Assembly (NCBI GenBank): GCA_050949565.1
Contig: JBMNFY010000006.1
Span: 32,001 to 96,000, forward strand
Direction: 5' to 3'
DNA length: 64,000 nucleotides
Origin: Kiritimatiellia bacterium
GTDB taxonomy: Bacteria; Verrucomicrobiota; Kiritimatiellia; RFP12; UBA1067
Part shown: positions 1 through 64,000 of the stretch, one piece after another
How the letters are laid out: the number at the start of each line of letters is the position of its first letter
How positions within the stretch are numbered: position 1 is the stretch's first letter
Made by a program: the position numbers and the translations under genes
Notes under the pieces: generated by a model
What the model saw: only the letters and a program-made list of their open reading frames with translations
Told to the model about the DNA's origin: nothing
The model's database searches: none

Positions 1-2
1 TT

Positions 3-1247
3 GGCTTCCGCGCTGAACCGTTGGAAAAAGTCCGCGTCGGTGTCATTGGTGTTGGACACCGCGGACCGGGCGCGGTCGGTCGGCTTTCGCGCATTCCCGG
101 GGTCGAGGTCCGGGCGATCAGCGATCTGTTTGAAGACAGGGTGGCGAAGCAGATCAAGTCCTTGACCGATAAGGGTCTGCCTGCGCCGGAGGCTTACTTC
201 GGCTCGCAGGACAGGTGGCGCGATTTGTGCGAATCCAACGAGATCGATTTGGTCTACATCTGCACGCCTTGGCTGTGGCATACGCCGATGGCGGTTTATG
301 CGATGCAGTGCGGCAAACATGCGGCGGTCGAGGTGCCGGCCGCTATGACGCTGGAGCAGTGCTGGCTGCTGGTCAACACCTCAGAAGAGACACGCCGCCA
401 CTGCATGATGCTGGAAAACTGTTGCTACGGCTACAACGAGATGCTGGCCCTGAATCTCTGCCGGAAGGGAGTGTTGGGCGATCTGGTGCATGGCGAAGCC
501 GCCTACATCCACGACCTGCGCATGAGCAAGTTGCGTGAGAATAACGAGAACGGCTACCAGGGTCAGTGGCGGCTTGAGTGGTCCAAGCAACACACCGGCA
601 ACCCATATCCGACGCACGGTCTCGGTCCGGTCTGCCAGTACATGGACATCAACCGCGGCGATCGCTTTGAGTACCTCACCTCGGTCAGCAGCAACCAGTT
701 CGGCATCAGTCAGGCGGCTGCGGAGAAGTACGGCAAGGACAGTCCACAGGCTAAGATGCGCTATCGGCTGGGCGATATGAATAGCACGTTGATCCGCACC
801 TACCGCGGGCGCACCATTCTGGTGCAGCACGACACCACCAGTCCGCGCCCCTACAGCCGCATCAATCTGATCTCCGGCACGCGCGGCATTCTGGCGGACT
901 ATCCATTGCGCGTGGCGCTCGCACCCAACACGCATAACTGGATGAAAGATAGCGAATTGGAAGAGCTGAAGGCCAAGTACGTGCATCCGCTCTGGGATAA
1001 GAAAGGCGAGGCGGCCAAGAAGGCGGGCGGCCACGGCGGCATGGACTTCCTGATGGACCTGCGTCTTTGCCACTGCCTGCAGAACGGGCTGCCGCTTGAT
1101 ATCGACGTGTATGACACGGCGTTATGGAGTTCGTTGGTCGAGTTGACCGAGCAGTCGGTCGAGCGCGGCGGCAAGCCGGTGGACGTGCCTGACTTCACGC
1201 GCGGTGCCTGGAAGGTCGCCGAGCCGCTTGGCATTGTTACAGTGTGA
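3..1247 (+). CDS. Gfo/Idh/MocA family oxidoreductase, GH109 (alpha-N-acetylgalactosaminidase-like); 5' end lies outside the window
   Basis: Rossmann GVIGVGHRG plus GH109-type motifs ENCCY, YPTHGLGP and GGHGGMD; frame is open from the window start. Confidence 0.88.
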   Translation, partial: GFRAEPLEKVRVGVIGVGHRGPGAVGRLSRIPGVEVRAISDLFEDRVAKQIKSLTDKGLPAPEAYFGSQDRWRDLCESNEIDLVYICTPWLWHTPMAVYAMQCGKHAAVEVPAAMTLEQCWLLVNTSEETRRHCMMLENCCYGYNEMLALNLCRKGVLGDLVHGEAAYIHDLRMSKLRENNENGYQGQWRLEWSKQHTGNPYPTHGLGPVCQYMDINRGDRFEYLTSVSSNQFGISQAAAEKYGKDSPQAKMRYRLGDMNSTLIRTYRGRTILVQHDTTSPRPYSRINLISGTRGILADYPLRVALAPNTHNWMKDSELEELKAKYVHPLWDKKGEAAKKAGGHGGMDFLMDLRLCHCLQNGLPLDIDVYDTALWSSLVELTEQSVERGGKPVDVPDFTRGAWKVAEPLGIVTV

Positions 1248-1261
1248 AGGTGGGGGACTGC

Positions 1262-2617
1262 ATGAATCGCAGATCATTCCTCATGGCAGCGGGAGCTGCG
1301 TCGGTGGCGGGGAATTTCACACGGCGGGCAAAGGCGCAGACGCCTCCGCCCAGTGCCAAGCTCTGCCACGCCTGCATTGGCGTGGGCGGCATGATGGGCG
1401 GGGTCGATCTGAGTAACTTCATCTCGCATCCCCGCCTTCAGATCGTCGCGCTGTGCGACGTGGACAAGAACAACTTGGCCGTAGCCGCCGAGAAGGTCCC
1501 GGGTGCGCGGACCTACACGGACTGGCGCGAGTTGCTGGCGAAGGAGGGCGACGCGATCGACTCCGTCAGCGTCTCGACCCCGGACCACATGCACGCGCCG
1601 ATCACCGTGTCGGCGCTTCGGGCGCGCAAGCACGTCTACTGCCAGAAGCCGCTCTGCCATGACGTCGCAGAGGCCATCACCATGATGCGTGAGGCCGAGA
1701 AGTCGGGATGTGTGACCCAACTCGGTACGCAGTACGCCTCCATGGTCGGCGACCGCATGGCCGTGCAGTACCTGCGGGAAGGCGCTCTGGGCGAGGTCAA
1801 GCGTATCATCCTCTTTCAGACCAGCGCGCCCGACCACACTGCACCGCGTCCGGCTCAGGGCTCGCCGGTGCCGCCCCATCTGATGTGGGATCTCTGGCTG
1901 GGCACCGCGCCGACGCGCGATTACGCCCCCCATATCTATCACCCGTGTATGTGGCGCGTCTGGCAGGATTTCGGCACGGGGCGGATGGGGGATAACCAGA
2001 GCCATCTGCTCGATTCGTCTTGGAAAGGGGTGGGGCTGACCGCGCCGTTGACCGTGAAGGCCGAGGTGGATGAGCGCTGGAAAAACGATGCTGCGCTACG
2101 TGCGGATACTTGGCCGCAGAGCAGACACGTAACCTGGACATTCCCCGGCAACAAAAAAACGGGCGGCAAGCCGATCACGGTGGAATGGTTCGACGGCGGG
2201 GGGAAACTGCCCGACGAGTGCTACACATACGCGAAAGAGATCGGACGGGACGCGCCCCCTGAATTTGGCTCGCTGGTGATCGGCTCGGAGGGGGCCATGT
2301 TCATGGAGCACGGCACCGCGCCGCGCCTGATTTCGGACGGGCGCTTGGACAACTATCCTAGACCGAAGCTGCCGGATCATCCCAGCCACTACCATCACTA
2401 TGTGGACGCCTGCCTCGGTGAGGTGAAGACCGAATCGCACTTCATGCAGTCGGGTCCGATGAGTCTGGCGATCCTGTTGGGTAATTGTGCGGTGCGGCTT
2501 CCTGGCACGGAGTTACAGTGGGACGCCGCCAACATGAAGGTTACCAATGTCCCGGAGGCCAACAAACTGGTCAGGCGGACCTACCGCGAGGGCTGGAACA
2601 TCCCTGGACTGGGATGA
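1262..2617 (+). CDS. Tat-exported Gfo/Idh/MocA family oxidoreductase
   Basis: MNRRSFL twin-arginine signal (ATG at 1262); IGVGGM, STPDHMH, YCQKP and WDLWLG motifs. Confidence 0.88.
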   Translation: MNRRSFLMAAGAASVAGNFTRRAKAQTPPPSAKLCHACIGVGGMMGGVDLSNFISHPRLQIVALCDVDKNNLAVAAEKVPGARTYTDWRELLAKEGDAIDSVSVSTPDHMHAPITVSALRARKHVYCQKPLCHDVAEAITMMREAEKSGCVTQLGTQYASMVGDRMAVQYLREGALGEVKRIILFQTSAPDHTAPRPAQGSPVPPHLMWDLWLGTAPTRDYAPHIYHPCMWRVWQDFGTGRMGDNQSHLLDSSWKGVGLTAPLTVKAEVDERWKNDAALRADTWPQSRHVTWTFPGNKKTGGKPITVEWFDGGGKLPDECYTYAKEIGRDAPPEFGSLVIGSEGAMFMEHGTAPRLISDGRLDNYPRPKLPDHPSHYHHYVDACLGEVKTESHFMQSGPMSLAILLGNCAVRLPGTELQWDAANMKVTNVPEANKLVRRTYREGWNIPGLG

Positions 2618-2632
2618 GCGAGCACCGAGGGG

Positions 2633-2661
2633 TTGACAAAATGGGGGCGGGTGTTGAGAAT
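2633..2661 (+). promoter_or_regulatory. putative sigma70-type promoter for the hexokinase gene
   Basis: TTGACA-17 bp-GAGAAT upstream of GGAGGAG RBS and ATG at 2695. Confidence 0.35.
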
Positions 2662-2694
2662 GTGACACCATCAATCACTGACGGAGGAGAGGGT

Positions 2695-3987
2695 ATGCGA
2701 GATCGGGAAGAGTTGTTTTTGAAAGAGAACGGGCTGGACGTTGACGGGATTGACCGCGCAAAGCTTCTGGCCGCATTTGCCGAAGAAATGGATGCCGGTC
2801 TGGCCGGCAAGCCGTCGTCGTTGATGATGATTCCGTCGTTCATCTCCATCGACCGGCCGGTGAAGACGGGAACCCCCGTGGTGGTGCTGGATGCGGGAGG
2901 CACCAATCTGCGCGCTGCGGTGGTTACCATTGACGACGCAGGACAGGCGCAGATCGGATCGTTCTCAAAAGGCGCGATGCCGGGTACGCAGGGGGAGATC
3001 AGTGCAGAAGCTTTCTTTGATGCCTTTGCGGATTTTCTGATGCCGGTTATTACCGAGTCGGAGTCGATCGGTTTTTGTTTTTCCTATCCGGCAGAGATCA
3101 CGCCGACCTGTGACGCGCGCCTGCTCCACTGGAGTAAGCAGATTGAGGTGCCCGAAGTGGTGGGGCAGATGATCGGTGCCGGTCTGTTGCGGCATCTGGC
3201 GCAGCGCGGATATGAGCGCCGCGTGGTGATTCTGAATGACACGGTGGCGACCCTGTTGGCGGGCAAGAGCGCAGGTATTGCCAAACCCTACTCGGCTTAC
3301 GTGGGTTTTATTCTCGGTACCGGCACCAACACGGCTTACGTGGAACGGAATGACCGTATCACCAAGCGCACGGACCTGGACCCTGCGGGATCTATGGTGA
3401 TCAATATCGAGTCGGGCAACTTCGGCCGCGTGCAGCAATCGGCCTTTGACAAGGCTCTGGGCGCACAGACGATTGACCCCGAGTATTACATCTTCGAAAA
3501 GATGATATCGGGTGCCTATCTGGGGTGGCTCGGCTTTATCGTGCTACGCGAAGCGGCGCAGGCCGGTCTGTTCTCGGCTGCCGCCGCAGATGAGTTGGAG
3601 CGGTGGGAGACACTGTCTAACAAACATCTCGATGACTTTTGCGGCGGCCGTCCTTTGGCGGACAACCCGTTTCTCGCGCCAGCCTTCAGCGAGGCGGACC
3701 GCGAGTCGGTGCGTCGTCTCTGCACGCCCGTGTATGCGCGCGCGGCGGTGCTGACTGCGGTGAACTTGGCCTCGGCAATCCTCAAGACCGGTGAGGGGCG
3801 CGATCCGGCGCGCCCGGTGTGCGTGAACGTGGACGGTTCCACCTATTACCGCACGTTGACGGCGGACTTCCAGCAGCGTGTTCAGCGCGAACTGGCCGCC
3901 TTGCTCACGCCGCGCGGTATCGCTTACGAACTGATCCGTGTGGACGACTCGCCGGTGATTGGTGCGGCGGTCGCCGGTCTTATGTGA
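2695..3987 (+). CDS. hexokinase (Hexokinase_1/2 family)
   Basis: LDAGGTNLR, GFCFSYP, WSK, LNDTVATL, ILGTGTN, NIESG, FEKMISGAYLG and DGS motifs; RBS GGAGGAG before ATG 2695. Confidence 0.9.
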   Translation: MRDREELFLKENGLDVDGIDRAKLLAAFAEEMDAGLAGKPSSLMMIPSFISIDRPVKTGTPVVVLDAGGTNLRAAVVTIDDAGQAQIGSFSKGAMPGTQGEISAEAFFDAFADFLMPVITESESIGFCFSYPAEITPTCDARLLHWSKQIEVPEVVGQMIGAGLLRHLAQRGYERRVVILNDTVATLLAGKSAGIAKPYSAYVGFILGTGTNTAYVERNDRITKRTDLDPAGSMVINIESGNFGRVQQSAFDKALGAQTIDPEYYIFEKMISGAYLGWLGFIVLREAAQAGLFSAAAADELERWETLSNKHLDDFCGGRPLADNPFLAPAFSEADRESVRRLCTPVYARAAVLTAVNLASAILKTGEGRDPARPVCVNVDGSTYYRTLTADFQQRVQRELAALLTPRGIAYELIRVDDSPVIGAAVAGLM

Positions 3988-3994
3988 CTCTCGC

Positions 3995-6900
3995 TTAGTT
4001 GAGGAGCAACACGGTACCGCCGTTACCGCGCCGCACGATCAGCAGGCCCGTGCCGGAGAAGCGGGTGGCGTCTGTACGCTGTGCGCCACTGCCCGGTGCG
4101 CCGTATGTGCCGCCGGGCCGCTGTTTGTCCCCGAACCAGAGGGTGTCGACCGTAACGTTCACGTTGTTCGGGAGGTCGATCACGCCCGTGCCGTCCGCCG
4201 CGAAGGTGACGGCCGCGTCGCTGCAGAGGGCGGTGTTGTTGGAGAGCGAGAGCGTGCCACCCGCCACGATGACCTGAACGGCATCGGGCCCGAAGCTGCC
4301 GGTCGCGGTGACGGCGAGCACGCCGTTGCTGACGATCACGGCGCCGGAAAGGGCGTTGGTCTGACCGAGGGCGAACGTGCCGCTGCCGTCCTTGATGAAG
4401 GTGAGCGGTCCGCTCATGATGCTGCCGACGCGCGTGTAGCTGCTGGCGATGTCGCCGTTCACGATCAGTGTGGAGGGTACGGCGCAGAGGATCCGCTGGT
4501 AACCCTCGTTCGGTGTGCCGTTGAAGCCGTCCCAGTGCAGGTCGATGATACGTTTGAGCGCGAGCGTATGGCCGTTGAGATCCAACGTGGCCTTGTTGCC
4601 GGTGTTTTCGTATCCTTTGCCGATGTTCATCGGGGGCGGCGTCGCGAAAGCCGCGTCGGTCTCAAGCCGGATGTTGCCCTCAAGGAAACCGACACCGGCC
4701 ACTGTGTTGTCCGATGAGCGGATGACCAACGTCCCTTTGTCGTCGCGATTGAAATTTGCCGTGGGCATCGCGAAACGGCTATTCAAAATGGTGATCCCTC
4801 CATCGCGGAAAGAGGTAGTCACCGTGCCGGCGTTGGTGATGACGGTGCGTCCGAGCGAGCCGAGTGTGAAGGTGCTGCCGCCAGCACTGCCGATCTGCAA
4901 CTGGCCGTCCGAGGCGATCAGGATATCACCGTCCCAGCAGGCAGTGCTGCCGCTGGTCGTCCACAGGCCCGCGCGCCGTCCGCTACCGCCAGTGACGGTC
5001 AGGAGTTCGTCGGTTATGGTGACGCCGTCGGCGATCTTCAAGTGGTTGTAGCCGCCCGCCGTCCCGCCGCGCAGCACGGTGCCACCTACCGTCGAGCCGA
5101 GCGCGCGGTCACTGTAAAGCGTGAAGGTCTTGGTCTGTTCTGCATAGCCGAACGTCGCGGTACCGTCAAACGTGTTGGTGCCGCGCAGGTCGGCCGAACT
5201 GCCGAGCGTAATGTCGCCGGGGCCCTCGATGATCGCCGTTGCCGATTGGGAGAAGGTGCCCGCACCGGGGCGTACGGTGATCTCTGTGCCGATGGCGAGC
5301 GTGCCTTCCAGTGTCAGTGCGCCGCCGCCTTCATACGTGCTGCCGACGATCTGCCCGACGGTCAGCGTGTTGTACTGATGCCGCCCCTTGAGCGTCAGTG
5401 CGGCGGCGCCGAGTTTGACCACATCGTGCGCGGCGAGTGTGTGGACATCGGCGTCCAGCGTGTAGGCGTTGTTGGTCGCGGCCAGCGTCACGTCGTGCGG
5501 TGCCACATCCGTCGCGAGCAACACCGGTACGGAGGCGACACCACTGTCGTCGAACAGCACATCGGTGCCGTCACTGAAAAGTGCGTCCGCAGGCAGCCAG
5601 TTGCCGGACGTGAAGTCCCAGGTATTGGCGGCGGCGTTGCCCTGCCAAGTCATGCGCGGCACGGTGCCCGAACCGGTCACTTCCAGCGTTACGGCGGTTG
5701 CACCGATCGTCAAGGTGGCGTTGGGGTAGGCGACCGTCAGGGCGAGGGTGCCGTCGCCGCTGTAGGAGGGATAGGTGATGAGCGGGTAGCTGCCGGGGGG
5801 CAGTCCGCTCTCGGGCAGGGTGAGGGTCAGGGTACCCGCGCCGAGAAGCGCAAGCGGTCCGCCCAGCGCGAGACAGTCGGAAACACCATCGGCCGGGGCG
5901 CGCAGGTCGAAGCTCATTGTGACCGAGTCAAGCGTCACGCCTGCCGCATGCGCGAGCGTGAGGGTGCCGTACCCGTTGCCGGCGAGCGTCAGCCCGACAC
6001 CGGATGCTAAAGAGACAGCGCTGTAGACGGTGCCGGTGCCGCCGAGGGCCGCGCCGGTAGAGACGGAAAGCGTAGGGCTCGCGTTCGTGGGGCTGTTGAT
6101 CAGTAGCGTGCCGGCGCTCACGGTGGTGGACCCAGTGAAGGTGTTGGTGGCCGTCAAGATCAGCGTGCCGAAGTCGGTCTTCTTGAACGGTCCCTCGCCG
6201 CCGATCAGGCAGTCGATGGTCACGGTGGCGTCTCTGGCAATTTCAAAGCAGCCGCCGGGATAGATGTGCGATTTTGGGTTGTTCTCGTTGTTGAGCCAGA
6301 TGCCGCGGTTGGGATCGTCGAGCGTCAGGGTGTTCTGGGCGCGCAGGACCGAGCCGTTCAGCGTCAGTTGTTGGGGATTCCACGTCGGCGGGTTGCCGCC
6401 TAGATTGTTTTCGTCATAGATCGAGAACTTGCCGGTTCCGATCATCGTGATGGGGCCGGTGAAGGCGGTGTTGTCAGCCTGCAACAAAATCTCTTTCATA
6501 TCACCTGTGGGGCGCGGGATGAAAAGTTTTAGTGCGCCACTGCCCGTGAGCGGGGCGAAAATTTGGAGAATACGGCGGTCTTCCTCATGGCCAGTACCAA
6601 AGGTCGCTGTCGCGTCCTCCGGGATGGTGATGGCACCGTAGACTTTTGCGGTGGTGTGGCCCGTACCATTGTTGATTGCTCCACGCAGGATCATGGCGGG
6701 AACCGTGATCGAACCATTGTTGGGACCTTTGCAGAGGATGTTGCCGGTGACGGTCAACAGGTCACCCGCGAAGGTATGGCTGCTGCCCGAGGGCGGCGTG
6801 CGCAACTGGTGGTTGGCCACATAGGTGTGACCGGCTTTGGGCGCTTGCCCGTCATCCCACTGTCCGCCGGTATTAAACGACGAGGTGTTCATCGGGTCAC

Positions 6901-6997
6901 TGGTCTTCATGGTGTGTTCGGTCGACTGGGCCAAACTCACGCAGGGGAGAGCGGCTATGATGACAAGCATGTGAAGCAATGGGCGGATCGTTCTCAT
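3995..6997 (-). CDS. secreted beta-helix protein with autotransporter-associated beta-strand repeats, no C-terminal beta-barrel
   Basis: Sec signal (MRTIRP...VSLA); repeated KxGxGTLxL/NTFTGSTTVSAGTL motifs; ends ...RRGNGGTVLLLN; AGGAG RBS upstream of 6997. Confidence 0.8.
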   Translation of the reverse strand: MRTIRPLLHMLVIIAALPCVSLAQSTEHTMKTSDPMNTSSFNTGGQWDDGQAPKAGHTYVANHQLRTPPSGSSHTFAGDLLTVTGNILCKGPNNGSITVPAMILRGAINNGTGHTTAKVYGAITIPEDATATFGTGHEEDRRILQIFAPLTGSGALKLFIPRPTGDMKEILLQADNTAFTGPITMIGTGKFSIYDENNLGGNPPTWNPQQLTLNGSVLRAQNTLTLDDPNRGIWLNNENNPKSHIYPGGCFEIARDATVTIDCLIGGEGPFKKTDFGTLILTATNTFTGSTTVSAGTLLINSPTNASPTLSVSTGAALGGTGTVYSAVSLASGVGLTLAGNGYGTLTLAHAAGVTLDSVTMSFDLRAPADGVSDCLALGGPLALLGAGTLTLTLPESGLPPGSYPLITYPSYSGDGTLALTVAYPNATLTIGATAVTLEVTGSGTVPRMTWQGNAAANTWDFTSGNWLPADALFSDGTDVLFDDSGVASVPVLLATDVAPHDVTLAATNNAYTLDADVHTLAAHDVVKLGAAALTLKGRHQYNTLTVGQIVGSTYEGGGALTLEGTLAIGTEITVRPGAGTFSQSATAIIEGPGDITLGSSADLRGTNTFDGTATFGYAEQTKTFTLYSDRALGSTVGGTVLRGGTAGGYNHLKIADGVTITDELLTVTGGSGRRAGLWTTSGSTACWDGDILIASDGQLQIGSAGGSTFTLGSLGRTVITNAGTVTTSFRDGGITILNSRFAMPTANFNRDDKGTLVIRSSDNTVAGVGFLEGNIRLETDAAFATPPPMNIGKGYENTGNKATLDLNGHTLALKRIIDLHWDGFNGTPNEGYQRILCAVPSTLIVNGDIASSYTRVGSIMSGPLTFIKDGSGTFALGQTNALSGAVIVSNGVLAVTATGSFGPDAVQVIVAGGTLSLSNNTALCSDAAVTFAADGTGVIDLPNNVNVTVDTLWFGDKQRPGGTYGAPGSGAQRTDATRFSGTGLLIVRRGNGGTVLLLN

Positions 6998-7071
6998 GGC
7001 AGTTGCTCCTTTTCTGTTTCTGTTTCGTATCGTATGACGGCGAAAAATAATGAGGTCTTGCAAAACCCTTC

Positions 7072-7154
7072 GTGGCATGGGCGTCCCGCCCATGAAACAC
7101 GGGCAAGATGCCCGTGCCACACCCATGAAACACGGGCAAGATGCCCGTGCCACA
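7072..7154. repeat. REP doublet (REPIN-like) with a 33 bp tandem duplication
   Basis: GTGG-CATGGGCG-TCC-CGCCCATG-AAA-CACGGGCA-AGA-TGCCCGTG-CCAC followed by a repeat of CCCATGAAACACGGGCAAGATGCCCGTGCCACA; the same palindrome occurs in the 22.1-23.3 kb array. Confidence 0.85.
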
Positions 7155-7360
7155 CCTACACCTGCAAGCAAAGGGTCTGGCAGGAGCCTCTAATGCCATG
7201 CCAGTAGTAATACCTTACGCCGCGCGCGATTGTCCAGCCGGGAAACGGCGGGTAGCAATCGATTTCACGTTATTGCGGCGAACCGGATTTTTTGCGATAC
7301 TGTGTCTGATTTCACGTTCCGGAGGGGAACGGTCACGGACTACAAAAAGAGGAAGATATC

Positions 7361-8212
7361 ATGATGCAGTTTTCTCGCCGCGATTTCATCAAGGCCGGTG
7401 CCGCTAGTCTGGCGCTCACCGCGCCGGTGTTGTCTCAAGCCGCCGCATCGGCCGGTAAAAAGGCTAAGATACGGACCGGTGTGCAGCTCTATTCTGTACG
7501 CAAGCTGTGTGAAAAGGATCTGATCGGCACACTTAGGGCGATCAAGGAGATGGGCTACGCGGGCGTCGAGTTCGCGGGCTACTACGGCAAGAGCGCCAAA
7601 GAGTTGAAGCAGATCCTGTCTGACCTCGGTCTGGTCGCCTGCGGTACCCACACGGGGCTCGACTCGATCAAGCCGAACAATATCGCCAAGACCATCGAGT
7701 TCAATCAGGAGATCGGTAACAAGTACTTGATCGTGCCGGGCATGAACGCCAAGGACGCTCAAGGCTGGATCGATTTCGCGAAGATCTTCTCGGAGGCCGC
7801 AGTGACCGCCAAAGCGGCTGGCATGTTTGTCGGCTATCACAACCACCAGCACGAGTTCAAAGACAAGTTTGACGGCCGCTGCAAGTGGGACATCTTTTTC
7901 AGTCATGCATCGCCGGATGTCTGCCAGCAACTGGACGTCGGCCATGTGGTCTCGGCCGGTGAAGATCCGGTTTACTGGCTCAAGAAGTTTCCGAACCGTT
8001 CACGCACGCTGCACGCGAAGGAGATCTACCCCGGTCCCGGTATTCTGGGCCAGGTGCCGGAAGGCAAGCAGGGCGTGAAGTGGGACGAGGTCTTCGCGGC
8101 CGCCGAGGCGGATGTGACCGAGTGGTACATTGTGGAAAGCGAGGCGGACCCGAATACGCTCAACAACATTCGCGGCTGCATCGAGTTTCTCAAGGCCAAG
8201 GGCCGCGCCTAA
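7361..8212 (+). CDS. Tat-exported sugar phosphate isomerase/epimerase (xylose isomerase-like TIM barrel)
   Basis: SRRDFIK Tat motif; GVQLYSVR, GYHNH, QLDVGH, LHAKE and IVESE motifs. Confidence 0.88.
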   Translation: MMQFSRRDFIKAGAASLALTAPVLSQAAASAGKKAKIRTGVQLYSVRKLCEKDLIGTLRAIKEMGYAGVEFAGYYGKSAKELKQILSDLGLVACGTHTGLDSIKPNNIAKTIEFNQEIGNKYLIVPGMNAKDAQGWIDFAKIFSEAAVTAKAAGMFVGYHNHQHEFKDKFDGRCKWDIFFSHASPDVCQQLDVGHVVSAGEDPVYWLKKFPNRSRTLHAKEIYPGPGILGQVPEGKQGVKWDEVFAAAEADVTEWYIVESEADPNTLNNIRGCIEFLKAKGRA

Positions 8213-8224
8213 GGTGCAGTTGCC

Positions 8225-9013
8225 TTACGGCTGAAAGAGCGGCACCAATTCCGGTGCCGCCAGCACGCGCCCGAGCGCGGGCCGCAACGGTGTTAGATCC
8301 GCTGCGCGCACTGCGGCGGGCGCGTGGCTTTTGTAGGCCGCGCCCCACACGTCGTAGGCTGCCGCGCGTTCATCAGCCGACAGAAACTTCCAGATGCTTT
8401 CCAGCAACCTGAGATAGTCGTAGAGTGACTGCTGTTCGACGGAGAGTCCCGGCGCTGCTCCGTATTCAAAGTCTACGAAGAGCAGTGCGCCCGAGGTACG
8501 GTCGCGCAGGATGTTCGAAAGGCTCATGTCCATGTGCGTCAATCCGGCAGCGTGCAGGCGGGCAATAGCCGGTAGCGCCTCGACCGCGAGCGTCAGGTGC
8601 GACTTTCCATCGCGCTCGGCCTCCTGAACCAGCGGCTGGGCGTCGCAGTAACCGCTAATCATGCCACGCGCGCCGCGCCACAGCGGCGGCGGCGTGAGTC
8701 CGGACGGGGCGCCGCGCGTATACGCCTGCCATTCGCGCTCCAACTTTTCCGCGAACGGCAGCGACACGAACGGCAGGCCCGCCGCAACCGGTGCCGAGGG
8801 CGCGCATGCGGGGTCATCCATGCGTAGGTAGCCGACCGGACGTCCTGCGCGTAGGATCTGGCAGACCACATCGCGCCCGCGCCCGCCGGCCATGCGCCAT
8901 GTGACCGTTCCACCGAAGAGCCGTTCCGCCACCGGCCGGTAGTCGGCTTCCAGGCGCGCCTGCGCCGCACGCCATGCACGCCGCCGCCGCCACCATCTTT
9001 TCAGTGCCCGCAT
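8225..9013 (-). CDS. protein kinase-like phosphotransferase (APH/Kdo/RIO-like fold)
   Basis: LHAAGLTHMDMSLSNIL catalytic loop and FVDFE Mg-binding motif; AAGGAG RBS. Confidence 0.7.
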   Translation of the reverse strand: MRALKRWWRRRRAWRAAQARLEADYRPVAERLFGGTVTWRMAGGRGRDVVCQILRAGRPVGYLRMDDPACAPSAPVAAGLPFVSLPFAEKLEREWQAYTRGAPSGLTPPPLWRGARGMISGYCDAQPLVQEAERDGKSHLTLAVEALPAIARLHAAGLTHMDMSLSNILRDRTSGALLFVDFEYGAAPGLSVEQQSLYDYLRLLESIWKFLSADERAAAYDVWGAAYKSHAPAAVRAADLTPLRPALGRVLAAPELVPLFQP

Positions 9014-9024
9014 GATGCTCCTTG

Positions 9025-10101
9025 TTACGGTTGGTCGATCCGTGCCGACGTTTGCGGCGCGAGACAGGATGCGCCTTGCAGCAACGCGAGAACCGAAATC
9101 GCATGCCGCTGCAGGTAGGTGCGTTCCGTGAATGTGGCGATTGCTTCTATCACGCGTGTACGCCAGAGGCGTGTCGGTTCATCGCCCATGCGCGTGGCTG
9201 CCATCAACCACCACTCAGCACCGAACGAGGTGCGCGGTCCCGTTCTCACGGTGAAATCGCGGCAGACCGTCTCCCAGCATGCGATACGCGGTTCGATAAA
9301 AGCGAGGCCGTAGAGTTGCGCCAGCCCTTCCGGATAGTGCTCGTCGCTCGCTTTGGCATGCGACTCATTGGCGAACAGGGCATGACTGTAGCGCCGCCGT
9401 TCCGGCAACCAGAATGAGTCCAACGCACGTCCAAGGCGCTCCGCCCGCTCGCGTGCGTCACGTGCCTCTTCCGCCCGTCCGGACGCAACAAAGAGCCTTT
9501 CAGCGGCCAGCAGGCCGGCCCTGACCTCAATGTTGTCCATCAGATACTTCACGCGATAATCAGGCTTGGCCCAGGTCAGGCCATCCGTCGGGTCGGTCAC
9601 GCTCACGACACAGGCGAACGCGCGGCGGGCGACTTCGATATGCGCTACCGTGAGGGTGCCCCCGGCTTGACGGAAACGGTCAGCGACCAGCAGGCAAAGG
9701 GCGGCCGCGCTGTCCCAAGCATCGACCTTGTCGGTCTCGCGATAAGTGCTGAGCGTGCCCTCGAAGTCGTTCCAATAACCTGCGGCGTTCTGATGCGCGA
9801 CGCACCAGTTCAGCCAGCGCCCGGCGCGTGCAAGGTCGTCGGCCGGACCGCCCGCTTCGACGTTCGCCAGCAGGGCCAGCGCGGCGAGGTGGGAGAAGTA
9901 GGGCACGATCCAGACCGGTGCGTCGGGGCGGCCCTGCGGGCTGACCTGCGCGAATGCGCCGTCCGCAAGTTGGCAGGCGCGGATGTGTTGCAGGCAACGG
10001 TCAACCGCCGGGCGCGCCGCAGCATTCGACGCGCGGTCGTCGGCCTGCATCGCGCCGACGCCTGCGACGCAGAGTGCCAGACATAGAACGGCGGTTTTCA
10101 T
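9025..10101 (-). CDS. secreted hypothetical protein, probable alpha/alpha-barrel (glycosidase-like) fold
   Basis: Signal peptide MKTAVLCLALCVAGVGAMQA; helical pattern with WLNWC, DAWDS and YLMDNIEV motifs. Confidence 0.6.
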   Translation of the reverse strand: MKTAVLCLALCVAGVGAMQADDRASNAAARPAVDRCLQHIRACQLADGAFAQVSPQGRPDAPVWIVPYFSHLAALALLANVEAGGPADDLARAGRWLNWCVAHQNAAGYWNDFEGTLSTYRETDKVDAWDSAAALCLLVADRFRQAGGTLTVAHIEVARRAFACVVSVTDPTDGLTWAKPDYRVKYLMDNIEVRAGLLAAERLFVASGRAEEARDARERAERLGRALDSFWLPERRRYSHALFANESHAKASDEHYPEGLAQLYGLAFIEPRIACWETVCRDFTVRTGPRTSFGAEWWLMAATRMGDEPTRLWRTRVIEAIATFTERTYLQRHAISVLALLQGASCLAPQTSARIDQP

Positions 10102-10145
10102 GACATCAACCCTGAAGCTTTTTCGCTGCGCAGATCTGCGCAGTG

Positions 10146-11129
10146 CTAGACCCAACGCAACGTCAGGGCACCCCACGTCAAGCCCGCGCCGAAGGCGACC
10201 AGTACCAGTACGTCGCCCTTTTTGACGCGGCCTTGTTCCAGTGCTTCGCAGAGTGCGATCGGGATCGTGGCGGCCGAGGTGTTACCGTAGTCGGCGATGT
10301 TGACGAAGACCTTTTCGGAGGGCAAGTCGAGTCGTCTGGCTACGGCATCAATGATGCGGGTGTTGGCTTGGTGGGCAATCATCAGCGAAATATCGTTCGA
10401 GCTGAGCCCGGCGCGATCGAGCGCACACACGGCACACTCCGACATATTACGCACTGCCTGCTTGAAGACTTCGTTACCCTGCATGGTGATGTAGCGTCCC
10501 GGCACATCTGGATTGGGGCGGACGCCGCTATTGGCGATCTCCAGCAGATCGGTCAGGTTGCCATCGCCACCCAGCTTTGCAGAAAGCACGCCTTCGGTGT
10601 CGGACGCATGCACGCTGAACACGGCGGCACCCGCGCCATCGCCGAACAGGATGCAAGTGTCGCGGTCCTTCCAGTTGACGATCGCGCTGTTCACCTCGGC
10701 ACCGATGACCAAAACGTGCTTCGCCAGACCGGAGCGGATCATGCCCCAGGCGAGATTCGCGCCGTAGACGAAGCCGGTGCAGGCGGCACTGATGTCTAAC
10801 ACGCCCGCATGGAGTGCGCCTATGGCCTTTTGCACCAGGCAGGCTACCGACGGGTAGATCGTGTCGGGCGTGGAGGTGGCGACCAGAATCAGGTCGATCT
10901 GGTCGGCTGCGATACCCGACTGGGCCAAGGCCGCTGCGGCCGCTCGCGCGGCGAGGTCGGAGGCGTATTCGCCCGGCGCGGCGATGCGTCGCTCGCGGAT
11001 ACCTACACGTTGTCTGATCCAGGCGTCGCTGGTCTCGACCATTTTCTCAAGGTCGGCGTTGGTCAGTCGTTTTTCGGGCAACGCCTTACCGACACCGGTT
11101 ATTTTTGCTGTCAATGTACGCTCACTCAT
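10146..11129 (-). CDS. fabH: beta-ketoacyl-ACP synthase III
   Basis: DISAACTGF (catalytic Cys), LFGDGAGA, HQANTRI, YGNTSAA and AFGAGLTWG. Confidence 0.96.
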   Translation of the reverse strand: MSERTLTAKITGVGKALPEKRLTNADLEKMVETSDAWIRQRVGIRERRIAAPGEYASDLAARAAAAALAQSGIAADQIDLILVATSTPDTIYPSVACLVQKAIGALHAGVLDISAACTGFVYGANLAWGMIRSGLAKHVLVIGAEVNSAIVNWKDRDTCILFGDGAGAAVFSVHASDTEGVLSAKLGGDGNLTDLLEIANSGVRPNPDVPGRYITMQGNEVFKQAVRNMSECAVCALDRAGLSSNDISLMIAHQANTRIIDAVARRLDLPSEKVFVNIADYGNTSAATIPIALCEALEQGRVKKGDVLVLVAFGAGLTWGALTLRWV

Positions 11130-11232
11130 GCGCGTGTCCACTGGTTTCGTCTTTGATCAAAAGAAGGTCAGAGTATATAATATTCTGCCGCTCGCAACAA
11201 TAGAGGATACACGCGGAGGACGAGAGGAGTAA

Positions 11233-14200
11233 GTGATGATGAAACGAGCGCGGATGGTCGTGATGGGGCTGTTGCTGGTGCAGACACTGTTGGCTGGGGC
11301 CGACCGTTTGGCACGGGTCGACGCCGAAGGCGTGTTGCGCTGGACTGACACCGGCGACGAGGTCGCGTTGCTGGGCGTCAACTACTATACGCCGTTTACC
11401 ATAGATCATGCGGCACTCAAGCGCTTGGGCCTCGACCATCGGCAGGTCATGCGCGATGACGTGGCCCATTTCCGCCGTCTGGGTTTGGGCTGCATCCGTG
11501 TCCACTGCTTTGAGCGCCAGTTCAGCGACCGCGAGGGTAACCTGCTCGACAACGAGCATCTGGCGTTGTTGGATGAGTTGATCGACGTCTGCCGCGAGCA
11601 GGGGCTCTACACCGTGCTCACGCCGATCGCTTGGTGGGGCGGCGGCGTCTGGACCGAACGCACGCAGGGCTTCTCGGATTTCCACACGATGCGCGAACTG
11701 ACTGCCGACCGCGCCACCTGGCCGGCCCAAGCCCGTTTCCTCAAGCAGTTCGCCGAGCACGTCAACCGCATCACCGGACGCCGCTACGCCGACGATCCTT
11801 GTGTACTCGCCTTTGAGTGCATCAACGAGCCGCTCTATCCGAAGGGTACGCCGGACACTCTGGTGACCGATTACATCAACACGCTGGCGGATGCCCTGCG
11901 TGCGAGCGGCACGACCAAGCCGATTTATTACAACTCGTGGCAGGGGCGCAACGCTGCTGCCGGTGCCTCGCGTGTCGATGGCGTCACCTGCGCCATCTAT
12001 CCCACGGGGTTGGTCGCGGGATATGAGTTGGAAGGCCCGCAGCTCGGTCGCGTCCGTGCGACTTCGCTCCAACCCGACGCCTCGATCGCGCGCAAGTCGC
12101 GCATGGTCTACGAGTTCGACGCCGCCGACATGAACGGTTCCTACATGTTCCCGGCCATGGCCCTCCTGTTCCGCTCCGAAGGGGTACAGGTCGCCTCGCA
12201 GTTTCAATACGACCCCATGCCGCTGGCGGATGTGAACCGCAACTGGCAGACCCACCACCTGAATCTGGTTTACACGCCGAACAAAGCGATTTCGCTGGCT
12301 ATCGCCGCCGAGGTCTTTGCCCGCGTACCGCGCGGCGCGTCGTTCACGCCGGCCGATACCGAGATGCGCTTCCCGCCGTTCCGTGTCTCGGCGACAGAAA
12401 ACCTTTCGGAACTGGTGACCGAGACGCGCTATCTCCACAGCAATGCCACGCGCACGCCGCCGCCCGCCCCGGAGCGGCTGGAACGGGTGTGGGGCTGCGG
12501 CATTTCGCCACTGGTTACGTCGTGCGGCAGCGGAGCCTATTTCCTGGATCGTGCGGAGTCCGGCGTCTGGCGCTTGCAACTTTATCCCGATGTCTTCACC
12601 GTAGCCGATCCCTTCACCGGTACATCGGAACCCAAGGTGCGGGTGTTGCCGGGGCGTCCCGTTATGACGCTACGCCTGCCGGATCTAGGAACGCGCTTTG
12701 CCGTACGGGCGTTCGCCGACGGCCGTGTCGGGGAGCGCCTCGCGACCGCGCGGGACGGCACATTCGAGGTCGCTCCGGGCGACTATCTGCTGACTCGTGA
12801 CGAGGCCGCACCCTCCGCCGCGAGTGTGAGCCGCGCGGCGGTGCTGGCACCGCGTTGGATCGCGCCGCCGCCCGCTCCCGAAATTGTCGAGCCGTTGCTG
12901 CGTGCAACCGCGCGGTCGCAGTGGCGTGCCGGTCTGCCGCTGGAACTGCACGCCGAAGCCGCGCTCGCCACCCAGGTCACGGCGCGGCTGGTGTCGACGG
13001 GCGGTCGGTGCATGGAAGTGGCGTTGGCGCGCGCGGAACAGCCGACACGCACATCCGGCCGTTTTACCGGTACGGTGCCGGGGGAAGCGCTCACGCCCGG
13101 CGTATGGAACCTCACCTTCCGTGCATCTGGCGCGGGCGGCGTGGCCGAATATCCGCGTGCCGCGACTGCCGGCGCGAAGTGGTCCCCGGCGGAACCGTCG
13201 CGGACGGCGGCGCTTATCCAACTGCCGGAGGAACCGCCACGTGCCATCGTTAACGGTACCGGCGAGACATCGGTTACGTGCATTCAAGACGGTGCGCGGC
13301 GCGCGTTGCGGTTGAGCGTCGCGGACGTAGGGACCGACCGGGCCGCCGCAGGTTACGTGCTGCCATTCGTGGCGGATGCCGCCACGCTCCGACCGGCAGA
13401 ACGTAACGGCGCGCCCGATCCACTGGGGTGGGGCTTACGTGTCGTCGCGCGCGGCGGCGCGCCCGGTGCGCGGGTTGAGTTGGGTTTCCGCATGAAGAAC
13501 AGCCAAGGGCTGGGCTGTAACCTGCGCGTCGGCAACGGCTGGAGCGAGACGATCGTCCCGGCTGCTGAACTGATCCCGTTGTGGGGGTTGCCCGCGCGCG
13601 ATGCCTTCCGCTGGAGCGAGGTCGAACGCCTGAGTGTGTTGACCGGTGCGTGGCTGTTCCCCGAGGGGACGTCGACGAATGGCGTGAGCATTGATCTCGC
13701 CGTGCTGGAGTGGGTGGCGCTGACGCCGGCGTTACGCTTGGACGCAGTGGCCGGCGACGGTGCTTGGAGTCTGTTCGACACTACCGCTTGGTTGCGCGTA
13801 CCGCTTTGGCAGGCACCCTTGCGGCGCTGGGGGCTGAGCGATGATGAGGGGCGTCCTGCGGTGCATTTGGGTGCGGAACGGTTCGACGGCGAACGCGACA
13901 GCCTGTCGCTGCGCGTGCCGTGCGATGGCCGCACCTGCGCACGGCTGTGGCAGACCGAGGGAGCCGACGCGGTGCTGGTCGTCCGCGCACGGGCGGCGCA
14001 ACCCCGGACGACCGCCTTCGAGTTGGCTTTGATCGAAAACGACGGCGTGGCGTGGGGAACGAATATCCCGTTGACCGCCGCCTGGCAGACGCATCGCATC
14101 CCGTTGCGCAAGCTGAGACTCTTCACGCAGTGGGATCGCGCGATGGCCGACCGGGCTGGACCGCACTTACGGCTCTCGCGCCTGGCAACGATCAACGTCT

Positions 14201-14286
14201 GCTTTGGTAAATGGCTCTATCCGCAGGCGGCTGACGTGCCGCACGCTTTCGAGATATCCACCATTGCGGTCGTGCCTGCGCCTTAG
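11233..14286 (+). CDS. secreted GH5-like (clan GH-A) glycoside hydrolase with C-terminal carbohydrate-binding-like domains
   Basis: Signal peptide; GVNYYTPF, IRVH, AFECINEP acid/base motif, MVYEFDA nucleophile region; beta-rich C-terminal half. Confidence 0.75.
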   Translation: MMMKRARMVVMGLLLVQTLLAGADRLARVDAEGVLRWTDTGDEVALLGVNYYTPFTIDHAALKRLGLDHRQVMRDDVAHFRRLGLGCIRVHCFERQFSDREGNLLDNEHLALLDELIDVCREQGLYTVLTPIAWWGGGVWTERTQGFSDFHTMRELTADRATWPAQARFLKQFAEHVNRITGRRYADDPCVLAFECINEPLYPKGTPDTLVTDYINTLADALRASGTTKPIYYNSWQGRNAAAGASRVDGVTCAIYPTGLVAGYELEGPQLGRVRATSLQPDASIARKSRMVYEFDAADMNGSYMFPAMALLFRSEGVQVASQFQYDPMPLADVNRNWQTHHLNLVYTPNKAISLAIAAEVFARVPRGASFTPADTEMRFPPFRVSATENLSELVTETRYLHSNATRTPPPAPERLERVWGCGISPLVTSCGSGAYFLDRAESGVWRLQLYPDVFTVADPFTGTSEPKVRVLPGRPVMTLRLPDLGTRFAVRAFADGRVGERLATARDGTFEVAPGDYLLTRDEAAPSAASVSRAAVLAPRWIAPPPAPEIVEPLLRATARSQWRAGLPLELHAEAALATQVTARLVSTGGRCMEVALARAEQPTRTSGRFTGTVPGEALTPGVWNLTFRASGAGGVAEYPRAATAGAKWSPAEPSRTAALIQLPEEPPRAIVNGTGETSVTCIQDGARRALRLSVADVGTDRAAAGYVLPFVADAATLRPAERNGAPDPLGWGLRVVARGGAPGARVELGFRMKNSQGLGCNLRVGNGWSETIVPAAELIPLWGLPARDAFRWSEVERLSVLTGAWLFPEGTSTNGVSIDLAVLEWVALTPALRLDAVAGDGAWSLFDTTAWLRVPLWQAPLRRWGLSDDEGRPAVHLGAERFDGERDSLSLRVPCDGRTCARLWQTEGADAVLVVRARAAQPRTTAFELALIENDGVAWGTNIPLTAAWQTHRIPLRKLRLFTQWDRAMADRAGPHLRLSRLATINVCFGKWLYPQAADVPHAFEISTIAVVPAP

Positions 14287-14421
14287 TGCCTTATCAGTCA
14301 AAAAATTAGCGGAATACTTACACGAACCCAACGAGACACTTACAGTATAAAGGTATCTTTTGGGGTGTTGAGCCTGATTAGGACCGGCGTGGGGTGAACG
14401 CAGAGCGTAAGGAGTGGAGAT

Positions 14422-16400
14422 ATGGACAGGTACTTGAAGGGTGCGGTGTGGTGCGTGGGCGTCCTGATGACGGCGGTGTTTGTCTCGGGATTGCACGCTG
14501 ATCCGCTGCCGGTGCCGCTGGTGCATTGGACCTTTGACGGCGGGGCGGCGACCAACTGCGGTAGCGGCGGCTCCTTGTATGACGCGGACGTGTCCGGCGC
14601 GGTGGCGTACACCAACGGCATTGCCGGGGGCGGGCTTTGTTTGCTTGGCGGCAGCGAGGGGTATGCGGCGGTGTCTCATGCCCTCGGCGATCAGGGCACC
14701 ATCGCGTTTTGGTACAAACCGTCCCGATTTTATAATTACCACTCTCTCTTCGATAACATCATGAATCCCGACCAATGGGAGATGTGGATCTACGGCAGCT
14801 CGGTCGTGCGCTTCAGGCTGGCAGGCCAAGGGATCGTCTCTTATGACAATCTCAACAACAAGCAAAATGGCACAAATGTCTGGTATCACTTTGCCGTGAC
14901 CTGGGATCGGTGGGCCGAGACAAACCACGTCCGTCTGTATGTGAACGGTTGCGAGGGCGCGCGCACTCACATCACCGACTGGCTCGTCCCCGGCGCGAAG
15001 ATTTTCTTCGGCGGGCACAAAGGCAACAATCCGGCCGAAGGCATTCTGGACGATGTACGCATCTACACGACGACGCTGGCAGACACGCAGGTGCAGGCGC
15101 TGCACGCCCTGATCGCTGAACAAACGCCGGCGGTGAAGGTGTCGTTTGATGCCGATCTCACGAACACCGGTACGGGCGGCGCGGCGTTTGACGCGACGCT
15201 CGTCGGCGACCCCGTCTGGACGAACGGGCTGTACGGCCTCGGTCAGGCGCTGGCGCTGGACGGCGTGGATGACTATGTGTCCATACCGTACCGGCTCTCC
15301 ACTTCGGGTTCGGTGGCGTTGTGGTACTACGCGCCCGGGCCGTGGTACAACTTTAACTCGGTTTTCGACAATTCGGTGGGCGCCAACCATTACGAATGCT
15401 GGATTGACGGGGCAGGTAATCTCCAGTTCCGTTCTACGGGATCAGGGTCGCAAAGGGCGCTGGTCGGGCTGGGTAACGGGTCCAACTGCTGGTATCACAT
15501 CGTCAGCACATGGGACGCGCTCTCCAGCAACATGGTGCTGTATGTCAACGGTGTTGAGCGCAGCCGCATTACTGACACCAACGGCTCGGCGTGGCCGACC
15601 CCGGGGACAAATTTTTATATCGGCGGCGGACATTCTGGCAATACACCTGCGCGCGGGGCGCCTCGGACTTGCAGATCTTCGAGACGCCGCTCTCGGCCAG
15701 CCGTGTGGCCGAGATTTTCAACGAGAAGCGCGTGCAACAGGGCGGGTTGATCGCATACGTGCCATTCGACGGCACGGCGGTGGATGTTGTCGGCGGCAAC
15801 GCGGTGGTGCTGGGCGGCTCGCCGGTCTACGTCAAGACGCAGGGCGCTTTCTATAAGGGGCTGAGCTGCGGGACGCCAACGGGGAACAGCGGCGACAACG
15901 CCTCGATCTCCAACGTGTTGGGATCGACGGTCGGCACGATCGCGCTGTGGTACTACGCGCGTCCTTGGTATAATTATCAGGCCGTGTTCGATAATTACGT
16001 AAACTCGGAGTACTGGGAATGCTGGATCTATGGAGACGGGCGGCTGGCTTCGCGCGTCAGCAACAAGACCGGCGGCGGCTTCGTCCAGTATAATCTCGAT
16101 AACCTGCGCGGCCCGGACAACTGGTATCACATCGCGTTCGTCTGGGATCTTGCCATGGGTAAGACATGGCTGTATGTTGATGGCGTCGTCCGGCAGACCA
16201 GTACGCTGCTAGAAAGCGGCTGGGTCGATCCCGATCCGACACTGAATTTGGCGGGCGGGCATAAGGGCAATTCCAAAGGCAACGGCATTTGGGACGAGGT
16301 ACGCGTCTACGATCGCGCCCTGACGGACGACGAGATCGCCGCGCTGACGGTCGTCCCGCCTGAGCCGCCGCCGCGCGGCTCAGTGTTCACGCTCCGCTGA
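14422..16400 (+). pseudogene. secreted triple-LamG/concanavalin-domain protein split by a 1 bp frameshift near 15660
   Basis: Repeated LamG motifs (WYHFAVTWD, LYVNG, DDVRIY) continue across ORFs 14422..15750 and 15591..16400; inserting one base at ...GGGGCG^CCTCGGAC gives PARGAASDLQIFE; ends PPEPPPRGSVFTLR. Confidence 0.8.
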
Positions 16401-16415
16401 GTGTGCTGAAATTAG

Positions 16416-16706
16416 CCTAAAAAGAGCAGTTGGGTGTGCGGATTTTGAGCAAAGCCCCGTAAACATTGGCTTCCGTTGAGATCCGTGCCGCACCTATTTG
16501 GTGCAGAACGCAATTTCTGATTGGAACCACGGAACACACTAAATACACGGAAACAGAGCCATGCCTTTCCGTGTGTTCGGTGTGTTCCGTGGTTAAACAA
16601 TCAATCCCGATAGCGATCCCGATCCCGATTTGGATGAAACCATGAAACCATGAAACCTTGAAACCAGAAACCAAAGAGAGTTGACGGTTCAACTGCTCTT
16701 TTTAGG
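16416..16706. mobile_element. MITE-like element, copy 1 (~290 bp, 17 bp terminal inverted repeats)
   Basis: CCTAAAAAGAGCAGTTG ... CAACTGCTCTTTTTAGG; near-identical inverted copy at 55084-55365; no credible coding capacity. Confidence 0.75.
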
Positions 16707-16779
16707 TTTAGCGCATCTCATGCGTGACAACCCGTGCTAGTCACCATATTTGGTGGGTGTCGTAAGCGCAGCAGGGAAC

Positions 16780-17625
16780 TCACCTGCTGAACAGCGAGCG
16801 GACATAGTCCGCGTTGCGTTTGGCGTCGGCCACGCCGTTCTTTGAGGGGCTGGAGGTTTCAAGCACGATCCAGCCTTTGTAGCCGGTCTCGGTGATCGCG
16901 TCAGCCATGCGCTCGAAGAAAGGCTTGTCGTCGTCGAGGTACTTCGGCCCGTTCTTAAAGTGGATTTGAGCGATGCGCCCTTTCAGGGTGCGGATCTCGG
17001 CGGCCGCGTCATAGCCCTGCGATTTACCGGTGTTGTACACATCGTAATAGATGCGCACGGCGTCGTGTCCCACCGCTTCCAGCAGCCGCAGGTTCTGTTC
17101 GGCGCTGAGCATGTTCTCCACCGCTAGCGTGACTCCAGCGGCGGCGGCGCGCGGTGCCGCTGCCTTGAGGCGCGCCACGGCCGCGTTGAATTCAGGCTCC
17201 TTGATCTGCTTGCCGCTCTGCAGGTCGCCCTTGCCGAAGAACGCCACCAAAACAGTTTTGGCACCGATTTCGCGTGCGGCGTCGATGCACTGCTCCAGCC
17301 AGGCCGGTGCACGCGGATCGCTCGCCAGCGGATACTGGTTCAGCAGGCTCATCATGATTGAACAGACCGGAAGCCCCGTGGCTTTCATTTGCCGGTGGAG
17401 GCGCTCGCGCGTTCCAGCCTGAAAGATGTCGAGCGTGTCGGCAGCACCACCGGCACCGACCTCGACACCGTCGAGTCCCGCCTGCTTGGCGCCCTCAAGC
17501 CCAACCACGCACGCGCCGACGCGGATGGTCGGTTGCGCGGCTGCCGCCCTGCTGTGGGATGCCAGAGCGATGGCGGCCAGCGATCCAGTTGCCTGCCGCA
17601 TGAAACGTCTACGAGATAGGTTCAT
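16780..17625 (-). CDS. Tat-exported sugar phosphate isomerase/epimerase
   Basis: LSRRRFM Tat motif; LAVEN, YYDVYN, QIHFKN and WIVLET metal-binding pattern. Confidence 0.88.
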   Translation of the reverse strand: MNLSRRRFMRQATGSLAAIALASHSRAAAAQPTIRVGACVVGLEGAKQAGLDGVEVGAGGAADTLDIFQAGTRERLHRQMKATGLPVCSIMMSLLNQYPLASDPRAPAWLEQCIDAAREIGAKTVLVAFFGKGDLQSGKQIKEPEFNAAVARLKAAAPRAAAAGVTLAVENMLSAEQNLRLLEAVGHDAVRIYYDVYNTGKSQGYDAAAEIRTLKGRIAQIHFKNGPKYLDDDKPFFERMADAITETGYKGWIVLETSSPSKNGVADAKRNADYVRSLFSR

Positions 17626-17783
17626 TCTGCACTCCTCTTTTTTCTTCCGTCACTTCACGATGACATCCCATTATGGTGCAGTCCGGGTTGAAGTCAACCG
17701 GATTCACGACACGACCGCGCCGGCCACAGATAGCAGTACACTTTTTTCTCACGCAAAGGCACAGCCGCGCTGTGCGCGGAGCA

Positions 17784-17800
17784 AAGCCCCTTCGGGGCTT
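17784..17800. terminator. cUUCGg hairpin (possible terminator)
   Basis: AAGCCCC-TTCG-GGGCTT, downstream of the minus-strand antitoxin gene. Confidence 0.4.
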
Positions 17801-17827
17801 GTGGTCTAAACACCTGTCCCTTAGTTG
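17797..17827 (+). repeat. ACCTGTCCC-family site, copy 1
   Basis: GCTTGTGGTCTAAACACCTGTCCCTTAGTTG; related copies at 18533, 19727, 21968(-), 23321(-) and 41734. Confidence 0.8.
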
Positions 17828-17852
17828 TCCCAAATCTCAAATCCCAAATTTC

Positions 17853-18152
17853 TTATCGTGTTCCTGCGGCTCTGGCATGGAGCTTTAGTCCGAGAGCGTC
17901 GACCACTTTGAGAATCGTATCAAATCCCGGACTCCGGTCTCCCGACAAAGCCTTGTAGAGGCTCTCCCGAGAAAGACCTGCGTCACGCGCCACCTGTGCC
18001 ATACCTTTGGCGCGGGCGATGTCTCCGAGTGCCTTCGCGACAAAGGTCGCATCGCCATTAGCCTCCTCCATGCAGGCTTCCAGATAGGCCGCCATCTCTT
18101 CAGGTGTCCGTAGATGTTCGGCTACGTCATATCGAGTTGTCTTAGTCCTCAT
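17853..18152 (-). CDS. addiction module antidote protein (HI1420-like HTH antitoxin)
   Basis: YDVAEHLRTPEEMAAYLEA, ALGDIARAKGMAQVARDAGLSRESLYKALS and PGFDTILKV are typical of this family. Confidence 0.9.
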   Translation of the reverse strand: MRTKTTRYDVAEHLRTPEEMAAYLEACMEEANGDATFVAKALGDIARAKGMAQVARDAGLSRESLYKALSGDRSPGFDTILKVVDALGLKLHARAAGTR

Positions 18153-18261
18153 TGCTGTCTCCAAGGTTCCGTGCCAGTCGTAATGCCAGTTTGATGTCTG
18201 CGGATTGGCCTCGCTTGTCACCCCCGGCGAGCAGGATAATAAAATAACGGATCTCAATCAC
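18142..18261 (-). pseudogene. internally deleted RelE/ParE-type addiction module killer protein (HI1419-like)
   Basis: Translates GTG-IEIR-YFIILLAGGDKRGQSADIKLALRLARNL...; the N-terminal MIEIR is joined directly to the C-terminal LLAGGDK motif. Confidence 0.75.
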
Positions 18262-18366
18262 GTTTGAAATTGTAGCCGCTCGGCTACACCTCCGTCAATC
18301 GCTGTAATCGGTTAGCCCGCTGTCCGCGCTTCGCACGGGAATGTAAATGAGGATAACTTTGGGTGT

Positions 18367-18482
18367 AAGTTATAGGCAAGGAGTTTTCGACTTCAGAGTT
18401 CAGAGTTCGATGTTCAGCGTTCTGAGTTAAAAAAACGTTCAACGCTCAACGTTTAACTTTTAACGCTCAAGTTATAGGCAAG
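18367..18482. repeat. inverted pair of 7-mer tandem tracts flanked by 14 bp direct repeat AAGTTATAGGCAAG
   Basis: Direct repeats at 18367-18380 and 18469-18482; between them GTTCAGA/GTTCGAT/GTTCAGC units, an A-run, then AACGTTC/AACGCTC units. Confidence 0.75.
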
Positions 18483-18532
18483 TGACAGGGGGGGGACGAA
18501 AATCATGCGTTTCTGGTGAGGGAGTGATGCAT

Positions 18533-18562
18533 GCTTGTGGTCTAACTACCTGTCCCTTAGTC
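18533..18562 (+). repeat. ACCTGTCCC-family site, copy 2
   Basis: GCTTGTGGTCTAACTACCTGTCCCTTAGT, 27/29 identical to copy 1. Confidence 0.8.
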
Positions 18563-18698
18563 ATTTATCCAAAATGCGGCTTGTGTCGCCACTGGGTGTG
18601 TGATACAAAGACACTATGCGTTTGTGTGTGTATCGACGAGCCATCCGCCGCCGCCGAAACCCACGCCCCCTACACCCCCTAACCCACAGGAGCCCGCC

Positions 18699-19073
18699 AT
18701 GAATCCGCTCATCATTATGCCCAAGAGCCTGCTGCCCCTCATCATCGTCCACGGCTGCGCCGCCGTTTTTTTCTGGGGGTGGGTCATCGGAGAATGCTTC
18801 ATCCCGCGCGGCGAACGCCGCGACCGCTCCCGCTGGTCACGCCTCATATACGCCGCCGCCTATTTTTGCCTTTTCGCCCCCATTTTTTTCAGTTGGGCCA
18901 AGCGTGTCCGCTTCTACGACCAGCGCTACGATGTAGCCTTCTACCTGAACAAGGAAATTGTTGACAGAGCTATGGACGCACAGATAAAGGTCAAAGCCGC
19001 CAAACAATTTCTCACAGACGAGGAAATGGGCTACACGCCGGAAGAACTCGGCATCGACCCCCTGCCGCGCTGA
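18699..19073 (+). CDS. hypothetical membrane protein (two hydrophobic segments)
   Basis: AGGAG RBS then ATG 18699; two hydrophobic stretches; no recognisable family. Confidence 0.5.
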   Translation: MNPLIIMPKSLLPLIIVHGCAAVFFWGWVIGECFIPRGERRDRSRWSRLIYAAAYFCLFAPIFFSWAKRVRFYDQRYDVAFYLNKEIVDRAMDAQIKVKAAKQFLTDEEMGYTPEELGIDPLPR

Positions 19074-19261
19074 CGGCCGCCAACCGATTGTTTATACCCA
19101 CCCCCCGGTTTCGCGCCCCCCCCCCTCCCCCCCCTCACGCCGAGCACCCACGCGCCGGCGGCATCGGTGGAGCAGTGAGTGGGACATCCCGATCAAACCC
19201 CAATGAATCCAACATCATTACACACTAGCACATATGTTTGAGAAACATTTGAGGCAGGCAA

Positions 19262-19354
19262 ATGGGGATAAACATCGAAAAACAGGTCGCCTATTGGCGC
19301 GTAAGCGCTGAGGAAGACTGGGACGTGGGGCGTTCTCTGGTGGAACATGGTTGA
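19262..19354 (+). pseudogene. truncated HEPN-domain protein (N-terminal 30 aa only)
   Basis: MGINIEKQVAYWRVSAEEDWDVGRSLVEHG* resembles the first helix of HEPN toxins; GAGG RBS; overlaps the start of the nucleotidyltransferase. Confidence 0.65.
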
Positions 19355-19721
19355 TAAGTCAATTATAGAGAAAGTTCGGCAGTACCTCGGACTGGTTCGT
19401 AACGCCGGGGTCGATGTCACGTCGGGCGTCATCTACGGATCTGTCGCACGAGGCGAAGCAACCGAGGACAGCGACATTGATCTGTTGGTGCTCGCGCCCG
19501 AGTTTGACAGCGGCAAGGCCGACAGTCGCATTCGTCTCCTGTGGCGGCTACGTCAGTATGCCGATTCCCGCATCGAACCCGTTGCTGTGGGGGTTCGAGA
19601 GTTCGAAGAGGATGATGCCTCGCCGTTGATCGGTGCCGCTCGGCGTGACGGTTTCATGGTGTCCTTGCCGGCTGTGGGGATGGTCGGCGAAGAGGCGTCC
19701 GATTATGGTGGCACAAAGTGA
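19347..19721 (+). CDS. minimal nucleotidyltransferase (MNT) antitoxin
   Basis: IYGSVARGEATEDSDIDLLV motif; RIEPV. Confidence 0.9.
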   Translation: MVDKSIIEKVRQYLGLVRNAGVDVTSGVIYGSVARGEATEDSDIDLLVLAPEFDSGKADSRIRLLWRLRQYADSRIEPVAVGVREFEEDDASPLIGAARRDGFMVSLPAVGMVGEEASDYGGTK

Positions 19722-19726
19722 AGTTG

Positions 19727-19950
19727 CCTAATACCTGTCCCCACACTTAGTCCCATACACTTAGCCGACTGCGCTAGCGACGAAGTGTAACCGACGAAGT
19801 GTAGGGACTAAGCGTAAAACTGCACAAGCCAGTCATCCGTCTTGCGAAGCACCGGGAGGGGCAAGCGTCTGCTTGCCCGCGGACGAGCAGACGCTCGTCC
19901 CTCCCATCCTGCGGTAAAAAATCTGCGTAAATCTGCGGATAAAACCAAAA
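19727..19950. repeat. repeat mosaic: degenerate ACCTGTCCC site, ACACTTAGTCCC/GGGACTAAG inverted pair, REP doublet (array module B), AAATCTGCG tandem
   Basis: Shares CCGACGAAGTGTAGGGACTAAG and GGGAGGGGCAAGCGTCTGCTTGCCCGCGGACGAGCAGACGCTCGTCCCTCCC with the 22.1-23.3 kb array. Confidence 0.8.
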
Positions 19951-20069
19951 CCACTTCAACTGCTTGCAAATTGTAAGCCGTTCGTTTTCCTCTGCTCTTT
20001 TGTTCAACACACAAAAATCACGCGGCGCGTCATTCAAGGTCGGAATCTGGATGAGCGTCGGCGTCATGC

Positions 20070-20755
20070 CTACAATTCCCCACGAAAGGCTTTGGCGAGA
20101 AGGGCGGATTGGAATTGCGCAATCTCTTGCGTTGTTTCTGTTTGGAGCGCTTCCAACGCTGTCTGTTTTTCTTGGAAGATGGTCAGTTCGTCAACGATAG
20201 CTTGCTGCCTTTGGATGTCGGGGATCGGTATCTCCAGACTGCTCCAGGCTGACGTTTCAAGTTTTTTGGTGCCGTGGCCAGCGGTTTCGATCATACCTTG
20301 CAAAAGATCATTAGCTCCCCAAAGCATGTGGGCGAGGTAGTCGGCTAAGATGCCTTTGGCTGGCACAATGGCTTTCATGTCCTGATTGATTGCGCACGGC
20401 ACATCGGAAACAGCGACAGGAACGTAACGGGCCAATATCATTCCGCGGACGACAAAGAGCACTGAATGAGCCGGGATCAGCTTGGCGGGAGATTCAGCAA
20501 TCGCGGCTTCGGTGATTGGCATGGACGATGTCGCAATACGAAAGGATTTCATCTCCTTGGGCGCAATCCACGGAATATCGCCATCCCAGAAATCGGCGCG
20601 TTCTTTTGAGGGCGTTCCGCCGCCCATCACTTTGCCGCACTTGCCAAGCGGCCTTGCGGGAAACTCTGATAGAAGCGAGCGATATAGATTCCGCCTTACG
20701 TGGAAAAACAGCGTGGTCATTTTATCCACTGCCGCTTGCCGCAGTTTTCGCGCCC
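20070..20755 (-). pseudogene. hsdS: type I restriction-modification specificity subunit, C-terminal half only
   Basis: GGGTPSK, IPWIAPKEM, AINQDMKAI, LEIPIPDIQRQQAIV and LLAKAFRGEL; only one TRD and no credible start. Confidence 0.8.
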
Positions 20756-21913
20756 CCAGGCGCCGGGTTTGATCTCCTCGCCTTCCCACTCGGCGCCATC
20801 GTAGGTCAGTACGCTCTCGGCGTGGTAGATGCGGTACTTGGAGAGATAGCCGTCATTGATGCCGCGCTGGATGCCGTATTCAAAAGTTGGACGCCCTTCT
20901 TTTTTTACCGCATCCCAGCAGTCGAAAAAGATGTAGGTGTTGCGGATCAGGCGGCGCTCGTGTTCGCTGATCACGTGCAACTCGCCGGGGTTCGGCGTGG
21001 CGGTCAGGCCGATGTGGATGGCGTCGAAATGGCCGAGCGTGGCGCGGTGGGTGTTGTAGATGGAGCGGTGGCATTCATCGGTGACCACGAGATCGAAATA
21101 GCCGTGGCCGAATCCGTTGCCGCCGAGCTGCGAGGCGATGGTGTCCAGCGTGCCGACGACGATCTGCCCTTCCAGACTGCGCTTGCCGCCGTAAAGGATG
21201 GTTGTCGGCCAGTCGCGCAGATATTCGTCAAAGGTCTCCTTGGCCTGCTTGGCCAATTCGATGCGGTCGACCAGAAAGAGCACGCGGGAGATGATCGCCG
21301 TTTGCAACCAGCGTTTCATCAACATGGCGATGGTCAGGGTCTTGCCTGTGCCGGTGGCCATTTCGAAGAGCATGCGCCGTCGGCCGGCGATGAGCGCGTC
21401 ATCCGCTTTTTTCAGGCATTCAAGCTGATAGGGGCGCGCTTCGATCTCCTCGCCCTTGAAAACGAAACGGCTGGGCAAAGATTGAAGCGAGAGGCTCTGC
21501 CGGATGTCGCCCTTGCGGTGGAGCTTGATGTTGGCCCGCCGTTCGAGGTCGGCCTGTGAAGGAAAGCCCATGACGGGGCGGGCGTCGCCATCGGCGTAGT
21601 CCCAGAAGTAGTGTTCCTGGCCGTTGCTCAGGATGACAAAAGGCGCATTCAGCGATTGGGCATACGCCTTGGCCTGTTCTTTGGCGGTGTAGGGGTCGAT
21701 GGTGAAACGCTTGGCTTCGAGAACGGCAAGCGGGCGGCTGCGGGTATCCTTCAAGAGGTAATCGGCACGCCCGTCGGCGGTCGGTTCTTCCGTGGAGACC
21801 TGAGCCTTGTCGGTGATGCGCCAACCTGCCTGCTCAAGCAGCTTGTCGATCAACATGCGGGCGTCGGCTTCTGTGCTCATGAATTGCGTTCCTGGTTGTG
21901 TCATTTGCCCCAA
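20717..21913 (-). pseudogene. hsdR: type I restriction endonuclease subunit R (EcoEI-like), C-terminally truncated
   Basis: GRADYLL/VLEAK nuclease, RPYQ, MATGTGKT, LFLVDR, DECHRS and GLTATP motifs; helicase C-terminal domain is missing. Confidence 0.85.
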
Positions 21914-21967
21914 CTTAAGATACCTTTTACTATATTCAGGCAGGGGCGGATTTTCAATTACTTTGTT

Positions 21968-21992
21968 TTGTGCAACTAAGGGACAGGTGTTT
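21968..21992 (-). repeat. ACCTGTCCC-family site, inverted copy
   Basis: TTGTGCAACTAAGGGACAGGTGTTT, 24/25 identical to the copy at 23321. Confidence 0.8.
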
Positions 21993-22095
21993 TGCGTAAC
22001 GACGAGTGCAAAAGCGGTTGGAATGTCATTTTTGGAGGGCGAGTGTCCTCACGAGCCGCCTTCCGCTGTGCGGAGGGATGGTTTCAGGGTTCATT

Positions 22096-23304
22096 GCGGA
22101 GCGTCGGGAGGGACGAGCGTCGCTCGTCCGGGCGGCGTTTTACGCCGCCATCACGGGCAAGATGCCCGTGCCACATCTAGTCACCCGTCTCGCGGAGCAC
22201 TGGGAGGGGCAAGCGTCTGCTTGCCCGCGGACGAGCAGACGCTCGTCCCTCCCCAGCGGCGCGCACTGGGAGGGGCAAGCGTCTGCTTGCCCGCGGACGA
22301 GCAGACGCTCGTCCCTCCCCAGCGGCGGTCACGCCGCCACCCCGTAAAAAAATCTCTGCGCCTCCGCGTCTCTGCGTTAAAAACCGACGAAGTGTAGGGA
22401 CTAAGTGTTGCTCTGCTTTTTCGCCGCTGCATAAGCCATTCATCCGTCTCGCGGAGCGCCGGGAGGGACGAGCGTTGCTCGTCCGGGCGGCGTTTTACGC
22501 CGCCATCACGGGCAAGATGCCCGTGCCACATCTAGTCACCCGTCTCGCGGAGCACTGGGAGGGGCAAGCGTCTGCTTGCCCGCGGACGAGCAGACGCTCG
22601 TCCCTCCCCAGCGGCGGTCACGCCGCCACCCCGTAAAAAAATCTCTGCGCCTCCGCGTCTCTGCGTTAAAAAACCGACGAAGTGTAGGGACTAAGTGTTG
22701 CTCTGCTTTTTCGCCGCTGCATAAGCCATTCATCCGTCTCGCGGAGCACTGGGAGGGGCAAGCGTCTGCTTGCCCGCGGACGAGCAGACGCTCGTCCCTC
22801 CCCAGCGGCGGTCACGCCGCCACCCCGTAAAAAAATCTCTGCGCCTCCGCGTCTCTGCGTTAAAAAACCGACGAAGTGTAGGGACTAAGTGTTGCTCTGC
22901 TTTTTCGCCGCTGCATAAGCCATTCATCCGTCTCGCGGAGCGCCGGGAGGGACGAGCGTTGCTCGTCCGGGCGGCGTTTTACGCCGCCATCACGGGCAAG
23001 ATGCCCGTGCCACATCTAGTCACCCGTCTCGCGGAGCACTGGGAGGGGCAAGCGTCTGCTTGCCCGCGGACGAGCAGACGCTCGTCCCTCCCCAGCGGCG
23101 CTCACGCCGCCACCCCGTAAAAAAATCTCTGCGCCTCCGCGTCTCTGCGTTAAAAAACCGACGAAGTGTAGGGACTAAGTGTTGCTCTGCTTTTTCGCCG
23201 CTGCATAAGCCATTCATCCGTCTCGCGGAGCGCCGGGAGGGACGAGCGTTGCTCGTCCGGGCGGCGTTTTACGCCGCCATCACGGGCAAGATGCCCGTGC
23301 CACA
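22096..23304. repeat. mosaic REP/BIME-like tandem array, module order A-B-B-C-A-BC-BC-A-BC-A
   Basis: A = 96 bp (22096, 22451, 22935, partial 23225); BC = 194 bp (22547, 22741, 23031); junctions share CCGTCTCGCGGAGC; modules contain multiple 8 bp-stem hairpins. Confidence 0.92.
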
Positions 23305-23320
23305 CAGCCCGGTACCGGTC

Positions 23321-23349
23321 TTGTGCAACAAAGGGACAGGTGTTTAGAC
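23321..23349 (-). repeat. ACCTGTCCC-family site, inverted copy closing the accessory block
   Basis: Reverse complement GTCTAAACACCTGTCCCTTTGTTG matches 17804-17827 with one mismatch. Confidence 0.8.
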
Positions 23350-23387
23350 GATTCAAAGTCAATCAGGATTTTGACGGGACGGTGATC

Positions 23388-23468
23388 TTAAACAATCGAT
23401 CCCGATAGCGATCCCGATCCCGATTTGGATGAAACCTTGAAACCAAAGAAAGTTGAAATTTTTTTAGG
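23388..23468. repeat. partial copy of the MITE-like element interior/end
   Basis: TTAAACAATCGATCCCGATAGCGATCCCGATCCCGATTTGGATGAAACCTTGAAACCAAAG...TTTTTAGG matches 16593-16706. Confidence 0.75.
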
Positions 23469-23780
23469 CGCAGAGGCACAGAGGTTGCCCTTGTCGGGCC
23501 GATACGACCAATAAAACAAACTACTGCTACGCGAGGATGATGGCACGTGCTTCGCGGATAAAAAAGGCTTTGCACGCCTGCCAGTCGAAGGGCACCAGCA
23601 TAAAATCTGAAACCAAAGCGGTTGCCCCGCGACGTTCGACCCGCGACTTGCGGCTCCTGAATCACAAATCACAAATCACAAATTCTTGGTACAATGGGCG
23701 TTGATCGTGGAAACTGGCGTGTCTTGGGCTCATCCATATGGGGGAGGGGCACGGACGCACCGCAAGAAAAAGAGAGGCCT

Positions 23781-23950
23781 GGATGATGATGAGGACAGTT
23801 CGATACGAAAAGCCGGACGCGGGGAAAACACTGCGTGAAATTGCCGGGTGTGTTACGGCGATCGCGGTGGCGGACGGCGCGGACGTGCAGAGCGTGGACT
23901 ACGAGAAGCTCGCCGCCCGGCTGGAGCAGGACGGGCAGGTGTTCAAGTGA
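23781..23950 (+). pseudogene. probable C-terminal remnant of an FAD-dependent oxidoreductase
   Basis: AIAVADGADVQSVDYEKLAARLEQDGQV resembles the C-terminus of FAD_oxidored-family proteins; upstream part is absent. Confidence 0.45.
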
Positions 23951-24013
23951 GCGCGCGGCACAACAATCCTGTTATGTAAAAAAACTTGGTGAGAACGTGT
24001 TCTGGAGGGAACG

Positions 24014-24235
24014 GTGATGGCATGGATGGATGCGGAGTTTTGTGAGTCGCGTTGCCCGGTGTGTACGCGGGCGCGGCGGGGCAACCGGCTGGCCAAGCTG
24101 TTGCAGAAGCTGGAGATGGCGTTGACCGGCGGCGGCTGCCCGGCGGGCCGGGCGCGACAGCGGAAATACGGCGTGCGCCCGGATGAACCGCTACCGCGCG
24201 ACCGCGCGTGCGCGGCGCGTGGAGTTAGGAGTTAA
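24014..24235 (+). CDS. small Cys-rich hypothetical protein
   Basis: GGAGG RBS; CxxxCPVC...CP pattern; 73 aa. Confidence 0.55.
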   Translation: MMAWMDAEFCESRCPVCTRARRGNRLAKLLQKLEMALTGGGCPAGRARQRKYGVRPDEPLPRDRACAARGVRS

Positions 24236-24312
24236 CATTTAGGATTTAGGAGTTTCCTGAACAGCCGGAAAAAATTCCTAAAATTGCTCTCACCTCTTAC
24301 CTATTACTTCTT
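24221..24312. repeat. 7-mer tandem tracts between convergent genes
   Basis: (T/G)TTAGGA units followed by TTAC(C/T)(T/A)-rich 7-mer units. Confidence 0.6.
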
Positions 24313-25831
24313 ACTTACCTATTACTTTTTCCGCGATGGCGGCGCAGGTCGGGGCGGAGGCCAGCAGCGACGTGAAGTCGAGCCGCTCTTCGATCGCGCG
24401 CTGCGCGGGCGTGGCAAGGTCGGCATGGCCGACAAGCAGTGCGCCGACCATGCGGTTGTCGCGGAAGACGAAGGCACGGTAGCGGTCGGGCAGATCCTCT
24501 TCCAAAAACAGTTCGCTGCCGTCTTCCGGCTGGAAGCGGCCGATACTGGTGAGATCAAGGCCGACGGCCTTGATGGTGCTGCTGCGGGGCAGACCGTCGA
24601 AGCGCGCGTTGCCGCCGACGGCATTGCGTCCGGCGATCGTGCCTTGCATCTGCGCAGCGGTCCACAGTCCGTAAAGCTGGCCGTCGAACTCAGCCACGTC
24701 ACCGGCGGCATACACGCCGTCGACCGAGGTGGCGAGCGCGTTATCAACGACGATGCCGGTGTTGACCTTGATTCCGGCCTGATGCGCTAGCGCGATGTTC
24801 GGACGCACACCGATGGTAATCACTGCGAGGCGTGCGGGCAGACGGTGGCCATCAAGCAGTTGCACAGCTTCGAGCGCTTTCTCGCCTTCAAGGGACTGGG
24901 TTTGCGCCTGCTTGAGGATCGTGATGCCGATTCCGCTCAGGTGGCGCTCCAGGTGTGCCGCTGCGGCGGCGTTGAGCTGGCGCTGCATGAGCCAGTCGCT
25001 GCGTTCGAGGAGGGTGACGGCCGCGCCGCACCGCGCCAACGCGGCGGCGGTCTCGATACCCAATACGCCACCGCCGATGCAGATGCAGGGCGTGCCGGGC
25101 GTGAGGCGAGCGAGCAATGCGTCCGCGTCGGTGACCGTGCGCAGGCTGAAGACGCCGTCAAGTTCGATGCCGGGTAGCGGCGGCATGTTGGGGGATGCGC
25201 CTGCGGTGAGCATCAGGCGGTCGTACGGCAGCGTGGTGCCGTCGGCGAGCGACGCCGTGCGCGCGGTGGTGTCGAGTTGCGTGACCTGCGCACTGCGCAG
25301 CAGGCGGATGCGTTGTTCGGCGTACCACGCTTCGGGATGGATGGGCAGCGCATCGCGCGTGATTTCACCGGCTAGGTAGCGGGTGAGGCTGAGGCGGTAG
25401 TAGGGCAATCCCTTTTCGGATGAGACCAGCGTGATCTCGGTGGAGGGCGACGCGGCGCGTGCAGCTTCGGCGGCGGCGAGGCCGGCGATGCCGCCACCAA
25501 CGATCACGAGGCGCGCGGTGGTTGCGGCTGACGCGGTTGACGCGACCGGTGCGGCTTCGGTTTCGACTTTCTTGAAGCACTCGGGTTCTGCACCGCAAAC
25601 GGGGCAGGGGTCTGGCGGTTCCGGCCCTTCGTGGACGTAGTTGCAGAGCAGGCAGCGCCAGCGCGTCTGTGCGAGGCCCGACGCGGCTTCTGTGCCCGGT
25701 GCCGCGTAGGGCTTGAAGTCTCCCGGTCCGGCACCGCAAACGGGACAGCGATCCGGCGGTTCATTTCCGGTATGGATGTAACCGCACGGGACACAGCGCC
25801 ACTGGCGTATGGAGGTTGGTTGCTCGCTCAT
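24311..25831 (-). CDS. FAD-dependent NAD(P)H oxidoreductase with two N-terminal rubredoxin-like domains
   Basis: WRCVPCGYIH...CPVCG and WRCLLCNYVH...CPVCG; IVGGGIAG, IGGGVLGIE and YAAGD motifs. Confidence 0.9.
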   Translation of the reverse strand: MSEQPTSIRQWRCVPCGYIHTGNEPPDRCPVCGAGPGDFKPYAAPGTEAASGLAQTRWRCLLCNYVHEGPEPPDPCPVCGAEPECFKKVETEAAPVASTASAATTARLVIVGGGIAGLAAAEAARAASPSTEITLVSSEKGLPYYRLSLTRYLAGEITRDALPIHPEAWYAEQRIRLLRSAQVTQLDTTARTASLADGTTLPYDRLMLTAGASPNMPPLPGIELDGVFSLRTVTDADALLARLTPGTPCICIGGGVLGIETAAALARCGAAVTLLERSDWLMQRQLNAAAAAHLERHLSGIGITILKQAQTQSLEGEKALEAVQLLDGHRLPARLAVITIGVRPNIALAHQAGIKVNTGIVVDNALATSVDGVYAAGDVAEFDGQLYGLWTAAQMQGTIAGRNAVGGNARFDGLPRSSTIKAVGLDLTSIGRFQPEDGSELFLEEDLPDRYRAFVFRDNRMVGALLVGHADLATPAQRAIEERLDFTSLLASAPTCAAIAEKVIGK

Positions 25832-25876
25832 GTCGGAAATCTCCTGAACGTCTTGCTGACGAGTGACAAAGTAGGG

Positions 25877-26767
25877 TCAGCTCCGCTTGGCGCGCAGTTC
25901 GTCGGCCTTCGCGATAATAAAGTCGGAGAGGGCGGGGGCGATCTCGGCGTCTTGGAGCGCGTAGAGGATGTTGGTTTTAATGAAATCGAGGGTGTTGCCG
26001 GCATCGTGACGGCGCGCCTGTACGCGACAGCCGTGCATGGGGTGTCCGTCGGCCACGCGCGCGCGCAATGCATCGGTGATCTGGATCTCGCCGTTCTTTC
26101 CAGGCGGGACGGCGTCGATGTAATCGAAGATGTCGGGCGTGAGGATATAGCGGCTGGCGACGGCGAGGTTCGAGGGGGCTTCGGCAGGAGCGGGTTTTTC
26201 GATCATGTCGCGGATGCGGTAGGTGCGGTCGTCGAGTGCATCGCCGGCGATGATCCCGTAGCGGCTGACACGCTCGGGCGGCACTTCTTCGAGCGCGACG
26301 ACGCAACCGCCGAAACGGTCATGCACGTCGATGAGCTGGCGCGTGGCCGGCACGCCGTCAAGACTCTGCATCAGGGTGTCGCCGAGGAGGACTGCGAAAG
26401 GTTCGTCACCCACATGGTAACGCGCGCAGCGGATGGCGTCGCCGAGGCCGAGCATCTTGCGTTGCCAGACGAAGTGGATGTGGGCCAGTTCGGAGATGGC
26501 GCGGATGCTGGCCAGTTCCTTGAGTTTACCTTTGGCCTCCAGTTCCAGTTCCAACTCGAAGTTACGGTCGAAGTGCTCCTCCAAGGTGCGCTTGCCTCTG
26601 CCGATCACCATCAGGATATCGGTGATGCCGGAGGCCACGGCCTCTTCGACCACGTACTGGATGACCGGTGTATCGACGATCGGCAGCATCTCCTTGGGTG
26701 CCGCTTTGGTGGCGGGCAGGAAGCGCGTACCGAAACCGGCGGCGGGAATAACAGCTTTGGTAACCAT
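25877..26767 (-). CDS. galU: UTP--glucose-1-phosphate uridylyltransferase family
   Basis: KAVIPAAGFGTRFLPATKAAPKEMLPIVD, LGLGDAI, LLGD, IEKP and GEIQITDA. Confidence 0.92.
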   Translation of the reverse strand: MVTKAVIPAAGFGTRFLPATKAAPKEMLPIVDTPVIQYVVEEAVASGITDILMVIGRGKRTLEEHFDRNFELELELEAKGKLKELASIRAISELAHIHFVWQRKMLGLGDAIRCARYHVGDEPFAVLLGDTLMQSLDGVPATRQLIDVHDRFGGCVVALEEVPPERVSRYGIIAGDALDDRTYRIRDMIEKPAPAEAPSNLAVASRYILTPDIFDYIDAVPPGKNGEIQITDALRARVADGHPMHGCRVQARRHDAGNTLDFIKTNILYALQDAEIAPALSDFIIAKADELRAKRS

Positions 26768-26793
26768 GGGAAAACTCAACTCTCAATTTTCAA

Positions 26794-27789
26794 TCAGACG
26801 ATGACAGGTTTGAGGACGCGGATGTTTTGGGGCGCGAAAGCCTTGGCCAGCCGCTCGTACATGGCATCGTCGGTGTAAGTGCCGATGATGGCACCACCGG
26901 AGCCGGTGAACTTGGCGGAGGCACCTACCTCGCGCGCGGTTTCGACCATGCGCAGATTGCCCTCGCTGAGCTTGAAGATCTGGCGGCGGCGGTCGAAGTT
27001 GGCGTCCATCAACGCGGCAAGGGTGGGCCAGTCGCCCTCCGCCAGCGCGGTACGCGCCTGCACGGTGATGTCGGCCCAGAAGTTCATGGCGTCCACGACC
27101 TCCTTCTCGCCGCGGTTAAAACGGTCGCGGATGTTGTTGTGGAAGACTTCCGAGCCTTCCGAGAGGTCGGTGCGGTAGGCGATATAGAGCGGCGGCAGGT
27201 TGGAAATTTGCAGCGGCTCATAGCGGCCAAAGCCCTGGGTCTCGAGCAGCGTCTTATCGAAGTCCATGAAGACGACGCCTTGATAGACCTGCGCCACGCG
27301 GTCTTGCAGACCGGCGGCGATGCCCAGTTCGCGGGTCTCGACGGCGCGGATCAGGTTGGCGAGTTGAGGCTTGGGGATGGTGACTCCGTAGAAGGCCAGC
27401 AGGGCGCGCATGGTCGCCGTGATGATGGCACTGGAGCCGGCCAGGCCGACGAGGTTGGGGATGTTGGTGTCGTAGCGGATGGTGAAGTTGTTGTCGTGCA
27501 ACTCAATCTCATGTTCCTGGCAATAGCCGTAGAAGCACTTGATGGCCGACTTGAGCAGACGGATACCGCCGTAGTAGCCGAAAAGCCGCACGTCGTCGTA
27601 CAGCGACTGGATACTGGCGAAGACCGATCCGTCGCGACGGCAGGGCACGATCTCCAGGTCAGGCGACTCATAGAGCGTGACGCGCGCGGAAAAATTCGAA
27701 AAGGTAAAGGCAATGGTCTTTCCGAAATAACCATCGGAAGGATTCCCGATGAGCGCTGCGCGAGGATATGAGGTCGTGCGTATGATCAT
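26794..27789 (-). CDS. GHMP kinase, glucuronokinase-like
   Basis: [49 protein letters not shown] and KFTGSGGA match recalled plant glucuronokinase motifs. Confidence 0.8.
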
Positions 27790-27800
27790 GGCGACAGAGC

Positions 27801-27870
27801 AGTTAGGAGTTAGGAGTTAGGATTTAGGATTTAGGATTTAGGAGTTGGGAATTGGGGGTTGGGAGTTTTG
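27801..27870. repeat. 7-mer tandem repeat (AGTTAGG/ATTTAGG)n
   Basis: About ten consecutive heptamers, degenerating toward icd, between the icd stop and the GHMP kinase start. Confidence 0.85.
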
Positions 27871-27899
27871 ACTTCCTTTTCTCCGTCGGCCTATTCCGC

Positions 27900-29165
<1,266 letters not shown>

Positions 29166-29271
29166 GGTCGCTCTCTCCAAAAAAAGACATGAACGTTGAA
29201 AAGTCGCGCCAGTATACGGGATACCGCCGACCTTGGCAAACCGGATGTTGTTCGGGCTTGCAGGTTCCGGC

Positions 29272-29300
29272 TTGCATATCGCGCGAACGTCTGATACTTT
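29272..29300 (+). promoter_or_regulatory. putative promoter of tRNA-His
   Basis: TTGCAT-17 bp-TACTTT ending 15 bp before the tRNA. Confidence 0.4.
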
Positions 29301-29315
29301 ACCCACATCTTTCAT

Positions 29316-29393
29316 GGCGAAAATAGCTCAGTTGGTTAGAGCAGCAGATTGTGGATCTGCGGGTCGCGGGTTCGAGTCCCGTTTTTCGCCCCA
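29316..29393 (+). tRNA. tRNA-His(GUG)
   Basis: G-1 plus acceptor GCGAAAA/TTTTCGC, C73, encoded CCA; anticodon arm GCAGA-TTGTGGA-TCTGC; GGTTCGA T-loop. Confidence 0.97.
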
Positions 29394-29399
29394 GTTTTT

Positions 29400-29433
29400 A
29401 CCCCAGTAAAACTCCGGTTTTATTGGGGTTCTT
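29400..29433 (+). terminator. hairpin terminator after tRNA-His
   Basis: ACCCCAGTAAAAC-TCCG-GTTTTATTGGGGT then TCTT. Confidence 0.6.
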
Positions 29434-29578
29434 CATTGACGGGGGGCGTGGGGCGTGGGACAATCACGAACCATGAGAACCCGGAGGTGCGGGGACGGCG
29501 ACGGACGCCCCGCGTTCCTGCCGGTGCCGGCATGCAGATTTCTGGAGCCTGTGAAGAAAGAGAAAGAGGGATGAATCG

Positions 29579-31354
29579 ATGAGCCGTAAGGTTTTGTTGT
29601 CAGCAAATGAGGCGGTCGCATGGGCGGCCTGCAAGGCGGGTTGTGCTGTGGCGTCGGCCTATCCCGGAACGCCGAGTACCGAGATTCTTGAGCAAGTGGC
29701 GAAGTTCAAGGACTCGATCTACTGTGAGTGGGGCGTGAATGAAAAGGTCTCGATGGAGGTCGCCATCGGCGCCTCGATCGCTGGCGCACGTGCACTGACC
29801 GCCATGAAGCATGTGGGCCTCAATGTGGCGATGGATCCGCTGATGACCTACACGTATGTCGGCGCGAACGGCGGTCTGGTGGTGGTCACGGCCGACGACC
29901 CCGGCATGCACAGCTCGCAGAATGAGCAGGACTCGCGCAATCTGGTCAAGTTCGCGCGCGCCGCGCTCTTCGAGCCCGCCGACAGCCAGGAGACCTTTGA
30001 CATGGTGCAGGCCGCGTTCGAGGTCTCGGAGCAGTTTCAAGTGCCGGCGTTTGTACGGCTTTCGACCCGGACGTCGCACACCTCGACGGTCGTGGATGTC
30101 GGTGACGATTTCGGGCCGGGGTACCCGGAGCGCAAAGAGTACGTCAAGGATATTCGGCGCTACATCCCCGTTCCGATGTTTGCGCGTCCTCAGCGTCTGA
30201 AGGCGCAGGAGCGTACCGCTGCCTTGCGTGCTTTCGCCGGTGAGACGCCGTTCAACCGCGTCGAGCGCGGTGACGACCGTCTCGGCATCATCACCTCCGG
30301 CGTGACATACCAGTATGTGAAGGAGGTCTTCCCTGAGTTCAGCGTGCTCAAGCTGGGCTTCACCAATCCGTTGCCGATTGAGCAAGTCAAAGCGTTTGCG
30401 GCGAGTGTGGAGCGTGTACTGGTGATTGAGGAACTGGATCCGTTCCTAGAGGATCAGGTGCGGGCGTTGGGTATCAAGGTGGTCGAGCATGCGACCGAGT
30501 TGAACATGCACGAGATGAATCCGGTGCGCCTGACCGCGTTGCGCAAGGAGTTACTCGGCGATGTCGAACTGCCCGTCGTTACGCGTGCGGACGCTGGTCT
30601 GCCGACGCGTCCGCCGGTGCTCTGCGCCGGTTGCGGCCATCGCTCGGTCTTCTACACGCTGGCTAAGTTGGGCGCGACCGTTACGGGCGACATCGGATGC
30701 TACACGCTGGGCGCGTTTCCTCCGCTCAACGCGATGGACACCACGATTTGCATGGGGGCCTCCGTCGGCAATGCCTACGGTATGGAGAAAGCCGGTAAGA
30801 GCGGGCGTCTCTGCGCGGTGATCGGCGACTCGACCTTCTTCCACTCCGGCATGACCGGCATCCTGAACGTGCTCTACAACGGCGGCACGATCACCACGAT
30901 CGTGCTCGACAACCGCATTACCGGTATGACCGGCCATCAGGACAATCCGGGCTCCGGGCGTACCCTGCGTGGCGATCCCGCGCCGGTTACGGACATTGCA
31001 GAAATCGCCAAGGCGATGGGCTTCAAGCGCGTGGTGAGTGTAGATGCGTATGACATGGCCGCCTTGGAGCGCGTCCTCAAGGAGGAGCTGGATGCGCCCG
31101 AGCCGTCGGTCGTGATCGCCGGCGGCCCTTGCCGCATTGCCGCCAAGCTGACGAACGCCGGCACTTTCGAGGTGGACGCGGAGAAGTGCAAGGCCTGCGG
31201 TGCCTGCTTCAAGTTGGGCTGCCCCGCGATTGAGCGCGGCGAGCCGACGCCGGACGGCAAGCGGTTCAAGTCGCGCATCGATCCCGTGCAGTGCGCGGGA
31301 TGTACCATGTGCGAGCAATTGTGCAAATTTGGAGCGATCAAGCGGGTGCGGTAG
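29579..31354 (+). CDS. iorA: indolepyruvate ferredoxin oxidoreductase subunit alpha
   Basis: AYPGTPSTEI, NEKV, MKHVGLNVA, SSQNEQD, RPPVLCAGCGHR, GDIGCY, GDSTFFHSG and C-terminal 2x[4Fe-4S] motifs. Confidence 0.95.
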   Translation: MSRKVLLSANEAVAWAACKAGCAVASAYPGTPSTEILEQVAKFKDSIYCEWGVNEKVSMEVAIGASIAGARALTAMKHVGLNVAMDPLMTYTYVGANGGLVVVTADDPGMHSSQNEQDSRNLVKFARAALFEPADSQETFDMVQAAFEVSEQFQVPAFVRLSTRTSHTSTVVDVGDDFGPGYPERKEYVKDIRRYIPVPMFARPQRLKAQERTAALRAFAGETPFNRVERGDDRLGIITSGVTYQYVKEVFPEFSVLKLGFTNPLPIEQVKAFAASVERVLVIEELDPFLEDQVRALGIKVVEHATELNMHEMNPVRLTALRKELLGDVELPVVTRADAGLPTRPPVLCAGCGHRSVFYTLAKLGATVTGDIGCYTLGAFPPLNAMDTTICMGASVGNAYGMEKAGKSGRLCAVIGDSTFFHSGMTGILNVLYNGGTITTIVLDNRITGMTGHQDNPGSGRTLRGDPAPVTDIAEIAKAMGFKRVVSVDAYDMAALERVLKEELDAPEPSVVIAGGPCRIAAKLTNAGTFEVDAEKCKACGACFKLGCPAIERGEPTPDGKRFKSRIDPVQCAGCTMCEQLCKFGAIKRVR

Positions 31355-31374
31355 CCGATCACATTCTTCTTATT

Positions 31375-32490
31375 ATGGGTAAAAAAAAGACATTCAAATA
31401 TCCGCACGGGACGCCGATACGTACCGATATGGAACCGCTTTTGGCTTTTGCTAACGCCCATATCGGAAAGTTGCTGTCGGCTTCGCTGGTGTGCGAAATG
31501 GCGGATGTCGAATCGCCCAAAACGCATGACTGTTTGCTGCGCAACGGTGTGACTTTACTGACTCACCGTGAATGTCCGGGGTTGTTGCAAAACGGTCAGA
31601 TGCTTTTTTGGCCGGCAGATGATGATCGGCCAGAGGTGAGCAGTTCGAGCCCGCCTGTGTCGGCGTATGATCCTAATGACGGACGACGCTTTGTTCCAGA
31701 GCGTAAACTTAGGCTCAGCGATATCAAGAACACGCTTTTCGAAGGTGATTGTCTGGAGATATTGCCGTTTTTTCCCGATGCCTGCGTAGACATGGTGCTA
31801 TGTGATCTGCCTTACGGGACAACTCAAAACAAATGGGACAGTCTTATCCCTTTGGATCCACTTTGGGAGCAGTACCGCAGGATTCTTAAGCCGAGAGGTG
31901 TCGTGGTGTTAACCGCGCAGGGGATTTTCACTGCCAAAGTTATTTTGAGCAACGAGGCGTGGTTCAAATACAAAATCGTCTGGGAAAAATCCAAGCCGAC
32001 AAATTTCTTGAACGCCAAAAGACAGCCGCTCAGAAAACATGAAGATGTGTGTGTTTTTTATGCTAGGCAGCCGGTCTACAACCCGCAGATGAATAGTGGC
32101 GCACCGTACGATAAAGGAGTGCGGAAAAACCAGTTGTCCGGCAGCTACGGTGATTTCCAGCCAGCGCGTGTAAAGAGCAGCGGTACGCGCTATCCTACGG
32201 ACGTGGTCTATTTCAAAACAGCCGAGAGCGAAGGGCCGGTGTGGCATCCTACGCAGAAACCTGTGGAACTCGGACGGTATTTAATTCGGACGTTTACCGA
32301 GCCTGAAGCACTGGTGCTTGACAACGCATTTGGGAGCGGGAGTTTTCTTGTCGCTGCTGCGCTGGAAGGGCGGAGTTATACCGGCATCGAACGCAATCAG
32401 GATGTGCATTTGTTCAAAAAGGTTCAAGTTGATTACGTGGGGGTCGCGCGCGAGCGAATCAGAAGTATAACGGCAAAAAAACAAAAATGA
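31375..32490 (+). CDS. site-specific DNA methyltransferase (N6/N4 family, beta class) with N-terminal extension
   Basis: GDCLE, LCDLPYG (motif IV), HPTQKP, VLDNAFGSGS (motif I); AT-richer than flanks. Confidence 0.88.
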   Translation: MGKKKTFKYPHGTPIRTDMEPLLAFANAHIGKLLSASLVCEMADVESPKTHDCLLRNGVTLLTHRECPGLLQNGQMLFWPADDDRPEVSSSSPPVSAYDPNDGRRFVPERKLRLSDIKNTLFEGDCLEILPFFPDACVDMVLCDLPYGTTQNKWDSLIPLDPLWEQYRRILKPRGVVVLTAQGIFTAKVILSNEAWFKYKIVWEKSKPTNFLNAKRQPLRKHEDVCVFYARQPVYNPQMNSGAPYDKGVRKNQLSGSYGDFQPARVKSSGTRYPTDVVYFKTAESEGPVWHPTQKPVELGRYLIRTFTEPEALVLDNAFGSGSFLVAAALEGRSYTGIERNQDVHLFKKVQVDYVGVARERIRSITAKKQK

Positions 32491-32497
32491 CACCACG

Positions 32498-35257
32498 ATG
32501 AGAAAACGTACTACATCTTACAACGAACGTGCGTGGGCGATTGACGTGATCAATGAAATCAATCGCTGGGCGGAAATGCGTTCGCGTGCAGTGCGTTCTG
32601 CGGGCGGCGAATGGGGGCTCGCGTCGAGTGAAAAGGGAAATACGTTATTTCCGGATGTGTTACTCTTTGGCGATGCGGCAAAGAATGCTGTGTTACAGGG
32701 ATGGGAACTCAAGATGCCCGATACGCCTGTAACAGACCGTACCTTAATTGACAACGCCAGACAAAAGGCGACTCGGTTAGGTCTGAGTTCGTTTCTTGTA
32801 TGGAATGCGGTAGATGCCGCGTTGCACAGGATTGAAGGCGAAGACAGCGTTGTTATGCGCACTTGGCGGTGCGATAAAATCAGGAGGCGTGATGACGTTC
32901 AACACAATTGTGACGAATGGCGCAAAACCCTCCTGCAGATTCTCGACGATGTGTGTGATTTTGTAGAAAGAGATGATATTTCTCGTTGTAAACCGCTACC
33001 CGAAAAGTTAAACGATGTGGTGGCCGCTATTCTATCGGACACGGTGGGGGTTGTCTCAGATCGTTTAAATGCCGAATACCGCTGTTCAAAGCGTTGGCGG
33101 ACACATGTTGATTCTTGGTGGGCGGATGTAAAAGCGGCACATGACGAAAAACATCTTGCAGTTAATGACGCAACTTGTTTTTCCTTTCTTGCGTCCGAAA
33201 TTCTATTGCATTGGATACATCGCTTTCTGTTTGCTCATTACTTGAAAAGATTTTCCAAGGAAGCAGTCAGCGTCGAGAATTTGATAGGAACGGCCACCAT
33301 TCAAGATGCGGAACATTTTTTCTTGGAACTGTCGATGAGGCGAGACTATGCGCAGGTCTTCGGTACTAGACAAGGAGCCGCATTGCTTCCTGACGCCGCT
33401 TGGCGGTCCTTATTGGCATTCAATAGCTTCCTGAACGCTGTGAGGTTGTCTGACATCAGTCAGGATTTGTATCACGAGTCGTTGCAGTCGGTTGTCCGTG
33501 CAAGCCAACGTAAGCTGTCTGGACAATTCTGTACGCCTATTAAACTGGCCCGGCTATTGGTTGCGCTTACTGTCGATAACCTCGAAAAACCTGTTCTTGA
33601 TCCTTGTTGCGGAACAGGGACTATCGCTCGGGCGGTGTTAGATTTGAAAACCAGCGTCGGCATTCCTACGGTAGAGGCAACCAAAACAACCTTTGCCTCT
33701 GACCTTCACCCCATGCCTCTACAATTTGCGACGTTGGCGCTTGCTTCCGGCGACTCGCCGTTTGAAACGATCCGCGTATTTCAGCGTGATGTTTTTGAAA
33801 TTAGAACCGGAGAAGATATATGTTTTGTGGATGCTCGAACCGGTCAGAAATGTAAAGAAAAATTGCCGGAGTTTACATGCATTGTTATGAATCCGCCGTT
33901 TATTCGGTTTGAAAATTGGATGAAAAGTCCGATTGTCAGACAACTTAACGAAAAGATTTTAGTTGATACAGGCGTTCCTATCGACGCTAAAGCGGATTAT
34001 TTTGTGCCCGTTACACTTGCCGCAAGCAGACTGCTTCCGCCTGATGGGCGGTTGGGCGTAATTTTCCCCAACACATGGCTCGGCGCTGGGTGGGCAAAAA
34101 CATTCAGGGCTCAAATTCTTTCGTTATTTGCTGTGGAGACGATTGTCACATCCGGTAATGGTCGGTGGTTTGCCGATGCGAAGATTGTCACACAACTTGT
34201 CGTTATGCGGAAGCGTCGACAAGGAGAATGTGCTCAAGATTCCGACGAAACAGTTTTCGCAGTTACCCAAAATCCGGTCGCTCATTGGACGGCAGATTTG
34301 GCTGTCAGCTTGAATAGCAACTCGTCAACAGACCAATCCGGAGTTGTGTCCCGTTTTAAGCTGACGCATTCGCGAATCCGGAAGCTGGAAAGTTCCGGGT
34401 TGAGTTGGGCGGCATTTTTTGTGGATTTAGCTTGGTTTGATCAGGTTGAGCCGTCACTTGTTCGCATCTGTAAGCATTTCACGGTGGCTCGTGGAGAACG
34501 CAGAGGTTGGGATCCTTTGTTTTATCCACCTGCAGACTGTGGCGTCGAAAAAGATTATCTCCGTCCTGTCCTGAAAACATCAGCATCTGTGAGGCGCTTG
34601 CAGGCAGCCCCAGACGCTTTTGCGTTCTGTTGTTCAAAAACTCTTGATGAATTGAGCGCTTTGGGTCATCGAGGTGCTTTGTCTTGGATCAGAAAGTTCG
34701 AGCGTGCTGTTAATAAAAAGGGGAAGCCTTTGGCCGAGGTTTTAAAGCGTTCTGGACAGCACTGGTATGAAATGCGTCCTGATACTGTTGCCGACCTGGC
34801 GGTTTCTATCAATCCAGGTTCTCGTCTGTTTTTCATTCGATTGACTGAGCGGGCGTTTACCAATCAACGATTGACGCGGCTTGCAGCTCGAAAAACCACT
34901 GATCTTGATTTGTGTCACGCTTTGCTTTGTTCCTTCATGGGATGCTTTTATTTGGAGGCTATCGGATTCGGTCGCGGATTAGGGGCTCTGGATTTGAGCG
35001 CAACGCGAGTTCGAGACCAATTTTGGATGCTTGATCCTGATCGAGTGACTCCAGTACATCGAAAGCGTATACTTGCGGCATTCGATAAGTTGAAAAGACG
35101 AGATGTTTTTGACCTTGAAAAGGAAGCGGCACAGACCGACCGTAGACAATTTGAAGAATCTGTCTTGGCCGCATTTGGATTGAAAGAGATTCTTCCAGAC
35201 CTTGAGAAGGCGTTGTTGACGCTTTACCGTATTCGAAATTGTGTTAAAAAGGATTGA
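32498..35257 (+). CDS. type IIG-like restriction endonuclease-methyltransferase fusion
   Basis: N-terminal PD...ELK (FPDVLLF...GWELK), GQFCTP, VLDPCCGTG, MNPPF (gamma class), C-terminal TRD-like region. Confidence 0.78.
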   Translation: MRKRTTSYNERAWAIDVINEINRWAEMRSRAVRSAGGEWGLASSEKGNTLFPDVLLFGDAAKNAVLQGWELKMPDTPVTDRTLIDNARQKATRLGLSSFLVWNAVDAALHRIEGEDSVVMRTWRCDKIRRRDDVQHNCDEWRKTLLQILDDVCDFVERDDISRCKPLPEKLNDVVAAILSDTVGVVSDRLNAEYRCSKRWRTHVDSWWADVKAAHDEKHLAVNDATCFSFLASEILLHWIHRFLFAHYLKRFSKEAVSVENLIGTATIQDAEHFFLELSMRRDYAQVFGTRQGAALLPDAAWRSLLAFNSFLNAVRLSDISQDLYHESLQSVVRASQRKLSGQFCTPIKLARLLVALTVDNLEKPVLDPCCGTGTIARAVLDLKTSVGIPTVEATKTTFASDLHPMPLQFATLALASGDSPFETIRVFQRDVFEIRTGEDICFVDARTGQKCKEKLPEFTCIVMNPPFIRFENWMKSPIVRQLNEKILVDTGVPIDAKADYFVPVTLAASRLLPPDGRLGVIFPNTWLGAGWAKTFRAQILSLFAVETIVTSGNGRWFADAKIVTQLVVMRKRRQGECAQDSDETVFAVTQNPVAHWTADLAVSLNSNSSTDQSGVVSRFKLTHSRIRKLESSGLSWAAFFVDLAWFDQVEPSLVRICKHFTVARGERRGWDPLFYPPADCGVEKDYLRPVLKTSASVRRLQAAPDAFAFCCSKTLDELSALGHRGALSWIRKFERAVNKKGKPLAEVLKRSGQHWYEMRPDTVADLAVSINPGSRLFFIRLTERAFTNQRLTRLAARKTTDLDLCHALLCSFMGCFYLEAIGFGRGLGALDLSATRVRDQFWMLDPDRVTPVHRKRILAAFDKLKRRDVFDLEKEAAQTDRRQFEESVLAAFGLKEILPDLEKALLTLYRIRNCVKKD

Positions 35258-35258
35258 A

Positions 35259-35297
35259 GGAGAAGAGCATGGGAGAAGAGCATGGGAGAAGAGCATG
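35259..35297 (+). repeat. three tandem copies of 13 bp GGAGAAGAGCATG (RBS + ATG)
   Basis: Exact copies at 35259, 35272 and 35285; the last ATG starts iorB. Confidence 0.9.
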
Positions 35298-35891
35298 AGT
35301 GAGAAAGTCACAAACGTTTCTTTAGTGGGCGTGGGCGGTCAGGGCATTCTGCTCACCAGCGATATTCTGGCGCGGACAGCGGCGTTGGCCGGACTGGATG
35401 TGAAGAAGAGCGAGATCCACGGGATGGCGCAGCGCGGCGGCAGTGTGATCAGTCAGGTGCGCTTCGGCGAAAAAGTGTACTCGCCGATCATCCCGGACGG
35501 CGCCAGCAACCTGCTGGTTGCGTTCGAGCGGCTGGAGGCCCTGCGTTGGCGGCATCTGCTCGCGGCGGACGGCAAGGTGCTGATCAACGACATGAACATG
35601 ACGCCGGTCACGGTTTCGAGCGGTCAGCAGGCGGCGGTGACGGATCTGGATGACCGCCTGCGCACTGAATATCCGTCCGCGCTGTATGTTGACGCGCTGA
35701 CGATCGCCAAGGAGATGGGCAACACGCGCACGATGAACATGGTGTTGGCGGGTGCGCTCTCGACTCTGACGCCGTTCAGCGCCGAGTTGTGGCAACAGGC
35801 GATGCGTGAGCGCATCGCGGCCAAGTTCATTGATCTGAACCTCAAGGCGTTTGAGGCGGGACGCGCACGCGGCGCGGCGTCGGCGTCCTGA
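35295..35891 (+). CDS. iorB: indolepyruvate ferredoxin oxidoreductase subunit beta
   Basis: GVGGQGIL, SEIHGMAQRGGSV, FERLEALR and NLKAFEAG. Confidence 0.95.
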   Translation: MSEKVTNVSLVGVGGQGILLTSDILARTAALAGLDVKKSEIHGMAQRGGSVISQVRFGEKVYSPIIPDGASNLLVAFERLEALRWRHLLAADGKVLINDMNMTPVTVSSGQQAAVTDLDDRLRTEYPSALYVDALTIAKEMGNTRTMNMVLAGALSTLTPFSAELWQQAMRERIAAKFIDLNLKAFEAGRARGAASAS

Positions 35892-35899
35892 ATAGAGCC

Positions 35900-36349
35900 G
35901 TGTTCGCGCGACTCCTCCAGTTCGTGAAAGGACGCCGCAGCGAGCGGCGCGACCTGCCGCGTTCGGCGGTGGTGGGCACTTGGGGTGAAGAGCGCGCGGC
36001 GGCGTTTCTCAAGGCGGCTGGCTTTTCGATCATCGGACGGAATGTGCGTCCGAATCGTCGCGATGAGATCGATCTGGTGGTGCGTCGCGGCGACACGCTC
36101 GTGTTCGTCGAGGTCAAGACGCGGCGGCGCGAGGATTTCGGTCGGCCGCTCTCTGCGATCGACGCCCGTGAGCGCCACGCGCTGAATCGCGCGGCGGCGG
36201 CTTTCGTGCGCAGGGCGGGCTATCCGCGCCTCTACTTTCGCTTTGATGTGGTCGAGGTGCTGGGCCAGCCGGAGGAGGGTGAGCCGCTGATCCGGCATGT
36301 TGAAAATGCCTTTCCGTTTGAACCGCGTCTGCGCTTCTCACGGCAATAG
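35900..36349 (+). CDS. YraN family (UPF0102) putative endonuclease
   Basis: GTWGEERAAAFL, EIDLV, VFVEVKTR, RFDVV and HVENAF. Confidence 0.92.
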   Translation: MFARLLQFVKGRRSERRDLPRSAVVGTWGEERAAAFLKAAGFSIIGRNVRPNRRDEIDLVVRRGDTLVFVEVKTRRREDFGRPLSAIDARERHALNRAAAAFVRRAGYPRLYFRFDVVEVLGQPEEGEPLIRHVENAFPFEPRLRFSRQ

Positions 36350-36358
36350 GAGAATGGT

Positions 36359-39300
36359 ATGCAAAGAGGATCGAAGACGGGGTGGATCGCGCGGGTTGCG
36401 GTTGCGGGCTGTGTGGTGTGGGTGTCGGCGTGCCGCTTGCTGGATACGCCGAAGGCGGATGCCTGGATGGAGCAGGCGCGGTCATACGCCCTGACGCCCG
36501 CAACCGATTGGGTGTATCCGGTCGGGATCCTGCGCAGCGAGGGCGCGGTGGAGGGGGCGGAGCATCTGCTGGCCGAGGATGGCGTGAGCTGTCGGCTGGT
36601 TTACGAGAACGGTGCACCCAAACCGGTGGTGATTCTCGACTTCGGGCGGCAGAGCGTCGGCGGATATGCGGTCTTTACGGTGACGGCGGATCTGGGTGCG
36701 CCGGTGGTGCGGCTCTCCTATGCGTGTCATCCCGACGGGCTTTCGGAGACCGGTTGTTTCACACGCTCGACCAGTGCCCGCTACCTCGGCCCGACACTTG
36801 ACCTGCCGATTCTGCCGGCGAATGTCTACCGGCATGAGACTTACACGATACCGCGTGCCGGACGCTTCATCGCGCCGCTGATCCAGGGCCAGACCCGGTA
36901 TGTCAGGCTCCAGCTCGATACGCCCGGCACCGAGGTCAGCATCGACGCCGTGGCGATGGTGAACAGCGAGGTGTATGACCGCACGCCGCACGACGGGCTC
37001 TTCCTGTGCAGCGACGAGCGTCTGAACCGGCTGTGGGCGATCAGCACATGGACGTTGCAGATTGCCTCATTTCCGAATCACGATGCCTGGAAGTGCGTGG
37101 ACGGCTGGCTGTTGCCGCGCAAGTTGGAGCAGGCCGAAGAGGTCGGGCTGAGCCGCGACGGCGCGTCGTGGGGCGACGTGCGGATCGAGACGACCTTCGA
37201 GCTGCGCACCAATCCCGATCATGTATCGGCGGCCGGAATCGCCTTCCGTGCGGCGGACGCGCGCAACGCCTATCTGGCGGAGGTCGATCTCGATGGCGTG
37301 GTGAAGTTGCTGGCGCGGCAGGACGGACGCGATCGCGTGTTGTGCGAACGCCGTTTGTCTGGGCCGTTGCTGGACGGCTTGCGCTACAAGTTGGAGGTCG
37401 AGGCGTTCGGGCCGATGTTGGTGGTGCGGTTGGATGATGTCGAAGTGGCGCGTGTCGAGGACGACACTTTCGCGAACGGACGCGTGGGCTTCTACACGCC
37501 TAAAGAGAAGTGGCCGCTCTTCGACGACATCCGGGTGACGAATGCCCGCGGGCGTGTGCTGTTGAAGGACGATTTTTCGCGCGGGCTCGACCAATGGGAC
37601 TTCGCGCGTACGCTGCCGTTCGTGGCAGACGGCGCGAAGCGCGACCGGCTGGTCTGGTCGGGCGACCTTTACTTCGCGCAGCGCAGCGCGTATTACGCTT
37701 CGGCGCAGCCCGTCTATATGCGCGACTCGCTGCGCATGCTCGCTTTCAATCAGACGGCGGACGGATACGTGCACGCCTCGCCTTATCCCGAGCGTAGCGT
37801 GCCGCCGGCACGCGACGATTTCGGGCCGTTCCCCTCGGATGAGTTCGCGGCGTGGCTGGTGCCGGTGGCGTGGGATCACCTGCTCTACACCGGCGACCGC
37901 GAAACGCTCCGCGAACTCTGGCCGGCGATCCAGCGGTTGCTGAGTTATCTGGAGGCGCACATCGGGGGTGACGGCCTGTTTCAACAGCGACCGGAGACCT
38001 CCAAGCACGCCTGCAACTTGAATCTGGGCGATGTCCGCAAGCGCGCTTACATGAATCTCTTGCTGTGCGCGGTCTTCAGGGATGCCGCGCGCATCGCCGA
38101 TGAACTCGAGTTGCCGGACGAGGCGGCGATCGCACGGCGTCGCGAGGCGTCGCTCAGGAATGCGCTCGACCGTCATCTGTGGGACGAGGCCGGTGGATTT
38201 TACCGAGAGGCGGTTGAGACACCGCGCTTCGGAGCGGAGGCCAACGCGCTTGCGTTGTCGTTGGGGTTGGTTTCACCTGAGCGGGCGCGACGCATCGCGC
38301 CGCAGTTCAAAAAAATCGGTCACGGCAAGTTCCAGAGTCTAGCCAGCCGCGGCCGTTTCGAGTACGGCTTTGCGCAGTCCGGTTTGCAGATGCTCTTCGA
38401 TCACAACTGGTTCAAGTTGCTGGACGATGAGTGGAAAGGCGCCTGGACCACGACCGAATGCATGGGCTTGATGAGGAAAGGGTGGGGGGATGAGTCGCAT
38501 CCCGATACCGCGATCGCGCATCACTTCAGCGCCTACCTGCTGGGAGTCGCGCCGCTTGAGCCGGGGTTCCGCCGCTTCCGCGTGCGGCCGCAGGTGACAC
38601 GCGAGGTGAGTTGGGCCAAGGGCCTCGTGCCGACACCGCACGGCGCTGTACGCTGCGAATGGGAACTCACGAACGACACGCTCGAACTGTTGCTGACCGT
38701 GCCGAAAGGGACACGGGCAGACATCGCCCTGCCGGGATGCCTGCGTGTGACGGTTAATGGCTGTGTGCGCGTCCCGACCGATTTGCCGGCCGGTAGCTAT
38801 CGCGTGGTCGCGGAAGGGGTATCGGCCGAGGCGTGGCACGATCCGACGCTTCGGCGCTCGACGACAGACCGGCAGCTCGCCTACTCCGCCAAGGCCTCCA
38901 GCTCGCATGAGATGGGCGGGTGGGGGATCGCCCATCTTTTTGCGCCGGATCAGGACGGTGCTAAGGGATACAGTTCGAAGGCCCACGCCACGGCCGATGC
39001 CGAGGAGTGGATCGAGATCGATCTGGGTGAAGAGCGCACGCTGGGGCAGCTTGTGTTGGTGCCGCGTCGCGATGTAGTCGGTACGGACGGCTCGGCGGCG
39101 GGCTTCCCGCGCGCGTTCACGGTCGAGTTGGCAAAAGAGCCCGGTGCCTACACAACGATCAAAAAAGTGGACGACACCCCAACCCTCGGCGAAGACGGGT
39201 TAACGATCGACCTCTACTCGGTGATCGGTTATCCCGCCGCGCGATACATTCGGATCGCCGCCACGCGTTTAGGCGCGCCGGCGAGCGACGAGGCGGGACG

Positions 39301-39364
39301 CTACCGCTTGCAGTTCGCGCGTGTGCGGGTACTCCGACCCGAAGAGTTGCGCAAACAACCGTAA
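36359..39364 (+). CDS. GH78-like (alpha-L-rhamnosidase family) lipoprotein with an inserted lectin-like domain and a C-terminal F5/8 (CBM32-like) domain
   Basis: Lipobox VSAC; SDERLNRLW, DGAKRDRLVWSGD, LLGVAPLEPGFRRFRVRP, VPTPHG; C-terminal EWIEIDLG...PR...GFP...ARYIRI. Confidence 0.78.
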   Translation: MQRGSKTGWIARVAVAGCVVWVSACRLLDTPKADAWMEQARSYALTPATDWVYPVGILRSEGAVEGAEHLLAEDGVSCRLVYENGAPKPVVILDFGRQSVGGYAVFTVTADLGAPVVRLSYACHPDGLSETGCFTRSTSARYLGPTLDLPILPANVYRHETYTIPRAGRFIAPLIQGQTRYVRLQLDTPGTEVSIDAVAMVNSEVYDRTPHDGLFLCSDERLNRLWAISTWTLQIASFPNHDAWKCVDGWLLPRKLEQAEEVGLSRDGASWGDVRIETTFELRTNPDHVSAAGIAFRAADARNAYLAEVDLDGVVKLLARQDGRDRVLCERRLSGPLLDGLRYKLEVEAFGPMLVVRLDDVEVARVEDDTFANGRVGFYTPKEKWPLFDDIRVTNARGRVLLKDDFSRGLDQWDFARTLPFVADGAKRDRLVWSGDLYFAQRSAYYASAQPVYMRDSLRMLAFNQTADGYVHASPYPERSVPPARDDFGPFPSDEFAAWLVPVAWDHLLYTGDRETLRELWPAIQRLLSYLEAHIGGDGLFQQRPETSKHACNLNLGDVRKRAYMNLLLCAVFRDAARIADELELPDEAAIARRREASLRNALDRHLWDEAGGFYREAVETPRFGAEANALALSLGLVSPERARRIAPQFKKIGHGKFQSLASRGRFEYGFAQSGLQMLFDHNWFKLLDDEWKGAWTTTECMGLMRKGWGDESHPDTAIAHHFSAYLLGVAPLEPGFRRFRVRPQVTREVSWAKGLVPTPHGAVRCEWELTNDTLELLLTVPKGTRADIALPGCLRVTVNGCVRVPTDLPAGSYRVVAEGVSAEAWHDPTLRRSTTDRQLAYSAKASSSHEMGGWGIAHLFAPDQDGAKGYSSKAHATADAEEWIEIDLGEERTLGQLVLVPRRDVVGTDGSAAGFPRAFTVELAKEPGAYTTIKKVDDTPTLGEDGLTIDLYSVIGYPAARYIRIAATRLGAPASDEAGRYRLQFARVRVLRPEELRKQP

Positions 39365-39381
39365 TTTGTAAAGGAGCAGTC

Positions 39382-41730
39382 ATGAAAAAGATCCTGTTGT
39401 GCGTGCCCTTGACTTCGCTGCTGTTCGCGGCAGTTGCTCAGAACGTCCCTAGTCTGCTGCTCAACGATACCTATCGCATCGTGACCGCAGCCCAGCCGAT
39501 TCCCGCCGAGGAATTCGCCGCTACCGAACTGAAAGCCTATCTGGATAAGGTTACCGGCAAGACGTTTGTTGTTGTTTCTGAAGCTGACCATGACGGCACC
39601 CCGGCTATCCATTTGGGACAGACCGCCTTGGCTGCTACGAACCGTAGCGGCGATTACGGCAAGGAGGAGTATCACCTCAAAACCGTCGGCAAGAACATCA
39701 TCATCACCGGCGGTCGTCCGCGCGGTGTTCTCTTCGGGACGTATGAATTTCTGGAGCGCTTCGCCGGCGTGCGTTTTCTGAGCATCAACTTCGAGCACGT
39801 TCCTAGTCGGGAGGCCATCGCCGTCCCTGCCGATCTCGACGTCCGCCACACACCGGCATTCATCTATCGCGACATCTATCCCGGACATGCCGAGATCTCG
39901 GCCGGATACCGCCGCAAAGTCCGCCAGAACAGCGGCGGCGGACAGGCCCGCTTCGGGTTCAGCGAAAGCTACGGTTCTCCGCGCGGGGTTCACACCATGC
40001 ACGTCTACTCCGCCGACTTTCCCAGGGAAATCTCTTGGATGAATAAAAACGGGACGCGGCAGATCGTCGGTGAGCCCTTCGGCGGCTCTATCTGTTTCTC
40101 TCAGCCCGAAGTTCTGGACCGCTTCGCCACCAAAGTGAAGGACTACGTTAGGCAAGACCGTGCTCGCTGTAAGGAAACCGGTGCTCCTTGGCCGGTCTTC
40201 TACGTCGTTGATCAGAATGACTGTAAAGTCGAATGCTTCTGTCCGGAATGTCAGGAGGTGGTCAAGCAACACGACGTTTCCGGCTTGGTGATCAACTTCA
40301 TGAACAAGCTCTGGGATCGCGTCAGTGTCGATTATCCCGACATCTACCTGATGATGTTCGCCTATCACGACTCCACGGTTCCGCCCACCAGCGGCTTGAA
40401 GCCCAAGGGCAACGTCATCGTGCGCCTGGCCTACATGGATCACGAGTTCGCCGAATCAGGCAAGGTCAAGCGCGATGTCATGTTCCCGCTCTCCCATCCC
40501 AACAACAAGCCGTATGACGATGCCATGGCCGCTTGGCACGATTGCGCTGGCAACATCGCGATCTGGGACTACTGGAAGCTGTTCCGTTGCAGCTTTCAGA
40601 CTCCCATCCACAATCTGGCCGCTATCCCCGGCTTGGTGCGCCGTTACCGCGACATCAACGCCAAGCATTTCTTCGTTGAAATGGAACTCGGCCCAACCGT
40701 TCCTCTGACCTTCTTTGACCTGCGCTACTATCTCGGTGCCAAAATGATGGACAACCCCGATCTCGACCCCGACCGGCTGGTCGCCGAGTACATGTCCCTC
40801 TTCTACGGCAAGGCCGCGCCCTTCATGCAGGAGTTCAAGACCTACACCGAAAAACGCATGGCGGAAATGGACAAGCCGCTCGGCACGGTCGCGCCGGACA
40901 AGCGTCCGTTCCTCGACGCCGCCTTCTTCACCACGCTCAACACCCTGCTCGATCAGGCGGAGAAGGCGGAAGCCGGTAATCAGGCAGTGCTCAACAACAT
41001 CAAACAAGAGCGGCTGATCGTCGATCACAGCTACCTGTGCCTGTGGAAAACCCACAACAACCCTCTCGGTCTGGACAAGAAAATCCTCCAGCAGCGCATC
41101 AGCGAAAACGCCGACATCTTCGGCCGCAAATACTTCCCTTCGGCTTGGAAGCGTGACCGCGAACTCGCGCTGGAGTTCCTCAGTGACAACATGGACTTCC
41201 CGGAAAAGCACGCCAGAATCGAGGCCATGCCGCTCGATGGCTTGGACTTTACCGGACGCGATGTCGTCGAACTCACCGCCGCTGAACTGGACGGCGGCTT
41301 TTTGGCCGAAGACCCCGACGCCTTTGGCGGCAAGGCCAAAGTCAAAGACAGCGACGGCAAGCCCGACTACCACGCCCGACCCTTCACCTACGGCGTCTAC
41401 GACTGGAAATTCAAGCAGCATCTGTCGAGCGCTACCTTGGCAAAGAAAAACACACCCCAGGACGAAAAGTATCACTGGTATTACGCCGGCCGCATCCGCG
41501 TTTATTCCGAACAGACCCGCCTCTGGACCCACTGGTCTTGGACGATGAACTTCACCTTCCGCAAGGCCATGCAGAAACAGGAACACAAACAACTCTACGA
41601 CGTCTACATGTCCGCCAAACTGCAAGGTCCGTCCTACGTGGCGAACTCAAAGCAGCCGGACGAAGTGCGCGTCGACCGCGTCATCCTCGTCAAGGTCAAG
41701 CCGGACGAAAAGAGAGTGGACAGCGAATAG
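39382..41730 (+). CDS. secreted DUF4838-like glycoside hydrolase-related protein
   Basis: Signal peptide; FAATELKAYL, GGRPRGVLFGTYEFLE, CFCPEC, FAY and IWDYW motifs. Confidence 0.75.
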   Translation: MKKILLCVPLTSLLFAAVAQNVPSLLLNDTYRIVTAAQPIPAEEFAATELKAYLDKVTGKTFVVVSEADHDGTPAIHLGQTALAATNRSGDYGKEEYHLKTVGKNIIITGGRPRGVLFGTYEFLERFAGVRFLSINFEHVPSREAIAVPADLDVRHTPAFIYRDIYPGHAEISAGYRRKVRQNSGGGQARFGFSESYGSPRGVHTMHVYSADFPREISWMNKNGTRQIVGEPFGGSICFSQPEVLDRFATKVKDYVRQDRARCKETGAPWPVFYVVDQNDCKVECFCPECQEVVKQHDVSGLVINFMNKLWDRVSVDYPDIYLMMFAYHDSTVPPTSGLKPKGNVIVRLAYMDHEFAESGKVKRDVMFPLSHPNNKPYDDAMAAWHDCAGNIAIWDYWKLFRCSFQTPIHNLAAIPGLVRRYRDINAKHFFVEMELGPTVPLTFFDLRYYLGAKMMDNPDLDPDRLVAEYMSLFYGKAAPFMQEFKTYTEKRMAEMDKPLGTVAPDKRPFLDAAFFTTLNTLLDQAEKAEAGNQAVLNNIKQERLIVDHSYLCLWKTHNNPLGLDKKILQQRISENADIFGRKYFPSAWKRDRELALEFLSDNMDFPEKHARIEAMPLDGLDFTGRDVVELTAAELDGGFLAEDPDAFGGKAKVKDSDGKPDYHARPFTYGVYDWKFKQHLSSATLAKKNTPQDEKYHWYYAGRIRVYSEQTRLWTHWSWTMNFTFRKAMQKQEHKQLYDVYMSAKLQGPSYVANSKQPDEVRVDRVILVKVKPDEKRVDSE

Positions 41731-41733
41731 AGC

Positions 41734-41913
41734 GTCCAAAACACCTGTCCCTTTGGCGTCCACAATTCGTGTTTATTCGTGTCCATTCGTGGTTCCCAAT
41801 GTTTGAACCTAAAAAGAGCAGTTGAACCTTCAACTCTCTTTTTAGGGTAAGCGTTCCTTGCGAAGCGCCGGGAGGGGCAAGTGTCACTTGCCCGGTGGCG
41901 GCCATGCCGCCAC
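41734..41913. repeat. repeat mosaic: ACCTGTCCC site, 9-mer tract, 39 bp mini-element (41808-41846), REP hairpins
   Basis: GTCCAAAACACCTGTCCCTTTG; ATTCGTG x3; CCTAAAAAGAGCAGTTGAACCTTCAACTCTCTTTTTAGG; GGGAG-GGGCAAGT-GTC-ACTTGCCC; GTGGCGGCCATGCCGCCAC. Confidence 0.8.
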
Positions 41914-42013
41914 TTTGTCCCTCTTTTGGCTCATGCGGTGAATACTTCACTAATCACCGCATTTTGTGCGGCGAATGGTGGACGTTACCGCTTCCGTTTG
42001 CTAAACTGTCGCC

Positions 42014-43132
42014 ATGAAAAAAACGTACATCCACCTGCTGAAAGGCTGGCCTGGGTTGCGCTGGGATGCCGCCGCTTTGGCGGAGCCTCTCGCCGCTGTC
42101 CGTTTTGAGCAAGGCCGGCTGTTGGGGCGGATGGCCACATTGGGCTTCCCGCTGGATGGCGAGGCCGAATTGACCGTGCTGACTGAGGAACTGGTTCGTT
42201 CATCAGCCATTGAAGGTGAACGGCTGGATGATCGTCAGGTACGCTCTTCGCTGGCCCGTCGTCTGGGACTCGATACCGGCAGCATCGTGCCTTCCACTGA
42301 CAGGATCGACGGCCTCGCCGAATTGATGTTGGATGCCACGCGCAATTTCATGAAGCCGCTCACGACCGAACGGCTTTTCGGTTGGCATGCCGCATTGTTC
42401 CCGACAGGCCGCAACGCATTCGGGCGCATCACGGTCGGAGCGTGGCGTAAACCCGGCACCGCGCCCATGCGGGTGGTTTCCGGGCCGATGGGGCGGGAGA
42501 CCGTGCATTTCGAAGCCCCCGACGCACGGCGTGTCCCTCAAGAAATGCGTGCCTTCTTGACGTGGTTCGATGCGTCCCCCGTCACCGATCCCATCCTGCA
42601 CGCGGGGCTGGCGCACTTCCGCTTTGTCACGATCCATCCGTTCGACGACGGCAATGGGCGTCTCGCGCGCGCAGTCGCAGAGATGGCGCTGGCCCGTTCC
42701 GACGGCAGTCCGCAGCGCTTCTACAGCATGTCCGCGCAGATCGAAACCGAACGGCGCGACTACTACGACATGCTGGAAAAAAGCCAGCGCGGCGGGCTGG
42801 ACGTTACCCCGTGGCTGCGGTGGTTCATCGGGTGTTTGGCGCGGGCACTGGATCGTGCCGAAACCACCCTCGCCACCGTGCTGCACAAGGCGCGTCTCAT
42901 GGAGATCCTTAACGCTCTGCCTGCCAATCCGCGTCAGCGTAAGGCCGTCAGCCGCCTGCTTGACGGCTTCGAAGGTCCCTTCACCGCCTCCAAATACGCG
43001 AAGATGAACGCCTGCGCCACCGATACCGCCTTGCGCGACATCAACGCGCTCATCGCCTGCGGCGTTCTCGTTCGCGGCCCGTCCGGCGGGCGCAGCACCG
43101 AGTATCGATTGGTGAACGAGGTCATGCACTAA
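42014..43132 (+). CDS. Fic family protein (DUF4172-Fic-wHTH architecture)
   Basis: HPFDDGNGRLAR Fic motif; SSAIEGE; C-terminal DTALRDI...GGRST. Confidence 0.93.
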   Translation: MKKTYIHLLKGWPGLRWDAAALAEPLAAVRFEQGRLLGRMATLGFPLDGEAELTVLTEELVRSSAIEGERLDDRQVRSSLARRLGLDTGSIVPSTDRIDGLAELMLDATRNFMKPLTTERLFGWHAALFPTGRNAFGRITVGAWRKPGTAPMRVVSGPMGRETVHFEAPDARRVPQEMRAFLTWFDASPVTDPILHAGLAHFRFVTIHPFDDGNGRLARAVAEMALARSDGSPQRFYSMSAQIETERRDYYDMLEKSQRGGLDVTPWLRWFIGCLARALDRAETTLATVLHKARLMEILNALPANPRQRKAVSRLLDGFEGPFTASKYAKMNACATDTALRDINALIACGVLVRGPSGGRSTEYRLVNEVMH

Positions 43133-43276
43133 CGAACTTCTCCTTGCCGATATCTCGGCTGCATGCCAAACTAGGCTCTGCTTTTAATACCGGAGGAGTC
43201 GTGCGTCCGTTGACCGTTGATAGACGGGAGAAGACGGCGGCGGCCGGTTGGTGAAATCACAGGAAGGATCGATGTC

Positions 43277-46180
43277 ATGACTCGAAGGGTGTTGCGCTGT
43301 TTTGCGGCATGGATGGGGATCGTGTTGGTGGTTGGGGCGCAGACGTTGCGACCGCCGTCCGTGCCGCTGGTGACGGTGGACCCGTTCTTTTCGGTCTGGT
43401 CGCCGGCGAATAAGCTGACCGACGCGCCGACGGAGCACTGGTCGGGTGCGCGACAGCCGATCAATGCTGTGTTGCGTGTGGACGGCAAGGCGTATCGTCT
43501 TTTGGGCACCGAACCTGCTGACGCGCCTGCGTTGCCGCAGACCGGTGTCACGGTCTGGCCGCTGCGTACGGTCGCTACCTTTTCGGATGGCGCGGTCGAT
43601 GCGGAACTGGTGTTCGCCACGCCGCTGCTGACGGATAACCTGGATGTCTTTTCGCGTCCGGTCACGTATGTCACGCTCAAGGCGAAGGCGCGTGACGGAC
43701 AGCCGCGCGCGTTTCAGTTCGAGGTCGATGTGGCCGCCGCCATCGCGGTGGGCGACGACACCCAGCGTGTCGTCTTTGGCGAGGCGCAGATTGACGGGCT
43801 CGATGCCCGGAGCATGGGGCGCGACACCCAGCCGGTGCTGGGGCGTTCGGGCGACCGCATCCGGATCGACTGGGGTTACTTCTGGCTCGCCGCGCCTGCG
43901 GGCGGGCGCATCGCTGCACGCGAAACGCATCCGGCGCTGGTGTTCACGCGTGACTTCGGTGCGACGGCGACAGCCGAGACCCATCTGCTGCTGGCGTATG
44001 ACGATGTCGATTCGGTGATGTTCTTCAACCGTCCGCTCAAAGCGTGGTGGCGGCGGCACGGGCTGGCGTTCACTGAAATGCTGGCGGCGGCGGAACGCGA
44101 CTACGCGGCGCTTGACACGCGCATGGCGGCCTTCGATGCGGAACTGATGGCCGATCTCACGCGCATCGGCGGCGAGAAGTATGCCGCCCTGGCGGCACTG
44201 GCTTATCGCCAGTCGTTCGCCGCCTGCAAGCTGGTTGCCGATCCGAACGGCCAGCCGCTCTACTTTTCAAAGGAGAACGCCAGCAACGGCTGCATGGGGA
44301 CGGTTGATGTTTTCTATCCGCAACTGCCGCACCTTGCATTGCTGAGCCCCACGCTGGTGCGCGCCACGCTTGCCCCGATCCTGCTCTACGCCTCGGACGC
44401 GCGCTGGCCGTTTGACTTCGCGCCGCACGATATCGGTCAATATCCGCTGGGCAACGGCCAGCGTTACGGTGGCGGCGAGCAGAGCGAGAAGAATCAGATG
44501 CCGGTCGAAGAGTGCGGCAACATGCTGATCTGCCTTGGCGTGCTCTCGCACCTTGAGAACAGTGCCGCCTTTGCCGCGCAATGGTGGCCGACCGTCACGC
44601 GCTGGGCCGAGTATCTGGCGGCCAAGGGATTTGATCCCGACAACCAGCTTTGCACTGATGATTTCGCCGGGCATTTGGCGCATAACGCCAACCTCTCGAT
44701 CAAAGCGATCATGGGGCTGGCGTGTTATGGCAAGATGGCGGCGCTCAACGGGGACACCGCCACGGCTGAGCGTTTCACGGAACTGACCAAGACGATGGTG
44801 CCGAAGTGGATCAAGGCGGCTGGAGGGGGCCGTGGCGGCGCGTACCGGCTGGCCTTTGATCAGCCGGACACCTGGTCGATGAAGTACAATCTGGTCTGGG
44901 ACCGACTGCTGGGCTTCAATCTGTTTCCGGCGGAAGTGGCGCAGACCGAAACGGCTTTCTACCGCACGGCGCTGCAGAAGTATGGTTTGCCGCTCGATAG
45001 CCGCAAGCTCTGGACCAAGGCCGACTGGCAGGTCTGGGCCGCGATGCTGACCGGTCGGCGGGAGGATTTCGATGCGCTGATCGCGCCGCTCTATGCTTTT
45101 CTGAACGAAACGCCGGATCGCGTTCCGTTCAGCGACTGGTACCAGACGGACAGTGCCAAGCACTGCCATTTCCGCGCGCGTTCGGTGGTGGGCGGTGTCT
45201 TCATGCCCGTGTTGCATGATGCGGCGCTCTGGCAGAAATACGCCGCGCGTGCCACAGGGACGACGGGGCTTTATGCGCCGCTCGCGCCGAAGGCGGTAGC
45301 GCAGACAGAGCCGTTCCGTATTGCGACGTTCAACATCCGGCTGGCCGGCGCCAGCGTGGAGAGACCGGCGGACAGGCCGCCGAACTCTTGGACTTGCCGT
45401 GTGGACCGCGTGTGCGCGCTGATCACCAAGCGAGGGTTTGATCTGGTCGGTTTGCAGGAAGCGCAGGCCAATCAGATCGACGATATGTTGGCCCGTTTGG
45501 GTGCGCCGTGGACGTACGTCGGAGTCGGTCGCGATGATGGCAAACGGCGCGGAGAGTTTTCGTGCATCTTCTACAAAAAGAACCGCTTCGAAGTAAGAAA
45601 GAGCGGTACCTTTTGGCTCTCCGAGACGCCCGAGGCGCCCGGATCAAGATCGTGGAAGACGGCTTGTCCGCGCGTCTGCACGTGGGCCGACATGAAGGAT
45701 CTGAAAACCGGCAAGACCTTTGTGGCCTTCAACACCCATCTCGACCATGTCAGCAAGGATGCGCGGCGTAACGGCATGAAGCTGATTCTAGAGCGCATGG
45801 CGCGCTATGCGCAGGGCAGGCCGGTGTTCTTGACCGGTGATATGAATGCGACACCTGAAAAGCGTCCCGTCGACGTGGCGGCCGTGCAGGCGGACTTCAA
45901 TCGCGCCGGGCCGAAAGATCCGCATGCGGCGGGCGGACCTTACGCAATCGCCACCGCCAACCTGCGCGACAGCTTTGACATCTCCCGGACGCCTCATACC
46001 GGGCCGGTGAAGACGTTCTCCGGCTTCAAATACGTTGAGCGTCCGGAAGGCCAGCCGATCGACTACATCTTCGTTTCGGCCGGCATCCACGTTCTTTCCC
46101 ATGCCACGCTTGACGACTCAGAGAACCAGCTTTATCCATCCGATCACTTCCCGGTGGTTGCGGATGTGATGATCGAGTGA
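43277..46180 (+). CDS. secreted GtaA/glutaminase-like (DUF5127/DUF4965/DUF1793) protein fused to an endonuclease/exonuclease/phosphatase domain
   Basis: RPPSVPLVTVDPFFSVWS, KENASNGCMGTVDV, MPVEECGNM, LCTDDFAG, KYNLVWD, RSVVGG; C-terminal TFNIR, GLQE, NTHLD, TGDMN, IDYIF, SDHFPV. Confidence 0.82.
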   Translation: MTRRVLRCFAAWMGIVLVVGAQTLRPPSVPLVTVDPFFSVWSPANKLTDAPTEHWSGARQPINAVLRVDGKAYRLLGTEPADAPALPQTGVTVWPLRTVATFSDGAVDAELVFATPLLTDNLDVFSRPVTYVTLKAKARDGQPRAFQFEVDVAAAIAVGDDTQRVVFGEAQIDGLDARSMGRDTQPVLGRSGDRIRIDWGYFWLAAPAGGRIAARETHPALVFTRDFGATATAETHLLLAYDDVDSVMFFNRPLKAWWRRHGLAFTEMLAAAERDYAALDTRMAAFDAELMADLTRIGGEKYAALAALAYRQSFAACKLVADPNGQPLYFSKENASNGCMGTVDVFYPQLPHLALLSPTLVRATLAPILLYASDARWPFDFAPHDIGQYPLGNGQRYGGGEQSEKNQMPVEECGNMLICLGVLSHLENSAAFAAQWWPTVTRWAEYLAAKGFDPDNQLCTDDFAGHLAHNANLSIKAIMGLACYGKMAALNGDTATAERFTELTKTMVPKWIKAAGGGRGGAYRLAFDQPDTWSMKYNLVWDRLLGFNLFPAEVAQTETAFYRTALQKYGLPLDSRKLWTKADWQVWAAMLTGRREDFDALIAPLYAFLNETPDRVPFSDWYQTDSAKHCHFRARSVVGGVFMPVLHDAALWQKYAARATGTTGLYAPLAPKAVAQTEPFRIATFNIRLAGASVERPADRPPNSWTCRVDRVCALITKRGFDLVGLQEAQANQIDDMLARLGAPWTYVGVGRDDGKRRGEFSCIFYKKNRFEVRKSGTFWLSETPEAPGSRSWKTACPRVCTWADMKDLKTGKTFVAFNTHLDHVSKDARRNGMKLILERMARYAQGRPVFLTGDMNATPEKRPVDVAAVQADFNRAGPKDPHAAGGPYAIATANLRDSFDISRTPHTGPVKTFSGFKYVERPEGQPIDYIFVSAGIHVLSHATLDDSENQLYPSDHFPVVADVMIE

Positions 46181-46195
46181 GGGCGGTGCGCAGAT

Positions 46196-46224
46196 TTGAC
46201 GGAGCCAGAGGCTAAGCGTATACT
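46196..46224 (+). promoter_or_regulatory. putative sigma70-type promoter of the kinase-pyrK-pyrD cluster
   Basis: TTGACG-17 bp-TATACT. Confidence 0.55.
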
Positions 46225-46290
46225 GTTAAGGGTACGGTTCGTTCGCCTTAGCACCCGCTGGTTCGGTGCTGATGGCCGTGCGGCCTAGGA

Positions 46291-49281
46291 GTGTGTGTGC
46301 AGCAGGATAATACAGCCAGAATTCAGATTCCGCCGACCGAACGGCTCACGTCGGTTCCGTCCGAGGGACCGCCGACCGAGCGGATTGTTCCGGTGTCACC
46401 TCAGGAACCACCGACGGTGCGGATCGGGACGACGGGCGCCGAGCCGAAGTTCGAGGAGCCGCGCAACGACCAGTTGTTCGATCAATACACGATTTGCAGC
46501 AGGATCGGCAACGGCGGCATGGGTGTGGTTTATCTTGCCCGCGACCGCCGTCTGGGACGCTTTGTAGCGATCAAGCGCCTCAACAGCCAGGCTCAGGCCA
46601 TCCCCACGCTGCGCCAACGTTTCCTGCACGAGGCGCGGGCGGTCGCCACGCTCAGCCATGTGCATATCGTGCATATTTATGCTTTGGGCGAGGACGACGA
46701 CGGTCCGTTCATCGTTATGGAGTATGTGGCCGGCCCGGATCAGACCGATGTTCAGAAAGAGATCGGCGCGGGTGGACTGGTGCAGCCGAATCCGCCCCTG
46801 ACGCTTGAGCAGTATGTGTCGCGGCACGGCCAGCTTTCGTCTGACGAGGCGGTCGAGATCATGTTGAAGATCGGACGCGCCGTTGCCTATGCCCACGCCA
46901 ACGGCGTGATCCACCGTGATCTCAAGCCGAGCAATGTATTGCTGGACAAGAGCAGCGAACCCAAGATTGTGGATTTTGGTCTGGCGCGCCTGATGCACAA
47001 GGAGGAGGTCAAGCTCACCGTGCCGGGCGAGAAGCTGCTGTCGCTGGGGTACGGTGCGCCGGAGCAGGAGTCTGACGCCAGCCTCTCGGATGAGCGTGCC
47101 GACGTCTATGGTTTGGGAGCGCTGCTCTATTTCGTGATTACCGGCCAGAATCCGCGTTATTTCCGCGAGCAAGATGTTCCGGTGCCGCTGCGCGAAGTGG
47201 TGGTCAAGGCATTGGCCACGGATCGCGAGCAGCGCTGGCAGTCGGCCGCCGCTTTCAACGAAGCGTTGCACCAAATCCAGACCAAGACGCGTGTCGAGAC
47301 CCCCACGGTCAAGACCACCTGGCGCTGCAAATGGTGCGATGCCGTCAATCCGCTCACGATCAAATTTTGCGCGGAGTGCGGTTGGGACGGTTCGGAAAGC
47401 TGTCCAGAATGCGACGCCGAGACCTTTGTTGGCGTGCAATACTGCGGAAACTGCGGGGCGGATGCGCGCGCGTACGAAACGCTTCTGCACCACCTCAACA
47501 AGATGCGTGAGGCGGACGAGCAGAAGCGCTTTGAACGGGTGGTTTCCATGGCGGGCCGCGTACACGGTTTTGAGCCGGCCGGTCCTTCGGGACGTGAGCT
47601 TCTCGCCGAAGTGGGTCGTCTGCGCGACCGGGCCGAGAAGAATATCCGCAGGCGCGAGCAGTTGAAGGAACATGTGCCGATGGAGTTGCGCGCCGAGAAC
47701 TTCGAGCGTGCCGCTGCCTTCATCGATCAATACCGCGAGCTTTCGGAAGACAAGCACGCCTTTGAGGAGGAACTGCGGCAACTTCCCGAGTTGATGCTCA
47801 AGCGTGATCTGTTGCGCGCCCGCAAAGCGATCAAAAATCGCGATTGGTCGGTCGCGTCGCGGATCTGTGGCGATCTGCTACGTGAAGTCGCGCCCGATCA
47901 TCCGGAGGTGTTGATCATTCGACGCGCGATCCGCCGCCACAATCTTTTGTCTGATATCCGCACCGTTACGTTCACCGTCGTTGGCATCGTGATGCTCTAC
48001 CTGTTGGCCCTGCCGGTCGCGGTGCGCGCCGCCAAGGGCGTCTTCGGTCGCGGTGCGCGCGCCGTTTTCCGTCCGGGGCTCTGGGCTTACGAAAGCAGTG
48101 TTCTTGCGCCGTCGCTGCAGCGTTACGCGCAACTCTGGTCGGTCGAACCGCCAGCGTTGGCCGCAGCCTTTGTCGTAAGTGCGCCACCGGCCCCCCCGCC
48201 GGTCGTGGAGCAGCCCATCCCGGAGGCGCTGAAAGCCAAACAAGCGGATTATGCGCGGCAGCTTGCTGAAATCGAGAATACGCAGACCGTGTTCCAGCGC
48301 GCGTGGCCGGCCGAGTATCTGCGCGAACTGGATCTGCTCATGGAGCGTCGGCGCATGGCGGGTGACTTTGAAGGGTGGGCGGTGGCGCAACGGGAGTACA
48401 AGCGGTTCGACGAGTCACGCTACATAGACGACCGCTCCGACAATGAGCTCTACGAACTGACATTGCTCAAGGAAAAATACCGCCAGATGCTGTCGGACCA
48501 GAAGTTGTTGCACAGCCGCAAGCTGGTTTCGCTCTGCAAACGCTATGTCAATGAGTTGACCGACATGCAGACGGCCTATACGCAGCAGGATCAAATGGAT
48601 CTCGCGTCAGCCGTGAACACGGAGATCCGGCGCGCGCGCAGCGCGCCGGAACACCTCTCCGCTGAAGCGGTGGTGGCGGCGGCCTCCGCCGGCGGCTCGG
48701 ATGCCGAGACGCCTTCGCAGGTGCTGCTGGCTGCCACGATGGAGAACCGCGTGCAGGAACTCGCGAACATGCGCGCGGACTTCGAGACCGCCCTGCTCAA
48801 GGTGGAGCGGACGTCCGCGCAAAAATTGGCTGAGTGGCCGGAGAAGTATGTCGCGGCGCTTGCCGAGTTGATGGATACCTTCCAGCGTGCAGGCGACTAC
48901 GGCGGATGGGAGAGCGTACGCACCGAGACCATGCGTTTTGAAGCTGACCGTGCGATTACGCCGCGCCATGTGGTGTTGCAACCGGCAAGCCTTGCCGAGT
49001 TGCAGAAAAAATACATGTTGGTGAACGAGGATTTGCGCCGCAACCGTGCCGAGGGTGTGGTCGATACCACATTGAAGCACATCAAGAAGTTGGAGGGGTT
49101 GCAGAAGAAGCTGACGCAGGAGGGGCAGATGGAGACTGCTGCGATCGTCAACGCGGAGATCAAGCGTGTGAATGCGCGTGCGGACTTCATGAGCGCCCAG
49201 AACGAAATCGCACCCCAAGGACCGCCCCTGCCGCCGACTCTGCAAGAAGTGCTGGCCCCGGATGCAGGCGCGCAACAGTGA
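46291..49281 (+). CDS. Hanks-type Ser/Thr protein kinase with double zinc ribbon, transmembrane helix and duplicated helical C-terminal domain
   Basis: IGNGGMGVVY, VAIK, HRDLKPSN, DFG, APE, DVYGLG; four CxxC pairs; hydrophobic segment; internal C-terminal repeat. Confidence 0.9.
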   Translation: MCVQQDNTARIQIPPTERLTSVPSEGPPTERIVPVSPQEPPTVRIGTTGAEPKFEEPRNDQLFDQYTICSRIGNGGMGVVYLARDRRLGRFVAIKRLNSQAQAIPTLRQRFLHEARAVATLSHVHIVHIYALGEDDDGPFIVMEYVAGPDQTDVQKEIGAGGLVQPNPPLTLEQYVSRHGQLSSDEAVEIMLKIGRAVAYAHANGVIHRDLKPSNVLLDKSSEPKIVDFGLARLMHKEEVKLTVPGEKLLSLGYGAPEQESDASLSDERADVYGLGALLYFVITGQNPRYFREQDVPVPLREVVVKALATDREQRWQSAAAFNEALHQIQTKTRVETPTVKTTWRCKWCDAVNPLTIKFCAECGWDGSESCPECDAETFVGVQYCGNCGADARAYETLLHHLNKMREADEQKRFERVVSMAGRVHGFEPAGPSGRELLAEVGRLRDRAEKNIRRREQLKEHVPMELRAENFERAAAFIDQYRELSEDKHAFEEELRQLPELMLKRDLLRARKAIKNRDWSVASRICGDLLREVAPDHPEVLIIRRAIRRHNLLSDIRTVTFTVVGIVMLYLLALPVAVRAAKGVFGRGARAVFRPGLWAYESSVLAPSLQRYAQLWSVEPPALAAAFVVSAPPAPPPVVEQPIPEALKAKQADYARQLAEIENTQTVFQRAWPAEYLRELDLLMERRRMAGDFEGWAVAQREYKRFDESRYIDDRSDNELYELTLLKEKYRQMLSDQKLLHSRKLVSLCKRYVNELTDMQTAYTQQDQMDLASAVNTEIRRARSAPEHLSAEAVVAAASAGGSDAETPSQVLLAATMENRVQELANMRADFETALLKVERTSAQKLAEWPEKYVAALAELMDTFQRAGDYGGWESVRTETMRFEADRAITPRHVVLQPASLAELQKKYMLVNEDLRRNRAEGVVDTTLKHIKKLEGLQKKLTQEGQMETAAIVNAEIKRVNARADFMSAQNEIAPQGPPLPPTLQEVLAPDAGAQQ

Positions 49282-49295
49282 GACGGAGCGCTTCA

Positions 49296-50078
49296 ATGAT
49301 GAAGGATGTGACATGCCGTGTGATAGGCCAGACACCGCTGACGGCGGGCTACTGGGCGTTGGATATGGAGGCGCCGGGGCTGGCCGAAGCCGCGCAGCCC
49401 GGCCAGTTTGTGCATGTGCGCGTGCCCGGACTGGAGCCGATTGCGTTGCGCCGTCCGTTTAGCATCTTCGGCACTGAGGGCACGACTCTCAAGTTGCTCT
49501 ACAAGACGGTTGGCCGCGGCACCTCCCAGATGAACCGGTTGGTCCCCGGCGATCCCGTGCAGGTGATCGGTCCGCTCGGCAATGGTTTTCCGCTTGAGCC
49601 GCGGGGCGAGCCGTTGCTGGTGGCCGGCGGATACGGGGTCGCGCCGCTCGCCTTTCTGGCCGGGCGCTTGCCGACCAAGGGCGTGGTGCTGATTGGTGGA
49701 CGCTCTGCCGATGATGTGTTGGCGGTGACCGCTTTTGAGCGGTTGGGCTGGACCGTGCGCGTGGCGACCGAGGACGGCTCGTTGGGCGAAACCGGTCTGG
49801 TCACGGTGCCGCTGGACCGCGAATTGGCGCGGTTGCATGAGGCGGGGGCGACGCCCGAGTTGTTTTCTTGCGGTCCGGACGGCCTGTTGCGGGCAGTCGG
49901 CGAACGCGCCATCCAAGCGGGGTGCCGCGGCTGGTTGTCGTTGGACAAGCACATGGTGTGCGGGGTCGGTGCCTGCTTGGCCTGTGTGCAACGGCTGCGG
50001 CGTGAGGATGGTACGGAGTGGATCGGACGCGTCTGCCGCGACGGCCCGGTTTTCGAGGCGCGTGAAATCGTGTGGTGA
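49296..50078 (+). CDS. pyrK: dihydroorotate dehydrogenase electron transfer subunit
   Basis: PGQFVH, LRRPFSI, GPLGNGF, AGGYGVAP, SCGP, MVCGVGACLAC and CRDGPVF. Confidence 0.93.
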   Translation: MMKDVTCRVIGQTPLTAGYWALDMEAPGLAEAAQPGQFVHVRVPGLEPIALRRPFSIFGTEGTTLKLLYKTVGRGTSQMNRLVPGDPVQVIGPLGNGFPLEPRGEPLLVAGGYGVAPLAFLAGRLPTKGVVLIGGRSADDVLAVTAFERLGWTVRVATEDGSLGETGLVTVPLDRELARLHEAGATPELFSCGPDGLLRAVGERAIQAGCRGWLSLDKHMVCGVGACLACVQRLRREDGTEWIGRVCRDGPVFEAREIVW

Positions 50079-50083
50079 AGAGC

Positions 50084-50998
50084 ATGAGCGACTTGGATAT
50101 GCGTGTCGATTTGGGCGGCATTCGGATGAAGAATCCGGTGACTGTCGCCTCTGGCACTTTCGGATATGGCGCGGAGTACGCCAAACTGGTTGATGTGACG
50201 CGTCTGGGTGCGATCACGGTCAAGGGGATCCGCTTGCAGCCGTGGCCCGGCAACCCGCTGCCACGGCATGTCGAGGTGCCGGGCGGCATGGTCAACGCCA
50301 TCGGGCTACAAGGCCCCGGCGTGGAGGGCTTCGCCCGCGATTACATGCCATTTCTGCGCACCACCGGTGTGCCGGTGATCGTCAACATCTGGGGCACCAG
50401 TGAAGAGGAGTATGCTGAGGTCGCCCGCCGCCTGAGCGAGGTGGAAGGCGTTTCCGGTTTGGAGTTGAATATCTCCTGCCCGAACGTCAAGGAGGGCGGC
50501 AACGCCTTCGGCACTGATCCGCGGGCCGTGGCGTCGCTCGTCGCGGCCGTGCGCCGTGCCACGCGCTTGCCGCTGATGCCTAAGCTGGCGCCGAACGTGC
50601 CGGACATCAAGCTGTTTGTGCGTGCGGCGCAGGAGGCAGGTGCCGATGCGCTGGCTTTGATCAACACGCTGCCGGCGATGGTGATCGACATCGAGACGCG
50701 GCGTCCGGTTTTGGCGAACAAGGTCGGCGGGCTTTCCGGCCCTGCGATTCATCCTGTCGCGGTCAAGCTGGTGTGGGAGGCCGCTCAAGTGGCCCGTGTG
50801 CCGCTGTTGGCCATGGGCGGGATTGTCGGCCCTGAAGAGGCGATCGAATTCCTGATTGCGGGTGCCTCGGCTGTGGCGGTGGGCACGGCGAATTTCATTG
50901 ACCCGACCACGTCGCTGCGCGTGTTGGAGGGCATCGAGGCGTATCTGCGTCGGCACGGCATGAACGCGGTCGCAGCATTGACCGGTTCGTTGCTATGA
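50084..50998 (+). CDS. pyrD: dihydroorotate dehydrogenase B catalytic subunit
   Basis: NPVTVASGTFG, NAIGLQGPG, LNISCPNV, INT, GGLSGPAI and VAVGTANF. Confidence 0.95.
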   Translation: MSDLDMRVDLGGIRMKNPVTVASGTFGYGAEYAKLVDVTRLGAITVKGIRLQPWPGNPLPRHVEVPGGMVNAIGLQGPGVEGFARDYMPFLRTTGVPVIVNIWGTSEEEYAEVARRLSEVEGVSGLELNISCPNVKEGGNAFGTDPRAVASLVAAVRRATRLPLMPKLAPNVPDIKLFVRAAQEAGADALALINTLPAMVIDIETRRPVLANKVGGLSGPAIHPVAVKLVWEAAQVARVPLLAMGGIVGPEEAIEFLIAGASAVAVGTANFIDPTTSLRVLEGIEAYLRRHGMNAVAALTGSLL

Positions 50999-51060
50999 CC
51001 AACCCGACCACAAATGTGGAACCATGAAACACATGAAACTTCATGAAAAACAGGGGCAAC

Positions 51061-52224
51061 ATGGAAAAAATCTGGTACTACGCTGAGGCGGGCATGCAGC
51101 AGGGGCCTGTCGATTTCGACGAACTGCGCGCGCGTGCGGCTTCGGGGGCCTTGCAGCCGTATGATTTGGTGTGGCAACCGGCTTTCGGCGACTCGTGGCG
51201 ATCGGCAGGCGAGGTGCCGGGGCTCTTCGTGCCGCAGTTCGTGGAAGCGCCGCCTCCGTCGGATCATACGCCGCTCTCCGATGTTCCGTTGACGGGCCTC
51301 GTTGGCGCGCGGCCTTCTGGTTTCTCTGCGGCCGCGCAGGCATTTGAGCGCATGAGGACGGTGCTCTTCCGAGAGTTCGACACCACACGCTGGTTCAGTA
51401 TCGGTTTCTGTGCGTGGATCGCCTATATCGGCTCGCAGAGTTCAATGCCCGATTTCAGTCAGGCTGGCGGTGCAGCGTCGGCTGAGCCGTTCAAGCAGCA
51501 GATCGACGAGGCGTTACGTTATAGCCTTGAGGTACTGGCCGACCCTCGAAAAATGGCATTCGGCATGTCGATCATGCTGGCGGTCCTGGCGCTGGCACTG
51601 CTTTTTTGTCGCCTGCGCTCGCGCGGAGATTTCATGTTTCTACACCGTTGGTACCGGCCGGACGCGTCGATCAGCCAGTGCTGGTGGGCCTCGCGTGCTT
51701 CAGGGCACGAACTGTTTGTCTGGCGCGTTTACTTCTTCCTGATCTCGGCCCTGCTTTTCATACTTACAATGGTGGCCGGTTACGGCTTTGTGGTGCACCC
51801 GTATGTCGCGGCAGGCTACCAGTGGCATGCGGCGCTGGTCAAACCGGCCGTCGTCTGCGTGACGGTCTCCGCGCTGCTCAGCATTGCGGTGCGGGTGATC
51901 GCACATCTGACCAAGGCTTTTGTCGTACCGGTCATGTATTGGCACGGTGTCTCTGCCGCACGCGCTTGGTTGGCGGTTTTCTCGCTCTTCAATCAACGTC
52001 CTTTCGCCGTATTGGGGTATCTCTGCTGCGGCATACTCTGTTCGCTCTTCGCCGGTTTTGTCCTTCTGGGTATCGGTCTGTTGACCTGCTGCGTCGGCTT
52101 CATCCCGTTGATGTTGCCCTATTTGGGCGCGGTGGCTCTGTTGCCGTACACCTATTTTTTCAGGGGCTACGCTGTTTGTTTCCTCAGCCAGTGGCGGTCT
52201 GATCTTGTGCCGGCCTCTGCGTGA
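51061..52224 (+). CDS. GYF_2 (DUF4339) domain membrane protein
   Basis: WYYA...QQGP...LVW...W N-terminal motif followed by several TM segments (LLTCC). Confidence 0.75.
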   Translation: MEKIWYYAEAGMQQGPVDFDELRARAASGALQPYDLVWQPAFGDSWRSAGEVPGLFVPQFVEAPPPSDHTPLSDVPLTGLVGARPSGFSAAAQAFERMRTVLFREFDTTRWFSIGFCAWIAYIGSQSSMPDFSQAGGAASAEPFKQQIDEALRYSLEVLADPRKMAFGMSIMLAVLALALLFCRLRSRGDFMFLHRWYRPDASISQCWWASRASGHELFVWRVYFFLISALLFILTMVAGYGFVVHPYVAAGYQWHAALVKPAVVCVTVSALLSIAVRVIAHLTKAFVVPVMYWHGVSAARAWLAVFSLFNQRPFAVLGYLCCGILCSLFAGFVLLGIGLLTCCVGFIPLMLPYLGAVALLPYTYFFRGYAVCFLSQWRSDLVPASA

Positions 52225-52245
52225 CGTGAAGAAAGGAGACATTTC

Positions 52246-53502
52246 ATGATTGCGCGTGAACTGATCCAAGCGGTTCCCAAAAGCGACCTGCACATCCATC
52301 TCGACGGCTCAATGCGCGTTGCCACGCTCATTGAACTGGCGCGCGAGCAGGGGGTCGAGCTGCCGTCGTACGAGATTGAAGGACTCAACGAGCTGGTGTT
52401 CAAGCCGGTCTATCGCGATCTACCCGAGTACCTTGCCGGTTTCCAATACACCTGTGCTGTGTTGCGCTCGTTCGAGGCGATGGAACGCGCGGCTTTCGAA
52501 TTGGCTGAAGACGCGATTGAGCAGGGCGTGCGTTATGTCGAGGTCCGTTTCGCTCCGCAATTGCTGGTGCCGACCGGCGAGGCCTGCGTGCGCGCACTCA
52601 AGGCGGTGGGCGATGGTCTGGGCCGTGCCGCGCGTCAGCACGGTGCGTCGCCCGCTGTGCAACAGGGAGAGGACATCCCGTTCGAGTGGGCGATCATCTG
52701 CTGTGCGATGCGCAACTTCACGCGCGGCATGGGCACGTATTATGACAGTCTGCTGGATCTGCTGCCCGGCATGGCGCACAAGAACTTGGTCGCCACCGCC
52801 TCGCTCGAAGCGGTGCATGCCGCAGTGGTCGCGCGCGACTGCCACGGTGTGCCGGTCACCGGTTTCGATCTGGCCGGCGAGGAGGCGGGCTATCCGGCGA
52901 GCCACCACGATGCCGCCTACGAAGAGGCCCACCGCCATTTCTTGCGCAAGACGGTTCACGCCGGCGAGGCGTACGGACCGGAGTCGATCTATGCCGCGAT
53001 TGTTCGTTGTCACGCTGAGCGCATCGGCCACGGCACGTTTGTTTTCGATGATAGTCGTGTGTATGGGCGCGACATCAAAGATAAAGCGGCCTATGCCGAC
53101 GAACTGGCCGAGTACATCGCCACCATGCGTATTACCGTCGAGGTCTGCCCCACCAGCAACTTGCAGACGATCCCGGAATTGGCGGGCGATATCCGCAATC
53201 ATCCTGTCAAGCGCATGATCGAACGCGGTATGGCCGTGGCCATCGCGACCGACAACACTCTGGTCTCGCACACCGACCTGAATCGCGAACTGGCCTTGGT
53301 GAGTGACGTCTGCGCGTTGGATCTCGCTGGCTTCAAGCGTCTGGTGCTGGCCGGTTTCAAGGGGGCGTTCTACCCTGGACGATACATGGAGAAGCGTGCG
53401 TTCGTGCGGCGGGCGGCCGAGCGGTTTGAACGTCTTGTCGCACGCTTCAAACGGGCGACGGCCAACAACAATGGCGGCGGGGGGAAGACATGCGTTTCCT
53501 GA
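52246..53502 (+). CDS. add: adenosine deaminase family protein
   Basis: PKSDLHIHLDGS, YVEVRFAP, GFDLAG, TVHAGE, RIGHG, EVCPTSN and ATDN. Confidence 0.9.
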   Translation: MIARELIQAVPKSDLHIHLDGSMRVATLIELAREQGVELPSYEIEGLNELVFKPVYRDLPEYLAGFQYTCAVLRSFEAMERAAFELAEDAIEQGVRYVEVRFAPQLLVPTGEACVRALKAVGDGLGRAARQHGASPAVQQGEDIPFEWAIICCAMRNFTRGMGTYYDSLLDLLPGMAHKNLVATASLEAVHAAVVARDCHGVPVTGFDLAGEEAGYPASHHDAAYEEAHRHFLRKTVHAGEAYGPESIYAAIVRCHAERIGHGTFVFDDSRVYGRDIKDKAAYADELAEYIATMRITVEVCPTSNLQTIPELAGDIRNHPVKRMIERGMAVAIATDNTLVSHTDLNRELALVSDVCALDLAGFKRLVLAGFKGAFYPGRYMEKRAFVRRAAERFERLVARFKRATANNNGGGGKTCVS

Positions 53503-55070
53503 CTGTCGAGCAGATGCGCGCGGCGGATCGCGCGGCCATCGATGAAGCGCACATCCCAGAGATGATGCTGATGACGCGCGCCGGCACGGCGTTGGCACGG
53601 ATGACTGCCCGCGTGGCGGCACTACGCGGCGCGCGCAGCATCGTGCTGGTCGCTGGACATGGCAACAATGGCGGTGACGCCAGTGTGGCGGCACGCTGTC
53701 TGTTTGAAGAGGGTTTCCGCGTGCAGGTGATTATGACCTGCGTGCCGGCAGTACTCAAGGGTGCGGCGCGTATGGCGTGGGACGAAATGCGCACGGCCGG
53801 CGTGCCGTATGTGGTGCTAGCCTCGCCTGAGAGTTGGCGAGAGGATATCGCTGTCAGTTCCGGCACCGTGGTACGTAATAGCGTGATCGTCGATGGTGTG
53901 CTGGGCACCGGTTGCCGCGGCGCTCCGACCGGCGCGGCGGAGCAGGTCATCCTGTGGATCAACCGCATGCGGCCCTACGCCGCAGTGGTCGCCGCCGACC
54001 TGCCTTCCGGCATGAACGGCGACACCGGCGAAACGCCCGGTGCGGCGGTTCACGCCGATGTCACGGTGACCTTCGCGCGGCCTAAACGCTGCGTCCTGAA
54101 TGATGCTCAGGCGTGGCGTGTTGGACACCTGACGGTGGCGGACATCGGTATCCCTGATGAATTGTGCGACCGCGATACGGCGGATGAGCCTTGCCGTTTG
54201 ATCGCGCTGCCCACGTTGGCGCGGACGTTCGCGCCGCGCGCGTGGGATGCGCACAAGGGGAGTTGCGGGCATCTCTGTGTGATCGGCGGTTCGGAAGGGC
54301 TGGCGCACGCGCCGGTGTTGGCGGCGCTCGGTGCACTGCGTAGCGGGGCGGGGCTGGTGACGCTGGCGCTGCCGGCAGTCGGTGCCGCTGCTGCTGCGGC
54401 GTGGACGCCGGAGGCGATGGCGCATCTGCTGCCGACAGCGAACGGTGCGATTTCAAAGACGTCGCTGGCTGAGTGGGGCGGTGGCTTCACACGGTTTGAC
54501 GGCGTGGTGGCCGGGCCGGGGCTGGGCACGTCAGCAGAGGCGCGCGACGTGGTTGCGCACCTGCTCGACACGGTGCCGCATCGGTTGGTGCTGGATGCGG
54601 ACGCGCTGACGCTGCTGGCCGCGTTACAGGCTGAAGGGGCGTGGCAGCCGCGCGAGAGACAAGAACGTGTACTGACGCCGCATCCGGGCGAGGCCGCGCG
54701 ACTGCTGGGAATCACAGCGGCGGAGGTGCAGGCCGACCGCCTCGACGCGGTGCAGCGTTTGGCTGAACGGTATCAGGCGACGGTCGTGCTCAAGGGCGCG
54801 GGAACGTTGGTGTGCACACCGGGCGGTACGCCGCGACTCAACCGCACTGGCAACCCCGGCATGGCGTGCGGCGGCATGGGCGATGTACTGGCCGGCATGG
54901 TGGGTGCGCTCTGGGTGCAGGGACTGCATGCGGAGGCCGCCGCCGCGACAGCGGTGTGGGCACACGGCACGGCGGGCGATGAAGCGGTCTGGGCTGAAGG
55001 ACAGACCGCCCTCAGCGCAACCGCGCTTGCGCACCGCTTGGGAGCGGTCTATCGTCTGCTCGAACGCTGA
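53490..55070 (+). CDS. nnr: bifunctional NAD(P)H-hydrate epimerase/dehydratase
   Basis: GHGNNGGD, VDGVLGTG, DLPSG, HKG, GPGLG, LDADAL, LTPHPGE, VLKG and GGMGDVLAG. Confidence 0.93.
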   Translation: MRFLTVEQMRAADRAAIDEAHIPEMMLMTRAGTALARMTARVAALRGARSIVLVAGHGNNGGDASVAARCLFEEGFRVQVIMTCVPAVLKGAARMAWDEMRTAGVPYVVLASPESWREDIAVSSGTVVRNSVIVDGVLGTGCRGAPTGAAEQVILWINRMRPYAAVVAADLPSGMNGDTGETPGAAVHADVTVTFARPKRCVLNDAQAWRVGHLTVADIGIPDELCDRDTADEPCRLIALPTLARTFAPRAWDAHKGSCGHLCVIGGSEGLAHAPVLAALGALRSGAGLVTLALPAVGAAAAAAWTPEAMAHLLPTANGAISKTSLAEWGGGFTRFDGVVAGPGLGTSAEARDVVAHLLDTVPHRLVLDADALTLLAALQAEGAWQPRERQERVLTPHPGEAARLLGITAAEVQADRLDAVQRLAERYQATVVLKGAGTLVCTPGGTPRLNRTGNPGMACGGMGDVLAGMVGALWVQGLHAEAAAATAVWAHGTAGDEAVWAEGQTALSATALAHRLGAVYRLLER

Positions 55071-55083
55071 TTGGTGGTTTTAC

Positions 55084-55365
55084 CCTAAAAAGAGCAGTTG
55101 AACCTTCAACTCTCTTTGGTTTCTGGTTTCAAGGTTTCATGGTTTCATCCAAATCGGGATCGGGATCGCTATCGGGATCGATTGTTTAACCACGGAACAC
55201 ACCGAACACACGGAAAGGCATGGCTCTGTTTCCGTGTGTTCCGTGGTTCCGTGGTTCCAATCAGAAATTGCGTTCTGCACCAAATAGGTGCGGCGCGGAT
55301 ATCAACGGAAGCCAATGTTTACGGGGCTTTGCTCAAAATCTGCATGCTCAACTGCTCTTTTTAGG
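55084..55365. mobile_element. MITE-like element, copy 2 (inverted relative to copy 1)
   Basis: Same 17 bp TIRs; flanked by TTTAC on both sides; interior nearly identical to 16416-16706. Confidence 0.75.
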
Positions 55366-56186
55366 TTTACTTTCTGCTGGGCTTCATGGCGGCGGCGTAG
55401 CCGCAAGAACCAGATGCCGCACAGCGGGATCGACGCGAGATAGAGAAGGCCGATCACGCCTAGTGTCAGCCAGAACTGCGAGACCAGCATGCCGATGGCA
55501 AACATGACGGCAAGTAGAACCGGCACCACACGTTTGGCTGGAATGCGAAGGTGCTTCGCTGAGATGGTCGGGGCACGGCTCGCCATGAGGATGCCACACA
55601 CGACCAGCATGGCGCAACCCACCCATGGCGATTGAATAGCGGTACTCTCGGTATGTAGTTGCCAGACGATAGGCGTCATCAAAATGCCCGCGCCGCCGGG
55701 GGCCGGCAGTCCCATGAAAAAGTGCTTCCAGTACGGTTGTGTGGGGCCTGCATCCAGCATGACGTTGAACCGGGCCAGGCGAAACGCGCAGCACATCGCA
55801 TGGAACAGGGCCAGTGCCCAGAAGAGACCGCGAAGGTCATAGGCGAAGCTTTCGGGCGAAACGACCTGCATGATCCAGAAATACATCAGCAGGGCCGGTG
55901 CCACGCCGAAGCTGACGAAATCAGCGAGCGAATCCAATTGCGCGCCTAGCTTGGAGGTGCTGCGCAGCATCCGGGCGACACTTCCGTCGAGCCCGTCCAG
56001 CACGCAGGCAATGAGGATCGCGACGACGGCCGGTCGCCAATGCTCCTGGCAACTGTAGCGGATTGACGTGATGCCGCTGGCGGCGGCCAGAAGCGTGATC
56101 AGATTCGGGATCATCGTGCGGATCGGGATTTCGCGCGGGATGCGCGGCTTGCGTTTACGTTTTTTACGGAATCTGAATTTCCCCAT
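55302..56186 (-). CDS. pssA: CDP-diacylglycerol--serine O-phosphatidyltransferase
   Basis: IPNLIT, DGLDGSVAR, GAQLDSLADFVSFGVAP, RLARFN and FMGLPAP; adjacent to psd. Confidence 0.92.
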   Translation of the reverse strand: MGKFRFRKKRKRKPRIPREIPIRTMIPNLITLLAAASGITSIRYSCQEHWRPAVVAILIACVLDGLDGSVARMLRSTSKLGAQLDSLADFVSFGVAPALLMYFWIMQVVSPESFAYDLRGLFWALALFHAMCCAFRLARFNVMLDAGPTQPYWKHFFMGLPAPGGAGILMTPIVWQLHTESTAIQSPWVGCAMLVVCGILMASRAPTISAKHLRIPAKRVVPVLLAVMFAIGMLVSQFWLTLGVIGLLYLASIPLCGIWFLRLRRRHEAQQKVNLKRAVEHADFEQSPVNIGFR

Positions 56187-56207
56187 AACACCACTCCCGA
56201 AAAGCGT

Positions 56208-56879
56208 TTAGAGCCGCGCAATGGGCGTTTCGCCCGCGACCATGGTTTGCCCGATGTGCACACAGGGTTCGACGCCGGGCGGCAGATAGACGTCTACGCG
56301 ACTGCCGAACCGGATCAGTCCGAACCGTTCGCCGGAGACTAAGGTCTGCCCCTCTTGGACAAAGCTGACGATGCGGCGTGCGATGAGCCCTGCGATTTGA
56401 ACGAAGGCGAGCGTCTGACCGGCGGGGGTCTGTGTCAGGTAGAGCATTCGTTCATTGCTGTCGCTGGCCTTGTCCAGAGAAGCATTCAAAAAAGCGCCGG
56501 GAATGTAGTGTTTTTTTACCACGGTGCCGGCGATCGGCATCCGGTTGACATGGACATCCAACACGCTCATAAACACGCTGACGCGCCAGACCGGGCGATC
56601 CCCCGCTTCGAGGACAGCGGGAATCGGCACCTGCATCAACAGGCAGACGATGCCGTCGGCGGGACTGAAGAGCGTCTGCGGATCGTCAGGCGTGATCCGT
56701 TCCGGGTCCCTGAAAAAAAGAAAGACGCCGTAGGTTAGGAGCAGGCCCACGAAAAAAAGCGGCGGCCAAATCACGGCGGCCAGCAGGGCACATGCTCCCG
56801 CGATCCAAACAAAGCGCCGCCCTTCCCGGTGCATGGGCGGTAATAGGAAACGTCGGACTGAGAGGTCAGGCGCAGACAT
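56208..56879 (-). CDS. psd: phosphatidylserine decarboxylase
   Basis: FFRDPER, SPADG, FMSVLDVHVNR, QIAGLIARRI and RFGSRVD. Confidence 0.95.
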   Translation of the reverse strand: MSAPDLSVRRFLLPPMHREGRRFVWIAGACALLAAVIWPPLFFVGLLLTYGVFLFFRDPERITPDDPQTLFSPADGIVCLLMQVPIPAVLEAGDRPVWRVSVFMSVLDVHVNRMPIAGTVVKKHYIPGAFLNASLDKASDSNERMLYLTQTPAGQTLAFVQIAGLIARRIVSFVQEGQTLVSGERFGLIRFGSRVDVYLPPGVEPCVHIGQTMVAGETPIARL

Positions 56880-56886
56880 AGATGGA

Positions 56887-57321
56887 TCACGCCTCACGTT
56901 TGCGGCGACGGGCGGAAGAGCGCGGAGCCGGATCCACCGCGCGCGGTTCATACGGCTTCACGAAAACGTCGTTGAAGTCGTACACCTGCTTAAAATCATC
57001 GCGGCTGTCGCTCTCCGTTTTGCCCAGGCGACCCGCATCCACCAGATTGAAAACGATTTCGCCGAAATCCTCCGTCGTATGGATGCCCCACTCGGAGAAG
57101 ACCGTGAAGGCCAAGGGGCCGAATTCGTCTAATGCAAACTCCTTGATGCCCTCCAGCAACTCTTGGCCGGTGACATGGCGGGGATGATGGCCCGACTGGC
57201 ATCTGTTCAGTTTTTTGACGGTCACATCAAGTGCTTCAACGATAAATTCGTAAGCATCGGGATGATAACGCGTGTCCTTCTTGCAAATGTCGCGGACGGT
57301 TTCTTGGAACGAAGGATTCAT
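56887..57321 (-). CDS. Minf_1886-type Verrucomicrobia/Planctomycetes-restricted protein
   Basis: RYHPDAYEF, HVTGQELLEG, FGPLA, WGIHTTEDFGEIVFNLV and DSRDDF. Confidence 0.82.
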   Translation of the reverse strand: MNPSFQETVRDICKKDTRYHPDAYEFIVEALDVTVKKLNRCQSGHHPRHVTGQELLEGIKEFALDEFGPLAFTVFSEWGIHTTEDFGEIVFNLVDAGRLGKTESDSRDDFKQVYDFNDVFVKPYEPRAVDPAPRSSARRRKREA

Positions 57322-57347
57322 GAGTGGGTCGGAAGAATAGGGGGATG

Positions 57348-57761
57348 TCAGGGCGCGGTTAACCGCTGTTGCAACTCTGCGAGTTCCTGGTCTGGATCGT
57401 CATATGCGCCCGGAATCCAGTTGATGGACTTGCCCGCCCAGCGGGGGACAACATGGATGTGGACATGCGGCACGACCTGCGAGGCACACGCGCCGTTGTT
57501 TTGCAGCAGGTTGAAGCCGTCACACGGCAACTTCTCAAGCAGTCGGGCCGCTACGCGTTGCACGGCCTGGCCCATTGCGTCAAGCGATGCGGCAGGCAGG
57601 TCGGTGAAGTATGCGGCATGGTGTTTGCTGACCACCAGGGTGTGTCCCTTTTCAAAGGGGGCGATATCCAGAAAAGCAAGTGTGTGCTCGTCTTCGTAGA
57701 TCGTGTAGGCCGGCATCTGTCCGGCAATGATTTTACAGAAAATGCAGTTGGGGTCTGTCAC
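57348..57761 (-). CDS. HIT family nucleotide hydrolase
   Basis: CIFCKI, AFLDI.P, GHTLV and QVVPHVHIHVVPR; GTG start after GGAG. Confidence 0.92.
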   Translation of the reverse strand: MTDPNCIFCKIIAGQMPAYTIYEDEHTLAFLDIAPFEKGHTLVVSKHHAAYFTDLPAASLDAMGQAVQRVAARLLEKLPCDGFNLLQNNGACASQVVPHVHIHVVPRWAGKSINWIPGAYDDPDQELAELQQRLTAP

Positions 57762-57788
57762 GGCCACTCTCCGTATGATGGTGGTCAA

Positions 57789-57865
57789 TGGTGGGCCCAG
57801 CAGGGCTCGAACCTGCGACCAAAGGATTATGAGTCCTCCGCTCTGACCGACTGAGCTATGGGCCC
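57789..57865 (-). tRNA. tRNA with CAU anticodon, probably tRNA-Ile2 (lysidine)
   Basis: GGGCCCA/TGGGCCC acceptor, A73, CCA; anticodon arm GAGGA-CTCATAA-TCCTT; lacks initiator features (no C1 mismatch, no GGG/CCC anticodon stem). Confidence 0.9.
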
Positions 57866-57881
57866 GTGGAATATCGGCTAT

Positions 57882-57910
57882 ACTATAACAAGGCGGGACG
57901 GCGCGTTCAA
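57882..57910 (-). promoter_or_regulatory. putative promoter of the CAU tRNA
   Basis: TTGAAC-17 bp-TATAGT on the minus strand, 16 bp upstream of the tRNA. Confidence 0.55.
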
Positions 57911-58007
57911 TGTCAAAGGAGAGTGAATACGAAACCAGAAACCAAACAACTCCTGCTTGACGGCGGCGTACGCCTCTGACACCCTTGGTTGCAACGGGTG
58001 AGTCGGC

Positions 58008-58421
58008 ATGCATGATGGATTTGTTAATCTGCGCGTTTCTAAGGACAGTAACATAGCGGATTTGCGCAAATTGAGCCGGGTTTGGCAGACGCACGACAAT
58101 GTAACAATGGACGTAGAGTCTATGTCGCTGGAAGAGGTGCGTCGCTTGACGTTAGACATCCTTCCGCATCTACCGGATTCTTTTATGGAGGGAGTGCTCT
58201 GCGAATTTGCGACTATTCCCGAGCTTCCCGATGATCTCGTTCGCTTGATATTCGCGCACGGAGATGCGGAATGCAAAATTGCTGTCGCCTTGCGTGAAAA
58301 ACTCCCCGAAGAAGTGCATGCGGCATGTCGGAACACGTCAGATGATGACGTGAGGGAGCACTATTTTCAAAAACATGGTGCGCCGAACATTCGAGGACAC
58401 GCCCCCCCAGCTTGTTCGTGA
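58008..58421 (+). CDS. hypothetical helical protein (true start may be 58107)
   Basis: AT-richer ORF with amphipathic helical repeats; no family recognised. Confidence 0.5.
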   Translation: MHDGFVNLRVSKDSNIADLRKLSRVWQTHDNVTMDVESMSLEEVRRLTLDILPHLPDSFMEGVLCEFATIPELPDDLVRLIFAHGDAECKIAVALREKLPEEVHAACRNTSDDDVREHYFQKHGAPNIRGHAPPACS

Positions 58422-58780
58422 CAGACGCTTCCGATCATGGGAGCGGTTATGGACGAGTGACACCCGGGGCGAGGAACACGAGAAAAGCGGTGTTTGAGCC
58501 TTTTATATTATGCGCGAGTTTCTTGGCATTCGTGGTTGTTTTTTTACCCGGTATAACAATCTCGACAGGATGGTTGCTTGCAAATAACCGACCGATCATG
58601 TTTGTAATACTGAACGCACTTTACTTGGTCGTAATCGTGGTGCCGCTTCTCATAGGTTACAAAAGACTGAAACACGAGCCCGATAGATTTAAAGGGTATT
58701 GGTTGTTTAGGATGACACTACTGTTTATGGTTTTGCATTTCTTGGGCGTGTTTGGGTTTGCAATAGCCTTAAAAAAGTAG
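58412..58780 (+). CDS. hypothetical membrane protein (three hydrophobic segments)
   Basis: AT-rich ORF with clear TM segments; start uncertain. Confidence 0.5.
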   Translation: MFVTDASDHGSGYGRVTPGARNTRKAVFEPFILCASFLAFVVVFLPGITISTGWLLANNRPIMFVILNALYLVVIVVPLLIGYKRLKHEPDRFKGYWLFRMTLLFMVLHFLGVFGFAIALKK

Positions 58781-58908
58781 AAACATGGTTAAAAATGGCG
58801 ACGGTGAAGAAAGAGCGATTGTTGCCGCAATACAATCCTGTCAAGGGTAACCCCTTTTGTGACGAACACTGCAACGGCTGATGGCCGATGTTATCGGGAG
58901 ATTGGGAC

Positions 58909-59340
58909 ATGGACAAAATCTACCTTCTGGCTTTTGGTGCTGTATGCGTCGTTACCTATCTTTGTTTTGGGAGTCGGCTTTATGTTAGGCTGGCCGTGGC
59001 GGGCGGATTTTTTCTGTGTTGGGCATGTGTTTTCCCCAATATGCAGTTTAACACTGCGTACGTGATGGCGAACTGCGTCACTTCTTTTACACAGCACATT
59101 TCTGAATTGTTGAAGGCTGAAAAATATGAGGACGCGAACAAAAAACTGACAGCGTTCAATTTGGGGTTCCGCTCCGTAGTCACAGATGAAATGGAGATGA
59201 GGCGGTTTGTTGAGAACCTCATCGCACTAAGAGAGAAAGTCCCAAGGGAACAAAGTAGGATTCAGAGCACTCCCCCAATGTCTAAAAAAACGTCCAACGC
59301 CGAACGCCGAAGTGGAAAAATCCTAAATCCTAAATCCTAA
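58909..59340 (+). CDS. hypothetical membrane protein
   Basis: GGGAG RBS then MDKIYLL; two TM segments then a helical domain; C-terminus runs into 7-mer repeats. Confidence 0.5.
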   Translation: MDKIYLLAFGAVCVVTYLCFGSRLYVRLAVAGGFFLCWACVFPNMQFNTAYVMANCVTSFTQHISELLKAEKYEDANKKLTAFNLGFRSVVTDEMEMRRFVENLIALREKVPREQSRIQSTPPMSKKTSNAERRSGKILNPKS

Positions 59341-59359
59341 ATCCTAAATTTCTAACTCC
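59289..59359. repeat. 7-mer tandem tracts
   Basis: AACGTCC-AACGCCG-AACGCCG then (AAATCCT)x4. Confidence 0.75.
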
Positions 59360-59471
59360 ACACATAGCGCGGGTCGCGCTTTGTGCGGGAAAATGGTTTG
59401 GATTGATTTCAGCGTCCGGACAGGGTACGCTACTGTGAATCATTTTTCCCTATGAAAAGGAGACTTTGCAA

Positions 59472-60713
59472 ATGGCTTTGACGTTATCAGATCTTAAGGG
59501 CAAGACGGTGGGTGCTTGCGTGTCGGGTGGCTTGGATAGCCGCACGATCGCTAAGGTGATGGTGGAGGCGGGTGTGAAGGTAGTGGCGTTCTCCGCCGAT
59601 CTGGCGCAGCCGGATGAAAAGGACATCACGGATATCAAGACGCGCATGGCACCGTGCGGGGTCGATACGGTCATCGTGGATCTTAAAGAGCCGATGGCTG
59701 AGGCGTGCTTTCAGGTGATCGAAGCGCAGGCGATGTATGATGGCGGTTATTGGAATTCGACCGGTATCGCACGCGCCGTCACCGTGCGCGGTCTGATCCC
59801 GGAGATGAAGAAGCGCGGCTGCACGGTGTTGGTGCACGGCGCGACCGGACGCGGCAACGACCAGATGCGTTTCGAGCGTTACACCAACGTGCTGGCGCCC
59901 GCGATGCAGGTCTATGCGCCATGGCGCGATGCCGGTCTGCTGACGAAGTTCCCCGGCCGCACGCAGATGGTCGACTATCTGGCGCAGTTCGGTATCAAGG
60001 CGTTTGTCGGCACCAAGAAGAAGTACTCGACCGACGCCAATCTGGCCGGTCTTTCGCACGAGGCTGAAGACTTGGAGAGCCTGAAGACGTCGATGCTGAT
60101 CGTCGAGCCGACGATGGGCGTCTGGCCGCAGCAAGCGCCGGACAAGATCGAGAACGTAACGGTGCGCTTCAACAAGGGCCGGGCCGTGCAGATCAATGGC
60201 AAGGATGTGTCGCCGCTGGAGGCGATGCAGCTCGCCAACAAGTTGGCCGGGCGCAACGGCATCGGTATGAAGCACGCGCTTGAGAACCGCATCATCGGCA
60301 CCAAGAGCCGCGGCGTGTACGAGGCCCCCGGCATGGAGCTGCTGGCCACCTGTCTGCGCTATGTTTATCAGGCGACGCTCGACCGCCGCGCGGGTCTGCT
60401 TTTCGGACAGCTCTCGAAGCTGGTCGCCGACCAGATTTACGACGGCCGCTACTTTGATCCGGTGACCCAGGCGGCGCGCGCCGCGATCGGGACGTTTGCC
60501 AAGCACGCGTCCGGCACGGTGTCGGTCGGGCTCTACAAGGGCAGTATCTTTTTCAATGCGCTTGCCGACTGCAAGGCCTCTATCTACAACGAGGCCGATT
60601 CGTCGATGGAGGCGAGCGACGGGCTTAATCCGGTCAGTTCGCAGGGGTTCGCCGAGATCCAGAGCGTCGAGGCACGCATGTTGGCGCGGGCCGGTCAGAT
60701 CGTGGCCAAGTAG
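59472..60713 (+). CDS. argG: argininosuccinate synthase
   Basis: SGGLDS, HGATGRGNDQMRF, YSTDANL, ENRIIGTKSRGVYEAP. Confidence 0.95.
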   Translation: MALTLSDLKGKTVGACVSGGLDSRTIAKVMVEAGVKVVAFSADLAQPDEKDITDIKTRMAPCGVDTVIVDLKEPMAEACFQVIEAQAMYDGGYWNSTGIARAVTVRGLIPEMKKRGCTVLVHGATGRGNDQMRFERYTNVLAPAMQVYAPWRDAGLLTKFPGRTQMVDYLAQFGIKAFVGTKKKYSTDANLAGLSHEAEDLESLKTSMLIVEPTMGVWPQQAPDKIENVTVRFNKGRAVQINGKDVSPLEAMQLANKLAGRNGIGMKHALENRIIGTKSRGVYEAPGMELLATCLRYVYQATLDRRAGLLFGQLSKLVADQIYDGRYFDPVTQAARAAIGTFAKHASGTVSVGLYKGSIFFNALADCKASIYNEADSSMEASDGLNPVSSQGFAEIQSVEARMLARAGQIVAK

Positions 60714-60745
60714 TGTTGTGACCAAGCAGTAAGGGAGGGACGGAC

Positions 60746-61735
60746 ATGCCGAATCTCAAAACTTCATATCTCGGGCTCGAATTGAAGAATCCACTGGTGG
60801 TCAGTTCCAGCCCGCTGACAGACAACGTGACGTCAGTCAAGCAGTTGGAGGAGGCCGGTGCCGCTGCGATCGTCATGCGCTCGATCTTTGAAGAGCAGAT
60901 CGAGGCAGATGTGGCGGAGATGGCGGCATCGCTGGCAGGTGATACCAGCATGGCCGCCATTGAATATATGCGTGCCGACCTTCTGGGACAACTCGGGCCG
61001 GAGAAGTATGTCGAAAAGCTTCGGGCGATGCGCATGGCCGTGAAGATCCCGATCATTGCCAGCATCAACTGCGTGAAGGCGGCGAATTGGATCACCTACG
61101 CCAAGAAGCTGGAGCGCGCCGGGGCCGATGCGATTGAGCTGAACCTCTATCACATGCCGGTGGATCCGGAGGAGGACGCGGCGTCGGTGGAGGCGCGCCG
61201 GTTGCAGGTGGTCAAGACGATCCGCAACGAGGTCAAGGTGCCGATCACGGTCAAGTTGAGCAAACACTACACATCGTTGCTCTCCTTTGCGCGCATGTTG
61301 GATGCGGCGGGAGTGTGCGGCATGGTGCTGTTCAATCGCTTTTTGCAGACGCAGATCGATACCGAGACGGAGTCGATCTTTTACGCGCATGACTACTCGT
61401 CGCCGCATGTGTTGCACTCGCAGTTGCGCTGGACGGCGGTAATCCGCGACTGGGTGCGCTGCAGCGTGGCGATTAGCGGCGGCATCCACTCCGGCGAAGA
61501 TTTGGCCAGAGCGTTGTTGGTCGGTGCGGATGTCGGTTATGTCTGTTCGGTGCTGTATGTGCGGGAGGACTTTGGGGTCATTCAGGAGATTCTGGACAAC
61601 CTCTCCGCTTGGATGGCGGACAAAGGCTACGCCTCCTTATCGGAGTTCCGAGGCAAGTTGCGTGAGAGCAACCTGCGTGACGGCAACGGCTTCGAGCGCA
61701 TGCAGTACGTGAAGGCCGCTACCAAGCTGTCGTGA
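60746..61735 (+). CDS. dihydroorotate dehydrogenase-like flavoprotein
   Basis: YLGLELKNPLV, SIFEEQI, IIASIN, ADAIELN, LFNRF and ISGGIH. Confidence 0.85.
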   Translation: MPNLKTSYLGLELKNPLVVSSSPLTDNVTSVKQLEEAGAAAIVMRSIFEEQIEADVAEMAASLAGDTSMAAIEYMRADLLGQLGPEKYVEKLRAMRMAVKIPIIASINCVKAANWITYAKKLERAGADAIELNLYHMPVDPEEDAASVEARRLQVVKTIRNEVKVPITVKLSKHYTSLLSFARMLDAAGVCGMVLFNRFLQTQIDTETESIFYAHDYSSPHVLHSQLRWTAVIRDWVRCSVAISGGIHSGEDLARALLVGADVGYVCSVLYVREDFGVIQEILDNLSAWMADKGYASLSEFRGKLRESNLRDGNGFERMQYVKAATKLS

Positions 61736-61747
61736 GGCCGCCCGGCT

Positions 61748-62536
61748 GTGTTTGACGCGCATGCCCACTTGCAAAGTCCGCTGCTCTCGGGCGTGCTGAC
61801 TCGGGTGATCGACGATGCCGCGCGTGTCGGCGTGACCGGCGTCTGCTGTTGCGCGACGATGCCGGACGACTGGTCGGCGGTGGCCGAACTGGCGCGGGCA
61901 CGCCTGCCATTTGTGCTGGTGCCAGCTTTCGGTGTCCATCCTTGGTATGTGCAGGGGCTGTCCGATGACTGGGATGAGCAACTGGTTGGTTTGCTCGATG
62001 CGCATCCGGTTGCGGCGGTGGGCGAGATCGGTCTGGACGGTCTGCGCGATGAGGTGCCTGCCGCACTCCAAGAGGAGGTGTTCCTGCGTCAGCTCGATAT
62101 CGCGGAGGCGTTGCACCGTCCGGTGATTCTGCACGGCGCGCGTGTCTGGGGGCGTTTGACGGAGCGGATCAAGCCCTATGCGCGGCGTCTGCCTGCGGTC
62201 GTCGTTCACGGCTTCAGCGGTTCAGCCGAAATCTTGAAGCAACTCCTGAATCTGGGAGCTTATGTGTCGTTCGCGGGGTCGGTCTGTAATCCCAGGGCTG
62301 CCAAGGTGCGGGCTGCGGTGCGCGACATACCGGACAGTCAGATGCTGATCGAGACCGATACGCCGGACATCTTTCCGCAAGGCGGCGCACCCGCTGCGAC
62401 GGGGACAGACGGCAAGCCGCTGAACCAGCCGGCGAACTTGCGCTACGTGTTGGAAGAGGTGGCCCGCTTGCGCAACACCACGCCCGAGGCGGTTTCAGAT
62501 ATCACCGGAGCCAACGCGCGCCGCGCGTTGCTGTAG
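61748..62536 (+). CDS. TatD family hydrolase
   Basis: FDAHAHL, GVHPW, VGEIGLD, VILH, HGFSGS, IETDTPD and NQPAN. Confidence 0.93.
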   Translation: MFDAHAHLQSPLLSGVLTRVIDDAARVGVTGVCCCATMPDDWSAVAELARARLPFVLVPAFGVHPWYVQGLSDDWDEQLVGLLDAHPVAAVGEIGLDGLRDEVPAALQEEVFLRQLDIAEALHRPVILHGARVWGRLTERIKPYARRLPAVVVHGFSGSAEILKQLLNLGAYVSFAGSVCNPRAAKVRAAVRDIPDSQMLIETDTPDIFPQGGAPAATGTDGKPLNQPANLRYVLEEVARLRNTTPEAVSDITGANARRALL

Positions 62537-63434
62537 CGATGTTTACGCTCTGTCCATCATCGCTGTCACTCGCGCGCAGTGGGCCGGAGTGGCCTTGGCG
62601 ACAAGCGCGCGGTGTGATGCCGGTGTGCCGCTTGAAAAGGTTGGCAAAGTGTTGCGATGAGCAGAAGCCGAGGCGCATGGCAATGTCGGTGACCGGCAGC
62701 GAGGTGGTTTGCAGGAGTTCGCGCGCGGCGCGGATGCGGCAGTCGATCAGGAACTGGCGGGGAGGAAGGCCGGCCAGCATCCGGAAACGCGTGGTGAAGT
62801 GGGCGGGGGTCATGCCTGCGCGGCGCGCGAGTTCGTCCACCGGATAGTTGTTTTCCGGATGCGCCTGAATCTCGCGCAACAGAGCCTCGATGCGCGTCTC
62901 GCCGGGCGGTACGGTGTGGGCGCTGGCCGCGACTGTGATCTCCAGCAACAGATCGAGCAGGGCGATGCGCAGACGCAGCGGGCGCAACGTGTTGTCGGGT
63001 TCGTCATACACCGTGTGTAGCATTTGGAAAAGACGTCTGATGCGGTCGGTGCCGCGGAAATGTCGGTGCGGCAGGTTCAGCAGGGCGAGTCGCAGCGCGC
63101 GGGCCTCGGCGGTCGGCAGTTGCAGGAATGCGTTGTCGGGGGGATCGACGCGCAGGATCAGCCAATAGAGGATCAACCCCTTGGGATGTTCGCTGACTGT
63201 GTGGCGCTCGCCGGGAAAATTCACAAAGACATCGCCCGGGCCGACGCGGTAGGTCCTGCCGTTGCAGCCGAAGGTGAGCGTGTTGCGCACACAGGTGTGG
63301 ATCTCAAGACAGTCCGGGTGCCAGTGCTCCGGCACATCGGGGCGGGGATTGCGGTAATTGCAATATCCCAACATCGGGACGGCAGGGAGACCCAGCGGCG
63401 CGAGGTCAAGCGCACGCCGCTCGGGGGTGTTCAT
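62502..63434 (-). CDS. AraC family transcriptional regulator with cupin sensor domain
   Basis: HWHPDCLEI cupin; C-terminal ARELL...VTDIAMRLGFCSSQHFANLFKRHTGITP. Confidence 0.92.
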   Translation of the reverse strand: MNTPERRALDLAPLGLPAVPMLGYCNYRNPRPDVPEHWHPDCLEIHTCVRNTLTFGCNGRTYRVGPGDVFVNFPGERHTVSEHPKGLILYWLILRVDPPDNAFLQLPTAEARALRLALLNLPHRHFRGTDRIRRLFQMLHTVYDEPDNTLRPLRLRIALLDLLLEITVAASAHTVPPGETRIEALLREIQAHPENNYPVDELARRAGMTPAHFTTRFRMLAGLPPRQFLIDCRIRAARELLQTTSLPVTDIAMRLGFCSSQHFANLFKRHTGITPRACRQGHSGPLRASDSDDGQSVNIATATRGARWLR

Positions 63435-63582
63435 GTAATCAAAACGCAGGTTGGAGATTGCTTTCACTTTGTGCGTAATCATACGATATTAGGATTGTGA
63501 ACGCAATCCAAAGACGCAACTTGTTAAAATGACTGTAAACAAAATCACGCTCCGATGCAGGAGCAAAAAGAAAGGGGCCATT

Positions 63583-64000
63583 ATGCTGCGGAAAATGATT
63601 CAGACCAAGGTCACATTGAAACGCGATTTCAAACCGCCGATCACGCTGCTCAACACGCTGAAGCAGGCGGCGGGCCCGAAAGATTCTGTGCTTGCGATTG
63701 CCTGGGAGCGCGAGAACGGCTACATCTCCCGCTATGATCTGCCGTTGCCGGCGCGCGCTGAGGATTTGCCGGAAGTGGCGCAACTTGCAGAGCGGATCGT
63801 GAAGTTCCTGCTCTGGGCCTCCGGCGGCTGGCGTTTGATGTTGGCGGGGCCGAGCAAGTTGTGCCGGTCGATCAAACAGCAGTACTCGAAGGATGGCGCG
63901 CGGAAGTTCGATGTGGACTTCATGGAAAAGGTCTACGACCGTCCAATGGTGGTGGAACTGCGCAAGCTGAGCGAGATGCCGCAGGCGCACGAGCGTGCAC
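63583..64000 (+). CDS. partial gene, probably ROK family protein; runs off the window
   Basis: AAAGGGG RBS, ATG 63583, open to the window end; ERENGYISR and ERIVKFLLWASGGWRLMLAGP resemble the N-terminus of long ROK proteins; divergent from AraC. Confidence 0.6.
   Translation, partial: MLRKMIQTKVTLKRDFKPPITLLNTLKQAAGPKDSVLAIAWERENGYISRYDLPLPARAEDLPEVAQLAERIVKFLLWASGGWRLMLAGPSKLCRSIKQQYSKDGARKFDVDFMEKVYDRPMVVELRKLSEMPQAHERA

What the first reader, a model, noticed from the sequence alone, without database searches (positions are those of the whole stretch)
25877..27789. Plant-type glucuronokinase paired with a GalU-family uridylyltransferase: possible bacterial GlcA to UDP-GlcA salvage route
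Seen: the GHMP kinase is immediately upstream of galU on the same strand (26 bp gap). Its motifs GNPSDxYFGxTI, GYYGGxRLL, YDTNIPxxxGLxGSSAI, [11 protein letters not shown] and KFTGSGGA match, from memory, Arabidopsis glucuronokinase far better than GalK, mevalonate kinase or HddA. Established: plants salvage glucuronate via GlcA-1-P and a UDP-sugar pyrophosphorylase, and a kinase-pyrophosphorylase fusion is reported in fish, whereas bacteria normally make UDP-GlcA with UDP-glucose dehydrogenase. Inference: this pair could recycle polysaccharide-derived glucuronate directly into UDP-GlcA, with the GalU homolog accepting GlcA-1-P.
Basis: partly seen in the sequence, partly recalled or inferred. 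Interest (0 to 1): 0.7.

Follow-up and report, generated by a model that had tools for sequence, protein, structure and literature searches.

The report
Bacterial glucuronate-to-UDP-glucuronate salvage gene pair
Two neighbouring genes in this sediment-type bacterium most likely turn free glucuronic acid into the activated sugar UDP-glucuronate, replacing the usual enzyme for that job, which this genome and many of its relatives appear to lack.

Summary
On the minus strand, a 331-aa GHMP kinase (26794-27789) is followed 14-26 bp later by a GalU-family uridylyltransferase (25877-26779).

- **Kinase:** it is 47% identical to a plant glucuronokinase 1 and 50% to a fish glucuronokinase/pyrophosphorylase. 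It is far from GalK, fucokinase and IspE.
- **Linkage in the phylum (301 genomes):** the kinase is in 76 and a close GalU in 71, with 70 holding both. GalU lies directly downstream in 54 of 76.
- **Wider spread:** the pair recurs in Planctomycetota, Bacteroidota, Chlorobiota and Spirochaetota, and is fused in some bacteria.
- **Pathway hole:** the window's genome has a UDP-glucuronate decarboxylase (UXS) but no recognisable UDP-glucose dehydrogenase (Ugd). Of 279 UXS-bearing genomes, 236 have Ugd, 34 lack it but have the kinase, and 9 have neither.
- **GalU signature:** kinase-associated GalUs carry Thr/Ala/Cys/Ser/Asn where five solved UGPases and 28 unlinked spirochaete GalUs carry a glucose-contacting Asp. 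Klebsiella GalU has Val there, so this is only suggestive.

Best reading (about 0.7): GlcA → GlcA-1-P → UDP-GlcA salvage. No enzyme activity has been measured. It is a new variant of a known pathway.

The parts
26794..27789 (-). GHMP-family sugar-1-kinase, glucuronokinase (GlcAK) family, 331 aa (P0001)
   Evidence: Pfam GHMP_kinases_N and _C. 47% identity to Ziziphus glucuronokinase 1 and 50% to Carassius GKUP. It is the only hit of the plant protein in the genome. It sits in the GlcAK-like family in the tree.
25877..26779 (-). GalU-family UTP:sugar-1-phosphate uridylyltransferase (P0002). The likelier start is ATG at 26767. It has the 'GDT' variant of the xDD motif (D134, T135).
   Evidence: TIGR01099 at 346.7 bits, cut-off 326.8. 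Best PDB match is B. subtilis YngB, E 1.8e-85. It is the only GalU in the genome. T135 replaces the glucose-contacting Asp134 of YngB (PMC7961091).
26780..26793 (-). Short intergenic spacer between the kinase stop and the GalU start (14 bp to TTG, 26 bp to ATG); the two genes look like one operon
   Evidence: Sequence. Contigs from RNA libraries of three runs from three studies bridge it. The median gap in 54 relatives is about 27 bp.

Best explanation
The two genes form a two-step salvage module for glucuronate. The GHMP kinase phosphorylates free D-glucuronate at C1 with ATP, giving alpha-GlcA-1-phosphate. The downstream GalU-family enzyme condenses that with UTP to give UDP-glucuronate. The product feeds UDP-xylose synthase (UXS) and probably UDP-glucuronate 4-epimerases encoded elsewhere in the genome. 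In this genome and many relatives the module stands in for UDP-glucose 6-dehydrogenase (Ugd), which was not found. Free glucuronate would come from degraded glycans: the genome has a GH115 glucuronidase-family gene and uronate isomerase. What is shown: homology, gene linkage, fusions, co-occurrence, complementary distribution with Ugd, and presence in RNA libraries. What is inferred: both substrate specificities, and the role of the Asp-to-Thr change in the GalU sugar site.
For: Kinase identity:
- 47% identity to a plant glucuronokinase 1 and 50% to fish GKUP.
- The plant protein's only hit in the genome is P0001, at E 4.6e-77.
- The family is compact in the tree; GalK, FKP and IspE sit on very long branches.
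- A profile of the family scores members 296-533 bits, against 15-23 bits for GalK and FKP.

Linkage with GalU:
- GalU lies directly downstream in 54 of 76 kinase genomes.
- It lies downstream in 68 of 80 loci from at least six named phyla.
- Of 71 genomes with a close GalU, 70 have the kinase.
- Natural NTP_transferase-kinase fusions occur on long prokaryote-like contigs.
- Eukaryotes fuse the same kinase to a different nucleotidyltransferase (PMC3938481).

A need for UDP-GlcA without Ugd:
- The genome has a UXS orthologue (E 1.7e-104 to human UXS1).
- Its only NDP-sugar dehydrogenase is Cap5O/UDP-ManNAc-DH-like.
- Across 301 genomes: kinase+Ugd+ 40, kinase+Ugd- 36, kinase-Ugd+ 207, kinase-Ugd- 18.
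- Of 279 UXS+ genomes, 236 have Ugd, 34 have only the kinase, and 9 have neither.
- In genus g63, 13 of 14 kinase-bearing genomes lack Ugd, while 5 of 5 without the kinase have it.

Positional evidence:
- UXS is adjacent to the GalU-like gene in G194, G074 and G068.
- Ugd occupies that place next to UXS in G197, G245, G173 and G161.
- Ugd lies 26 bp upstream of the kinase in G238.

GalU is not the phylum's general UGPase: a PF01704 enzyme is found in 262 of 301 genomes, including this one.

Sugar-site signature at P0002 position 135:
- Thr in 86 of 89 kinase-adjacent GalUs, never Asp.
- Thr or Ala in 18 of 18 unlinked or co-occurring ones.
- Cys or Ser in 9 of 9 evaluable fusions.
- Asp in 28 of 28 unlinked spirochaete GalUs and in the five solved UGPases seen.

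Expression: RNA-library contigs from three runs of three studies bridge the junction.

GlcA availability: GH115 and UxaC are present.
Against: - No bacterial member of either family has been assayed in any paper I could search.
- P0002 is by sequence an ordinary GalU. It passes the equivalog cut-off and its best PDB match, at E 1.8e-85, is the proven UGPase YngB.
- Six tested UGPases gave under 10% activity with GlcA-1-P (PMC12203929, passages read). I did not see which six of the eleven enzymes these were.
- The Asp position is not universal. Klebsiella GalU has Val138 there, and V138A/D mutants keep 61-67% activity (PMC11796359), so Thr135 is not decisive.
- In zebrafish the fused pyrophosphorylase had only very low activity in vitro (PMC3938481).
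- 47-50% identity does not guarantee the same sugar specificity.
- The genome counts are not corrected for shared ancestry.
- The genome is 92% complete, so a Ugd could be unassembled, although 8 of 9 kinase-bearing genomes of the same family also lack it.
- No endogenous source of glucuronate was found. MIOX gave 0 of 301 genomes, but that search had no positive control.
- The window itself offers no sugar-related context; the neighbours are icd and a rubredoxin-fused oxidoreductase.
Confidence: 0.7

Rival explanations
1. The kinase is a true glucuronokinase, but GlcA-1-P is uridylylated by the PF01704-family (plant USP-like) pyrophosphorylase encoded elsewhere. The neighbouring GalU is then an ordinary, merely co-regulated UDP-glucose pyrophosphorylase.
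For: Plants use a PF01704 USP for this step (PMC6329318, passages read). The genome has one PF01704 gene. P0002 looks like a canonical GalU. Tested UGPases are reported as Glc-1-P specific (PMC12203929).
Against: PF01704 is found in 262 of 301 genomes whether or not the kinase is present, whereas GalU tracks the kinase (70 of 71). Families f9 and f11 have the pair (7 of 8 genomes scored) but no PF01704 hit in any of the 8. The kinase is fused to a GalU-type domain in some bacteria. UXS lies next to the GalU-like gene in three genomes.
Confidence: 0.13
2. The bacterial kinase has a different sugar specificity (glucose, galactose, xylose or another aldose at C1), and the pair makes UDP-glucose or another neutral UDP-sugar.
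For: GalU is canonical by sequence. A promiscuous GalK plus a glucose-1-P uridylyltransferase salvages xylose in Solitalea (PMC11267548, passages read). Some Bacteroidota and Chlorobiota loci carry galK and galM nearby. Identity to the characterised orthologues is only 47-50%.
Against: This reading does not explain the complementary distribution with Ugd or the UXS pathway hole, nor the Ugd-kinase and UXS-GalU adjacencies. The genome already has GalK, a PGM-family gene and a PF01704 enzyme for neutral sugars. Plant and fish enzymes are reported as specific for GlcA (PMC2823444 and PMC3938481, abstracts).
Confidence: 0.12
3. The adjacency carries no functional meaning (chance, or shared regulation only).
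For: The window has no other sugar genes beside the pair.
Against: The order and strand are conserved in 54 of 76 and 68 of 80 loci across several phyla, there are fusions, and 70 of 71 genomes with a close GalU also hold the kinase.
Confidence: 0.02

Closest known systems
Plant myo-inositol oxygenation / glucuronate salvage route: Arabidopsis glucuronokinase (At3g01640) plus UDP-sugar pyrophosphorylase (USP)
   Same: The same kinase family: 47% identity to a plant orthologue, with all motifs shared. The same two-step logic of sugar-1-kinase followed by UTP-dependent pyrophosphorylase (PMC2823444).
   Different: The partner is a roughly 300-aa GalU-type enzyme, not a PF01704 USP. The genes form an operon. 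MIOX was not found in 0 of 301 genomes, without a positive control. The route seems to replace Ugd rather than run beside it in 36 of 76 kinase genomes.
Zebrafish GKUP (glucuronokinase fused to a putative UDP-GlcA pyrophosphorylase)
   Same: The kinase domain is 50% identical in the carp orthologue. The kinase is tied to a short bacterial-type nucleotidyltransferase.
   Different: The fish N-terminal domain is not GalU-like: BLASTP E 0.024 to P0002 and no GalU family hit. Of the 48 long relatives examined, 32 carried the fish-type domain, 1 the GalU type and 15 matched neither. The bacterial fusions (P0144, P0288 to P0294, P0300, P0315) use a GalU-type domain instead.
Bacterial GalU / UDP-glucose pyrophosphorylase (YngB, PaUGP, KpUGP, HpUGP)
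   Same: P0002 passes the TIGR01099 cut-off. The Mg-binding Asp (D134), G175, E194 and K195 are conserved.
   Different: The second Asp of the xDD motif, which contacts glucose in YngB/HpUGP and is essential in PaUGP, is Thr here and Thr/Ala/Cys/Ser/Asn in all kinase-associated relatives. The gene travels with the kinase instead of being a universal housekeeping gene.
Other bacterial sugar salvage pairs: Bacteroides FKP (fucokinase/GDP-fucose pyrophosphorylase) and Solitalea GalK + GPUT xylose salvage
   Same: A GHMP anomeric kinase plus a nucleotidyltransferase makes an NDP-sugar directly from a free sugar (PMC11267548, passages read; FKP is recalled and cited there).
   Different: Different kinase subfamily and different sugar. 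The window's genome has its own FKP-like gene elsewhere.

Membership tests
Glucuronokinase (GlcAK) family of GHMP kinases | GHMP kinase N- and C-terminal domains with the ATP-binding motif | tested here: met
   PF00288 at 50.7 bits and PF08544 at 29.5 bits. The motifs [12 protein letters not shown] and KFTGSGGA are present and conserved.
Glucuronokinase (GlcAK) family of GHMP kinases | Closer to glucuronokinases than to any other GHMP subfamily; reciprocal best match | tested here: met
   E 4e-87 to Ziziphus glucuronokinase 1. That protein hits only P0001 in the genome. The best other families (HddA, mevalonate kinase) score E 1e-11 to 1e-13. Tree. The comparison used named orthologues, not the assayed Arabidopsis and zebrafish proteins themselves.
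Glucuronokinase (GlcAK) family of GHMP kinases | ATP-dependent phosphorylation of D-glucuronate at C1, with specificity for GlcA | not testable with these tools
Indirect support comes from the Ugd/UXS distribution.
GalU (UTP--glucose-1-phosphate uridylyltransferase, TIGR01099) | Score above the curated equivalog cut-off | tested here: met
   346.7 bits against a cut-off of 326.8.
GalU (UTP--glucose-1-phosphate uridylyltransferase, TIGR01099) | Ligand-contact residues named for YngB: Mg-binding Asp133; glucose contacts Asp134, Gly172, Glu191, Val204; Lys192 | tested here: not met
   D134, G175, E194, K195 and V207 are conserved, but YngB Asp134 is Thr135 in P0002 (alignment; PMC7961091, section read by passages). 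Caveat: Klebsiella GalU has Val there and is active (PMC11796359).
GalU (UTP--glucose-1-phosphate uridylyltransferase, TIGR01099) | Preference for Glc-1-P over other sugar-1-phosphates | not testable with these tools
   This needs an enzyme assay.
Eukaryotic GKUP-type fusion | Kinase fused to the GKUP-type N-terminal nucleotidyltransferase | tested here: not met
   The genes are separate here, and P0002 is unrelated at BLASTP level to the fish N-terminal domain.
Plant-type USP partner (PF01704) | The pyrophosphorylase of the route belongs to the UDPGP family | tested here: inconclusive
   One PF01704 gene exists in the genome, but it is unlinked and its presence does not track the kinase.

The most novel reading that the evidence does not exclude
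A distinct GalU subfamily, with (G/A)D(T/A/C/S) in place of xDD, is a dedicated bacterial UDP-glucuronate pyrophosphorylase. Together with a glucuronokinase it has replaced UDP-glucose dehydrogenase in a sizeable share of Verrucomicrobiota/Kiritimatiellia, and probably in Planctomycetota and Bacteroidota. If so, these bacteria make all their UDP-GlcA, UDP-xylose and UDP-GalA from scavenged (or as yet unexplained endogenous) glucuronate, without NAD-dependent oxidation. The module seems to move between phyla as a unit.
Probability: 0.5. Interest if true: 0.72.

Novelty: new variant of a known kind. Interest (0 to 1): 0.6.

Why it matters
- **Biology:** UDP-glucuronate is the precursor of UDP-xylose, UDP-galacturonate and many capsules and exopolysaccharides. 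In bacteria it is generally taken (my recollection) to come from Ugd. If this module is what it seems, a broad set of polysaccharide-degrading anaerobes build their own glycans from glucuronate released from their food. That links glycan breakdown directly to glycan synthesis and may make them dependent on external glucuronate.
- **Annotation:** it would correct the names of hundreds of genes now called 'GHMP kinase', 'mevalonate kinase' or 'GalU'.
- **Biocatalysis:** it would offer a compact, NAD-free pair of bacterial enzymes, including natural fusions, for making UDP-GlcA. The cascades in the papers I read use Arabidopsis enzymes for this (PMC6888640, PMC11868170).
- **Enzymology:** the Asp-to-Thr position gives a testable determinant of sugar specificity in GalU-type enzymes.

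Tried and rejected
- **MIOX (PF05153):** no match in the own genome or in 301 genomes of the phylum. The control genomes did not ring either, so this does not show absence.
- **GH67 alpha-glucuronidase:** not found in the own genome.
- **Promoter scan:** no sigma-70-like site in 25600-28100, and the terminator-like hits are not convincing.
- **SDR gene downstream of the pair in Planctomycetota loci:** NCBIfam put it below every equivalog cut-off, so it cannot be named as UXS or an epimerase.
- **Which glucose hydroxyl the Asp contacts:** PMC2206702 is not held. This may bear on the Thr135 argument.
- **Protein atlas:** it gave only generic GHMP and heptose-kinase cluster names.
- **Literature:** no paper on a bacterial glucuronokinase or a GlcA-1-P-using GalU turned up. 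One search was badly framed and is uninformative.
- **Not attempted:** structure prediction, fold search and complex prediction were not run. I make no claim that the two proteins bind. No solved GlcAK-family structure showed up in the PDB sequence search.
- **RNA contigs:** parts of the stretch without cover in some runs are not interpreted.
Full report
**What is in the window**

On the minus strand lie four genes in a row:
- isocitrate dehydrogenase (27900-29315);
- a 331-aa GHMP kinase, P0001 (26794-27789);
- a GalU-family nucleotidyltransferase, P0002 (25877-26779);
- a rubredoxin-fused pyridine-nucleotide oxidoreductase (24311-25831).

The kinase stop and the GalU start are 14 bp apart if the TTG start is used. 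They are 26 bp apart from the ATG four codons downstream, where alignments with homologues begin.

Contigs from RNA libraries of three runs from three studies (biogas and anaerobic-digester metatranscriptomes) bridge the junction. One 3.8-kb contig covers both genes. This fits co-transcription but does not prove a single transcript. The best named relative of the kinase (90% identity) sits in a Kiritimatiellia metagenome-assembled genome.

**The kinase**

- Pfam sees only the generic GHMP domains, and no NCBIfam model reaches its cut-off.
- A whole-library HMMER search finds 537 cluster representatives at E ≤ 1e-30.
- Named representatives include Carassius 'glucuronokinase with putative uridyl pyrophosphorylase' (50% identity) and Ziziphus 'glucuronokinase 1' (47% identity, E 4e-87).
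- The plant protein finds only P0001 in the window's genome (E 4.6e-77).
- The genome's other GHMP kinases are IspE, GalK and a fucokinase-like protein.
- In a 40-row tree the glucuronokinase-like proteins form a compact group. Eukaryotes form one clade (support 99) and the window's protein sits in a bacterial clade (support 95). GalK, FKP and IspE lie on branches several-fold longer (quick method, SH-aLRT only).
- JGI already names many of the bacterial proteins glucuronokinase. The 2010 Arabidopsis paper listed homologues from Verrucomicrobium, Solibacter and Dyadobacter (PMC2823444, passages read).

So family membership is solid and not new. The comparison was with named orthologues of the assayed Arabidopsis and zebrafish enzymes, not with those proteins themselves.

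**Linkage to GalU**

In a sample of 301 genomes of the window's phylum:
- The kinase is found in 76 (E ≤ 1e-20).
- A close GalU homologue (E < 1e-50) is found in 71.
- 70 genomes have both. One (G199) has GalU alone. Six have the kinase without a close GalU.
- No kinase-bearing genome has more than one close GalU.

Among the 76 kinase-bearing genomes:
- GalU lies immediately downstream on the same strand in 54 (gaps 12-205 bp).
- It lies upstream in 3. Two of these are a divergent nucleotidyltransferase 23 bp upstream.
- It lies elsewhere in 15.
- Two have only a weak match and two have none.

The best 80 loci come from Kiritimatiellia, Lentisphaeria, Verrucomicrobiia, Opitutales, Chthoniobacterales, Planctomycetota, Bacteroidota, Chlorobiota, Chitinivibrionales and Leptospirales. 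In these 80 loci:
- 68 have GalU downstream, 66 of them within 500 bp;
- 1 has it upstream;
- 11 have none, and one of those has no room downstream.

Fusions of a GalU-type NTP_transferase domain to the kinase also exist: P0144, P0288 to P0294, P0300 and P0315, on contigs up to 407 kb. Eukaryotic fusions use a different nucleotidyltransferase. Of the 48 long relatives examined, 32 carried the fish-type domain, 1 the GalU type and 15 matched neither query.

A PF01704 (eukaryote-type UDPGP/USP) gene is found in 262 of 301 genomes, including this one. GalU is therefore not the phylum's general UGPase; it travels with the kinase.

**Which sugar?**

The decisive comparative evidence concerns UDP-glucuronate.

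- The genome encodes a clear UDP-glucuronate decarboxylase (UXS): G000:C2:28106-29083, E 1.7e-104 to human UXS1.
- It also encodes two SDRs whose best PDB matches after 5u4q are entries I recall as UDP-GlcA 4-epimerases (6zl6 series, MoeE5). That label is recalled, not given by the tool.
- Its only nucleotide-sugar dehydrogenase resembles Cap5O/UDP-ManNAc dehydrogenases (227 bits), not UDP-glucose dehydrogenases (112-125 bits).

Across the 301 genomes, a Ugd-like gene (TuaD model, E ≤ 1e-60) is found in 247. The cross-table is:

| | Ugd found | Ugd not found |
|---|---|---|
| Kinase found | 40 | 36 |
| Kinase not found | 207 | 18 |

The odds ratio is about 0.1. It is not corrected for relatedness.

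UXS is nearly universal, at 279 of 301 genomes. Of those 279, 236 have Ugd, 34 have no Ugd but have the kinase, and 9 have neither. One of the nine, G199, has the GDT-type GalU.

Patterns within close relatives point the same way:
- In the window's own family, including G000, 9 of 10 kinase-bearing genomes lack Ugd and 2 of 3 without the kinase have it.
- Among the 19 genomes labelled g63, 13 of 14 with the kinase lack Ugd and 5 of 5 without it have Ugd.

Gene order adds to this:
- UXS sits directly beside the GalU-like gene in G194, G074 and G068.
- Ugd sits beside UXS in G197, G245, G173 and G161.
- In G238, Ugd lies 26 bp upstream of the kinase.

Free glucuronate is plausible in this organism, which has a GH115-family gene and uronate isomerase. 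MIOX was not found, but that search had no positive control.

**The GalU side**

P0002 is by sequence a mainstream GalU. Its best PDB match is B. subtilis YngB, E 1.8e-85.

The YngB paper names Asp134, Gly172, Glu191 and Val204 as glucose contacts and Asp133 as the Mg ligand (PMC7961091, passages read). In P0002 the equivalents are T135, G175, E194, V207 and D134 (alignment). Residues seen at position 135:

| Set | Residue at position 135 |
|---|---|
| 89 kinase-adjacent GalUs | Thr 86; Cys, Asn, Ser 1 each; no Asp |
| 18 unlinked or upstream partners in kinase genomes, plus G199 | Thr 11, Ala 7 |
| 9 evaluable fusions | Cys 8, Ser 1 |
| 2 kinase-linked GalUs in a 121-genome Spirochaetota sample | Thr |
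| 28 unlinked GalUs in the same sample | Asp |
| Five solved UGPases seen in alignments (YngB, 5vct, 5i1f, 2ux8, 3juj) | Asp |

One spirochaete genome, G380, has both types.

Losing a carboxylate beside the sugar would make sense for binding a uronate, but this is inference. I could not learn which hydroxyl the Asp contacts; the detail is in closed supplements and in a paper that is not held. Klebsiella GalU has Val at this site and tolerates V138A/D, while D131A nearly kills the Pseudomonas enzyme (PMC11796359, passages read). Six UGPases tested with GlcA-1-P were reported as Glc-1-P specific (PMC12203929, passages read). So the signature marks the kinase-associated group but does not prove a changed specificity.

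**Other context**

In Planctomycetota loci the pair is followed by SDR epimerase/dehydratase genes (11 loci) and DegT aminotransferases (5), and is sometimes preceded by a NusG-like gene and a phosphomannose isomerase. This looks like a polysaccharide-synthesis setting. Some Bacteroidota and Chlorobiota loci carry galK, galM and a GntR regulator. The window's own neighbours are unrelated to sugars.

**Verdict**

- Most likely (about 0.7): the pair converts glucuronate to UDP-glucuronate. In this genome it appears to be the only recognisable source of UDP-GlcA for UXS.
- Rival 1 (0.13): the PF01704 enzyme performs the second step.
- Rival 2 (0.12): the kinase has a different sugar specificity.
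- No functional link (0.02).

No paper on a bacterial glucuronokinase-GalU module or a GlcA-1-P-using GalU was found in the searchable library. The kinase homology itself is already on record. I rate this a new variant of a known pathway, with moderate to high interest. The enzymology is untested, and the source of glucuronate in Ugd-less genomes is unexplained.

Noticed in passing
window 27801-27867 (also 24221-24254, 59318-59349, 17828-17849): Heptanucleotide tandem arrays (unit TCCTAAA / TCCTAAC, 9.6 copies at 27801-27867) lie in intergenic regions. One ends about 12 bp upstream of the kinase start codon. A 17-base pattern made of this unit occurs 9 times in the window against 0 expected. 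The array draws very high depth from unrelated metatranscriptome contigs, so it is a common low-complexity repeat. Its function is unknown.
   Followed up: partly
window 22197-23304: A large tandem repeat (period about 484 bp, 2.1 copies, 98% matches, with 66-bp and 194-bp sub-repeats holding GC-rich inverted repeats) lies in a stretch of about 2 kb with no ORF of 150 aa or more.
   Followed up: no
window 31291-35257: Two DNA methylase / restriction-modification genes (N6_N4_Mtase; a 919-aa N6_Mtase/Eco57I-like protein) sit between a TPP/POR_N ferredoxin-oxidoreductase gene (29579-31354) and a POR gamma-type gene (35241-35891). GC falls to 0.48 at 32001-34000 against about 0.6 elsewhere, which suggests an inserted R-M island.
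   Followed up: no
window 20070-21913: Fragments of a type I restriction system: an S-subunit-like ORF and a 398-aa HsdR N-terminal/ResIII ORF that looks too short for a full HsdR.
   Followed up: no
window 24311-25831: A 506-aa oxidoreductase with two N-terminal rubredoxin-like (RUBY_RBDX) domains fused to a rubredoxin-reductase-type flavoprotein lies directly downstream of galU on the same strand. One RNA-library contig runs from it through both genes.
   Followed up: no
G380 (L122 and L150): One Spirochaetota genome carries both GalU types: a kinase-linked 'GDT' copy and an unlinked 'PDD' copy.
   Followed up: partly
G238:C8:5169-7555; G194:C21:21977-23763; G074:C3:28047-29803; G068:C90:37431-39238: Alternative arrangements of the same theme: Ugd immediately upstream of the kinase (G238), and UXS immediately beside the GalU-like gene with the kinase elsewhere (G194, G074, G068).
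   Followed up: partly
G000:C7:20346-23726: In the window's genome, galactokinase lies next to a phosphoglucomutase-family gene. A fucokinase-like gene (matched only over the C-terminal two-thirds of the bifunctional FKP model) lies at C17:1819669-1822875.
   Followed up: no
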